This document shows positions 1 to 42,976 of a DNA stretch of 42,976 nt, one piece after another (the stretch's first letter is position 1; each line of letters opens with the position of its first letter). Position numbers and translations under genes: made by a program. The stretch is from a virus (taxonomy: Duplodnaviria > Caudoviricetes), in IMG/VR virus record IMGVR_UViG_3300017747_001641, positions 1-42,976 of that record; one strand, given 5' to 3'. The notes under the pieces are model-generated. The model was not told the origin of the DNA. It did no database searches and saw only the letters and a program-made list of their open reading frames with translations.

Positions 1-10
1 CCCCGACACA

Positions 11-1261
11 ATGCTGGTTCACATGACCCCGGGGGAAGTACAGGGTCTTCAAGCACTTGCGCTGTCCCACGGCGGCTCCCTGACCATCAATCCACATACC
101 GGACTCCCTGAAGCTGGGTTTCTGAGGAACATCCTCCCTGCGCTGGCTGCTGCCGCTGCGGTCTATTTTTTCCCGCCTGCTGCTGGGGCATTGGCCGGTA
201 CTGCGGGTGCTGCTGGTGCTGCTGGTGCTGCTGGTGCTGCCGGAGCCGGGGGTCTATTTGGGCTTGGAGCAGCTGGTACAGGTGCTTTGGCGGGCGGGCT
301 TACAGGCGCTCTGACTAACAAACAAAACCCATTGCAAGGAGCTTTGATGGGTGCCCTTGGTGGCTACGGCATCGGTGGTGGTATGGGCGCGGCGATGCAG
401 TCTGGGCTGATTGAGGGCGCTGGTGCTGCTGGTGCTGGAGGGATACCTCTGGGGCCTGATGTAAGCAGTAATTTGGCCATTCCGGCTCCTGCAGCTTCCG
501 CCATTACATCTCCGTCGCCAGCCCCCATAAACGCATTGTTTGACGCCACAAATGAGACAGGTATAACCAACGCCTCTTTTAATCCTGACTTCACTGCTGT
601 GAGTACACCTACGGCACCGGCTGCGCAATCACCACAAGAGTTGATGGCCCAGTATGTGCAACAAGACGCCACTGAAGGTCGGATGAAGCCACCCTCCTTC
701 ATGCAAGCCCTCGGTCAACAGTTCCCCACCACGGGTTCAAAAGTTGCAGCAGGTCTGGGCGCTCTTGGGGCTGTAGGTGCCTTTGACCAGCCTAAGTTTG
801 ATTTTGCCGCACCGCAACAACAGCCATCTAACTATCGGAAACAAGGGCCTGTTCAGCGGGAATATGACCCAAACGCTTACAACACTCCCGCTCGATTATT
901 CTTCCCTGATCAGGGTATCCTGCGACCCAATTTCCTTGCGGCCAAAGGCGGGGAGGTGCCGTCCGTACCAGAGCTTGAAGATGGTGGTTTCGTTCTCACC
1001 AAGAAGGCGGTGGACGGTATTGGCAAGGGGGACAACGAGCGGGGTCAACGCGCTGCTGCAGCCGGTCTTGGAGCGATCCCCATAAAGGGTCCGGGAACTG
1101 GCACCAGCGATTCTATCCCGACCACGATCGACGGCAAACGCCCGGCGCTGCTGTCCAACGGCGAAGCCTACGTCCCGAGAGATCAGGTCAAACGCCGGGG
1201 TGGGGCCAAGAAGTTTTACGCCCTGATGAAGCAAGCTGAGAAGTCGGCCCGTCGGGCATGA
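11..1261 (+). CDS. Gly/Ala-rich putative internal virion/ejection protein, probably 5'-truncated by the window edge
   Basis: Frame is open from the window start (PDTMLVHMTPGEV). Long hydrophobic G/A-rich stretch, AKGGEV motif, C-terminal GPGTGTSDSIP..LSNGE motif seen in phage virion proteins. Confidence 0.65.
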   Translation: MLVHMTPGEVQGLQALALSHGGSLTINPHTGLPEAGFLRNILPALAAAAAVYFFPPAAGALAGTAGAAGAAGAAGAAGAGGLFGLGAAGTGALAGGLTGALTNKQNPLQGALMGALGGYGIGGGMGAAMQSGLIEGAGAAGAGGIPLGPDVSSNLAIPAPAASAITSPSPAPINALFDATNETGITNASFNPDFTAVSTPTAPAAQSPQELMAQYVQQDATEGRMKPPSFMQALGQQFPTTGSKVAAGLGALGAVGAFDQPKFDFAAPQQQPSNYRKQGPVQREYDPNAYNTPARLFFPDQGILRPNFLAAKGGEVPSVPELEDGGFVLTKKAVDGIGKGDNERGQRAAAAGLGAIPIKGPGTGTSDSIPTTIDGKRPALLSNGEAYVPRDQVKRRGGAKKFYALMKQAEKSARRA

Positions 1262-1689
1262 TGGTGAGTTTGGTGCCCCCGGGGCATGTGCATGAATGTT
1301 GGCCGTCCGTGCAAGAGTTTATGGACAAGGCGGCAGAGTATACGTTTGGGCGGTATCACGAAGACGATATTTATGACTTGGTGACTCAGAGGCCGGACTA
1401 TAACCTCTGGGTTGCCTTTGAAGAAGGCCCGGTCTACTATGGGGCGGTCGTTACCAGCATCACGGAGTACCCCAACAAACGGGTGCTGGCTATGCAGTTT
1501 TGTGGTGGTGATGAGATAGACCGTTGGAAAGACCCCATGCTGGCGCTGTTGCGCCGCTGGGCAAAGGACACGCAGTGCGACGCCATCGAATTCACGGGGC
1601 GCAAAGGCTGGGTAAAACTATTTGCCAATGACGGCAACCAAGTTCAATGGGTAACCTGTGAGTTACCGCTAGGAGATAGCAATGGGTAA
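1258..1689 (+). CDS. Putative GNAT-fold/acetyltransferase-like virion-module protein
   Basis: 143 aa, ATGA overlap with the upstream gene; pattern LWVAF..YYGAVVT..QFCGG..WAKDTQCDAIEFTGRKGW resembles small GNAT-like genes in podovirus ejection modules. Confidence 0.55.
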   Translation: MMVSLVPPGHVHECWPSVQEFMDKAAEYTFGRYHEDDIYDLVTQRPDYNLWVAFEEGPVYYGAVVTSITEYPNKRVLAMQFCGGDEIDRWKDPMLALLRRWAKDTQCDAIEFTGRKGWVKLFANDGNQVQWVTCELPLGDSNG

Positions 1690-4441
1690 AGGCGGCGGCG
1701 GAGCACCACAACCGACTACACAGACTGTTCAGCAGTCTAATATTCCGGAATACGCACGTCCTTATTTTGAGGACATAATGACGCGGGGCACTACCGCGTC
1801 CAACGTGCAGTATCAACCTTACACAGGTGAGCGGACCGCGCCCTTTACCCCCTTACAGCAACAAGCATTTGAGGGTGTGCAAAACCTCGGGCCTTCGCCG
1901 CTAATCGGCGCAGGTGCAGGACTCACGGGATTGGCTGCAGGTCAAGCCGCACAGGCTAGTCAGTATCAACCGATGGCCCCCCAACAGACATACCAAGCGC
2001 CGCAGTATCAAGGCATGGGGATCGAGTATCTGGGCACACAGGCTCCGCAGCTGCAGCAATTTGGTATGGGGCCTGCTGAACGTGTGCGTACTGGGTCTTT
2101 TGCACAGCCCGGAACGGCGGAAGCCTACATGTCTCCCTACATGCAGAATGTGGTGGATGTGCAGCAGCGGGAAGCGCAGCGGCAGGCGGATATCGCCCGG
2201 ACTCAACGTGGTGCGCAGGCTGTCGGTGCTGGTGCCTTTGGTGGCTCCCGTCAGGCAATTATGGAGGCCGAAGCTGCTCGCAATCTGGCGCTGCAAAAGG
2301 GTGACATCCAAGCGCAGGGGCTTCAGTCCGCGTTCCAGCAGGCTCAACAAGGGTATCAGACCGACGCCGCGCGTCGGCTTCAGGCTGCCCTTGCCAATCA
2401 ACAAGCTGGTCTCACAACGGGGCAACAGAATCTTCAGGCGCTTCTTCAGACACAAGGTCTTGGCGCTCAGACCGGTATGCAGGCCCAGCAGCTCAACCAA
2501 GCCGCACAGCTTCAAGCACAACAGCAGGCACTGGGTCAATCGCAGGCCGCCAATCAGTTTGCCCAACAGAACGCTCAACTCGCCGCTCAATACGGGCTGG
2601 CGGGGCTTCAGGCTGGGGAGCAGTCGCGGCAGTTCGGTGCCAACCTCGGTATGCAGGGCGCAGGGATGCTCGGGCAGTTGGGTGGGCAGTTCGGTCAGCT
2701 GGGTCAACAGGCGTTTGGTCAACAGGCAGGGGCACTCCAAGCTCAACAACAGGCCGGTGCCATTCAGCAGGCGCAAACTCAGCAGCAGCGCGATCAAGCC
2801 TACGAAGAGTTTATGCGGCAGCAGCTCTATCCGCAGTCTCAGTTGCAGTTCCTCAGTTCCCTGCTCCGTGGCTCCGTTGTTGCGCCGCAACAGACGATGT
2901 ATTCCTACCAAGCGCAGCCGTCCATGGTGTCGCAGATCGGTGGTCTGGGTCTCGGCGCACTAGGCATGTCCAAAGCGTTCGGTGCCAAAGAAGGCGGCGA
3001 GGTGCCGGGGTATGCAGATGGCGGTGTCACAGGAGGCAAGGATGGGTTGGCCTCAAATGTCGCCAAGCTGACCAAGTTCCTGCTGTCCAGCCAAAACCCG
3101 GAGCAGGATGTTCGCCGCATGAGCGGCACTCCGATTGAGAAATATCTGGCTTTGCAAAAGGTGCAGCAGTTGCGTGGTGCCACACAAAATCAAGCCGCCC
3201 TTGATCGTGGAGTCCCTCAAGGCACGGTAATGGACGAGATGGGCCTCGCTGGCATGGACGCTGGTGTGATGGAAGAACCCTACGCAGGTGGCGGGATTGT
3301 GGCGTTTCAGTACGGCGGTTCTAGCATGGGTGCAGAGATGGGTGAGATGATCGAGCAAGAGCCACCCCGCAAACCTACCCCCGAAGAAGTTGACGCAGCT
3401 ATCGCGGCCAGACGGGCGCGGGGTGAAAATCTTGGACTGGCGCAAATACTAGATATTCAATCGGGTAAGATGGGGCTCCCAGCCGCGCTGCCCCAACCAG
3501 TACCAGCTAAACCCACACAAGCCGCTCCCAGCACACAAGCCGCTCCCGGCGCACAACCCACAATACCTCCTGCTCGCCCTTCAATCACGCCGGGTGGAGC
3601 AATAAAGTCCGATGAAAATGAACTCATGAAGTTCAACAAGATTGCGATGCTTGATCCAAAGGCTCGTGAGGATGAGTACCGGAAGGCCATGGAAGAGAAG
3701 TTCCCCAGCGAGCTGAAAGAACGCCTCGACGAGTATAAATCTCAGGCCGCACAAGCACGGGAAGAACGTGATGCAGATCGCTGGTTGGCTGTGGCTATGG
3801 GTGGATTTGCCGCCGCTGCAGGTCAGTCGCCGTACGCGCTGCAAAATTTGGCTCAAGGGTTTGGCCTCACTGCTAAAGAGATGGTCACAATCAACAAAGA
3901 CTTCCGCAAGGCAGAGGACCTTCGCAACAAAGCCATACGTGAAGAACGTAAAGCTGACCGCCTTGAACGGATGGGCCTCGAAGATAAAGCCCTCGATATT
4001 CGTACGCGGGCCGAGAAATTTAATCTCGATGCAACAAAAGCTAACAACGATCTTCAAGCGCATCTTGCACAGACTAGTGCGTATCGCGATCTCAAGAAAG
4101 AAGAACAGCGGACACGCCAAATGCAAATTGGGTCGTCTGAGGCACTGCGAAAAGACCTACAGCAAGAACGGCTCGCTGCGCAAGAACGGGATAAGATACT
4201 CGGTGTGCAGGCCAAGATTGAAAAAGAACTGGAGCCGTACAACACGGAGCTGGGCAGGCTGAGGATGGCCCAAGCACAGGGTGCCACCACTATGCCGGTT
4301 AAAGGTAAAGGGGATGTGCCTATCGACACGCTTATACAAAATATGACTGCGGCCCGCCAATCTGCTAGGCAGAAGCTCGAAAAAGACTACAGAATACCTG
4401 CTGCGGGCGGGGGTGCTAAATTTCTTGGATATGAGAAGTAA
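1682..4441 (+). CDS. Gln/Gly/Ala-rich DNA pilot/ejection-like protein
   Basis: 919 aa, GGAG RBS; starts MGKGGGG..; GAFGGSRQA motif; Q-rich coiled coil; located between virion genes. Confidence 0.65.
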   Translation: MGKGGGGAPQPTTQTVQQSNIPEYARPYFEDIMTRGTTASNVQYQPYTGERTAPFTPLQQQAFEGVQNLGPSPLIGAGAGLTGLAAGQAAQASQYQPMAPQQTYQAPQYQGMGIEYLGTQAPQLQQFGMGPAERVRTGSFAQPGTAEAYMSPYMQNVVDVQQREAQRQADIARTQRGAQAVGAGAFGGSRQAIMEAEAARNLALQKGDIQAQGLQSAFQQAQQGYQTDAARRLQAALANQQAGLTTGQQNLQALLQTQGLGAQTGMQAQQLNQAAQLQAQQQALGQSQAANQFAQQNAQLAAQYGLAGLQAGEQSRQFGANLGMQGAGMLGQLGGQFGQLGQQAFGQQAGALQAQQQAGAIQQAQTQQQRDQAYEEFMRQQLYPQSQLQFLSSLLRGSVVAPQQTMYSYQAQPSMVSQIGGLGLGALGMSKAFGAKEGGEVPGYADGGVTGGKDGLASNVAKLTKFLLSSQNPEQDVRRMSGTPIEKYLALQKVQQLRGATQNQAALDRGVPQGTVMDEMGLAGMDAGVMEEPYAGGGIVAFQYGGSSMGAEMGEMIEQEPPRKPTPEEVDAAIAARRARGENLGLAQILDIQSGKMGLPAALPQPVPAKPTQAAPSTQAAPGAQPTIPPARPSITPGGAIKSDENELMKFNKIAMLDPKAREDEYRKAMEEKFPSELKERLDEYKSQAAQAREERDADRWLAVAMGGFAAAAGQSPYALQNLAQGFGLTAKEMVTINKDFRKAEDLRNKAIREERKADRLERMGLEDKALDIRTRAEKFNLDATKANNDLQAHLAQTSAYRDLKKEEQRTRQMQIGSSEALRKDLQQERLAAQERDKILGVQAKIEKELEPYNTELGRLRMAQAQGATTMPVKGKGDVPIDTLIQNMTAARQSARQKLEKDYRIPAAGGGAKFLGYEK

Positions 4442-4443
4442 CA

Positions 4444-7400
4444 ATGCCAATAGCCAGATTTCAGATGCCGGATGGCCGCATAGGCCGATTTGAAGTACCT
4501 GATGGGCTGTCTGACTCAGAAGTATCCAGTTTAATCAATCAGTCTCTGGGGGAAACCCAAACCCCAGAAATGCAACCAATCCCCAACGAGCCGGGGTTCT
4601 TCCGTGCCTTAAAGACCGGTGCTACTTCAACTGCGCAGTCGCTGTTCCCGGCTGCCAAGCTCATGGCATCTCCCGAGGACGAGGCGGCTGCGGAGCAGCT
4701 ACGCCAAGTAGGTCAGACCGCACAAGACGCTTATCGCCGCACGGAGTTCAGTGAGATTGGTGAGCTGGCCAAGTCCGGAGACATCGGCGGTGCGCTGGGT
4801 GCAACATGGAGCAAGTTCAAAGAGCTGGCTGGTGAGTCCATCGGGTTTCAAGCACCCGCTGCCGCTGCAGGTCTGGCAGCGAGGGTTGGTGTAGGCGCGG
4901 CGGCTGCGGCGGCTGGTGTGGCTGCGGCTCCTGCAGCAGCTATTGGTGTGGGTGCGTATGGCTTGACACTGCTGGGTCAATATGTGGCGAGCAACCTCGG
5001 TCGGCAGGTCGAGGAGAATAAAGGCAAGCCGGTTGAACGGCTCCCCGCCACCATTGCGGGTTCTGGGCAGGCTGCGCTTGATCTGCTTGGCGCGAAGTAC
5101 TTGGGGCTGGGTAAGCTGCTGGGTCTCGAGGGCAAAGCGGCGGCGGAGCAGACTGTTGAGCAGTTGGTCAAAGCCGCTCAGAAACCCACACGGGGTCAGC
5201 TGGCGAAAACAGCGGCGGTTGGCGGTGCCAAGGGTATTGGCTTTGAAGTCCCGCAGGAGGTGGCACAGTCGGTTCTGGAGCGCTGGCAGGCTGGGTTGCC
5301 AACCAATCCATTTGATGATCCCGGTGCCGCGAAAGAATACGCCGAGGCTGCAGCCGGTGCGCTGCTGCTGGGTGGTCCGCTGGGTGCCATTGGTCGCGTT
5401 GGAGAAAAACGCCGTGAGCGTGGCGAAGCCATGACTGAGCTTCAGCGCCGTGGGGAAATAGAAGTTCAGCAAGAGCAAGAAGCGCTGGGGCCTACGGCTG
5501 TGGCCCCAACAACCGGCGAGTATACCGGGATCAAGACGGCCACCGCCGAGGAAGGGCCCGGACGGGAACAATTTCAAGACGAGCTCGATGCGGAGCGCCA
5601 ACGGTATGAGGAAGACCTTCGCATAACTAAAGAACGCTTTGACGCGGCTAGACCGAACAGCAAGGCATATAAAGAGCTGAAGGCAGAGCTTGAGAAACTT
5701 GGCACGGACTATCCAAAACCCGACCGCGAGATGGCCAAGCGGTTGAAGGTGTTTGAGCAGGCGCAGCCTGACGAGCAAGGACTGTTTCGCCCGGAACGAG
5801 TTGCGCCCGCATACCCTGCAGCGCCGGATGTTCCGCAACCCATTGGCAATGTGATAACCCCCGGCGCACTCACCAGTCTGAATGTCCGCGACACGCTGAA
5901 ATACAAAGGTCGTCCGATGAAGGACGTCCTGCTTGGGCTTAACCTGAACCGGGCGGATGATCTCGTTATTTTTGACCGCGTTATGGAAGACGCGGGTAAT
6001 CGAAATGTGAAGCTCAATTACGCGTTGGCCGGAGAATTGAGCGATCGTGCATTGTCTGCGCGACTGCAGGAACGTACCAAATTTGCTACCCCGACAGTAA
6101 TCGGTGAGCAGCCGCAACTTACGGGCACCCTGACTCCAGAACAGCAGGCATTCTTTGAGCAGACAAGCGCGGCAGGTCAACAGCCCGGGCTTGAGGTTCA
6201 ACGTGCTCAGGAGCGCCAGCCGCAAGAGGGCCCGTCACGGATTATTGTCCCCGAGGAACGTCAGCCGCAGGTCGGTGGGTTGCCAATACTTCGCCCGACA
6301 ACCAAACCTACGCCAAAAGCCCCGTCCCCTACAGAATCATGGGCTCCAACACTGGTGACGGACCAGACACTGGATCAATTCGGCATATCGAAAGACGAGA
6401 AGAAAAAGCCGGTGGCTGAACTTCGCAAGGCATTGTTTGGTGGCCTTGACCTTAACAACCCGGTGGACGCTGCGGTAGTGCGTGATGCTCTGCGCGAATA
6501 CCGGAGTCACGCGCTTACGCCTAAAGACCAGAAACAAAAGGCAGATGACGCGATACGCAGCTTGGGTCTGGCTGGGCAGCAGTCCCTCGATTTATTCCCT
6601 CGCCCCGAAAAGGAGACCCCTCGTGCTGATAGATCAGAAACTACTGGAACAGGCGTGGTGGCACCTGTATCACAACGAGCCGACCGAGGACGAGAGGTTG
6701 CTGGAGCTGGAGCTGCCCCTGTGGTTGGAGATCAAGGACGAACTGCTCAAACTACTGGTCGAGCGGAGTCACAGCAGGCTGCATTAACCGATGAGCGTTT
6801 TGATTTTATTACTAAGTCCGCCGAAAAAGATAACTTATCATGGCCCGTTAAAGACAGAGCGCGGTTTCATATGTTTAATCCAAACGGATTGGTTGCGGCC
6901 AAGCGTGCTATGGATGAACAGGTAACCCGTTTGGTCGATGAAGGTCTTGCAAAGTCTGGGGCAATTCTTGCGTATGGGTCGGGCAATGATTATAGCGTTA
7001 ACGATTTTTATAAAGACAAGCGCGTAACGCGTAGGTCTTTAGCCGAAAGCTTAGAGAGAATTCAAAAGGATATCGACACCGCAAGAAAATATGTTGAAAA
7101 AACCAGAGGTAGCACCATTGAGGGTGAGTACTCCGTAGTAGAAGAGACCGCGATGTTGATGCTGGAACGCGCAGAGGAGAAGTTAAGCGCGGCTGAAACA
7201 GCACGGTTGGAGAAGCACTATGGCGCACGCAAGGATACCCCGGAGTATCAGAGCAGGCTCCGCGAAGACATCGTTTCGTTTATAAACAACGGCGCGGCGT
7301 CCATTGCTGCGGCCATACGAAGCATCATCAGAAAGTTGGCAGTTGTCGTGCTGTCTGTTGGTGTTGTGTTCAATCAGGGCAGCTTCCTGAGCGACGCAAA

Positions 7401-10400
7401 AGCCATTCCGATGCCGGTCCCGCAGACCAAGGCTCAAGTAATACAGATCATTGAAAAGTCGAAAGCAAATTTTGGCCAAGTCAAACCTTCGGCTACCGTT
7501 GCAACGGTTGCGGATTGGGTCATTGGTGACCGCAACAATCAAGGCAAACCATTTATCGTTGTTGATAAGCCGACGGCTATGGCCTACGCATTCGATGGCG
7601 ACGGTAAGCTGGAAGCTGTAACACCAGTGCTGCTTGGTAAAAATGCCACTGCGGATGTGTTGCCGGAGTCAGCCATAAGCAAGACAGTAGAGCAGACTAC
7701 CGAATCCGAGAAGGTCACGCCTGCTGGTCGCTTCGATGCGACTGTCGAGAAGAGCAGTAGCTATGGTACGTCTCTGCGGTTTATGGAGCTGCCGAATGCG
7801 AACTTGGCAATGCACCAGACTTACTTGGGCACACCCGCCGAGCGCCGCCAGCAGCGACTCGATACTCCGACGCCCGCTGACAACTACGTGTCGTATGGGT
7901 GCATAAACGTCGGTGCTGAGTTCTACAATAAGCACATCCTGAAGCCGTTCTCCGGGGGCGGTGTGATGTACATCACACCCATGACCCAGAACCTTAACGA
8001 CACATTCAGGGAACTTGCCACTTACAGCCCAACTTACACGGTTGTAACTGAAACCGTCAACAACCCGCAAAGCGCATCCGATGTAGCCGCGCATTCCACG
8101 CAGGGTGCCCCTCGGGAGCGGCAGGGACGGAACCAACCCAAGGCGACCAAAGTCCGGCGTCCAGAGCCCCCGTCCGGGCTCCCGCTGGAAGAAAAACCAG
8201 TTGGACCTAAGCTAAACAATACGGCTGCGACGGCGGTTCAAGCTGGGGATTTGCGCGGTGCGTTGCGAGAAATTTCCGAGTCCGGCTCCACGCCGATGAT
8301 GCGCATGGTGGCTAAGAAGCTGCTGGGCTATGTTGGTCAAACCAAGATCAAGATTGGTGATGTGCCGGGCTCAGGGCAGTACGATCCGGATACGGACACC
8401 ATTACGATCAACCCAAATGCGCTGCACGAACACACTGTTCTGCATGAGATGGTTCATGCGGCGATATCCCACGTATTACGCAACCGTTTCCACCCGCTGA
8501 CCCGGGAGCTAGGTAGTCTTTATCGTAAGCTACTGCCCCGAATCCAGAACACCTACGGTGCGACAAGCCTGCAGGAGTTCGCGGCAGAGGCGCAGTCCAA
8601 CCCCGAGTTCCGTGCCATGCTGCACAACATTCGCGCCCCGCAAGGTGCGTTAAAAACAGCGTGGGACCACATCGTTGACGCCGTTCGCAAATTCCTACGG
8701 CTCTCTCCCCGGCAGTCGCAGACCGCGCTTGACAAAATCGACAAGGTAATCGACGACCTGCTGACAACTGCTAAGGTTGAACCGAAGACCCCGGGCGATA
8801 TCCTGTTCCTCAACGCTAACGTATCTGGCTCCTCCGCTGCCTACCAGCAGCTGCTTAACAGCATGGGGCAACAGACGCGGATGCTACCGGAGTTTACGCA
8901 AGGGTGGTTTGATTCGTTGGGTAAGCTGAACCGGACACTGGTGGGTGCCATCACCAAGACGTTGGATATGAACCATCTGGCGGAGATTTACGGCGATCGG
9001 GTGCCTGCAATTCGCGGCATCATAAACCTGCTTAACGAACGCCGTGGCTACGAGAACACACAGTTTGACCGTGCAGGCAAGAACTCCCGAATGCTCAAGC
9101 GCATGTATGACAAATACAAGACGTCTCTCAAGAAAGAATGGGAGCTGTTTACTGATGTCATATTTGATTCAACACGCACGCTGTATGACCCGTCGGCACC
9201 GTCGGAGAGCGGCAACCCCGGAGCAGAGGCAGGCCCTGATATCCAAAATAAATGGAATCGTCTGCCAAAAGATTTGCAGGACGCCTACCGTGACATTAAG
9301 GACCACTACACGGCGATGTACAAGGACTACATGGCGGCGCTGGATAAAGACCTCATCGCACTGCCGGAGAACGAGCGCGCGAACATTCGCGCCGCCATCG
9401 AGAACAAGATCAAGCCTTACTTCCCGCTGATGCGGTTTGGTGACTACTGGTTAGAGTTCGAGCGCAACGGTGAGCGGTATGTCACGGCGTTTGAGACTCC
9501 CGAAGAGCGGCAGCGGGCTATCACCGCGCTCAAGCTGGACAGGAAATCTCCGGGGTTCAAGATATACAAGAAGATCGAGGAAGTGCTGTCGCGCCCGCCG
9601 TCAGATCCGATGATCCAGCGCACATTGAAGGCACTGACGGATAACGGCGTGGACAAGGAGACTAAAGACCGGGTGCACCGTGCGCTGCTGCAGCTCAACC
9701 CGCAGCAATCTGTCATCTTTAATATGCTGAAGCGGGAAGGCTACGAGGGTTTCTCTAGAGACCTTATCCGGGCTTACACGACCATGACCCCGAGGCTGAT
9801 TTCGCAGACTGCTTCGCGCATGTATAACCGCAGCATCGAAGAGACCGCAGGCTACGCCCGGGTGCAGCTGGAAGAGATATCGAACGCAGCCGATGAGGGC
9901 TACGATGCACTGGCTGACGCTGTGGCAGAGGAGTTGTCAGGTAAGCAGGGGTCGCGGCTAGATGTCATCATGAACCCCAAGCCTAACAAGCTGGCGTCTA
10001 CGATGAACTGGTTGACCTATGGATACTTCATGGGTGCCAACGTGTCCACGGCGCTTATCAACATGACACAGACGCCGATGGTGGCCTACCCGATAATGGC
10101 CAGCAAGTTTGGCATCACCGACACCACCAAGGCGCTGATGGACGCATACAAGTTCTACGGGTCACACGCTTTCAAGAATCCGATAGAGAAGTTCAAGACG
10201 CACGGCTATCTGTCGCCGCTGAACACACTACCAAAAGGTCATCCGCTGGCCAATCTGTACAGCGAACTACAGCGGCGCGGTCAGATCAATATCTCCATCA
10301 CGCAGGAGCTGCTGGACCTGCAGGCGCAACCCACCGACAAAGTCAGTAAGACCAAGCAGCGAGTCGGTGTGGCGATGTCGTTTGCACACCAGATGACGGA

Positions 10401-11541
10401 GATGAGCAACCGGGAAATAACGGCGGTCGCCGCATACAATCTGGCGAAACAAGCGAAGATGTCCGAGGCTCAAGCTATCGACTATGCCATTGATGTAGTC
10501 ACCAAGTCGCATGGCAGTGGCATGATGGATACGGCAGGCCCAATATTCCAGCACCCGGTTGGTCGCGTAGTGTTGATGTTCAAACGTTTCGCGCAGCTGA
10601 TGGTATTCCGTGCCGCACGCACGGCGTATGTGGCAATTAAGGGGGATGCAAGTCTGTCGCCGCAGGAACAAGCCGAAGCGATGGCCATGGCCAAGAAGCA
10701 GCTGCTCGGTATCTACATCATGGCGTTTGCGTTCGCCGGAGCGCAGGGGCTCCCGCTGTATGGGTTGGTGGAGATGCTGTACAACATCTTCCAGTCGGCG
10801 TTCGGTGACGACATGGAGTACGAAGACTTCACCAACATGGTACGCGAAGCGCTGGGTGAGATGGCGTTCAAGGGCCCGGTCAACTACACAACCGGTCGGG
10901 ATATCGCACAACGCACCGGCTTTGGTGACATGCTCATTCGGGACGATTCGCGCAGCATGGCAGAGCTTGGGCCCTTTATGTACTACTTCCAACAGTTCTT
11001 TGGTGGGGCGTTCCTGAGCGCAGCGAACAACCTGAATCGCGGCTTCGGCATGATCAATGACGGGTATGTGTATCGGGGTCTGGAGACAATGTCCCCTGCG
11101 GTTATCCGTAATGCAATGAAGGGCGCGAGGTTCTGGACCGAGGGTGCAACAACCATCAAGGGAGACCCCATCACCGATGACTTAGGGGTGCATGATGCGC
11201 TGTTCCAGATGAGCGGTTTCGCCCCGACCAAGCTGACTGAGATTTACGAAAAGCGCGGCTTCATGAAGGAGTATGAGACGTTCATCAAGGACAAGCGTCG
11301 GGGGCTGCTGGATCAGTATGAGATTGCCCGAGATTCCGGGGACTCGGAAGTAATGGAGGCGGTGCGGGACAAGATTAGCCGGTTTAACGCGGCCTACCCG
11401 GCAGTCAGGATCACCCAAGACACCATCAGGCAGTCAATCCGTGGGCGGGAACAGCGCGAACGCGATGCCATCTACGGCGTGCAGATCGACAAGCGACTGC
11501 GCAACCAGATTAAAGAGGCTGTAGCGGGTGGGGTAGAGTAA
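4444..11541 (+). CDS. Giant polyvalent internal virion protein (L,D-transpeptidase-like domain, HExxH zincin, PLxRFG domain)
   Basis: 2365 aa. KPFIVVDK..TPAGRF..MH..SYGCINV at ~7540-7980; HEMVH at 8443-8457 with downstream EFAAE; YFPLMRFGDY at ~9418-9447. Confidence 0.85.
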   Translation: MPIARFQMPDGRIGRFEVPDGLSDSEVSSLINQSLGETQTPEMQPIPNEPGFFRALKTGATSTAQSLFPAAKLMASPEDEAAAEQLRQVGQTAQDAYRRTEFSEIGELAKSGDIGGALGATWSKFKELAGESIGFQAPAAAAGLAARVGVGAAAAAAGVAAAPAAAIGVGAYGLTLLGQYVASNLGRQVEENKGKPVERLPATIAGSGQAALDLLGAKYLGLGKLLGLEGKAAAEQTVEQLVKAAQKPTRGQLAKTAAVGGAKGIGFEVPQEVAQSVLERWQAGLPTNPFDDPGAAKEYAEAAAGALLLGGPLGAIGRVGEKRRERGEAMTELQRRGEIEVQQEQEALGPTAVAPTTGEYTGIKTATAEEGPGREQFQDELDAERQRYEEDLRITKERFDAARPNSKAYKELKAELEKLGTDYPKPDREMAKRLKVFEQAQPDEQGLFRPERVAPAYPAAPDVPQPIGNVITPGALTSLNVRDTLKYKGRPMKDVLLGLNLNRADDLVIFDRVMEDAGNRNVKLNYALAGELSDRALSARLQERTKFATPTVIGEQPQLTGTLTPEQQAFFEQTSAAGQQPGLEVQRAQERQPQEGPSRIIVPEERQPQVGGLPILRPTTKPTPKAPSPTESWAPTLVTDQTLDQFGISKDEKKKPVAELRKALFGGLDLNNPVDAAVVRDALREYRSHALTPKDQKQKADDAIRSLGLAGQQSLDLFPRPEKETPRADRSETTGTGVVAPVSQRADRGREVAGAGAAPVVGDQGRTAQTTGRAESQQAALTDERFDFITKSAEKDNLSWPVKDRARFHMFNPNGLVAAKRAMDEQVTRLVDEGLAKSGAILAYGSGNDYSVNDFYKDKRVTRRSLAESLERIQKDIDTARKYVEKTRGSTIEGEYSVVEETAMLMLERAEEKLSAAETARLEKHYGARKDTPEYQSRLREDIVSFINNGAASIAAAIRSIIRKLAVVVLSVGVVFNQGSFLSDAKAIPMPVPQTKAQVIQIIEKSKANFGQVKPSATVATVADWVIGDRNNQGKPFIVVDKPTAMAYAFDGDGKLEAVTPVLLGKNATADVLPESAISKTVEQTTESEKVTPAGRFDATVEKSSSYGTSLRFMELPNANLAMHQTYLGTPAERRQQRLDTPTPADNYVSYGCINVGAEFYNKHILKPFSGGGVMYITPMTQNLNDTFRELATYSPTYTVVTETVNNPQSASDVAAHSTQGAPRERQGRNQPKATKVRRPEPPSGLPLEEKPVGPKLNNTAATAVQAGDLRGALREISESGSTPMMRMVAKKLLGYVGQTKIKIGDVPGSGQYDPDTDTITINPNALHEHTVLHEMVHAAISHVLRNRFHPLTRELGSLYRKLLPRIQNTYGATSLQEFAAEAQSNPEFRAMLHNIRAPQGALKTAWDHIVDAVRKFLRLSPRQSQTALDKIDKVIDDLLTTAKVEPKTPGDILFLNANVSGSSAAYQQLLNSMGQQTRMLPEFTQGWFDSLGKLNRTLVGAITKTLDMNHLAEIYGDRVPAIRGIINLLNERRGYENTQFDRAGKNSRMLKRMYDKYKTSLKKEWELFTDVIFDSTRTLYDPSAPSESGNPGAEAGPDIQNKWNRLPKDLQDAYRDIKDHYTAMYKDYMAALDKDLIALPENERANIRAAIENKIKPYFPLMRFGDYWLEFERNGERYVTAFETPEERQRAITALKLDRKSPGFKIYKKIEEVLSRPPSDPMIQRTLKALTDNGVDKETKDRVHRALLQLNPQQSVIFNMLKREGYEGFSRDLIRAYTTMTPRLISQTASRMYNRSIEETAGYARVQLEEISNAADEGYDALADAVAEELSGKQGSRLDVIMNPKPNKLASTMNWLTYGYFMGANVSTALINMTQTPMVAYPIMASKFGITDTTKALMDAYKFYGSHAFKNPIEKFKTHGYLSPLNTLPKGHPLANLYSELQRRGQINISITQELLDLQAQPTDKVSKTKQRVGVAMSFAHQMTEMSNREITAVAAYNLAKQAKMSEAQAIDYAIDVVTKSHGSGMMDTAGPIFQHPVGRVVLMFKRFAQLMVFRAARTAYVAIKGDASLSPQEQAEAMAMAKKQLLGIYIMAFAFAGAQGLPLYGLVEMLYNIFQSAFGDDMEYEDFTNMVREALGEMAFKGPVNYTTGRDIAQRTGFGDMLIRDDSRSMAELGPFMYYFQQFFGGAFLSAANNLNRGFGMINDGYVYRGLETMSPAVIRNAMKGARFWTEGATTIKGDPITDDLGVHDALFQMSGFAPTKLTEIYEKRGFMKEYETFIKDKRRGLLDQYEIARDSGDSEVMEAVRDKISRFNAAYPAVRITQDTIRQSIRGREQRERDAIYGVQIDKRLRNQIKEAVAGGVE

Positions 11542-11567
11542 AAAACCCCCGGCATTGCGCCGGGGGT
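11540..11567 (-). terminator. Rho-independent terminator closing the minus-strand replication arm (possibly bidirectional)
   Basis: Stem CCCCCGGC/GCCGGGGG (11546-11566) with a 5-nt loop; the A6 run at 11540-11545 is the U-tract on the minus strand; lies between convergent genes. Confidence 0.8.
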
Positions 11568-11626
11568 AAACGGAGGAGAAGCGACGGCTGGGGAGGAATC
11601 CAGCGTCAGGCGGATACTACCATGCC

Positions 11627-11842
11627 TTAACGGGTCCGCCAAACTCGTAACCCAGTGAGTTTCTTCTCCACGACCTCTTCCATCAACAGGTCGTAGCCAT
11701 ACTCGGCGGCAGCTGCCAGAAGTTGTTTACGCAGTTGCTGGGAGATGCCAAGGGGCACCGGGATGAAAAAAGACACCCCGACACGCAGTTTCTCCCACTC
11801 AATCTGAACCGGCAATCCCAGTACTTGCAGCTTTTTCTGCAT
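11627..11842 (-). CDS. Small hypothetical protein
   Basis: ATG at 11842 with GAGGA upstream; overlaps the end of the primase gene; ends GLRVWRTR. Confidence 0.6.
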   Translation of the reverse strand: MQKKLQVLGLPVQIEWEKLRVGVSFFIPVPLGISQQLRKQLLAAAAEYGYDLLMEEVVEKKLTGLRVWRTR

Positions 11843-14639
11843 GACCGACAAAATCCTCGTCGATGTTGGAGAACACGATCACCCGCTCATTAGCCGATAT
11901 GTGGGTGCCTTTACCCAGCCGTTTGCGAGTAACCTCCCGGAACTTGCCCTGTCGTGTGAAATACGAAATCACGGAATCATATGACACTTGCCTGTGGGCA
12001 CAGAACGACCGAAACTTGGGCAGGCTAACGCACAGCTCTTTGGTGTCCGGCTCATAGCGAATCAGCAGCTTACCTCTCGGCTCCCGAATGGGAGCGTCCA
12101 ACATGGTGCCAATCGTGGGGTTACCTTTGATGATCAGCGTATCATTGACGTGGTTCGACAGGAACAAGCCCAGCACTTCATCGAGCGGCACGGTCTCATT
12201 CGCGGTCTTGGCCACGAGCTTCGTCAGGTAGTCCACCACCCACTGATACAGACGTTTCATATCGGCGGAAGTCAGGTTCATGACCCCGCACTCCATCACA
12301 TAAATTCCCGCCGTAAGGATAGCGGCACAGGTGGCCGACTGATACTGCTCCCGCTGCTGTAACCCCGCTGCCGCATCCAGCTTTAACTGCACCTTGCGGA
12401 ACGTGTCATGAATCGTATCGGTCTTGGGTAGCAGGTGCTGGATATACCGCTCGCCAGCAACTCCATAGTTGTCCATCATGGGTAGAAAGATATTATCCGA
12501 CTCGGCCTTGCTGATCTTGATGGGCAGCATGACCTCAAACTCTAGCAGCCTACGCAGCTCACCATCCGGGTCATCTTTGAGCAGCCGCAACTTGTCAGCC
12601 AGCGCCGCGTTGCCGGTAACCACGTTGATGTTATTCCACGTAGACTTGTTGACCCGCTCCACGTTGGAGGATGACTTTAGCCGGTTCCGTGCCCTGCCGT
12701 GCATCGCATCATATACAAACGCGGAGATGTTCTCCGCTAACTCGTTGGTGATCTCGTCGGTCGTGGAGGAGATATTGTTCAGCACGCCGACTCGGTTCAA
12801 TCTCGACAACGCTGTATCTCGCAGAATCAGGCAGGAGTCCTTGGGGTGGCCGAAAATGCTGTTGATCATCCAGAGCAGGGTCGTCTTACCGGTGCCGCCC
12901 TTGTCCGAGTACAGACTAATCAAACCGCCCTGTGTCTTGGTGAAGGGCATCAGGGGTGAGGCGAACCCGGACAGCAGGGTGAACAGCTGCAGCTCCATGC
13001 CGGGTTGGTTGTAGAAATTGGCGATCTTCTGCCAGCCTTCCAGCGTGCCCACCTTCTGATATTTTGTAGCGATCTCTACCGTGGTGATGGTCGGAGGGCT
13101 GTAGCGAATCTCGTCCGCCCGGATTTCCCGGTCACCTACAATGAAGCATTGGTTGTTGTCTGCCCAGCCAAACTGCACACGACCCAGCTTAGACTGACTC
13201 GATTTCTGATAGGTGTTTACCCAGTAGTTTGAATACGCCATAAGTTTGTCCAGTTGTGAACCCTGCGGGCACATGCCCACCGTTGCGATAGCATCGCGGA
13301 ACCGATCCTTGGCCAGCATGTCCGACAGCGGCACGCAGAACTCCTTCACCCCATCCTGCGGGAAGTGAACTCGGAACAGCCCGGTTGCTCCGTCGTGAGG
13401 GTCTCGCACCTGCGCGACCAAATAAAAGTCATGCTGGTAGATCAAGGTATCTTCTTCATGCGTTGCACCGGTCTTCTTGTCCTCTACCTTCTCGCGGACG
13501 TAGACGCCGCCATTCTTGCCCCGGAAAAACGGGAAGGGGTAGGCCGGTATTTCATACACCACCGGTTCAGTAGACTCCGGCAGCACCACCTCAACCGTCC
13601 GATCCTCCTGCGTGGCCTCAAGCACCCGCCCCGCCCCAAGCGTAATCGGGGAGCTGATCTTCCCAAAATGCGGACAACCTTCGCACAATGTGGGATCAAT
13701 CTTCTGGAACGACGCGCAGGTGTAGGGGCCCTTGGTGGCCTGTGCCTTACGCTCGGTCTCGTCCGGGTCATAGTCCGGGTGTTGCCGCGATGCAACATGA
13801 ATGGCTTTGTCCCGATCATGGCAGTGCTGCGCCACCGATAAAACCGCCCGCCACAGGGGCTCCGGGATACTGGACTGGCTACCCACGGCGTGCATGATTT
13901 GGTTGCAGCCATCGCCCGCCACGCTGCGCTGGAGGATATCCTTGAAGTAGGAAGGCCGGTTGGCCAGCAAATTCTTGGTAACCTCGTCCATCGGGCGTTT
14001 GACAGCGGATGCCTCAAACTCCGACACCCCCAGCAGCTGCCGCAAATCGTCAAACGGGGTGGCTACCCCTGCCTTGAGAATCTCCACCGCCAACGGGTTG
14101 GCCTTGTCCTTGACGTTGAACGACCCCGGCACCCGCAGCACCCGCACGGCGTCAGCCGTAACAGCAGGGTCGGCTTTGAACCCCTTGATGGCGCACATCT
14201 GCTTCAGCTTCTCAGCTACCGGCTTCCACTGCAGTCGGGTGACTGCCTCCGTAAACGGCCAATACGCATGGATGCCGCGTCCTGAATCCACCACCCACGG
14301 CGTCGGTAGCCGCATGTCTTTGACGAACTCGCGTAGCGCCGCTACGGCTTCAGCTTGTGTAGCATACTTCTTACCTTCTTCATCCGCACCGCAGTCCAAG
14401 TCCACGAACAGGGACCGGATCAGCTTCATGTTGTCCGTGGTGCGGGTGCTGGCGGTATTGAACGTAGCCAACGCGTAGAAGGTGTTTTGCCCCTCTCCAA
14501 CCAGTGTGGTGCAGCGGGCCTCAAGATCGGTTATCGTATCGTGAAACGTCTGAGCTACCCGCTTCCCGTCGATCGCAACCGCGACGTAGACCCCCTCGGC
14601 AGGCAGTACGGCCTGCAAAAACTCTGTTCTCGTTTGCAT
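11799..14639 (-). CDS. Primase-helicase (RepB/AEP-like primase + DUF927-like + P-loop helicase)
   Basis: Start reassigned to ATG 14639 (MQTRTEF). Primase motifs FVDLD, VDSGRGIHAYW, RVLRVPG; Cys cluster PYTC..CEGCPH; Walker A GGTGKTT. Confidence 0.85.
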   Translation of the reverse strand: MQTRTEFLQAVLPAEGVYVAVAIDGKRVAQTFHDTITDLEARCTTLVGEGQNTFYALATFNTASTRTTDNMKLIRSLFVDLDCGADEEGKKYATQAEAVAALREFVKDMRLPTPWVVDSGRGIHAYWPFTEAVTRLQWKPVAEKLKQMCAIKGFKADPAVTADAVRVLRVPGSFNVKDKANPLAVEILKAGVATPFDDLRQLLGVSEFEASAVKRPMDEVTKNLLANRPSYFKDILQRSVAGDGCNQIMHAVGSQSSIPEPLWRAVLSVAQHCHDRDKAIHVASRQHPDYDPDETERKAQATKGPYTCASFQKIDPTLCEGCPHFGKISSPITLGAGRVLEATQEDRTVEVVLPESTEPVVYEIPAYPFPFFRGKNGGVYVREKVEDKKTGATHEEDTLIYQHDFYLVAQVRDPHDGATGLFRVHFPQDGVKEFCVPLSDMLAKDRFRDAIATVGMCPQGSQLDKLMAYSNYWVNTYQKSSQSKLGRVQFGWADNNQCFIVGDREIRADEIRYSPPTITTVEIATKYQKVGTLEGWQKIANFYNQPGMELQLFTLLSGFASPLMPFTKTQGGLISLYSDKGGTGKTTLLWMINSIFGHPKDSCLILRDTALSRLNRVGVLNNISSTTDEITNELAENISAFVYDAMHGRARNRLKSSSNVERVNKSTWNNINVVTGNAALADKLRLLKDDPDGELRRLLEFEVMLPIKISKAESDNIFLPMMDNYGVAGERYIQHLLPKTDTIHDTFRKVQLKLDAAAGLQQREQYQSATCAAILTAGIYVMECGVMNLTSADMKRLYQWVVDYLTKLVAKTANETVPLDEVLGLFLSNHVNDTLIIKGNPTIGTMLDAPIREPRGKLLIRYEPDTKELCVSLPKFRSFCAHRQVSYDSVISYFTRQGKFREVTRKRLGKGTHISANERVIVFSNIDEDFVGHAEKAASTGIAGSD

Positions 14640-14652
14640 AGGTGACCCGTTC

Positions 14653-14687
14653 AAAGAAAAAAATGGGGGTGAGCGTCCCCACCCCCA
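14653..14687 (-). terminator. Intra-operon intrinsic terminator between SSB and primase genes
   Basis: Minus-strand RNA UGGGGGUG-GGGACGCU-CACCCCCA followed by UUUUUUUCUUU. Confidence 0.7.
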
Positions 14688-14699
14688 GACCACCTAAAT

Positions 14700-15617
14700 T
14701 CAGTCGTCCCACTCAGCCAACAGGGCTTTCGCGTCTTTCTTTGGTTCGGGTGCTGCGGCCTTGGTCGTGCGCTTGGTCGGCGCTTCCTCGGCAGGTGGAG
14801 CAGCCTCTTCATCGGGCTCGGCGGCCTTCTTCGCGGCGGGCTTGTCGTTGCTGCGGAACTCTTCATCGCGCTTCGCGATCTGCTTCACCCCATCCTGTTG
14901 GGACACGGTAAACGTGACCGCCTGTCTAGCAGCGGCTGACTGCCCCGCCGCCTCACACTGCGCAAACTCTGCCTCAGTCAACGCCCGGGCTGCTTTGAAC
15001 GTCAGCTTCGGGGTAGCCGCGTTGGTGTCGAACCGGGCCTCGGTCACAACAGCAGTCACTGGCACGTTGAAGCCTGCCAGAAACTTCACATACGCGTTGA
15101 GCGGGAGCTTGCCGTTCTCACCATTACCGAAGATCGACGCAGCGGGCAGCGACAGCTGGAACACATCACCGTCCAGATCATTCTCCAACACCACAGCGAC
15201 ACGCTGGCTGAAGCGGCACGCACGGGAGTCACCCTGACCGGAACCTTTAATGTTTTGCGGGCAAGTCGCGCAAGTCTTGGACTGGGGAGCTTCGACGCTG
15301 GCGTCAGGTGTTTCTCCATTGGCTGACCAGCACACCGGTGCTGAAGCCTTCTCCGCGTCCGGATCGTAGGTGCCTTCATAATAAGTGCGACCGACCTTGG
15401 CTGCTGCGTTGACGATGATGAAGTTCATCGCCCGGTCTTCGTTCACCGCGATCTCTTTGCCACCGGACATCAACCGCCACACGCCGCCCTTGATCGAGAT
15501 ACGCTTGGCCAGTGAGCCACCACCCATAAGGCTTTTGGTGACAGCATCCATCTCACGATTCTTGAGGTAGGACGGGAGTTTGTTACCATCTTTGAACAGC
15601 GTCATTTCATTAGACAT
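14700..15617 (-). CDS. Putative single-stranded DNA-binding protein
   Basis: 305 aa, AGGAG RBS; CxxCP..GS..GDSRAC Zn motif; low-complexity linker and acidic/aromatic tail (AEWDD); sits in the replication cluster. Confidence 0.6.
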   Translation of the reverse strand: MSNEMTLFKDGNKLPSYLKNREMDAVTKSLMGGGSLAKRISIKGGVWRLMSGGKEIAVNEDRAMNFIIVNAAAKVGRTYYEGTYDPDAEKASAPVCWSANGETPDASVEAPQSKTCATCPQNIKGSGQGDSRACRFSQRVAVVLENDLDGDVFQLSLPAASIFGNGENGKLPLNAYVKFLAGFNVPVTAVVTEARFDTNAATPKLTFKAARALTEAEFAQCEAAGQSAAARQAVTFTVSQQDGVKQIAKRDEEFRSNDKPAAKKAAEPDEEAAPPAEEAPTKRTTKAAAPEPKKDAKALLAEWDD

Positions 15618-15637
15618 GCTTGCTTCTCCTTAGTTAA

Positions 15638-16036
15638 TTACTTGCTGCGCCGAACTGAAATATCGTAAAAGCTATCCGAATTGAGACCCGGGATTTTGAT
15701 GTCCGGGTTGTCCTTCAAGAATGCCTTCATGTTGCCCTGACTGATGCGGCGTTCCATCAAGTCAAGAACATCGTGCTCCTTGCAGAAAGAGTGCATGGCA
15801 CCCCAATCATTTGACCAATAGCGGACTTTGATTGTGCGGGTGGCCGTGCCAAATTCTGTTTTGAGACTCTCTGCACCAACTGACTTGCAACGATCCAGCA
15901 GCTCCTGCTTGATAACATCCTGCTGTTCCTTCAATGCAGCATCCTCTTCTTCATACTTGCGGGACAGCGCTTCGCGGGCATCGCGGATTTTTACGTACAC
16001 CCTGACGAGTTTATCTGCTCCGAGTTCCTCACTCAT
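15638..16036 (-). CDS. Conserved phage hypothetical protein (coiled-coil N-terminus)
   Basis: ATG 16036 with GAGGAG RBS, 132 aa; typical of the gene found between helicase and SSB in such phages. Confidence 0.7.
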   Translation of the reverse strand: MSEELGADKLVRVYVKIRDAREALSRKYEEEDAALKEQQDVIKQELLDRCKSVGAESLKTEFGTATRTIKVRYWSNDWGAMHSFCKEHDVLDLMERRISQGNMKAFLKDNPDIKIPGLNSDSFYDISVRRSK

Positions 16037-17579
16037 TTTGCATCTCCTCTTTGTAAAGACCAACTAGCTCCTCATGAATATCGACTTTGTTTTGCAGCAT
16101 CTTGTAAATTTTGCGTTCTACTGAACTGCCTTGCAGATGAATGATAGTTACTTTGTTTTTCTGCCCTGCTCTGTGTACCCGTGCATTCGCCTGCAAATAC
16201 GTTTCAACCGACATCACCGGAGACCAATACACTACTGTGTTCGCGGCGTGTAAAGTTACACCATGTGATGCAGCTTGCGGTTGAATCACTAACACACGCG
16301 GTTCAGGCGTGGTTTGAAACTTGTTGAATATATCGGTCCGCTTCCCCGGTGACACACTGCCATCAATAATATCCACGGTGTACTTGGATGCTTTTAGTTC
16401 TTGTGCGATGGCGTAAATGCTGTGCCGATAGGGGGCAAATACTAGGACTTTGTGGCTTGACTCGTCAATGACTTCTTTCAACACATTCATGCGGCCTTTG
16501 CAATCAAAGTCCACAATCTCTTTACTGTCTGCATATACTGCACCGCAACTAATCTGGAGTAATTTTGTCAACTTTGCTGCCGCGTTCACCGCACTGATTT
16601 CTTCCCCCGCCGCGACCATCAGCATTTCATTGCGCATCTGTTGGTAGAACTTCTCCTGCTGTTTAGACAACGGCACATCGCGTGTTACATATGTCATGTC
16701 CGGCAGGTCCAAGCAGTCCTCTTTAGTAAACCGAATTGCTGGCTGCAATACCTGATGTACGATCTCAGTGGCGTTGGGCTTGGGCACCCATTTGAACTGC
16801 GTGATCTTGTTCATCACCATGTCCTTAAAGGCCCCTTTGAATCTGGGCACCCCCTGCGGGTTTACCACCTTGGCCAACCCATATGCGTCCTCGGGGGATT
16901 GCGCTGCCGGTGTACCAGTCAGCATCCACACCCAGTTGTCTGGGCGAAGTATCTTGGCGAATGTCCTCCACCGGTCTGTCGATGGGTTTTTCAGGGCATT
17001 GGCTTCGTCCACAACAATGAGGTCGAAGGTGCCATCCGCGACGATGTCATCAGCAAGGATATCCAAGCCGTCGTAATTCATGATGACAAACTCAGCTTCC
17101 TGTTGCAGCAGCTCCCGGCGCTTACGAGCATTGCGATGATGGGCTACCACTACGTTACGGTGCATGGCGCACTGGAACAAATCCGCCTGCCACGCTGATT
17201 GCATAATCGACAGCGGGCACAGCACCAACGCACGGCGTACAAAGCCCAGCTTCATCAGGTAGTCCGCAGCCCAAATTACACTGGCTGTCTTACCGGTGCC
17301 CTGCTCGTTGAAACAGAACGCCCGCCGATACATAGTCAAGAAAGACGCAGTTGTGCGCTGGTGATCAAACGGCTTATACAGCCCGGGCCATTTATAGTCT
17401 TTGTTGATGGGAGACGGCACGTTCTTGATGCCCAGATTACGCAGCACCTGCGCTTCCTCCAGCCCCCACCGCACCAGCACCTCGTTGTCCCCGACAACTG
17501 CACTCTTGGGGATTACGGATGTGATGCGGCTGGGGTTCCTCACGCGTAGTTTTAGCGCTTTGTTTTCAACGATTTCCAC
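16029..17579 (-). CDS. SNF2-family (SF2) DNA helicase
   Basis: Motifs EQGTGKT, IVVDEA, LTGTP, HGVTL, QANARVHRAGQ; probable GTG start at 17579 with GGAGA RBS. Confidence 0.92.
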   Translation of the reverse strand: MEIVENKALKLRVRNPSRITSVIPKSAVVGDNEVLVRWGLEEAQVLRNLGIKNVPSPINKDYKWPGLYKPFDHQRTTASFLTMYRRAFCFNEQGTGKTASVIWAADYLMKLGFVRRALVLCPLSIMQSAWQADLFQCAMHRNVVVAHHRNARKRRELLQQEAEFVIMNYDGLDILADDIVADGTFDLIVVDEANALKNPSTDRWRTFAKILRPDNWVWMLTGTPAAQSPEDAYGLAKVVNPQGVPRFKGAFKDMVMNKITQFKWVPKPNATEIVHQVLQPAIRFTKEDCLDLPDMTYVTRDVPLSKQQEKFYQQMRNEMLMVAAGEEISAVNAAAKLTKLLQISCGAVYADSKEIVDFDCKGRMNVLKEVIDESSHKVLVFAPYRHSIYAIAQELKASKYTVDIIDGSVSPGKRTDIFNKFQTTPEPRVLVIQPQAASHGVTLHAANTVVYWSPVMSVETYLQANARVHRAGQKNKVTIIHLQGSSVERKIYKMLQNKVDIHEELVGLYKEEMQNE

Positions 17580-17650
17580 GGCTTCTCCAAAAGCGTTTTG
17601 GAGCAAAGTGCTTGTTTGCACGTTGCTCGATGTTATGGTTCATATTCTGT

Positions 17651-17751
17651 CCCCGTCTTTCCGGGGTGTCAACCATATCCGTTGTGGGATCACTCACATT
17701 TTGCACAACCTATGGTTGCTGGTGTTTTTAAGCCACCGCCAGCTGGGCTTA
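17651..17751 (-). ncRNA. Candidate structured RNA in the HNH-helicase intergenic region
   Basis: Three adjacent pairable elements: UAAGCC/GGCUUA stem whose loop GCUGG can pair with downstream CCAGC; AACCAUA/UAUGGUU plus GUUGUG/CACAAC stem; CCCCG-GAAAGA-CGGGG hairpin. Confidence 0.45.
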
Positions 17752-17761
17752 CAGCAGCGAA

Positions 17762-18046
17762 CTACTTCTTCGGCACGTTCTTTTTGACCGTGTGGTCGCT
17801 GTTCCGGCTGAAGCTACGGTTCTTTTTGGCGTCCCTGACGCGCAGATTGGACGTCGCATTAGAGCCACCTTTGGACAGCGCGACGGCGTGATCTACGTCC
17901 TTACCATCACCTTTGCGGACACGCCCCTTCTTCTCCATCTCGGCGCGAGCAGCGTTGCGTTTAGCGCGGTTCTTGATCTGCTCCGGCTTGCCTTGATATT
18001 GATCGTACTCTTTACCATACGGTCTTGGTTTGTTCACATACGGCAT
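17762..18046 (-). CDS. HNH endonuclease
   Basis: DVDH..LSKGGSN..SNLRV..KKNRS HNH signature, 94 aa, GGAG RBS. Confidence 0.85.
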   Translation of the reverse strand: MPYVNKPRPYGKEYDQYQGKPEQIKNRAKRNAARAEMEKKGRVRKGDGKDVDHAVALSKGGSNATSNLRVRDAKKNRSFSRNSDHTVKKNVPKK

Positions 18047-18055
18047 CGTGGTCTC

Positions 18056-18253
18056 CTAACGGATTCGTTCTTTCAAGCAGTCAACAATTAGCTCCTGAAA
18101 CGCCGAATTGTATCGTCCCGATCGCAGCAGGGAGTTCATTATAATATTATCCATATCGATTACACGGTCGTGCAACGCAGCGATCACACGCTCGTTAATC
18201 TTGCCCTCCAGCAACAGTGCTGCGTTTGTAGCGTCTTTCTCTTCCTGTGTCAT
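18056..18253 (-). CDS. Hypothetical protein (65 aa)
   Basis: ATG 18253 with AGGAG RBS; fills the gap between neighbouring genes. Confidence 0.6.
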   Translation of the reverse strand: MTQEEKDATNAALLLEGKINERVIAALHDRVIDMDNIIMNSLLRSGRYNSAFQELIVDCLKERIR

Positions 18254-18261
18254 GCGTTCTC

Positions 18262-18915
18262 CTATCGTTTTCCGTTGTGCGGGCAGGTCATCACCGGACA
18301 CCAAGCCTTGCAAGTGAAGTTCTGCTTCGCGTTCCATACGTTTTTTTCATAAGCGGTCTCCATCCGGTTGGTCTCGGGGAGCCACTTTTTCCACAGCTCC
18401 ATCTCTTTCTCCCGCTCGTACTTGGCCTTGATGAAGTTGGTATGCACCACGAACAACAGGCCAGCCTTCACCACCTTTACCTGCGGGAACTTCTTGAACA
18501 CAGCCAGCGACAGTATCTCCAGCTGCTTGGTGTCGGCGTATTTATCTTTGCCGGTCTTGTAGTCCAGCACGCGTGCTTCCTCGCCATTGATCACCAGCAA
18601 GTCAGCGATACCCCGCCACCATACATCGTCTGCGAAGAACTCACAGGGCTCCAAGTCACGCGTCAGGCCCAACTTGTACTCGCAGTATTTCTCACCCGGT
18701 AGCGCCTTCAACTGCTCAAGACTCTCCCGCATGAATTCAAACCCCGGCGGCAGGTCCACGCCGTCCCGAATGTACTCCTCAGCAGCTTTGTGTAGCTCCA
18801 ACCCATACCGCATCTGCTCAGACTGGGGCTCGACAATGTCTTTGAGAACCCGCAAATGATGATATTTCTTAGGGCACTGCTGGAACAAAGACAAACTGCT
18901 GTAGGACCATTTCAT
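18262..18915 (-). CDS. PD-(D/E)XK nuclease, Cas4/RecB-like (probable Fe-S)
   Basis: WSYSSL..CP, G..LH, GIADLL, VLDYKTG, QL, C-terminal C..WCP...C. Confidence 0.88.
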   Translation of the reverse strand: MKWSYSSLSLFQQCPKKYHHLRVLKDIVEPQSEQMRYGLELHKAAEEYIRDGVDLPPGFEFMRESLEQLKALPGEKYCEYKLGLTRDLEPCEFFADDVWWRGIADLLVINGEEARVLDYKTGKDKYADTKQLEILSLAVFKKFPQVKVVKAGLLFVVHTNFIKAKYEREKEMELWKKWLPETNRMETAYEKNVWNAKQNFTCKAWCPVMTCPHNGKR

Positions 18916-18948
18916 AAAAGACTCTCGTAGTTGTGGGTGCCTGTGATA

Positions 18949-20769
18949 TTAGCACTCCGCAAGAGTCTGGCCAAACCCACCCTCAGCGGCAAGTGGCAGG
19001 TCCGGGGCCCATGGCGGCGGCACACACAGGTCCTTTATCAACTGTTCCTGCACAGCCTCAGCCATCAATGTGGGGGCAATCATGTAGTCTGCGTCATGGA
19101 TAGTTAAAGCCGTTCGGATGTGGGGCATTGACTTCTGCGCCCGGAGCATCCCATCCCCGATCACGCAGCGAGCCAGCGCCTGAATAGAGCCCTGAAACAC
19201 CTTGGCTCCATAGATGTGTTCCCAGCCAAACCGGGTCTTGTATTTCCACCCCCCTGCCGATGCCAGTTGCAGCTCCGGGAATTGCATAAACAACCCACAC
19301 GGCAGGAGCAGACCCTGCTGACCGTGAACTTGAATGGGCCCGAAGTCCGTATACCGGTCGTCCCGAATGGCCCGCAGCACCGCCTCGCCCCTGTCCCACG
19401 CCTGCACCACGCCATGATATTGACTACGATACAGCGCCACGATCCGCGTAGCTTCAGCCTCCCCGATGTCCGTGCGAGACCCAGTCTTAATAGCCATCCG
19501 CAGCTTGGCTGCACCGACACCGTAAATCAAACTTAGCTGGGATGTTTTACCGATGAAGCGTTGATCCTTGTTCACATCGTTATAGGGCACCCCGAACACC
19601 AGCGAGGCAAAGTCTTTGTAGAGGTCCAGCCCGTTGCGCAGCTGGTCGAGCTTGTCGAGCATTCCCCCGAACCACAGGCCAACCCGCAGCTCGATGTTGG
19701 ACAGGTCTACGCCAACCACTGAGTGCCCCGCCGGGGCCCGGATTGCCTCCTTGATGACCGATGTGCGCGGCAGATTCTGCATGTTGATGCCCCCACCCTC
19801 ACCCGACCAGCGCTTGGTCTTGGCCCCGCAATACTTCAGTGGCACCGGCAGCTTGCCCCGCTTGGCGATCTCCACCAGCCTCTCAGTGCGGGTCTCCTCG
19901 ATCGTAGACTTGACCCCCAACCGCGCCGCCACCAACGTCTGCACCCGCAGGTCGGGGTGCTCCAACAGGGCCTTGAACTCCTCGTCGGTCTTGGCAAAGG
20001 CGAAGGTTTGCTTGCCAGTTGCAGGGCTCACTTTCATTGGTGGCTCAACACCACACGCCTCCAACAGCTCTGCAAACTGCTGGTTGGACATCAGCGCCTT
20101 GCGGTCGAGCCCCACCGAGTCCAGCAGCTTCTGCTTCTTCTCACGTAGCTTGGCCAGATGGTTCTCCAGCAGGGGCAGGTCAAGCTCAAACACGGGCTCC
20201 GTGAACATCCGCAGCGTCATGTCAATGAGCTTCAACTCGGCCTTGGGGAACTCATTCGCCAGCATGGTCTGGAACAACAGGTAGCACAGATTGACGTCGT
20301 TGATGCAATACTCGGCATAGCGTGCCAGCTCGTCAGGGGTGAAGTCTGCTCGGCGCTTGCCAAGCGCGTTGACCACCTCATTGCCCTTCTTGCCCAGACC
20401 ATATCGCTCGGACAACGCAGCCAACGACACACTACCCGCGCCGCTCCCCACCGCGTTACCCATCGACATCGTATCCGCCAACACCTTGGGGTGAATACCG
20501 AATTGCCAGCTCAGTATGGCCGCGTCAAAGGCGCAGTTGTGCGCTAACAGCATCGCATTACCCCAATCAAACTGCCCCAACCACGCAGCAGTCTCCTCAT
20601 GGGTGCCACTGAACCACTGCGTTTCGTTGTCGTTGACCTTAACTGCGACCCCGATGACCTCGAATTGATCGTCCCGGATGTAGGCTTCGGTGCTTATCTT
20701 TGACAGGCTGTATGCTTTGTCATAGTAGGTCTCGAAGTCTAGCGTTATCAGATCAATACTCATAGTCAT
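18949..20769 (-). CDS. polA: Family A DNA polymerase with 3'-5' exonuclease
   Basis: ExoI LDFET, ExoII AHNCAFD, ExoIII YCINDV, NMQNLP, motif A DLSNIELR, motif B K..QLSLIYG, motif C IHD; start at 20769 or 20763. Confidence 0.93.
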   Translation of the reverse strand: MTMSIDLITLDFETYYDKAYSLSKISTEAYIRDDQFEVIGVAVKVNDNETQWFSGTHEETAAWLGQFDWGNAMLLAHNCAFDAAILSWQFGIHPKVLADTMSMGNAVGSGAGSVSLAALSERYGLGKKGNEVVNALGKRRADFTPDELARYAEYCINDVNLCYLLFQTMLANEFPKAELKLIDMTLRMFTEPVFELDLPLLENHLAKLREKKQKLLDSVGLDRKALMSNQQFAELLEACGVEPPMKVSPATGKQTFAFAKTDEEFKALLEHPDLRVQTLVAARLGVKSTIEETRTERLVEIAKRGKLPVPLKYCGAKTKRWSGEGGGINMQNLPRTSVIKEAIRAPAGHSVVGVDLSNIELRVGLWFGGMLDKLDQLRNGLDLYKDFASLVFGVPYNDVNKDQRFIGKTSQLSLIYGVGAAKLRMAIKTGSRTDIGEAEATRIVALYRSQYHGVVQAWDRGEAVLRAIRDDRYTDFGPIQVHGQQGLLLPCGLFMQFPELQLASAGGWKYKTRFGWEHIYGAKVFQGSIQALARCVIGDGMLRAQKSMPHIRTALTIHDADYMIAPTLMAEAVQEQLIKDLCVPPPWAPDLPLAAEGGFGQTLAEC

Positions 20770-21031
20770 ACCCCCCGTCCATGCTGTCCCGCATATCCTC
20801 CAACCGGCGTCTGGCGCTGGCGTTTTTGGTGACTTGCTCTCGGGTGTTTTTTGCCATTGGCGTCGCTGCTGTGGCCCGCGTCTTGCGCTTTTTTGTTGGT
20901 GCCTTAGTCCGGGCTCTGTTCACGACAATCTCCATGGTGGAGAACCGCTTGCCGCACACAACGCACTCCCGCCGCCTGTATTCCCCACGCCGATCCAACA
21001 CTTGCGTCGGCTCCCCGCAGCTGCATTTCAT
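20753..21031 (-). CDS. NrdR-like zinc-ribbon protein (no ATP-cone)
   Basis: MKCSCG..TQVLDRR..YRRRECVVCGKRFSTME matches the NrdR N-terminal ribbon pattern. Confidence 0.7.
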   Translation of the reverse strand: MKCSCGEPTQVLDRRGEYRRRECVVCGKRFSTMEIVVNRARTKAPTKKRKTRATAATPMAKNTREQVTKNASARRRLEDMRDSMDGGYDYEY

Positions 21032-21216
21032 TTCTTCTTACCCTTCACCAAGCGTACGGGCTCAATCTTTTCGACTTCCATTCGGTACAACCTAACCGTC
21101 TCTGCGACATCAGTGTGTGCAGCGTTTGTCGGCACGAACTTGCAGCCGGGGTCAATGATGTACTTCTTGCGGCTACGCAGATACACAATGGCTTCGTCTC
21201 GCTTGTCCTGTCTCAT
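21028..21216 (-). CDS. Hypothetical protein (62 aa)
   Basis: GAGGAGG RBS; ATGA overlap with the next gene. Confidence 0.65.
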   Translation of the reverse strand: MRQDKRDEAIVYLRSRKKYIIDPGCKFVPTNAAHTDVAETVRLYRMEVEKIEPVRLVKGKKK

Positions 21217-21234
21217 AGCGGTGCCTCCTCAATG

Positions 21235-21606
21235 TCATTTAGATTTGCTGTACTTACGCGCTTTACGAGCTTTGGACATTTTGGTTTTGACTTTGGGGCT
21301 GCTCCAATACTTGCTGCGCTTGGTGTATTTGCGTTTTGTTTTGAGCTCGTCGAGGGAGCCCCAGTTTTCAAGCAGTTTAAGGAGGTCTCGGTCTTCGCGC
21401 TTGGGTTCTGGAGCGTTGGTGAATGTCCACTTGATAGGCTTGTGGGGAAGGGCCAGCTGCTCGGTAGATTTTGGGGGTTCGACCTTGTAAGGTGCCTCAT
21501 TACTACGCTCCTCTTTTGCTTTATCAGACATTTTAACCAGCGTGTACAAAACCCAAACAGCAACGGCGAAAGCAACAGCGACAGCAATGATTTTAATAAT
21601 TTCCAT
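21235..21606 (-). CDS. Membrane-anchored protein with a very basic C-terminus
   Basis: ATG 21606 with GGAGA RBS; N-terminal TM segment IIAVAVAFAVAVWVLYTLV; K/R-rich tail. Confidence 0.65.
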   Translation of the reverse strand: MEIIKIIAVAVAFAVAVWVLYTLVKMSDKAKEERSNEAPYKVEPPKSTEQLALPHKPIKWTFTNAPEPKREDRDLLKLLENWGSLDELKTKRKYTKRSKYWSSPKVKTKMSKARKARKYSKSK

Positions 21607-21608
21607 GG

Positions 21609-21815
21609 TTATCTCCAAATATACTCTTTAGGGTTAGTTACTTCTGTCTTATTACCACACACATCACACTTGGCGTTAGTCCACTTCGACTTCAACCAGC
21701 GATCAATCTTGCCACCCAACTTACCAGCACATGAAATACAGATAACCTCGTACTCCAGAGGCGGCTTCACCTCACGCGCTTCTTTCTCGAAAAACGACTT
21801 CATGAACATCTTCAT
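21609..21815 (-). CDS. Small Zn-finger protein
   Basis: CISC..CDVCG, 68 aa, in the operon. Confidence 0.6.
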   Translation of the reverse strand: MKMFMKSFFEKEAREVKPPLEYEVICISCAGKLGGKIDRWLKSKWTNAKCDVCGNKTEVTNPKEYIWR

Positions 21816-21883
21816 TTTCTATTTCCTTTTTTCTTTGGGCTTTTCGCTATTCGCGAATCAAGAATATCAAATATGTCGCTCAT
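21812..21883 (-). CDS. 23-aa micro-ORF (MSDIFDILDSRIAKSPKKKGNRK)
   Basis: Not in the ORF track; starts 3 nt after the upstream stop and ends in an ATGA overlap with the next start. Confidence 0.4.
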   Translation of the reverse strand: MSDIFDILDSRIAKSPKKKGNRK

Positions 21884-21886
21884 AAC

Positions 21887-22093
21887 TCACTCTCTGTAAA
21901 ATTTGAGCACGCGTTCTATAGCATCTATCGTCGCCTTTATTTCTGCGACATCTTCTTTTTTGTTGGTGCTAAATACAGCACACCGCCTTCCGTCTTTATG
22001 CTTCTGAAGGTCTGAACGCAGCAACTCCATTACGGAAACCAGCTCTTGTTGAACAATGCTAGATGCTGTGTCGTTGTCTATTTCTATTTTCAT
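21887..22093 (-). CDS. Hypothetical protein (68 aa)
   Basis: ATG 22093 with GGAGGT RBS and ATGA overlap. Confidence 0.65.
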   Translation of the reverse strand: MKIEIDNDTASSIVQQELVSVMELLRSDLQKHKDGRRCAVFSTNKKEDVAEIKATIDAIERVLKFYRE

Positions 22094-22320
22094 TTCCACC
22101 TCCAACACTTAATCACCCCGCCCTCGACGACATACACAGTCATCTCTCCCTCGGTCTGAGGCATCGGGCATACAGACAGCGCTACCTTTTGCGCTGCTGG
22201 CTCAACTTCATTGACCCGATACCCAACAGCCGCTGCAGCCGCGCCAACAAACAATCCCGCCACTGCTACTATCGCCATGCGCTTGACCATTACTGGCCCG
22301 TCGATGAAGTAGGGTTTCAT
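22090..22320 (-). CDS. Small exported/membrane protein
   Basis: Hydrophobic segment MAIVAVAGLFVGAAAAAVG; two Cys; ATGA overlaps on both sides. Confidence 0.6.
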   Translation of the reverse strand: MKPYFIDGPVMVKRMAIVAVAGLFVGAAAAAVGYRVNEVEPAAQKVALSVCPMPQTEGEMTVYVVEGGVIKCWRWK

Positions 22321-22778
22321 GCGGCGGCCCTCCTTTTCTCAACATGATTTTGTTCGTTCTGGATACTAACTTCCAACTGTTGAATTAGGCCGACAATATT
22401 TGAGTCCAATAAATACAGCTTCCGACTCCAGCGCTCTATTGTCAACCGGATGTCCCCCAACAATTGCGCTTTCAATTGCTCGTCATCTAAAACCGCTGCT
22501 GTCATACGATAGCCACCACCTGATACTTGGTCACTTTGTAACGACACAAATGCGCGGATTGACACATCAGGAGCGGTAGTAATTTGAACGCGACACTTTT
22601 GTATAAGGCCACGCGCCTGTTCCCGGCGATACTGTCGTGCCGCTTCTGTATCGTCCCATTCAAAGTGCTTATGCAATACACAACGCTTGTCTTTCGCTGC
22701 CTCTAAAACATCGTCTACAAGCAGCAGCCCCCCGTTTTTTGCCGCCATACGCTCTAAAAATTTACGTTCTTCATTCAT
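22317..22778 (-). CDS. Accessory protein directly downstream of the RAMP-associated repeat array (153 aa)
   Basis: ATG 22778 with AAGGAG RBS, ~20 nt after the last array motif; motif VLEAAKD..LHKHFEWDD.EAA..YR..QAR.LI. Confidence 0.8.
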   Translation of the reverse strand: MNEERKFLERMAAKNGGLLLVDDVLEAAKDKRCVLHKHFEWDDTEAARQYRREQARGLIQKCRVQITTAPDVSIRAFVSLQSDQVSGGGYRMTAAVLDDEQLKAQLLGDIRLTIERWSRKLYLLDSNIVGLIQQLEVSIQNEQNHVEKRRAAA

Positions 22779-22798
22779 TATCTTCTCCTTTGTAAATG

Positions 22799-23346
22799 CC
22801 TGCCGTGAGTTACCGTACCGAGCCATACCGCGCCCTACCGCGCCCAACCACTACATGCCAAACCTGCCGTGACGTACCCAACCGGACCAGACCGAGCCGC
22901 GCCAATCCCATCCTGCCGTGACTCACCGAACCGCGCCCAGCCTAGCCTCGCTAGACCATACCTGCCGTGCCGGAACATAACTCAACAAACCAAACCACGC
23001 CCGGCCCAGCCCAACCTGCCGTGACTTACCAAACCTGACTCAGCCTTGCCCATCCGGACCTGCCATACCTTGACAAACCGTAGCTCAACAGACCAGACCG
23101 CACGTTGCCTTGCCCCACCTTACCTGCTATGCCGTGACAAACCGTAACTCGACGCACCAAGCTATACCACGCCGCGCCTGACCTGCCGTGGCGCACCTTG
23201 CCTGACCAGTTCAAGCCTCGCCTCTCCAAACCTCACCTGCCGTGACTTACCCAACCGGGCCGGACCAAGCCTCGCCACTCCGGACCCCACCTGCCGTGAC
23301 GTACCCAACCGGGCCGGATCAGACCGGGCCTCTCCGGGCCTGCCGT
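22799..23346 (-). ncRNA. Array of 10 putative guide-RNA units with GGY-NN 5-nt periodicity, delimited by ACGGCAGG
   Basis: On +, 11 boundary motifs CCTGC(C/T)(G/A)T start at 22799, 22863, 22912, 22961, 23015, 23059, 23123, 23182, 23236, 23290, 23339. Unit lengths 64,49,49,54,44,64,59,54,54,49 are all 5n+4. Interiors parse as mostly RCC plus 2 variable nt. Confidence 0.85.
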
Positions 23347-23347
23347 A

Positions 23348-24025
23348 TTACTCAATACCAAACTGCTTTTTGATGTGCTCCCTCCTTTCGTCATCTACAA
23401 TTTCAAACGTACCAAAACCCATCCCTGCAGATGCTTTGCTATCCGGACGCCCCGCACCAATACCAACCTGCGCTCCGACCCTTGAGATCAGATTAAATAT
23501 GTCTTGAGTGCTGAATTGGTCTTGGTCGTATTTGACGCGCAACTTCGCAGCCCACTTTTTATACATGGGGCGCACGCGCACATCGACAACTCCGGTAGCA
23601 TTACGCGTATGCGCTGAGTATTGATTGCTTGCTCCGTAAATACGAATCAACGGTAGTGAGTCAACCGCGTCCCACCCATCTGCCTCAATGAAGCAAGACA
23701 GCTTAGCCAGTGTCATTTTGAACCCGACCAAGCGGCACGCACTGATCATCCCCGCACGAAACGCAGCGGCGTTCATACCCTCCCAACCTTCATCAGAACG
23801 ATACCGCGCTTCCTCTGTCTCCCTCTCATAGTCTCGGGCAGTGCGAGTTTTCTTGCTACCCGCGCTTTTGCCTTCCTGCATCTTGGCCATAAGTTCGGCC
23901 TTCTTGCTGAACCGTTCGATAACCAACGGTGCTGTGCCATTGAGAACTAATTCCACCGTGGCAAAACGCGGCGGGGTGATAACAACCGTTGACTCTTTAA
24001 TATGTTTTTCTGTTACTGCGTTCAT
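23348..24025 (-). CDS. Stand-alone RAMP-superfamily (Cas7/Csm3-like) RNA-binding protein
   Basis: N-terminal strand VELVLNGTAPLVI, helix GMNAAAFRAGMISA (compare IPGSSLKGALR), C-terminal Gly-rich loop VGIGAGRP..GMGFGTF; AAGGAG RBS; no other cas genes adjacent. Confidence 0.8.
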   Translation of the reverse strand: MNAVTEKHIKESTVVITPPRFATVELVLNGTAPLVIERFSKKAELMAKMQEGKSAGSKKTRTARDYERETEEARYRSDEGWEGMNAAAFRAGMISACRLVGFKMTLAKLSCFIEADGWDAVDSLPLIRIYGASNQYSAHTRNATGVVDVRVRPMYKKWAAKLRVKYDQDQFSTQDIFNLISRVGAQVGIGAGRPDSKASAGMGFGTFEIVDDERREHIKKQFGIE

Positions 24026-24216
24026 TTTACTTCTCCTTTTAGTTTTCCAGCTTGTCGTAACTCACGGTGCAGCATCGAATACACCTGCGCTACTTCTGGA
24101 CGGAGACCGGTGCGCAGCCCCCTGTCCTGCACGAAGTGTTCACTCCACTCTGCCGTCGGTATGCCAAAGTAGGCGTATAGCTGTTGCACATATTTTGGAA
24201 TCTCTAATGCTCCCAT
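24022..24216 (-). CDS. Hypothetical protein (64 aa), translationally coupled to the RAMP gene
   Basis: AAGGAG RBS; ATGA overlap with the RAMP start. Confidence 0.65.
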   Translation of the reverse strand: MGALEIPKYVQQLYAYFGIPTAEWSEHFVQDRGLRTGLRPEVAQVYSMLHRELRQAGKLKGEVK

Positions 24217-24352
24217 ACGATTCTCCTTAAAGTTAGAAAGTGCGCGGTGCCTGAATTACCTCCATTGATGAGCTGCCCCGAGGTCTGTCATTCAAGCTGG
24301 TTACCGCAGCCGCGCCTACGGTTGGAGCCGGGGCTGGTATTTGGTTTCAAAA

Positions 24353-24637
24353 CTAATCAAAAAATTTTGCTAGTGCCTCCAGACAGTGCTCGTTCACAAC
24401 AAGAGCACTACCACCAGCGTCTATGATGCGCATTAACTCACGTTGTTGTAGTGCAGTGGGCGTGTTATCACCAGCCTTGCACTCTATGGCTACGAATTGC
24501 CCCTTCCAGCACGCCAAGATGTCAGGTATTCCAGACCGGCCATACCCAGAGGCGACAGGAAAGCAATACCACGCCCCCGCTGCCTTCAGTATCTCGACTA
24601 CTTTCTTCTTGACCTTGGACTCTGGGGTGGTGGCCAT
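24353..24637 (-). CDS. VRR-NUC domain nuclease (Holliday-junction resolvase-like)
   Basis: PESKVK..SGIPDILAC..FVAIECKA..TALQ. Confidence 0.88.
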   Translation of the reverse strand: MATTPESKVKKKVVEILKAAGAWYCFPVASGYGRSGIPDILACWKGQFVAIECKAGDNTPTALQQRELMRIIDAGGSALVVNEHCLEALAKFFD

Positions 24638-25512
24638 TACGTTGCCTTTTGTTTTTTGGGCCTACCAAGTTTGGCGTGCGCAACATTGAGCGGCTTCGTG
24701 GTCAGCGGATACGGCTCTTCTGTCGGGGAACGGAGTCGGGTAATCGGATTGCCCTTCATGAATGCCTTGATTGCGGACTGAGAGAGCAAAAAATTCGCCC
24801 TAAATAACTGATTTAAATGGACGTTGCGGTTCGCCAAAAACAAATTACGAAGTGCCACCGCCGCCGATTCACTAGCGTCTTGCATCATGCCAGTCGATAC
24901 AACTTGGCAGAACCGTGCCAGCCTTTCCTTGTCGTCTGTGTGGTACCACGCCCTAGCAACCGCCGCCAAAATGCACTGGTTACGCAAACCCTTACCGCGA
25001 GGACCATGCGAGCACACCCACTTCAAAGCGTCTTTATGTTTATCAACAATAGCCAACAAAGAAGAATTGGACATTGCCGCGCTCGTGCGGTTACCAGACT
25101 CCAGTGCTCGTGCAGCTGCAGTCATTTCGTTGGTGATGTCCATGTTCAGCCCGCTTATACGAGCGTTGTCCACTAGGTTGCGACCGCCACCCGTGTCGAT
25201 GTTGAGGCCCGCCTCTCTTGTCAGTCCATGCAGTACAAAAAACCGTTGCGGGGTATCAGACTCAATGATCGCCCACAATCGGTGCTGCCCATCTGCAATG
25301 TCACCGTTCTCGTAAAACACAATGGGCACAATGCACTCTGTCCACTTACCCGCTCGCATATCGGAAGCGTATTTTTCTACCCAACCATCCCTAAGTTTTC
25401 GGTTGCTAGTATTTCTGTTTAGCCACGTATGGGCTTTGGTTGGAGTTATGGTCTCCAAAACAGGGGGATTTAATCTATAGCTTGGAACTTTTACAGTGGT
25501 TGCTTGTTTCAT
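24637..25512 (-). CDS. ParB/Srx-like N-terminal domain protein (DGQHR motif)
   Basis: ITP..A..WL..N..NR, YASDM..G.W, IADGQHRLWAI; AAGGAG RBS. Confidence 0.75.
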   Translation of the reverse strand: MKQATTVKVPSYRLNPPVLETITPTKAHTWLNRNTSNRKLRDGWVEKYASDMRAGKWTECIVPIVFYENGDIADGQHRLWAIIESDTPQRFFVLHGLTREAGLNIDTGGGRNLVDNARISGLNMDITNEMTAAARALESGNRTSAAMSNSSLLAIVDKHKDALKWVCSHGPRGKGLRNQCILAAVARAWYHTDDKERLARFCQVVSTGMMQDASESAAVALRNLFLANRNVHLNQLFRANFLLSQSAIKAFMKGNPITRLRSPTEEPYPLTTKPLNVAHAKLGRPKKQKAT

Positions 25513-25538
25513 GACTTCTCCTTAGTTATTTAGTTAAT

Positions 25539-25739
25539 TTACGCACTTCTTCCTTCCTTGATACCCTTCTCATACAACGCGTCGAGCTTCCACATAACCT
25601 GCCGCTTCAGCCCTTTGGCACGCAGGAACATTATTCCGTCCCCGCGCACCGTAACGATCAACTCCCGCGCACCAGCATCCTGCACAGCAATCGCTAGTTC
25701 ACGGACGATCTCTTTACCACCACTTAACTTTGTTGCCAT
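25539..25739 (-). CDS. Hypothetical protein (66 aa)
   Basis: ATG 25739 with GAGG RBS. Confidence 0.6.
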   Translation of the reverse strand: MATKLSGGKEIVRELAIAVQDAGARELIVTVRGDGIMFLRAKGLKRQVMWKLDALYEKGIKEGRSA

Positions 25740-25746
25740 GTTTTCC

Positions 25747-26628
25747 TCACCAGTCAAATTTACCCAGTATGTCCTGCACCCGCGCCTTGACGTCATTGCG
25801 CACACCTTCGCTTGTGCGGAGGTCCTTGATCGTAACCCCGGACAGGGCTTCTTCAAGATGCTTGCGTGCTGCTTCTAACGTCGGGTCATTCATTACATTC
25901 AAGCGAGTGAGTAAACTGCACAGCTCAACACCATTCTCCAGATGAGATTCGTGAAGCTGCCCCGCCTTGGTCTTATCGCCGCTTGCGGATGATTCAATCG
26001 CTTTCTGCTTCTTCTCCAACCTGTCAACCAAAGTCGTCAGGTATTCATGTAGTCTACTCCAAAGTTCTTTTGCTGTGGCTTCTTCTTTCTCACGATACAA
26101 CTTTTCATAGCTTTCGCGCAACTCCTGCTGCGTCGCAGCATCCGAATCAACCCGAAAGTCGCCAGACAAAGGCACCGGATGGAAAGCCGTGCGAACGCTG
26201 AACTTATGTTTAATCTTATCCTCGCTGGGATAGTCGTCACGGTTAAACAATGTGCCGATTTGGAATGCCGCAGCCGAGATGAGATTTGGGTAATACGTCA
26301 GAAAATCTTGCACCGCCGCATTGAACTCATTCTCCATTGTGGAAAGCTCTTGCTTATAGTGAAAGAAGTTTGCCATTGGCAGCAGCCGGGTGCCGGTATC
26401 TGACCACGGGAGGGTCTCGCGCAGATGCCAGTTCCGGATTTTCCCAGCGATTGAATTGACCCGCTCCAGTTTGTCCGTGCCAGCGAACAGGTTTTTGTGA
26501 TAGTTACCGGCTTTTGTGCGGGTGTTCTTGGCCGCGTCCACCTCGCCGCTGACCTTGCGATCCATCTTACGACCCGTCCATACAGAGATGTTCAGGTCAA
26601 CCAATACGCCGTTGTTAGTAATGCTCAT
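25747..26628 (-). CDS. DUF3150-like conserved phage protein
   Basis: VLVDLNISVWTGRKMD..TLPWSD.G.RLLP pattern; 293 aa; lies downstream of the MoxR/VWA pair. Confidence 0.6.
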   Translation of the reverse strand: MSITNNGVLVDLNISVWTGRKMDRKVSGEVDAAKNTRTKAGNYHKNLFAGTDKLERVNSIAGKIRNWHLRETLPWSDTGTRLLPMANFFHYKQELSTMENEFNAAVQDFLTYYPNLISAAAFQIGTLFNRDDYPSEDKIKHKFSVRTAFHPVPLSGDFRVDSDAATQQELRESYEKLYREKEEATAKELWSRLHEYLTTLVDRLEKKQKAIESSASGDKTKAGQLHESHLENGVELCSLLTRLNVMNDPTLEAARKHLEEALSGVTIKDLRTSEGVRNDVKARVQDILGKFDW

Positions 26629-27203
26629 TGCCGTTCTCCTTTGTCGTTAAAGTCATACTCATTACATTCAATAGATTCAACAATCGCTTCTTCACTTACT
26701 TGGTGCTCATACTCCGCCTCCAACTGCCGATAAATCGTCCGCATCAAATACCTGCACGCCTCCTTAAAGTCCTCCTCAAAGCACGGCACGGTCTCGCTGT
26801 CCGTCTCCGGTATGTCCAAGTCGTAGTGGATACTGTTCTCATGACTGTAGAGCCCGCGATGGTTTAGTCGAACGTAGTGTGGTTGTATCGCGCCCATATC
26901 CCGAAACAACTTCAACTTGTAAAAGAACTCACCGTAATCTGCGGCCTTCTCCTGCCCTACAAGCTCGACCAACTTGTCATAGCGCACATGCTTTTCACGC
27001 CACGACCCCACAAAGCACGCGCCGTCACCCTGTGAACCGAAGCCAGACCAGAAGATGTCGGTCTCATAAAACCCGAGGCAGTCCAGTATGTCCTTCCAAT
27101 CCTCGATGATCCACTCGGCGCACCAGCCATCGGAGTGAACACAGTCCACCATCCACGCTCGTGCCTTCTCTTTGGCGCTGTCACCCAGCTCGTGGTATTT
27201 CAT
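26625..27203 (-). CDS. Hypothetical protein (192 aa)
   Basis: EL.D.AKEKAR.W, IFWSGFGSQGDGACF, LEAEYE..I..NEY.F motifs; ATGA overlaps. Confidence 0.75.
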   Translation of the reverse strand: MKYHELGDSAKEKARAWMVDCVHSDGWCAEWIIEDWKDILDCLGFYETDIFWSGFGSQGDGACFVGSWREKHVRYDKLVELVGQEKAADYGEFFYKLKLFRDMGAIQPHYVRLNHRGLYSHENSIHYDLDIPETDSETVPCFEEDFKEACRYLMRTIYRQLEAEYEHQVSEEAIVESIECNEYDFNDKGERQ

Positions 27204-27487
27204 TTGTTGTCCTCCTTCAGCGACGCCGTCGTCATCTTGGCCAGCGCATACCGCTCGGTGCTCAGGTGATGAATCGACAGGTCAATGTGCTCAAACACCT
27301 CGATGCTGGACTTGGTCTCCTGTATATACTTGCCATACAGCTTGTAGGCGCTACCCCCCGCAATGAGTTTTATGAACGCCATCGCCGCCTCCACCGGGAC
27401 TACGAGCTCCATGTAGTCCACCTTGAGAATCACCAGCTTGGCCGCTTCTTTGTCGTTGCTCTTGTCGTTGCTCCTGTCGTTGCTCAT
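27200..27487 (-). CDS. Hypothetical protein (95 aa)
   Basis: AGGAG RBS; short SND(R/K) repeat at the N-terminus. Confidence 0.65.
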   Translation of the reverse strand: MSNDRSNDKSNDKEAAKLVILKVDYMELVVPVEAAMAFIKLIAGGSAYKLYGKYIQETKSSIEVFEHIDLSIHHLSTERYALAKMTTASLKEDNK

Positions 27488-27505
27488 ATCAGCTCCTGTT
27501 GTTGG

Positions 27506-28666
27506 TTAAATGTGAATCGTCTTGCCCACCGGGGCGATGACCTTGCTGCCACCACAGATGACGAACAGCACCGGACATGGCCACGCCCCACCCCAGTCGC
27601 CGCCCACAACCCCGTCGGTCAGAATGATGGCGCACTCAGGTTTGATGTTTTGTGCGCTCATATAGGCTGTGATGCAGCTGGGTGCGGTGCCGCCACCACC
27701 GGCGGGCTTGGTCTTGGTCTCCAACCCATCCAGCTCATGCACCCCATACTTCTCGTGAGCGGCGACCCGTGTGTCCCAATACACCAAGTCCAACACCTCG
27801 GGGTTCACCTGCTTGGCCACGCCTACGACCTCGGACATGAACTCCTGCAGCTCACGCCCACCGATTGAACCTGACGTGTCAACGCCGACCAACACCCGAC
27901 CAATCGCCTCACTGATGCACCCCGGCAGATACATGCCGCTGGACACGAACCGACGGTTGACCTTACGCCATGTGGACATATCCCGACCGGCACAGGTGCT
28001 GGTGACGAACTCGCGCAGGGCTTCCCGCCAGTTGACCTTGGGCTCCAGCAGTTCAGCGAATGTGCGGTCACCCCCGCTACCCCGTTTGGCTGCGAGGATG
28101 GCACCCTGACGCAGGGCTTGGTCAATCTGCTGGGCAATCTTTTCACGCTGGTCTGAGGTCAGCTGCTCCTCACCATCCCAGTCATGCTCGTCGAACCCGG
28201 GCTGGCCACCACCCCCTCGCTTCTCCTGCTCTTCCTTCAGCAGCCGGTAGACATGCCCTGCGTCCATGCCCTTGAACCTCGGGTCACACGGGCCGGGGTG
28301 TTTCTCAGGCATCTTGATGAACCCCTCGCCATTGTCGATGTGGGTCAGCTTGAGGTTAATGACGTGGTCACACGCCTCGTTGGCCAGCTGGGGGTCTTCC
28401 TTGTAGATATGCCGCCACGTCGTCATATGCCGGAACGCTTTGTGGTAATTCTCGTGCAGCACCAAGAACCGCAGCTCGGCCTCGTCCAAGTCCTCGATGA
28501 ACTTGCGGCCATACTTCACCGTGAACCCGTCCGTGCAAGCTGTGGGTGTGTGCTCGTCCACCATCGTCCGGCCAAACATCACCACACCGCCGATCGCGCA
28601 ATGCTTGATGTGGTTGACGATGTGAAGATGTGCGCGGGATAACCGTTGCTCTGCTGTGAGTTTCAT
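27506..28666 (-). CDS. Metallopeptidase + VWA domain protein (DUF2201-like)
   Basis: PTACTDG, LHENYH (HExxH), N.ACD..IN, MIDAS motifs VDTSGS, GGGT and LTDG. Confidence 0.88.
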   Translation of the reverse strand: MKLTAEQRLSRAHLHIVNHIKHCAIGGVVMFGRTMVDEHTPTACTDGFTVKYGRKFIEDLDEAELRFLVLHENYHKAFRHMTTWRHIYKEDPQLANEACDHVINLKLTHIDNGEGFIKMPEKHPGPCDPRFKGMDAGHVYRLLKEEQEKRGGGGQPGFDEHDWDGEEQLTSDQREKIAQQIDQALRQGAILAAKRGSGGDRTFAELLEPKVNWREALREFVTSTCAGRDMSTWRKVNRRFVSSGMYLPGCISEAIGRVLVGVDTSGSIGGRELQEFMSEVVGVAKQVNPEVLDLVYWDTRVAAHEKYGVHELDGLETKTKPAGGGGTAPSCITAYMSAQNIKPECAIILTDGVVGGDWGGAWPCPVLFVICGGSKVIAPVGKTIHI

Positions 28667-28684
28667 AGCTTCTCCTTGGTTAAA

Positions 28685-29776
28685 TTACTTGGCGTCGAAC
28701 AGCCAGTGGTTCTCGGTAGCCCATGTCGTGAAGCTGCGGTTGGCCAATGCTGCGGTGCGGGCTTGAGACTTGACTGCGTTGAGACAGAACACCGCTTGGA
28801 ACTCCTTGGCCATGCGCTTGCAATACACCATCCACGCATCGAACGAGCCCTTGTCCACCCGTGCCAGCGCCGAATAGACCGTAATGAATGACGCCGCAGC
28901 ATCACCATCAGCGGGCAGCTTGGCAGTATCGGGGTGCTTCACAATCTCAGCCCACGTCGGCAGCTTGTCCGCCAGTGCAGCATAGGCCATCATGTCACGC
29001 GCAGCAGCCTCACCCACACAGCCCGCCACACCGGCGATAGTCGCTGTCGTGCCCAACACACCACGATGCTTGATGATGTGGCTGGCCTTGGTCAGCGAAC
29101 GCGGGGTGCAGAACGCAGTCATCGGCTTGTTGGGGTGGAAGATATACGGGTTCTCATCTTGGCCACCATCGTCGAACGACGCCAACGCTTGCGGGTTCTG
29201 GTTGACCCACGCAATGACCTCAGCCTCAACGCCGTTGTCCACCGCCCACGCACACCACTGCTCGGCATCCGGGGACTTGACCGTCACGAACGACAGACGA
29301 TTGCGTGCATGGGGCTGGATGTTGTCACCCAGACCCTCACCTGTCTTGTTGGTCGTGCCGAACACGATACTGCCAGCGGGCAACGCGTCCTCACCCATCT
29401 TGCGCTCCAGCATGAGGCGCAGGGCAGTGTTCTGAACCGGACGCATGGCCTTGCCGAACTCGTCCAGCATGAGAATCACCGGCTTCTTGTTGTGCAGCTT
29501 CAGCTCGCTGTTGGGTGCGAAGTGCGTTACCTTGATGCCGTTGCGCTCCTCGACATACGGCACACCCGACAGGTCAGCGATGTCCTTGGTGGTCATGTCC
29601 ATATACACGGCGTCATGCGTGCCGTTGAACTGCTCAGCCAATGCCCACAGCAGCGACGATTTGCCGATGCCCATGCCACCCTGCAGCATGATAGTAACGT
29701 CCGCACCGCACGTAGCGATGAGGTTCTTGGCTTCTTCGAGCGTAACTGCGGTCGTGTTGCTAATTGCTTGCGACAT
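28685..29776 (-). CDS. MoxR-like AAA+ ATPase
   Basis: Walker A GGMGIGKS, Walker B LMLDE, VQN, TTN, ARNR, TPRS; adjacent to the VWA gene. Confidence 0.88.
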   Translation of the reverse strand: MSQAISNTTAVTLEEAKNLIATCGADVTIMLQGGMGIGKSSLLWALAEQFNGTHDAVYMDMTTKDIADLSGVPYVEERNGIKVTHFAPNSELKLHNKKPVILMLDEFGKAMRPVQNTALRLMLERKMGEDALPAGSIVFGTTNKTGEGLGDNIQPHARNRLSFVTVKSPDAEQWCAWAVDNGVEAEVIAWVNQNPQALASFDDGGQDENPYIFHPNKPMTAFCTPRSLTKASHIIKHRGVLGTTATIAGVAGCVGEAAARDMMAYAALADKLPTWAEIVKHPDTAKLPADGDAAASFITVYSALARVDKGSFDAWMVYCKRMAKEFQAVFCLNAVKSQARTAALANRSFTTWATENHWLFDAK

Positions 29777-29795
29777 TTTGCTTCTCCTTTAAGAT

Positions 29796-29811
29796 GTGTG
29801 ACATGTCACAC
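29796..29811. promoter_or_regulatory. 16-bp perfect palindrome, candidate operator
   Basis: GTGTGACATGTCACAC immediately upstream of the MoxR RBS; near copy TGTGACATCTCACA at 31588-31601. Confidence 0.45.
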
Positions 29812-29834
29812 GGTTTGTATTGTTTTAAAAACAG

Positions 29835-30263
29835 TTAGCTAAACGCAATTGAACGTGCTACATACAACAGGTAGTCGTGGTCGCCACTGCGCTCCTCGAC
29901 GATGTCATCGGTCTCTTCACCGATGCGGACGAACTCGTAGCAGAAGTATTTGTTGAGACCGCTGCCACCATCAAGCTCGTCGTTGTCGATGTAGTCTGCG
30001 TGATACTTTTTGACAACCTCGTCGAACTGCCGGACATTTGGATACGAGTCATACCACTTCACCTCTTCGCACTGAAAAGTGTAGCCGTATCCGTGCGTCT
30101 TGTTCAACGAACTGAAGCAATCACCGAAGTCATCACGGTGCCACTTGGTTTCTTTCAACTGCGCATACCACAGGTCGAGCAGTGCCTTGGCCTTGGGGTA
30201 GTCCGGCTCGTTTGCATGGGTAACGTAGAACACCGCTGCCACATCGCTTCTGTATCCCATCAT
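29835..30263 (-). CDS. Hypothetical protein
   Basis: MMGYRSDV start with AAGGAG RBS; motifs VKWYDSYP and FVRIGEE.DD. Confidence 0.75.
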   Translation of the reverse strand: MMGYRSDVAAVFYVTHANEPDYPKAKALLDLWYAQLKETKWHRDDFGDCFSSLNKTHGYGYTFQCEEVKWYDSYPNVRQFDEVVKKYHADYIDNDELDGGSGLNKYFCYEFVRIGEETDDIVEERSGDHDYLLYVARSIAFS

Positions 30264-30271
30264 GGTCTCCT

Positions 30272-30562
30272 TTAAATTCTGAACATCAGCTGCCCTGCAA
30301 TCTGCAAGGACTCGACGCCAGTTTTTGACTGCATGAACTTCTGATACTTCTGCCACACATTGGCCACCGCCTCCTGTCGTGTCACACCGAATCCTGAGAA
30401 CATGTATTGATGCTCAGTGGGAACCTTGGTGTTGTTGAAGTCAGCGGGGAACCGTATGTCTGCTCTGAACTCAGGACTTGATGGCAAGCTGATATCGTTC
30501 ACCTCCAAGCCAGCACCGTCCAAGCGCAGCAGCGCCTCCATCTCGTCTTCTCTCATAGGCAT
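30272..30562 (-). CDS. Hypothetical protein (96 aa)
   Basis: GAGGAG RBS; fits the operon. Confidence 0.65.
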   Translation of the reverse strand: MPMREDEMEALLRLDGAGLEVNDISLPSSPEFRADIRFPADFNNTKVPTEHQYMFSGFGVTRQEAVANVWQKYQKFMQSKTGVESLQIAGQLMFRI

Positions 30563-31329
30563 TTGACTCCTCTCTTGGGTGAATTGGCGGGGACATACTC
30601 GCGGTCATACAACGCCTCGGGTGTGGTCAGCCCCGCCTTCATACATACCCGATACAGATAATCGTTCGGCAAATCACCCCGCACGCTCTCGCCAAAATTA
30701 GCCAGCGTGTCCATCGGTAGCTCGCCGTTCGCGCCGTTGCGCGTCAGCAGGTTAGCCAACAGGTCTTTGGCTCTGAGAGGTGGGTATGGGTAGGGTTGTG
30801 GTGTGTCGTATGCGCCCAGCGCCTTCATACTCTTGAGGTATGTCTTGATCTGGGACACAACGGGTAGCTTGCGTAGTCGTGCGGTCTCCTTGCGGTTATA
30901 CCGTTCGATGTAACACTCGGGCGGGTTGGTGCATACCCAGTGCTGGTCGCGATACTCAAACCACAGCCCGTTCTGCATATCTGCCATCCGGATGTCGTTG
31001 ACCCTGATTGTGTTGTCCTGCAGATGGCCTGTCATGGGTGATACCGCATGGATAAAAGCTGCCGTTGACATCGACGCCCAACCACCGGCTCGGGTTTGGA
31101 TGCGTCCGTCCTGATACCACCGCACGCACTCCGTGCTGTATAGCTTGGCCGCGTAGTAATGCCCGTGCTCGTTGCTACCCTCGGTGATCATCATGTGCTT
31201 CTTGTAACGCGCGCCCAGAGGGCGTAGGTTGTCACTCCCCCGTATCGGTTTGATGCTGTCGTAGTGAATCTTGGCTTCGTCGTAGCTTTTGACCATGGGT
31301 ATGTGGTCTGTTGTGCTTATCCCAAACAT
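30553..31329 (-). CDS. Hypothetical protein (258 aa)
   Basis: Start reassigned to ATG 31329 (MFGIST) with AAGGAG RBS. Confidence 0.7.
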   Translation of the reverse strand: MFGISTTDHIPMVKSYDEAKIHYDSIKPIRGSDNLRPLGARYKKHMMITEGSNEHGHYYAAKLYSTECVRWYQDGRIQTRAGGWASMSTAAFIHAVSPMTGHLQDNTIRVNDIRMADMQNGLWFEYRDQHWVCTNPPECYIERYNRKETARLRKLPVVSQIKTYLKSMKALGAYDTPQPYPYPPLRAKDLLANLLTRNGANGELPMDTLANFGESVRGDLPNDYLYRVCMKAGLTTPEALYDREYVPANSPKRGVKCL

Positions 31330-31367
31330 GATGGCTCCTTGTGTTGTGTTACTGTTTATCGGGGTTG

Positions 31368-31595
31368 CTACCTTGGTTGTTTCTGGTTTGTCTCCCGCAG
31401 AGTCTTGTGGGCTGAGGCAGGGGTAACGAACTGATACGCCCCCTTGCCATACTCCTGCACCACACACCACGAGACACGAGCAGCACGCGCCGACGCCTCG
31501 CCACATGCCAAACAGGCGCGGTATCCCAACGCCCAACGGCGGGGTTCTACATCATCCCCGCACCAACAACAAAAACAATTCGACTCATGTGACAT
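31368..31595 (-). CDS. DksA/TraR-type C4 zinc-finger protein
   Basis: CCWCGDDVEPRRWALGYRACLACG; ATG 31595 with GGAGGT RBS. Confidence 0.6.
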   Translation of the reverse strand: MSHESNCFCCWCGDDVEPRRWALGYRACLACGEASARAARVSWCVVQEYGKGAYQFVTPASAHKTLRETNQKQPR

Positions 31596-31596
31596 C

Positions 31597-31689
31597 TCAC
31601 ACCTCCAAAGAAAACAACACCGCAAAAAACAGCCACGACAACAGCACAGCTATCAGGGCTGCACCAAGAAATTGAAGCACCCTAAACAT
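31597..31689 (-). CDS. 30-aa single-TM peptide (MFRVLQFLGAALIAVLLSWLFFAVLFSLEV)
   Basis: Not in the ORF track; AAGGAG RBS; TGATG overlap with the upstream gene. Confidence 0.55.
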   Translation of the reverse strand: MFRVLQFLGAALIAVLLSWLFFAVLFSLEV

Positions 31690-31934
31690 CATTCTTCTCC
31701 TTCCTCATGCCAGTCGGGGCGGGTCAGCGCCATGCTGGCGAAAATAATTGGGCGGGTCTCGGGGTTGCGCCACGCAGCCATAATGGCTTTGGCTTCTGCT
31801 TCCTCGAAGAACTCCCCCTCGAACTCCACATTCAATCCGTCCTCGGTGTGGGTCATGAGCTCAACCCGCCACGCATCGGGCACTCCCTCGGCGGGTGGTA
31901 GGTGAGTGATGCGGGTGCGGTATATGGTAGTCAT
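31689..31934 (-). CDS. Hypothetical protein (81 aa)
   Basis: GGAG RBS, ATGA overlap. Confidence 0.65.
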   Translation of the reverse strand: MTTIYRTRITHLPPAEGVPDAWRVELMTHTEDGLNVEFEGEFFEEAEAKAIMAAWRNPETRPIIFASMALTRPDWHEEGEE

Positions 31935-32098
31935 ACTGTCTCCCGTTTATTAATTTCCCGTTTCTTAATTACGGCGTATATCTTGGTGGCCAGCGTGGTG
32001 TAGGTCTCGTGCTCTTCCTCGCCCTCGTCGTAGTAGTCGGCGTAGTCTTCAGCCAGCCGCAGCAGGTTCCACAGGTCGTCCGTCGTCAGGTCGTTCAT
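31931..32098 (-). CDS. Acidic 55-aa protein (MNDLTTDDLWNLLRLAEDYADYYDEGEEEHE..)
   Basis: Not in the ORF track; AGGAGG RBS; ATGA overlaps at both ends. Confidence 0.6.
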   Translation of the reverse strand: MNDLTTDDLWNLLRLAEDYADYYDEGEEEHETYTTLATKIYAVIKKREINKRETV

Positions 32099-32268
32099 GC
32101 TTCCTCCTTATAGAACTTCGTGAAAAAGATGCGAGCGTAAAGCCGGTCGGCGCTCTCTTGGGGGAACGCATTGCGTGCCCTGATCTCAGCAGCCAGCTTG
32201 GTGCTGAAGTATTCCCCCGTCACGCCGTGGATGTGCCACAGCTGCACCTGCTCTAGTCCTTCCATCAT
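32095..32268 (-). CDS. 57-aa protein (MMEGLEQVQLWHIHGVTGEYF..)
   Basis: Not in the ORF track; AAGGAG RBS; ATGA overlap. Confidence 0.6.
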   Translation of the reverse strand: MMEGLEQVQLWHIHGVTGEYFSTKLAAEIRARNAFPQESADRLYARIFFTKFYKEEA

Positions 32269-32278
32269 TTATCTCCTT

Positions 32279-32845
32279 TTACTCATACGGGGTGAACAAC
32301 TCAACCTTCACCCACTCGAACCGGAACCCCTCCGGCAAGGTCTTGCAACCCTCGGGCAAGCGCCCGCCCTGCAACTGGGCGACATACAGCACATCGCCCG
32401 CCTCCAGCGTCACCGACTCGCGGTTGAACTCCACGCCCAACACTGCGGCGGTGTCGGCGTGTCCTACGATTGACTTCGCTGGCTTTCTGCGTGCCTCCGC
32501 CTCACTGGACGGTGCAAACCGGACTTTCCCCAACAGGTTCTGGGGGATCATCCCCAGAGAGAGGGCGTTGCTGATGTAGGTCTTGCACACCTCTTTTCGG
32601 GCGATATCAAAAAGGGTGCGGTTCCCCAGCAGCTCGCATACATCTGGCGAGTCCACCTCCTGCAAGGAGGCCTCCACCTCAACCCACGACGGGGCGTCGG
32701 TCTCTGCCCAGTCAATGAATGACTTCAAGGTCTCCCATGCCCGCTGCATGGGCTGGTCGAGCGGGCGGGGTGTCCCCGCCGCGTCATTGGCGGCGAAAAA
32801 TTGACGGGTTACTGCGGCGAGAAACTGCTGGGTGCGTGCGTCCAT
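32279..32845 (-). CDS. acrIII-1: AcrIII-1/DUF1874-like ring nuclease fused to an unknown N-terminal domain
   Basis: C-terminal ~100 aa: YISNALSLGM, SIVGHADTA, NRESVTL..GD..YV, RLPEG; AAGGAG RBS. Confidence 0.78.
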   Translation of the reverse strand: MDARTQQFLAAVTRQFFAANDAAGTPRPLDQPMQRAWETLKSFIDWAETDAPSWVEVEASLQEVDSPDVCELLGNRTLFDIARKEVCKTYISNALSLGMIPQNLLGKVRFAPSSEAEARRKPAKSIVGHADTAAVLGVEFNRESVTLEAGDVLYVAQLQGGRLPEGCKTLPEGFRFEWVKVELFTPYE

Positions 32846-33633
32846 GGTGGGTCTCCTTGGTTGGTGCTGCGGTTGGTGTTGCGGGTTTTTGGTTTACATG
32901 TGCTGCATAGAGGGGTCGAAAGGTTGAGGGGTTGCGGTGTTTAGTTGTGCCGTATCTTTTGTGGGTTCTCTCAATCACTCTAGGCAGCACACGCAGCAGA
33001 TGCACGCCGTCCACACGGACGGACACAGAACAGAGGAAGAAAGATTTGAGGGGCTGCTGGTAGTGCTTGGTTTGGTCTTTCTTGGTGTTCGGCTTGGCTT
33101 CTGCTGGTGTGTTGTTGATTTGTTCATTTTGATTTGTAACGCGCCGCTTCTGGATTGACTCTATGCCGGTTGTCTCCGGTTCGGTGCCAGTATGCAATAT
33201 GCGGTTCAGCTGCGCGGGGTAAGCGGAGTTCGGAATTGGGTTAGGGGTGGTCGTCGCGGCTGTCATCAAAAACAAACTAATTCCCGACATGCGCTCGCAC
33301 TCCATACCTTGCCCTACTAAATACCTACCAGACATACAAAACATCTTTTACACAATGAAGCCCGATGCCCGCTTGTGTCGGACGGGATACCGTGGAATAT
33401 TTGGCACCAAGAATGATGCTAGTGGGAATGAGTGTCTACCGTTGCGGGGAGGCTTGTTGTTACGCCTTTTGTTTTCACCGTCTTACAAGTCCAGTCCCAT
33501 CCCCTTTGTTGTCATTGCTTCAGGGTGTGTGCAGGATTGCCCGAATGGGCGTAGCGGTGCTGATGTAGGGTCTAGCCTGCGATGGCTTGTATGTCTACCT
33601 GCGGGCTGTGCTGCACCCGCAGGACTTTTCCTG

Positions 33634-33647
33634 ATTGTAAAAGAGCA
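33634..33647 (-). promoter_or_regulatory. boxA-like antitermination element
   Basis: TGCTCTTTTACAAT on the minus strand, 1 mismatch to rrn-type boxA TGCTCTTTAACAAT, ~45 nt after the early promoter start, followed by a CCTGCGGG/CCCGCAGG hairpin. Confidence 0.6.
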
Positions 33648-33697
33648 GTGCCGTGGGTCGCCGATGCTGCTTGGCTCTTCCTCGACTGTATGGCTAT

Positions 33698-33726
33698 ATT
33701 ATACAAGATGATGGGGTCTAAGTCAA
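33698..33726 (-). promoter_or_regulatory. Strong sigma70-type promoter for the early/replication arm
   Basis: TTGACT-17 nt-TATAAT on the minus strand. Confidence 0.8.
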
Positions 33727-33762
33727 GTAATGTGGGATGTTTTGTATGTTGTTTTGGGCTGC

Positions 33763-33860
33763 TGGCGGATTGGTGGCGGATTGGTGGCGGATTGGTGGCG
33801 GATTGGTGGCGGATTGGTGGCGGATTGGTGGCGGATTGGTGGCGGATTGGTGGCGGATTG
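33763..33860. repeat. 11-bp tandem repeat (TGGCGGATTGG) x ~9
   Basis: 8 perfect copies plus a 10-nt partial copy. Confidence 0.95.
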
Positions 33861-33952
33861 TCTTGGGGTTCGCAGTCAGGTGCGCCGCCGCCTACAAGAA
33901 ACTATCACCGGCTTAGATTTATTTTTACCCGATGTTAGTGTGTGCTCATTTA

Positions 33953-34461
33953 TGTTCCATCGTAAAATCAATGAGTTAGCTTGGGGGCGGTTTTGGGGGG
34001 TTTTGGCGGAGTTAGGTAAGTGCTTGATTGTGCATGGAACATTGAAAATAAGAGAGTCCAAATGGTGTCCGTGTTCCAAATGTTCCAGCGTGTTCCAAGG
34101 GGTTGGAACACGTTATGTTAAATGAATTTGGTTGGTGAGCACTTACCCCTTGAGTTGCAAGTGTTTGTTTTTATTATATTATTATTATTAGATTAGAAAT
34201 ATTTAATAGTAGAGAAGAGAAGGGTATTAGAATGTTCCAACGAATCGAAAAATGAATGCCGCGCCAAAATTTTTTCTGAATGCTGCGGGGATTGCAGCTG
34301 CGGTTTGGGGTTCGGCGGCGCCTTTTTTATTTTTGCCAAACTGAAAAACCGTTGGAACATTTGGAACATTTGGAACATTCCAATAAATCAAGGACTTACG
34401 AGGATTTTTCTTGGAACATCGTTGGAACACTTGGAACATTCCAATAAATCAAGGACTTACG
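33953..34461. repeat. Iteron-like cluster (TGTTCCA/TGGAACA x13) around an AT-rich core; candidate replication origin
   Basis: 13 heptamer copies, mostly TGTTCCA on the left and TGGAACA on the right of the AT-rich 34165-34210 core; 31-bp direct repeat at 34370-34400 and 34431-34461. Confidence 0.7.
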
Positions 34462-34731
34462 CTATTTCAGGTTGACGTGCGCGTCAACTTCGCCGCTGCT
34501 TTGTCAATTATATGGTATGCCGTGTCAACTTATAACGTGACATCAAGATTTTTCGGGTGCGTTTTATAGGTTGAGTCCACGCCGCCGCCAACGCGCCTCC
34601 GCCTACAAGGAACTATCACGGGGGGAGTGTGAGGGGGGACGCGGCGCGGGGGTGTGTATGGCGGAATACTTGAGCAAAACAGTTGACTACTGAGTAGTCA
34701 ACAAAAACAGTCGGGTATTAACCTGTAAAAC

Positions 34732-34760
34732 TTGCCATAGGAGTTGAACTGTGAGACAAT
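34732..34760 (+). promoter_or_regulatory. sigma70-type promoter of the isolated 34817 gene
   Basis: TTGCCA-17 nt-GACAAT with extended -10 TG. Confidence 0.55.
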
Positions 34761-34816
34761 GTAGTTACTGGTTCAGGTGAACCAGTGGTAGTCAACTAAC
34801 CTTAGGAGTCCATAGC

Positions 34817-35386
34817 ATGAAAACGAAACCGACAGCAGCGTTCGTCCCGTCCGCCCTTCCCGTTTCACTGGTGGCCGAAACCATCGATACCTTTTCCGGC
34901 CAGCATGGCCAGAATAAAAAATGGCGGCACCTTGCCGACAGGTATTTCGATGAAGGTGTTACCGTCGCCATGCTGGAATCGAAAGTAGTAGAGGGCAAAG
35001 GCGAGACCAACAAACTGTTGCAGGACGTGATGGCGCTCGCTGTCCTCTCGATGGTGCCGGAAGATCAGGCGCTCTACAGTAAACCGAAGGATACATTGAA
35101 GGGGCAGTTACAGAAAAACGCCCGTCGAGCGCTTGAGAAGGATGTCGAGCGTATCGTCCGCACGCTGTTGAATCACTTGGCAGCATCAGAGGCCGCCGGT
35201 CAAAAGCGTCCGCCAAAATTGCCGGAAGGGTTGCACGCTAAACTGGTGAAACTACTTGATAGCGGTATCAAGGCCATACAGCGTGATGACGGCAAACGGG
35301 GCGCGCCGATAGCAGCGTATTTGAAAGCTTTTCAGGACTGTAAGGCCACCATCAATACCGCCAGCAAGTCCGGCGGCATCCAGTAA
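34817..35386 (+). CDS. Stand-alone hypothetical protein (189 aa)
   Basis: AGGAG RBS; own promoter and terminator. Confidence 0.8.
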   Translation: MKTKPTAAFVPSALPVSLVAETIDTFSGQHGQNKKWRHLADRYFDEGVTVAMLESKVVEGKGETNKLLQDVMALAVLSMVPEDQALYSKPKDTLKGQLQKNARRALEKDVERIVRTLLNHLAASEAAGQKRPPKLPEGLHAKLVKLLDSGIKAIQRDDGKRGAPIAAYLKAFQDCKATINTASKSGGIQ

Positions 35387-35413
35387 ACCGCACCAGTAGC
35401 ACCCGCAGCACTG

Positions 35414-35439
35414 ACCGCCCTTCGGGGCGGTTTTTTTTT
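35414..35439 (+). terminator. Rho-independent terminator
   Basis: ACCGCCC-TTCG-GGGCGG followed by T9. Confidence 0.92.
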
Positions 35440-35660
35440 CGCCCGAAACCCGCGCCCTGGCATCAACCCGCGCCCTGGCATCAACCCAAAAACCACCAGA
35501 GCCGACCCCACCCGACCCCGACCCCCCAGATTGGATTTACCTCCTGCCATGGCCTACTACGCACTCTGATCCGCACAAATAATTCCATCATTTTCAAACT
35601 CAGTAACCTACAAAATATCCCACAGGGGTAGGCCCACCCCATCAATATAGAACACCCCCC

Positions 35661-35864
35661 GTTAGGGACTCCTAACCTCCTGCTAGTTTTTGGAACGATC
35701 GTGCCAAAATTGAGAACGCTTCTTGTTTGTGACGGTGTGACGGTTGTGATGGTGGTTCCGTATCTTTTTTGTATAAACAAATAAAAGGGCCCTAGAAGAA
35801 AAATAACGACCTACCGTCACAACCGTCACACCGTCACACATCCCCCGGTTAGGGACTCCTAACC
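35661..35864. repeat. Symmetric element: 26-bp inverted repeat of TGTGACGG iterons around an AT-rich spacer, flanked by a duplicated palindrome
   Basis: 35728-35753 versus 35813-35838 are 25/26 complementary; GTTAGGGACTCCTAACC at 35661-35677 and 35848-35864. Confidence 0.85.
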
Positions 35865-35869
35865 ATCCC

Positions 35870-35899
35870 TTGACACGCCCACCCATTTCACTATATAAA
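35870..35899 (+). promoter_or_regulatory. Possible promoter for packaging/head genes
   Basis: TTGACA-18 nt-TATAAA upstream of the terS-like gene; -10 is imperfect. Confidence 0.4.
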
Positions 35900-35930
35900 A
35901 CATCCTAACTACTGGTGCCAAACCACCTGC

Positions 35931-36614
35931 ATGATTGAGTTACACCCACAATTTGAATCCGGCGTACCTTCCGACCATGTTGCGAAGGTGCAAGACCTAT
36001 CGTTGCTCGAACGGGCTAAACTTGCCGTTCATACGTTCCACACCCTGAACGAAGCCGCAGACCCCTACCCCAACAGCACGACCGATGTAGACGACCTATT
36101 TGACGGTGCTGACCCCCTTGCAGAAATTGAGCATAAGGCGGTAAATCAGGCGGTGCTGGACTTGGCGGACCCGAAGGCTACCCAAGAAACCCTAAATAAG
36201 ACGCTGGCGCAGGCCTATAAGTACTCCCGCCCTGCCGTAAAACGCTTGGATCGGGTGCTGTCTGAGCTGGATGAAGAGATTGTCAATGTGGCGATCCGGC
36301 TGCGGGCTTACACCACCAACAAACTGATTGAAGAATCCGAGAACCCCGACCCAAAGGTGCGGATCAAGGCGCTGGAGCTGCTGGGCAAGGTCAAAGACGT
36401 AGGGCTTTTCTCAGAGCGTGTTGAAATTACACACAAAACCAAGTCCGACGAGGAGCTTGAGGCGGAGATTCGCCAGCGGCTTGAGGTGTATATGGGCAAC
36501 GCCGACGTTGTAGACGCAGAGGAAGCGCCGCAACCCGAAGAAGAGACCCCGATCGACGCTATAAAAGCGGTCGTGGATGTAAAAATAGTCGCAGAACCCT
36601 CCGGCGCACAGTAA
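35931..36614 (+). CDS. terS: Probable terminase small subunit
   Basis: Directly upstream of terL; RIKALELLGK..GLFSERVEI motif typical of small terminases. Confidence 0.65.
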   Translation: MIELHPQFESGVPSDHVAKVQDLSLLERAKLAVHTFHTLNEAADPYPNSTTDVDDLFDGADPLAEIEHKAVNQAVLDLADPKATQETLNKTLAQAYKYSRPAVKRLDRVLSELDEEIVNVAIRLRAYTTNKLIEESENPDPKVRIKALELLGKVKDVGLFSERVEITHKTKSDEELEAEIRQRLEVYMGNADVVDAEEAPQPEEETPIDAIKAVVDVKIVAEPSGAQ

Positions 36615-36620
36615 ACAGCC

Positions 36621-38201
36621 GTGCCGATACCCTCTTTCGACGAGATTAAGCGCAATCCGGCCCTCTTGTCGGCGCTACCCCGGGCGGAAAAAGAGCGGGT
36701 TTTGAAACTCTTGGATGAGTGGATGCTCCGGCAGGCTAAGAAACAGTCCAAGCAGCACCTTTTAGCCTTTATTTTGCACATTGACCCCGAGTACAAAGTC
36801 GGCCAGCACCATAGACGCCTTGCTGCCCTGTTAGAAGCTATAGCCCGGGGCGAAAAAGACCGGATTTGCGTCAATATGGCACCCCGGATGGGTAAATCTC
36901 ACCTTGTGTCGTACTACTACCCCGCGTGGTTTATCGCCAACTACCCCGACAAGAAGATCATGATGGTCAGCCACACGGCTGATTTGGCGGTTGATTTTGG
37001 TCGAAAGGTGCGGAACTTGGTTGGGTCGGAAAAATATCAGGAGCTGTTCCCGGACATAGCCTTATCCGCAGATTCCAAGAGTGCCGGACGGTGGAACACT
37101 AACCACGGGGGTGAGTATTTTGCCGTGGGTGTGGGGGGTGCTATCGCTGGACGTGGTGCAGACCTGCTGCTGATTGACGACCCCCATAATGAGCAGGACA
37201 TTATTAACGGTAACTTAGACATCTTCGATAAAGCCTACGAGTGGTACACCACTGGTGCGCGTACGCGCTTGATGCCGGGAGGCCGTGTGGCTGTGGTGCA
37301 GACCCGTTGGGCGACGAACGACCTGACGGGGCGGTTGTGCAGAGACATGACCATGAACGAGGGGGCAGACCAGTATGAGGTTGTCGAGTTTCCGGCGATC
37401 TTGGAGAAGGAAGAACCGGACGAGGAAGGCAATACCACCCTAGTCTATAAGTCATTGTGGCCGGAGCAGTGGCCGCTGGACGCGCTCTTAAGAACCAAAG
37501 CCTCGATGCCTGCGTTCCAGTGGAACGCCCAGTACATGCAGAACCCCACCTCTGAGGAGGGGGCCATCGTCAAGCGCGAGTGGTGGCGGGTATGGGAGGA
37601 CGAGCGGCCTCCGCTGTGCGACTTCATTGTGCAGACGTGGGACACGGCGTTTGAGAAAAGTTCCCGGGCCGACTATTCTGCCTGCACGACGTGGGGAGTG
37701 TGGTACCCCGAGTCTGCCCCTGATGACAGCACGACCGGACGGGCCAACGTGGTGCTGCTGGACGCCTTCAAGGACCGGATGGAGTTCCCGGAGCTGAAGA
37801 AGTTGGCGTTCGAGAAGTTCAAGGAGTGGGAGTCGCTAGGGGTGCCGATGACCCTGATCGTGGAGAAAAAAGCCTCCGGGGCCCCCCTAATCTACGAGTT
37901 GAGACAAATGGGGCTGGTGGTGGGAGAATATACCCCGAGCAAGGGGCAGGATAAGATTGCCCGGTTGAACAGCGTATCGGACATGTTTGCCACAGGCATG
38001 GTGTGGGCACCGCAGACCCGATGGGCTGAAGAAGTGGTCAACGAGGTTGCAGAGTTCCCGGCAGGCCAGCATGACGACTATGTGGACGCTGTAACACTTG
38101 CGTTGATGAGAATACGGCAGGGTGGGTTCATCAGGTTGCCACACGATGAGCAAGACCCGGTGCGGCAGTTTAAGCGACGTAGACAGGCAGGATACTACTA
38201 G
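36621..38201 (+). CDS. terL: Terminase large subunit
   Basis: Walker A APRMGKS, GRGADLLLIDDP, QTRW, YMQNP; nuclease motifs WDTA, DYSA, VEKKASG, HDDYVDA. Confidence 0.96.
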   Translation: MPIPSFDEIKRNPALLSALPRAEKERVLKLLDEWMLRQAKKQSKQHLLAFILHIDPEYKVGQHHRRLAALLEAIARGEKDRICVNMAPRMGKSHLVSYYYPAWFIANYPDKKIMMVSHTADLAVDFGRKVRNLVGSEKYQELFPDIALSADSKSAGRWNTNHGGEYFAVGVGGAIAGRGADLLLIDDPHNEQDIINGNLDIFDKAYEWYTTGARTRLMPGGRVAVVQTRWATNDLTGRLCRDMTMNEGADQYEVVEFPAILEKEEPDEEGNTTLVYKSLWPEQWPLDALLRTKASMPAFQWNAQYMQNPTSEEGAIVKREWWRVWEDERPPLCDFIVQTWDTAFEKSSRADYSACTTWGVWYPESAPDDSTTGRANVVLLDAFKDRMEFPELKKLAFEKFKEWESLGVPMTLIVEKKASGAPLIYELRQMGLVVGEYTPSKGQDKIARLNSVSDMFATGMVWAPQTRWAEEVVNEVAEFPAGQHDDYVDAVTLALMRIRQGGFIRLPHDEQDPVRQFKRRRQAGYY

Positions 38202-38212
38202 GAGTTTACGGA

Positions 38213-38554
38213 ATGGCTAAGTCTCTTGTAAACGAAAAGGCTTTGCGGGCTGCATATCAGCTGCTCAAGGTGACGACGTTCAAGGACGTGAAGCTGCCGA
38301 CCGCCAGTAGGGTGACTTTTAGAGCAGCAAAGCTGAAGAAGTATCACGCATTATACGAGTGGCCCGAACATGTAATGACCGTGAATGTGGACACAGAGGC
38401 CTTGTCGGATATGCTGAAGATTGTTGCGCACGAAATGATACACATAGCACTAGAGCACAACGCCAAGTGTGATCACGACCACCACGATGAGAATTTCATT
38501 GAGATGGCTAATCAGGTCTGCAGGGACTTGAAATGGGACGGCGGCGTTTTGTAA
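38213..38554 (+). CDS. SprT-like zinc metalloprotease
   Basis: VAHEMIH followed by HDHHDENF; AGGAG RBS. Confidence 0.7.
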   Translation: MAKSLVNEKALRAAYQLLKVTTFKDVKLPTASRVTFRAAKLKKYHALYEWPEHVMTVNVDTEALSDMLKIVAHEMIHIALEHNAKCDHDHHDENFIEMANQVCRDLKWDGGVL

Positions 38555-38576
38555 GACAATTTTTTAAGGATAAATC

Positions 38577-40994
38577 ATGGCAATAGACAAAGCGCTGTAC
38601 GAGGCCCCGCAAGGGTTAGACGCATTGGTGATCCCGAACGCTGAAGTGGAGATCGAGATCGAGCTCCCGGGCGATGAGGACGAGCAGCCGACAATGGCTG
38701 AAGAAGACGAGTTCGGTGAGAACCTTGCCGAGAAGATCGACGACAACACCTTGCAGACGATGGCCGCAGAACTGTATGGCCACTACGACGCCGATATTCG
38801 TAGCCGCAAGGACTGGATGGAGACCTACGTCAAAGGTCTGAAGCTGCTGGGCCTGAAGTACGAGGAGCGCAGTGAGCCGTGGTCGGGCGCGTGTGGTGTG
38901 TTCCACCCGATGATCATGGAGAGCGCGGTTAAGTTTCAGTCCGAGACCATCATGGAGACGTTCCCCGCAGCGGGTCCGGTCAAGACTGTGATCATTGGCA
39001 AGGACACCAAAGAGAAGGAAGAAGCCTCGGTCCGCGTCAAAGAGGACATGAACTACCAGCTGACGGAGAAGATGCCGGAGTACCGTCCGGAGCATGAGCG
39101 GATGCTGTTTGCCCTGTGTTTGGCGGGTAACGCGTTCAAGAAGGTGTATTTCGACCCCTCGCTCAACCGCCAAGTCTCTATGTTCGTGCCCGCTGAGGAC
39201 ATAGTCGTGCCCTATGGCGCGTCAGACCTTAATAGCACTCCGCGTGTAACCCACCGGATGCGCAAGACCAAGAACGAGCTCCGCAAGCTACAGGTGGCTG
39301 GGTTCTATTGCGACTGTGATCTGGGCGACCCGGTTAAAGTACTGGATGACATCGAGAAGCAAAAGGCAGAAGAACAAGGGTTCAGCGCCGAGGTAGACGA
39401 CCGCTATCAGTTACTGGAGATGTGTGTTGATCTGGACTTAGAGCTATACGACTTCACGGACAAATACGCCAAAGGTATGGATGGTGTAGCCGTGCCGTAC
39501 ATCGTGACGATTGAAAAGGGCACCCAGAAAGTATTGGCTATCCGTCGCAACTGGCTGGAGGACGACGAGACCAAACAGAAGCGCCAGCACTTCGTGCATT
39601 ACGGCTATATCCCCGGCTTTGGCTTCTACTGCTTCGGGTTGATTCACCTGATTGGTGGTCACGCCAACGCGGCTACTTCGCTGATGCGTCAACTGGTTGA
39701 TGCGGGTACGCTGGCGAACCTGCCGGGTGGCTTCAAGTCTCGTGGCCTGCGTGTAAAGGGTGACGATACACCGATTGCTCCGGGCGAGTTCCGCGACGTC
39801 GATGTGCCGAGCGGCACCATGCGAGACAACATCCTGCCCCTGCCGTATAAAGAACCGAGTCAGACCCTCGTGATGCTGATGGACAAGATTGTCGCGGACG
39901 CCCAGCGGTTCGCAGCTACGGCTGATATGAAGGTGTCGGACATGTCAGCCCAAGCCCCCGTCGGGACAACTTTGGCGATTCTGGAGCGGATGCTGAAGAT
40001 CATGAGCGCTGTTCAGGCTCGCATTCACTACGCGATGAAGCAGGAGTTCAAGCTCCTCAAAGACATCATCCGTGATAACACCCCCGAGGAGTACAGCTAC
40101 GAGCCAGAGGTGGGTGACCGCAAGGCTAAGCGTTCGGACTACGACATGGTGGAGGTGATCCCGGTCTCTGACCCGAACGCGGCGACAATGAGCCAGAAAG
40201 TTGTGCAGTACCAAGCGGTGATGCAGCTCGCTCAGGGTGCTCCGCAGATTTATGACCTGAAGTTCCTGCACCGCCAGATGCTTGATGTGCTGGGTATCAA
40301 GAACGCCGCCAAGCTGGTGCCGACCGACGACGACCAGAAGCCGACCGATCCGGTGACGGAGAACATGAACATCCTGATGGCCAAGCCGGTAAAAGCGTTC
40401 ATGTATCAGGACCATGAGGCGCACATTGCTGTACATATGGCGGCAATTCAGGACCCGAAGATTGCAGCAATCATGGGTCAGAACCCGATGGCACAGACCA
40501 TCATGGCTGCAGCCGCAGCACACATTACCGAGCACGTCGCCTTCCAGTATCGTCGGGAGATCGAGAAACAGCTTGGTAGCGCCCTGCCCAACCCCGAAGA
40601 GCAGCTGCCGGAGGATATTGAAGTCGCTTTGTCACAGCTCACCGCACAGGCTGCCAGCAGGCTCCTGCAGAAAGACCAAGCCGAGGCCGCAGCACAACAG
40701 GCCGCGCAGCAGGCCCAAGACCCGCTTATCCAGATGCAGATGAAAGAGTTGGCCATCAAGGAGCAGGAGGTTCAGCTCAAAGCGCAGAAACAACAACAGG
40801 ACGCGGCTTTCAGGGAGAAACAGCTGGCCGCTACATCTGCTGCCAAGGCCGACGAGCTGGCGATCAAAGAGAAAGATCAGATCATCCGCGCAGCTTCTGA
40901 GTCCGATCGTGGTGACCGGGAAGAAGCCCGGGATAAGCAGAAGATAAATCTGGAAATCAGCAAACTCTTACGTGAATCCACTAGGAACAAATAA
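38577..40994 (+). CDS. Portal protein
   Basis: 805 aa after terL; PWSGACGVFHP, FKKVYFD, LVDAGTLANLPGG, Q-rich C-terminal barrel. Confidence 0.9.
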   Translation: MAIDKALYEAPQGLDALVIPNAEVEIEIELPGDEDEQPTMAEEDEFGENLAEKIDDNTLQTMAAELYGHYDADIRSRKDWMETYVKGLKLLGLKYEERSEPWSGACGVFHPMIMESAVKFQSETIMETFPAAGPVKTVIIGKDTKEKEEASVRVKEDMNYQLTEKMPEYRPEHERMLFALCLAGNAFKKVYFDPSLNRQVSMFVPAEDIVVPYGASDLNSTPRVTHRMRKTKNELRKLQVAGFYCDCDLGDPVKVLDDIEKQKAEEQGFSAEVDDRYQLLEMCVDLDLELYDFTDKYAKGMDGVAVPYIVTIEKGTQKVLAIRRNWLEDDETKQKRQHFVHYGYIPGFGFYCFGLIHLIGGHANAATSLMRQLVDAGTLANLPGGFKSRGLRVKGDDTPIAPGEFRDVDVPSGTMRDNILPLPYKEPSQTLVMLMDKIVADAQRFAATADMKVSDMSAQAPVGTTLAILERMLKIMSAVQARIHYAMKQEFKLLKDIIRDNTPEEYSYEPEVGDRKAKRSDYDMVEVIPVSDPNAATMSQKVVQYQAVMQLAQGAPQIYDLKFLHRQMLDVLGIKNAAKLVPTDDDQKPTDPVTENMNILMAKPVKAFMYQDHEAHIAVHMAAIQDPKIAAIMGQNPMAQTIMAAAAAHITEHVAFQYRREIEKQLGSALPNPEEQLPEDIEVALSQLTAQAASRLLQKDQAEAAAQQAAQQAQDPLIQMQMKELAIKEQEVQLKAQKQQQDAAFREKQLAATSAAKADELAIKEKDQIIRAASESDRGDREEARDKQKINLEISKLLRESTRNK

Positions 40995-41188
40995 TGGACG
41001 GCATTGAACTGCTCCTCAAGCGTAACGACGAGGAGCGCAAAGCGTTAATCGAAGTCATCGTTTCAGGCGGTGTGAGTGACTTTGAGAATTACAAACACAT
41101 TTGCGGGGTAATTCGGGGTCTCGACCTTGCGGATGAACATATTAGAGACCTTGCAAAAAGGATGAAAGACGATGACGACAACGACTGA
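40994..41188 (+). CDS. Small head-module protein (64 aa)
   Basis: TAATG overlap with the portal gene; motif DFENYK..CG.IRGL. Confidence 0.7.
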   Translation: MDGIELLLKRNDEERKALIEVIVSGGVSDFENYKHICGVIRGLDLADEHIRDLAKRMKDDDDND

Positions 41189-41585
41189 GCAGGTGCCCCA
41201 AACCGCACTTGAACAGAAGTGGGCCGCAGATAGCGCAGAAGCAGAACGTAAGGCTAAGCAGTTGCCTGACCCGCAGGGATACCGAATCCTGTGCGCAATA
41301 CCGGAGTTCGAGAATAAGTACGACAGCGGCATTATCAAGGCGGATATCACCTTGCAGCACGAGGAGATTCTGACCACGGTGTTGTTCGTCGTGAAACTCG
41401 GTCCGGATGCGTACAAAGACCCGGTGAAGTTCCCGACAGGACCGTGGTGTAAAGAGGGTGATTTTGTGATTGTCCGCTCCAACAGCGGCACCCGTCTGGA
41501 TATCCATGGCAAAGAGTTCCGCATCATCAACGACGATACGGTCGAAGCGGTGGTCGAAGACCCCCGTGGAATCCGTCGCAAATAA
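41172..41585 (+). CDS. groES: GroES-like co-chaperonin
   Basis: LPDPQGYRIL, SGII, VVKLGPDAY, WCKEGDFV, G..FRIINDD.V.AVV. Confidence 0.88.
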   Translation: MTTTTEQVPQTALEQKWAADSAEAERKAKQLPDPQGYRILCAIPEFENKYDSGIIKADITLQHEEILTTVLFVVKLGPDAYKDPVKFPTGPWCKEGDFVIVRSNSGTRLDIHGKEFRIINDDTVEAVVEDPRGIRRK

Positions 41586-41595
41586 GGAGTAACAC

Positions 41596-42558
41596 ATGAA
41601 CCAACCCGCATTCAAGTTCCCCGACGAGATTGAGGACAAAAAGGACGAGGCGAAGGGGCCGGAAGGCGTAGAAATAGAAATCGTAGACGATACTCCGCCT
41701 GAAGATCGCGGTAGGGAGCCCCTCCCAGAGAATATCAAAAAAGAGCTGGAAGAGGATGACCTTGAGGAATATTCCGAGAAGGTCAAGAAGCGCCTCTCTC
41801 AGATGAAGAAGGTCTGGCACGACGAGCGCCGGGAGAAGGAAGCCGCCCTGCGTGAGCGTGAAGAAGCCCTGCGGTTTGCCCAAGTAAAAGACAGTGAAAT
41901 CAAGAAGTTACGCGATGAACTGGGCACCGGACGTCAAACTTATTTTGACGACATGACCAAGGCGGCAGAGACTGAAATTGCTACCGCCAAAGAGAAGGTC
42001 AAACAGGCATATGAGACCGGAGACCCCAGTCTGATTGCAGATGCCCAAGAGGCTTTGACCGATGCTAAGGTCAAAATGCAAACGCTTAAATTTCAGCGTC
42101 CCCCTTTACAACCTGTAGAAAAAGATGTAGAACACACCCAACAGTACCAAGAACCCCGGCCTGTTGCCGACCCGAAAGCGGAAGCTTGGAGGTCAAAAAA
42201 TACATGGTTCGGTGTTGATGAGGAGATGACTAGCCTCGCCCTTGGTCTGCACCAAAGACTAGTCCGGCAGGGTCTTGACCCGCGTAGTGATGACTACTAC
42301 AGCCGTGTGGATGAAACCATGAGGAAACGGTTTCCAGAGTACTTCGACGAAGAGCCGAAGGATACCGAGGAACCCGAGACTCGACCGGCGGCAAAAGAGA
42401 AATCTGAGCCCCGCAAAGCGGCCACAGTAGTGGCTCCGGCAACGCGAAGCACCGCGCCCAAGAAAGTGCGATTGACGCAAACGCAGCTGGCGTTGGCCAA
42501 ACGACTTGGCCTTACCCCTGAAGCGTACGCTCAAGAACTTATTAAACTGGAGAACTAA
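41596..42558 (+). CDS. Probable capsid scaffolding protein
   Basis: Acidic coiled coil; W..KN.WFG; C-terminal LT..Q.ALAKRLGLT.E.YA; position after portal/GroES. Confidence 0.72.
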   Translation: MNQPAFKFPDEIEDKKDEAKGPEGVEIEIVDDTPPEDRGREPLPENIKKELEEDDLEEYSEKVKKRLSQMKKVWHDERREKEAALREREEALRFAQVKDSEIKKLRDELGTGRQTYFDDMTKAAETEIATAKEKVKQAYETGDPSLIADAQEALTDAKVKMQTLKFQRPPLQPVEKDVEHTQQYQEPRPVADPKAEAWRSKNTWFGVDEEMTSLALGLHQRLVRQGLDPRSDDYYSRVDETMRKRFPEYFDEEPKDTEEPETRPAAKEKSEPRKAATVVAPATRSTAPKKVRLTQTQLALAKRLGLTPEAYAQELIKLEN

Positions 42559-42559
42559 A

Positions 42560-42976
42560 ATGGCTGAAAATCGAATCGCTCGTGAGTTGCAAACACGCGA
42601 AACTACGCAGCGCAAGGCGTCATGGCAACAACCTAACCTGCTCCCCACTCCTGCCCCGCAGGACGGATACGGGTTTCGTTGGATTCGGACTAGTTTGATG
42701 GGTAAAGCAGACCCCACCAATATTTCCGCAAAATTTCGTGAACACTGGGTGCCGGTGAAAGCCGAAGACCACCCGGAGATGATGATTTACGCCGATCCTG
42801 ACAGTCGTTTCAAAGACAACATCGAGGTTGGCGGACTGCTGTTGTGTAAGGCCCCGAACGAGGTTATTGAGCAGCGCAATGATTTTTATGCGCAACAAGC
42901 TCAGTCCCAAATCGAGGCTGTGGACAATAGCTTTATGAAACAAAACGATGCACGGATGCCGCTGTTCAACGAGCGC
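42560..42976 (+). CDS. Conserved head-module protein, 3'-truncated (MAENRIARELQTRE..FRWIRTS..GGLLLCK)
   Basis: ATG 42560 with GGAG RBS; open to the window end (139 codons); missing from the ORF track because it has no stop. Confidence 0.8.
   Translation, partial: MAENRIARELQTRETTQRKASWQQPNLLPTPAPQDGYGFRWIRTSLMGKADPTNISAKFREHWVPVKAEDHPEMMIYADPDSRFKDNIEVGGLLLCKAPNEVIEQRNDFYAQQAQSQIEAVDNSFMKQNDARMPLFNER

Follow-up and report, generated by a model that had tools for sequence, protein, structure and literature searches.

The repeat tract at positions 22801–23340 (minus strand) of the window, the 42,976-nucleotide stretch of phage DNA analysed here (IMG/VR record IMGVR_UViG_3300017747_001641), very probably represents the guides of a phage locus with the order vipr-array-vap, likely working as a VIPR silencer. 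VIPR, a system of DNA silencing related to CRISPR, was reported in preprints from 2026 (bioRxiv 10.64898/2026.04.26.720920), and the Results and the Fig. S18 legend of that source already name "staggered" vrRNA arrays with 1-nt overlaps. Both the system and the layout having been published, the locus is not a new class; it is a VIPR system with the staggered layout, and not one of type II. I also strongly infer that the array is functional. For staggered arrays, the available text of the preprint states neither a boundary motif nor a type number and reports no targets or RNA data, and its figures and data may show the motif and type. No other paper on staggered vrRNAs was among the literature results listed; a study that recovered VIPR arrays by their 5-nt periodicity (10.64898/2026.10.21.760802) does not use the word "staggered" in its accessible part. 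The locus described here adds a defined boundary motif, GCA|GG, present in N+1 copies around N guides, as well as two predicted target families and skip-code evidence for the tail-less class.

The vipr-array-vap locus and its surroundings

The array is preceded by vipr (23348..24025, minus strand), encoding a 225-aa stand-alone RAMP protein with a Cas7/Csm3-like fold and homology to the Vipr of Escherichia phage SUSP1, the type II system of which (Vipr, Vap1; PDB 36pp) is the closest point of comparison. Its sole sequence match in the PDB is SUSP1 Vipr, 36pp_D (E 6.6e-4; profile E 9.3e-4), and the family profile aligns with SUSP1 Vipr over 167 columns (hhalign 93.6%, E 2.2e-7); Pfam and NCBIfam gave no match. 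Relatives of the protein number 5847 among 6063 candidates, with the nearest isolate homolog in Azohydromonas aeria, at 72%. A structure model (pLDDT 78.8) has Csm3/Cmr/Cas7 RAMPs as its top folds (Z 9.8, rmsd 3.1, 146 residues), and 36pp is not among the matches listed in the VIA-align fold comparison. SUSP1 residues R138 and R179 align with the invariant R152 and R193. In contrast, D177 and W178, which read the G bases of the guide according to the available text of the SUSP1 preprints, align with Ala191 and Gly192 in the window protein.

The vap position is occupied by a gene for a 153-aa accessory protein (22317..22778, minus strand; phrog_15946, of unknown function) with a conserved LH..FeWDD motif. 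The protein has no match in Pfam, NCBIfam, the PDB, a named Atlas cluster or named phages. A profile of 79 homologs compared with SUSP1 Vap1 (agp038) gave 0.15% in hhalign, and an E of 0.034 in hmmsearch for two sequences only, so that homology to Vap1 is not detectable by profile comparison. The gene order differs, as the array lies between vipr and vap in the window, unlike in the SUSP1 type II locus. The likeness to the published staggered-array VIPR is closer: both have vipr with one accessory gene and GGY/NN tracts, and according to the figure legend each guide begins where the previous one ends, the 1-nt overlap corresponding to the −1 slip of the window. The published typical range is 9–16 repeats, against 8–12 variable dinucleotides (NN) in the window units.

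With Class 1 CRISPR-Cas systems (Cas7/Csm3 filaments, Cas6-cut arrays) the locus shares the RAMP fold and the arrangement of N guides with N+1 constant motifs. Class 1 systems differ from the window in having a repeat-spacer array, contiguous pairing and cas genes; no cas gene was found in Pfam among the 27 window ORFs scanned, and no Cas family in NCBIfam among five neighbours and targets.

The window virus encodes a terminase, a portal, DNA polymerase A, a helicase and a PD-(D/E)XK protein, and the window is probably a partial genome, as completeness reaches 98% in a 61-kb relative. Other features of the window are a GroES-like gene (41172–41585, plus strand) and a protein of 2365 aa (4444–11541, plus strand), DarB-like in its C-terminal part. 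Near the switch in gene direction and GC skew lie 8.9 perfect tandem copies of an 11-bp repeat (33763–33860), clustered TTGGAACA repeats (34050–34440) and facing TGTGACGG/CCGTCACA repeats (35728–35839), which may be the iterons of an origin or mark the end region of a genome.

Array grammar and the junction motif

The array consists of ten units on the minus strand, with lengths from unit 1 to unit 10 (23340 to 22801) of 49, 54, 54, 59, 64, 44, 54, 49, 49 and 64 nt, all of the form 5n+4. An earlier note on this DNA, made from its letters alone, had described this organization, and was right in nearly every detail, although it drew no connection to VIPR. The ten units of 44–64 nt were all reproduced, the number of variable dinucleotides (left to right on the plus strand, the last omitted) is 11, 8, 8, 9, 7, 11, 10, 9, 9 and 8 as given there, and no break of phase was found inside any of the ten units. 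Unit ends are also as claimed, namely ACGGCA in eight units, ATGGCA in one and ATAGCA in one. The triplet description needed completion: GGY with variants is correct, but GGY accounts for only 80 of the 110 triplets, and GAA, GCC, CGT, GCT, AGT, GTA and CTC, one each, join the variants then listed. The junction was said always to precede GGY, which holds everywhere except between units 8 and 9, where GGA follows.

Per pentamer position, the entropy in the window is 0.33, 0.88, 1.31, 1.98 and 1.93 bits. The array has a register score of 148.8; 300 resamples from a first-order Markov model reach at most 19.9, and the remainder of the window, where no second run of at least four GGYNN occurs, reaches 10.1. 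Unit 1 has its 5′ end fixed by the leading GCA|GG junction (23341..23347, minus strand), 7 nt past the stop codon of vipr, and unit 10 its 3′ end by the trailing GCA|GGC junction (22796..22806, minus strand), after which come an A/T-rich spacer and the accessory gene's ribosome-binding site. Eleven junction motifs thus bracket the ten units.

The units abut directly, and no intervening sequence leaves space for a tail or a ribozyme. The structured invariant 3′ tail that follows the repeat tracts in type II VIPR, where SUSP1 guides are separate, is accordingly absent; so is a hammerhead ribozyme between guides, as known from the ribozyme-interspersed examples in VIPR types I and V, and a comparison of 21500–26000 with Rfam gave nothing at E≤1. 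No internal promoter or terminator was found within the array, and its RNA folds no better than shuffled sequences (z +1.49).

I then examined 93 loci (92 fetched, plus the window), carrying 78 distinct arrays. Arrays of at least 20 triplets, with the layout and slip seen in the window, are present in 87 of the 93, the remaining six being interrupted by contig ends, and the 153-aa accessory gene lies downstream of the array in most loci. A parser penalizing steps of 3, 4, 6 and 7 equally returned 7399 steps of 5 and 779 others in the distinct arrays, 768 of which are steps of 4, that is −1 breaks; this bears out the selection on register proposed in the earlier note. The same is true of the entropy modulo 5 suggested there: across 594 distinct internal units the five positions give 0.56, 0.64, 1.47, 1.92 and 1.97 bits, hence the NN positions are not conserved like GGY. 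In more distant loci (46–72% identity), 23 of 29 have arrays, and 144 of 167 breaks are −1, with 123 of these 144 reading GCA|GG (one locus, L168, parses noisily). Eight of the more distant loci (L161, L171, L174, L176, L181, L182, L183 and L185) have the order vipr-vap-array and keep the GCA|GG junction. Six loci (L029, L043, L067, L071, L072 and L076) have an additional reading frame of ~90 codons between vipr and the array.

That the tract is a functionless, decaying microsatellite or a product of slippage is hardly credible. The last three to four pentamers are common to units 1 (23292–23340), 2 (23238–23291) and 9 (22865–22913), and copying between units therefore does occur, as such an origin would have it; from the sequences, this suggests that new guides may arise via recombination between units. 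However, the phase and the junction are kept across loci, down to 46% Vipr identity, the NN positions are near maximal entropy, and the target matches described below are codon-phased. No CRISPR-like polarity was seen in the sharing of units, the shared-unit fraction being 0.39 for the first position, then 0.49, 0.48, and 0.47 for the last (60 arrays).

The junction bases G, C and A are found in 573, 566 and 563 of 574 units respectively, and the next GG in 572 of 574, whereas the dinucleotide before them is variable (AAGGCA in 178, ATGGCA in 79 and ACGGCA in 70 of 594 units). The signal is therefore GCA|GG. The earlier note had proposed ACGGCAGG, which is not borne out: its AC, found in just 70 of 594 units, is lineage-specific. 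Its broader idea, that a sequence signal marks the junction, stands, because the motif is present at both outer ends of the arrays: GCA|GG opens 71 of 78 arrays without any preceding pentamer, and closes 59 of 60 complete arrays.

These observations bear on how the guides are made. I consider it probable that the operon transcript is cut at or beside GCA|GG into ten tail-less guides of 44–64 nt. It is rather unlikely, in my estimation, that VIPR works here without cleavage, as one long RNA with ten binding modules in which the −1 slip only ends filaments, or with host RNases nibbling the junctions unspecifically. Such an arrangement would fit the Vipr model, in which no catalytic site was identified, and the small-RNA confirmation in bioRxiv 10.64898/2026.04.26.720920 is limited to two other layouts, ribozyme arrays and single-guide systems. 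It accounts poorly for GCA|GG at the two outer edges, the 5′ one of which has no register upstream of it, and for a GCA so nearly invariant, beyond the need of a mere phase break.

Predicted targets and the 1-nt-skip code

SUSP1 Vipr forms a filament, reads its target with a 1-nt-skip code and represses it, as described in the available text of two preprints (bioRxiv 10.64898/2026.04.26.720920,.720927); the homologous Vipr and the 1-nt skip on the wobble position are shared with the window. I applied this code to decode the units, keeping each NN and skipping one base, and scanned seven of the ten (1, 2, 3, 4, 5, 9 and 10) against IMG/VR with exact patterns, mostly of 16 specified bases. Units 6 (23017..23060, 44 nt, 8 NN), 7 (22963..23016, 54 nt, 10 NN) and 8 (22914..22962, 49 nt, 9 NN), all on the minus strand like the rest, are defined by the array parse. 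The chance level was set by units 5, 1 and 9, with 18, 27 and 21 matches.

Targets were accepted for two of the ten units, 2 and 10, and are likely ones, read from surrogate sequences in other phages and bacteria that need not share the host of this phage. Unit 2 (54 nt, 10 NN) is predicted to target an HGGxSTG-domain gene, antisense and with the wobble base skipped: 46 of its 49 matches fall in a C..HGGKSTGP motif, the match to one locus (L320) is 18/18, and NF041373 scores above cut-off in both targets tested. No paper using the term HGGxSTG came up in the literature searches. Unit 10 (22801..22864, 64 nt, 12 NN) is predicted to target a P4-like tyrosine integrase. It has ~190 IMG/VR matches, and 77 of 120 fetched are tyrosine integrases (best 21/24), matched antisense, in frame and with the wobble base skipped, at the motif VEMALAH[T/A]IK; the allele in L001/L002/L013 differs by a single NN, which corresponds to the Thr/Ala variation of this motif. 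Since the integrase loci were fetched with the pattern of unit 10 itself, its match is partly circular. In 401 genomes of the Azohydromonas family, the first ten NN have four matches with no more than one mismatch, of which three are integrases, and the reversed control has one; the Azohydromonas aeria genome has no match at ≤2 mismatches.

Unit 1 (49 nt, 9 NN) decodes to VVHGGRGSG, which is terminase Walker A-like. Four of its 27 exact 8-NN matches are in the terminase Walker A motif, none of which fit the held-out NN, and no further guides join it on this motif (4 matches at skip 1 vs 1–6), leaving a terminase guide as a weak candidate. For unit 3 (23184..23237, 54 nt, 10 NN), 11 scattered matches are at chance level and none was accepted. 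The same applies to unit 5 (23061..23124, 64 nt, 12 NN), with its best match, 22/24, in two copies of one protein. Unit 4 (23125..23183, 59 nt, 11 NN) has 87 matches, 64 of them in one family, which was rejected as only one of six held-out bases fits. I take this abundant family to be the N-terminus of a T4-like capsid protein. Unit 9 (49 nt, 9 NN) reaches 18/18 in 9 of 21 matches, split over three unrelated families, two of them with the skip off the wobble position, and no target was accepted. One ORF (in L470), presumably portal-like, is matched by unit 9 at 18/18, antisense and in frame; this single match was not accepted either. The best own-genome match of each of the ten units is within the range of 50 shuffles, in a record that is possibly a partial genome; this agrees with the absence of self-targeting that characterizes VIPR.

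Match counts can be inflated by a single abundant family, as seen with unit 4, and the code was therefore tested with independent guides, leaving out those of the window and the unit-10 allele. Searched against the 77 integrase loci (≥85%, ≥14 nt), 31 of 662 guides match at skip 1, compared to 4, 3 and 5 at skips 0, 2 and 3, and to a mean of 2.95 and a maximum of 7 in 20 shuffles. In 23 of the 31, the match is antisense in codon frame with the wobble base skipped; these 23, out of 25 in-frame matches, cluster on HGFRS.FRDW and KVEAAYRR. Eight of the in-frame matches are perfect. In the control, the unit-4 family (64 loci), no guide matches. Three bacterial regions gave 11, 12 and 11 guides at skip 1, vs 1–6. 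For HGGxSTG, the core of 111 nt is matched by 6 of 663 other guides (in shuffles, 0.27 on average and 2 at most); over the whole 1.2-kb loci, the 11 matching guides are not above shuffles (mean 4.65, max 12), and the excess is confined to the test centred on the motif. When 566 units were searched for targets among kin phages, no excess was seen in 0.44 Mb of related loci (3 vs 0–3) or in 0.72 Mb (15 vs 8–17; 39 at skip 3). As far as such matching can tell, the published 1-nt-skip code holds in the tail-less staggered class.

A held-out test used 21 antisense in-frame integrase guides, picked on their internal NN. The match rate is 0.76 at the first NN and 0.53–0.54 at the last two, and falls to 0.18 and 0.28 past the junction, near the 0.25 expected by chance. 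The target therefore ends where the unit ends, in agreement with the earlier proposal that the units are separate guides.

The strand of the matches bears on whether the guides read DNA or RNA. The antisense bias of the in-frame integrase guides would be accounted for if they paired with integrase mRNA and not with DNA, and the best folds of the Vipr model are type III Csm3/Cmr subunits; I nonetheless regard RNA-acting guides as improbable. Guides matching HGGxSTG occur in either orientation (of those in frame, 5 are sense and 2 antisense), unit 4 of L070 and unit 2 of the window read the same site from opposite strands, and published VIPR binds double-stranded DNA, on either strand (bioRxiv 10.64898/2026.04.26.720920). 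Two further sites are read from opposite strands, one by L040 unit 1, L061 unit 1 and L069 unit 7, decoding to an HGARSTGP variant, and one by L009/L045 unit 1 and L091 unit 10, for which no target was identified. The seven opposite-strand guide pairs in total are not above shuffles (mean 5, max 9).

Proposed mode of action and implications

In the proposed DNA-silencing mechanism, each unit would be coated by Vipr at one subunit per pentamer, with ~9–13 subunits per guide. Vipr would hide GGY and leave the NN pairs exposed for pairing with double-stranded DNA, every third target base being skipped, and by analogy with the SUSP1 work the filament would bind its target and repress transcription. 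The −1 register break may in addition keep a filament from running into the next unit.

The agent of cleavage is a matter for tentative suggestion. Vipr itself might cut the array at GCA|GG, combining the jobs of Cas6 and Cas7 in one small ancestral RAMP, with a large freshwater phage clade persistently attacking P4-like integrases at their catalytic motifs, along with the HGGxSTG genes of rival elements; I consider this possible but doubtful.

The guides of SUSP1 are directed against the recombinase of competing elements, and the available text of a further preprint describes a satellite immobilised by silencing of its recombinase (bioRxiv 10.64898/2026.10.15.759431). Integrase targeting here parallels that result, with a P4-like integrase family in place of the F5 satellite recombinase, the two being distinct as far as tested. 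By the same analogy, silencing of the integrase may keep a resident satellite or island from leaving the host chromosome while the phage infects the cell. With 4-nt junctions and no tails, such an array would be highly compact for a multiplex silencer, and which agent cuts the staggered array bears on the origin of crRNA processing.
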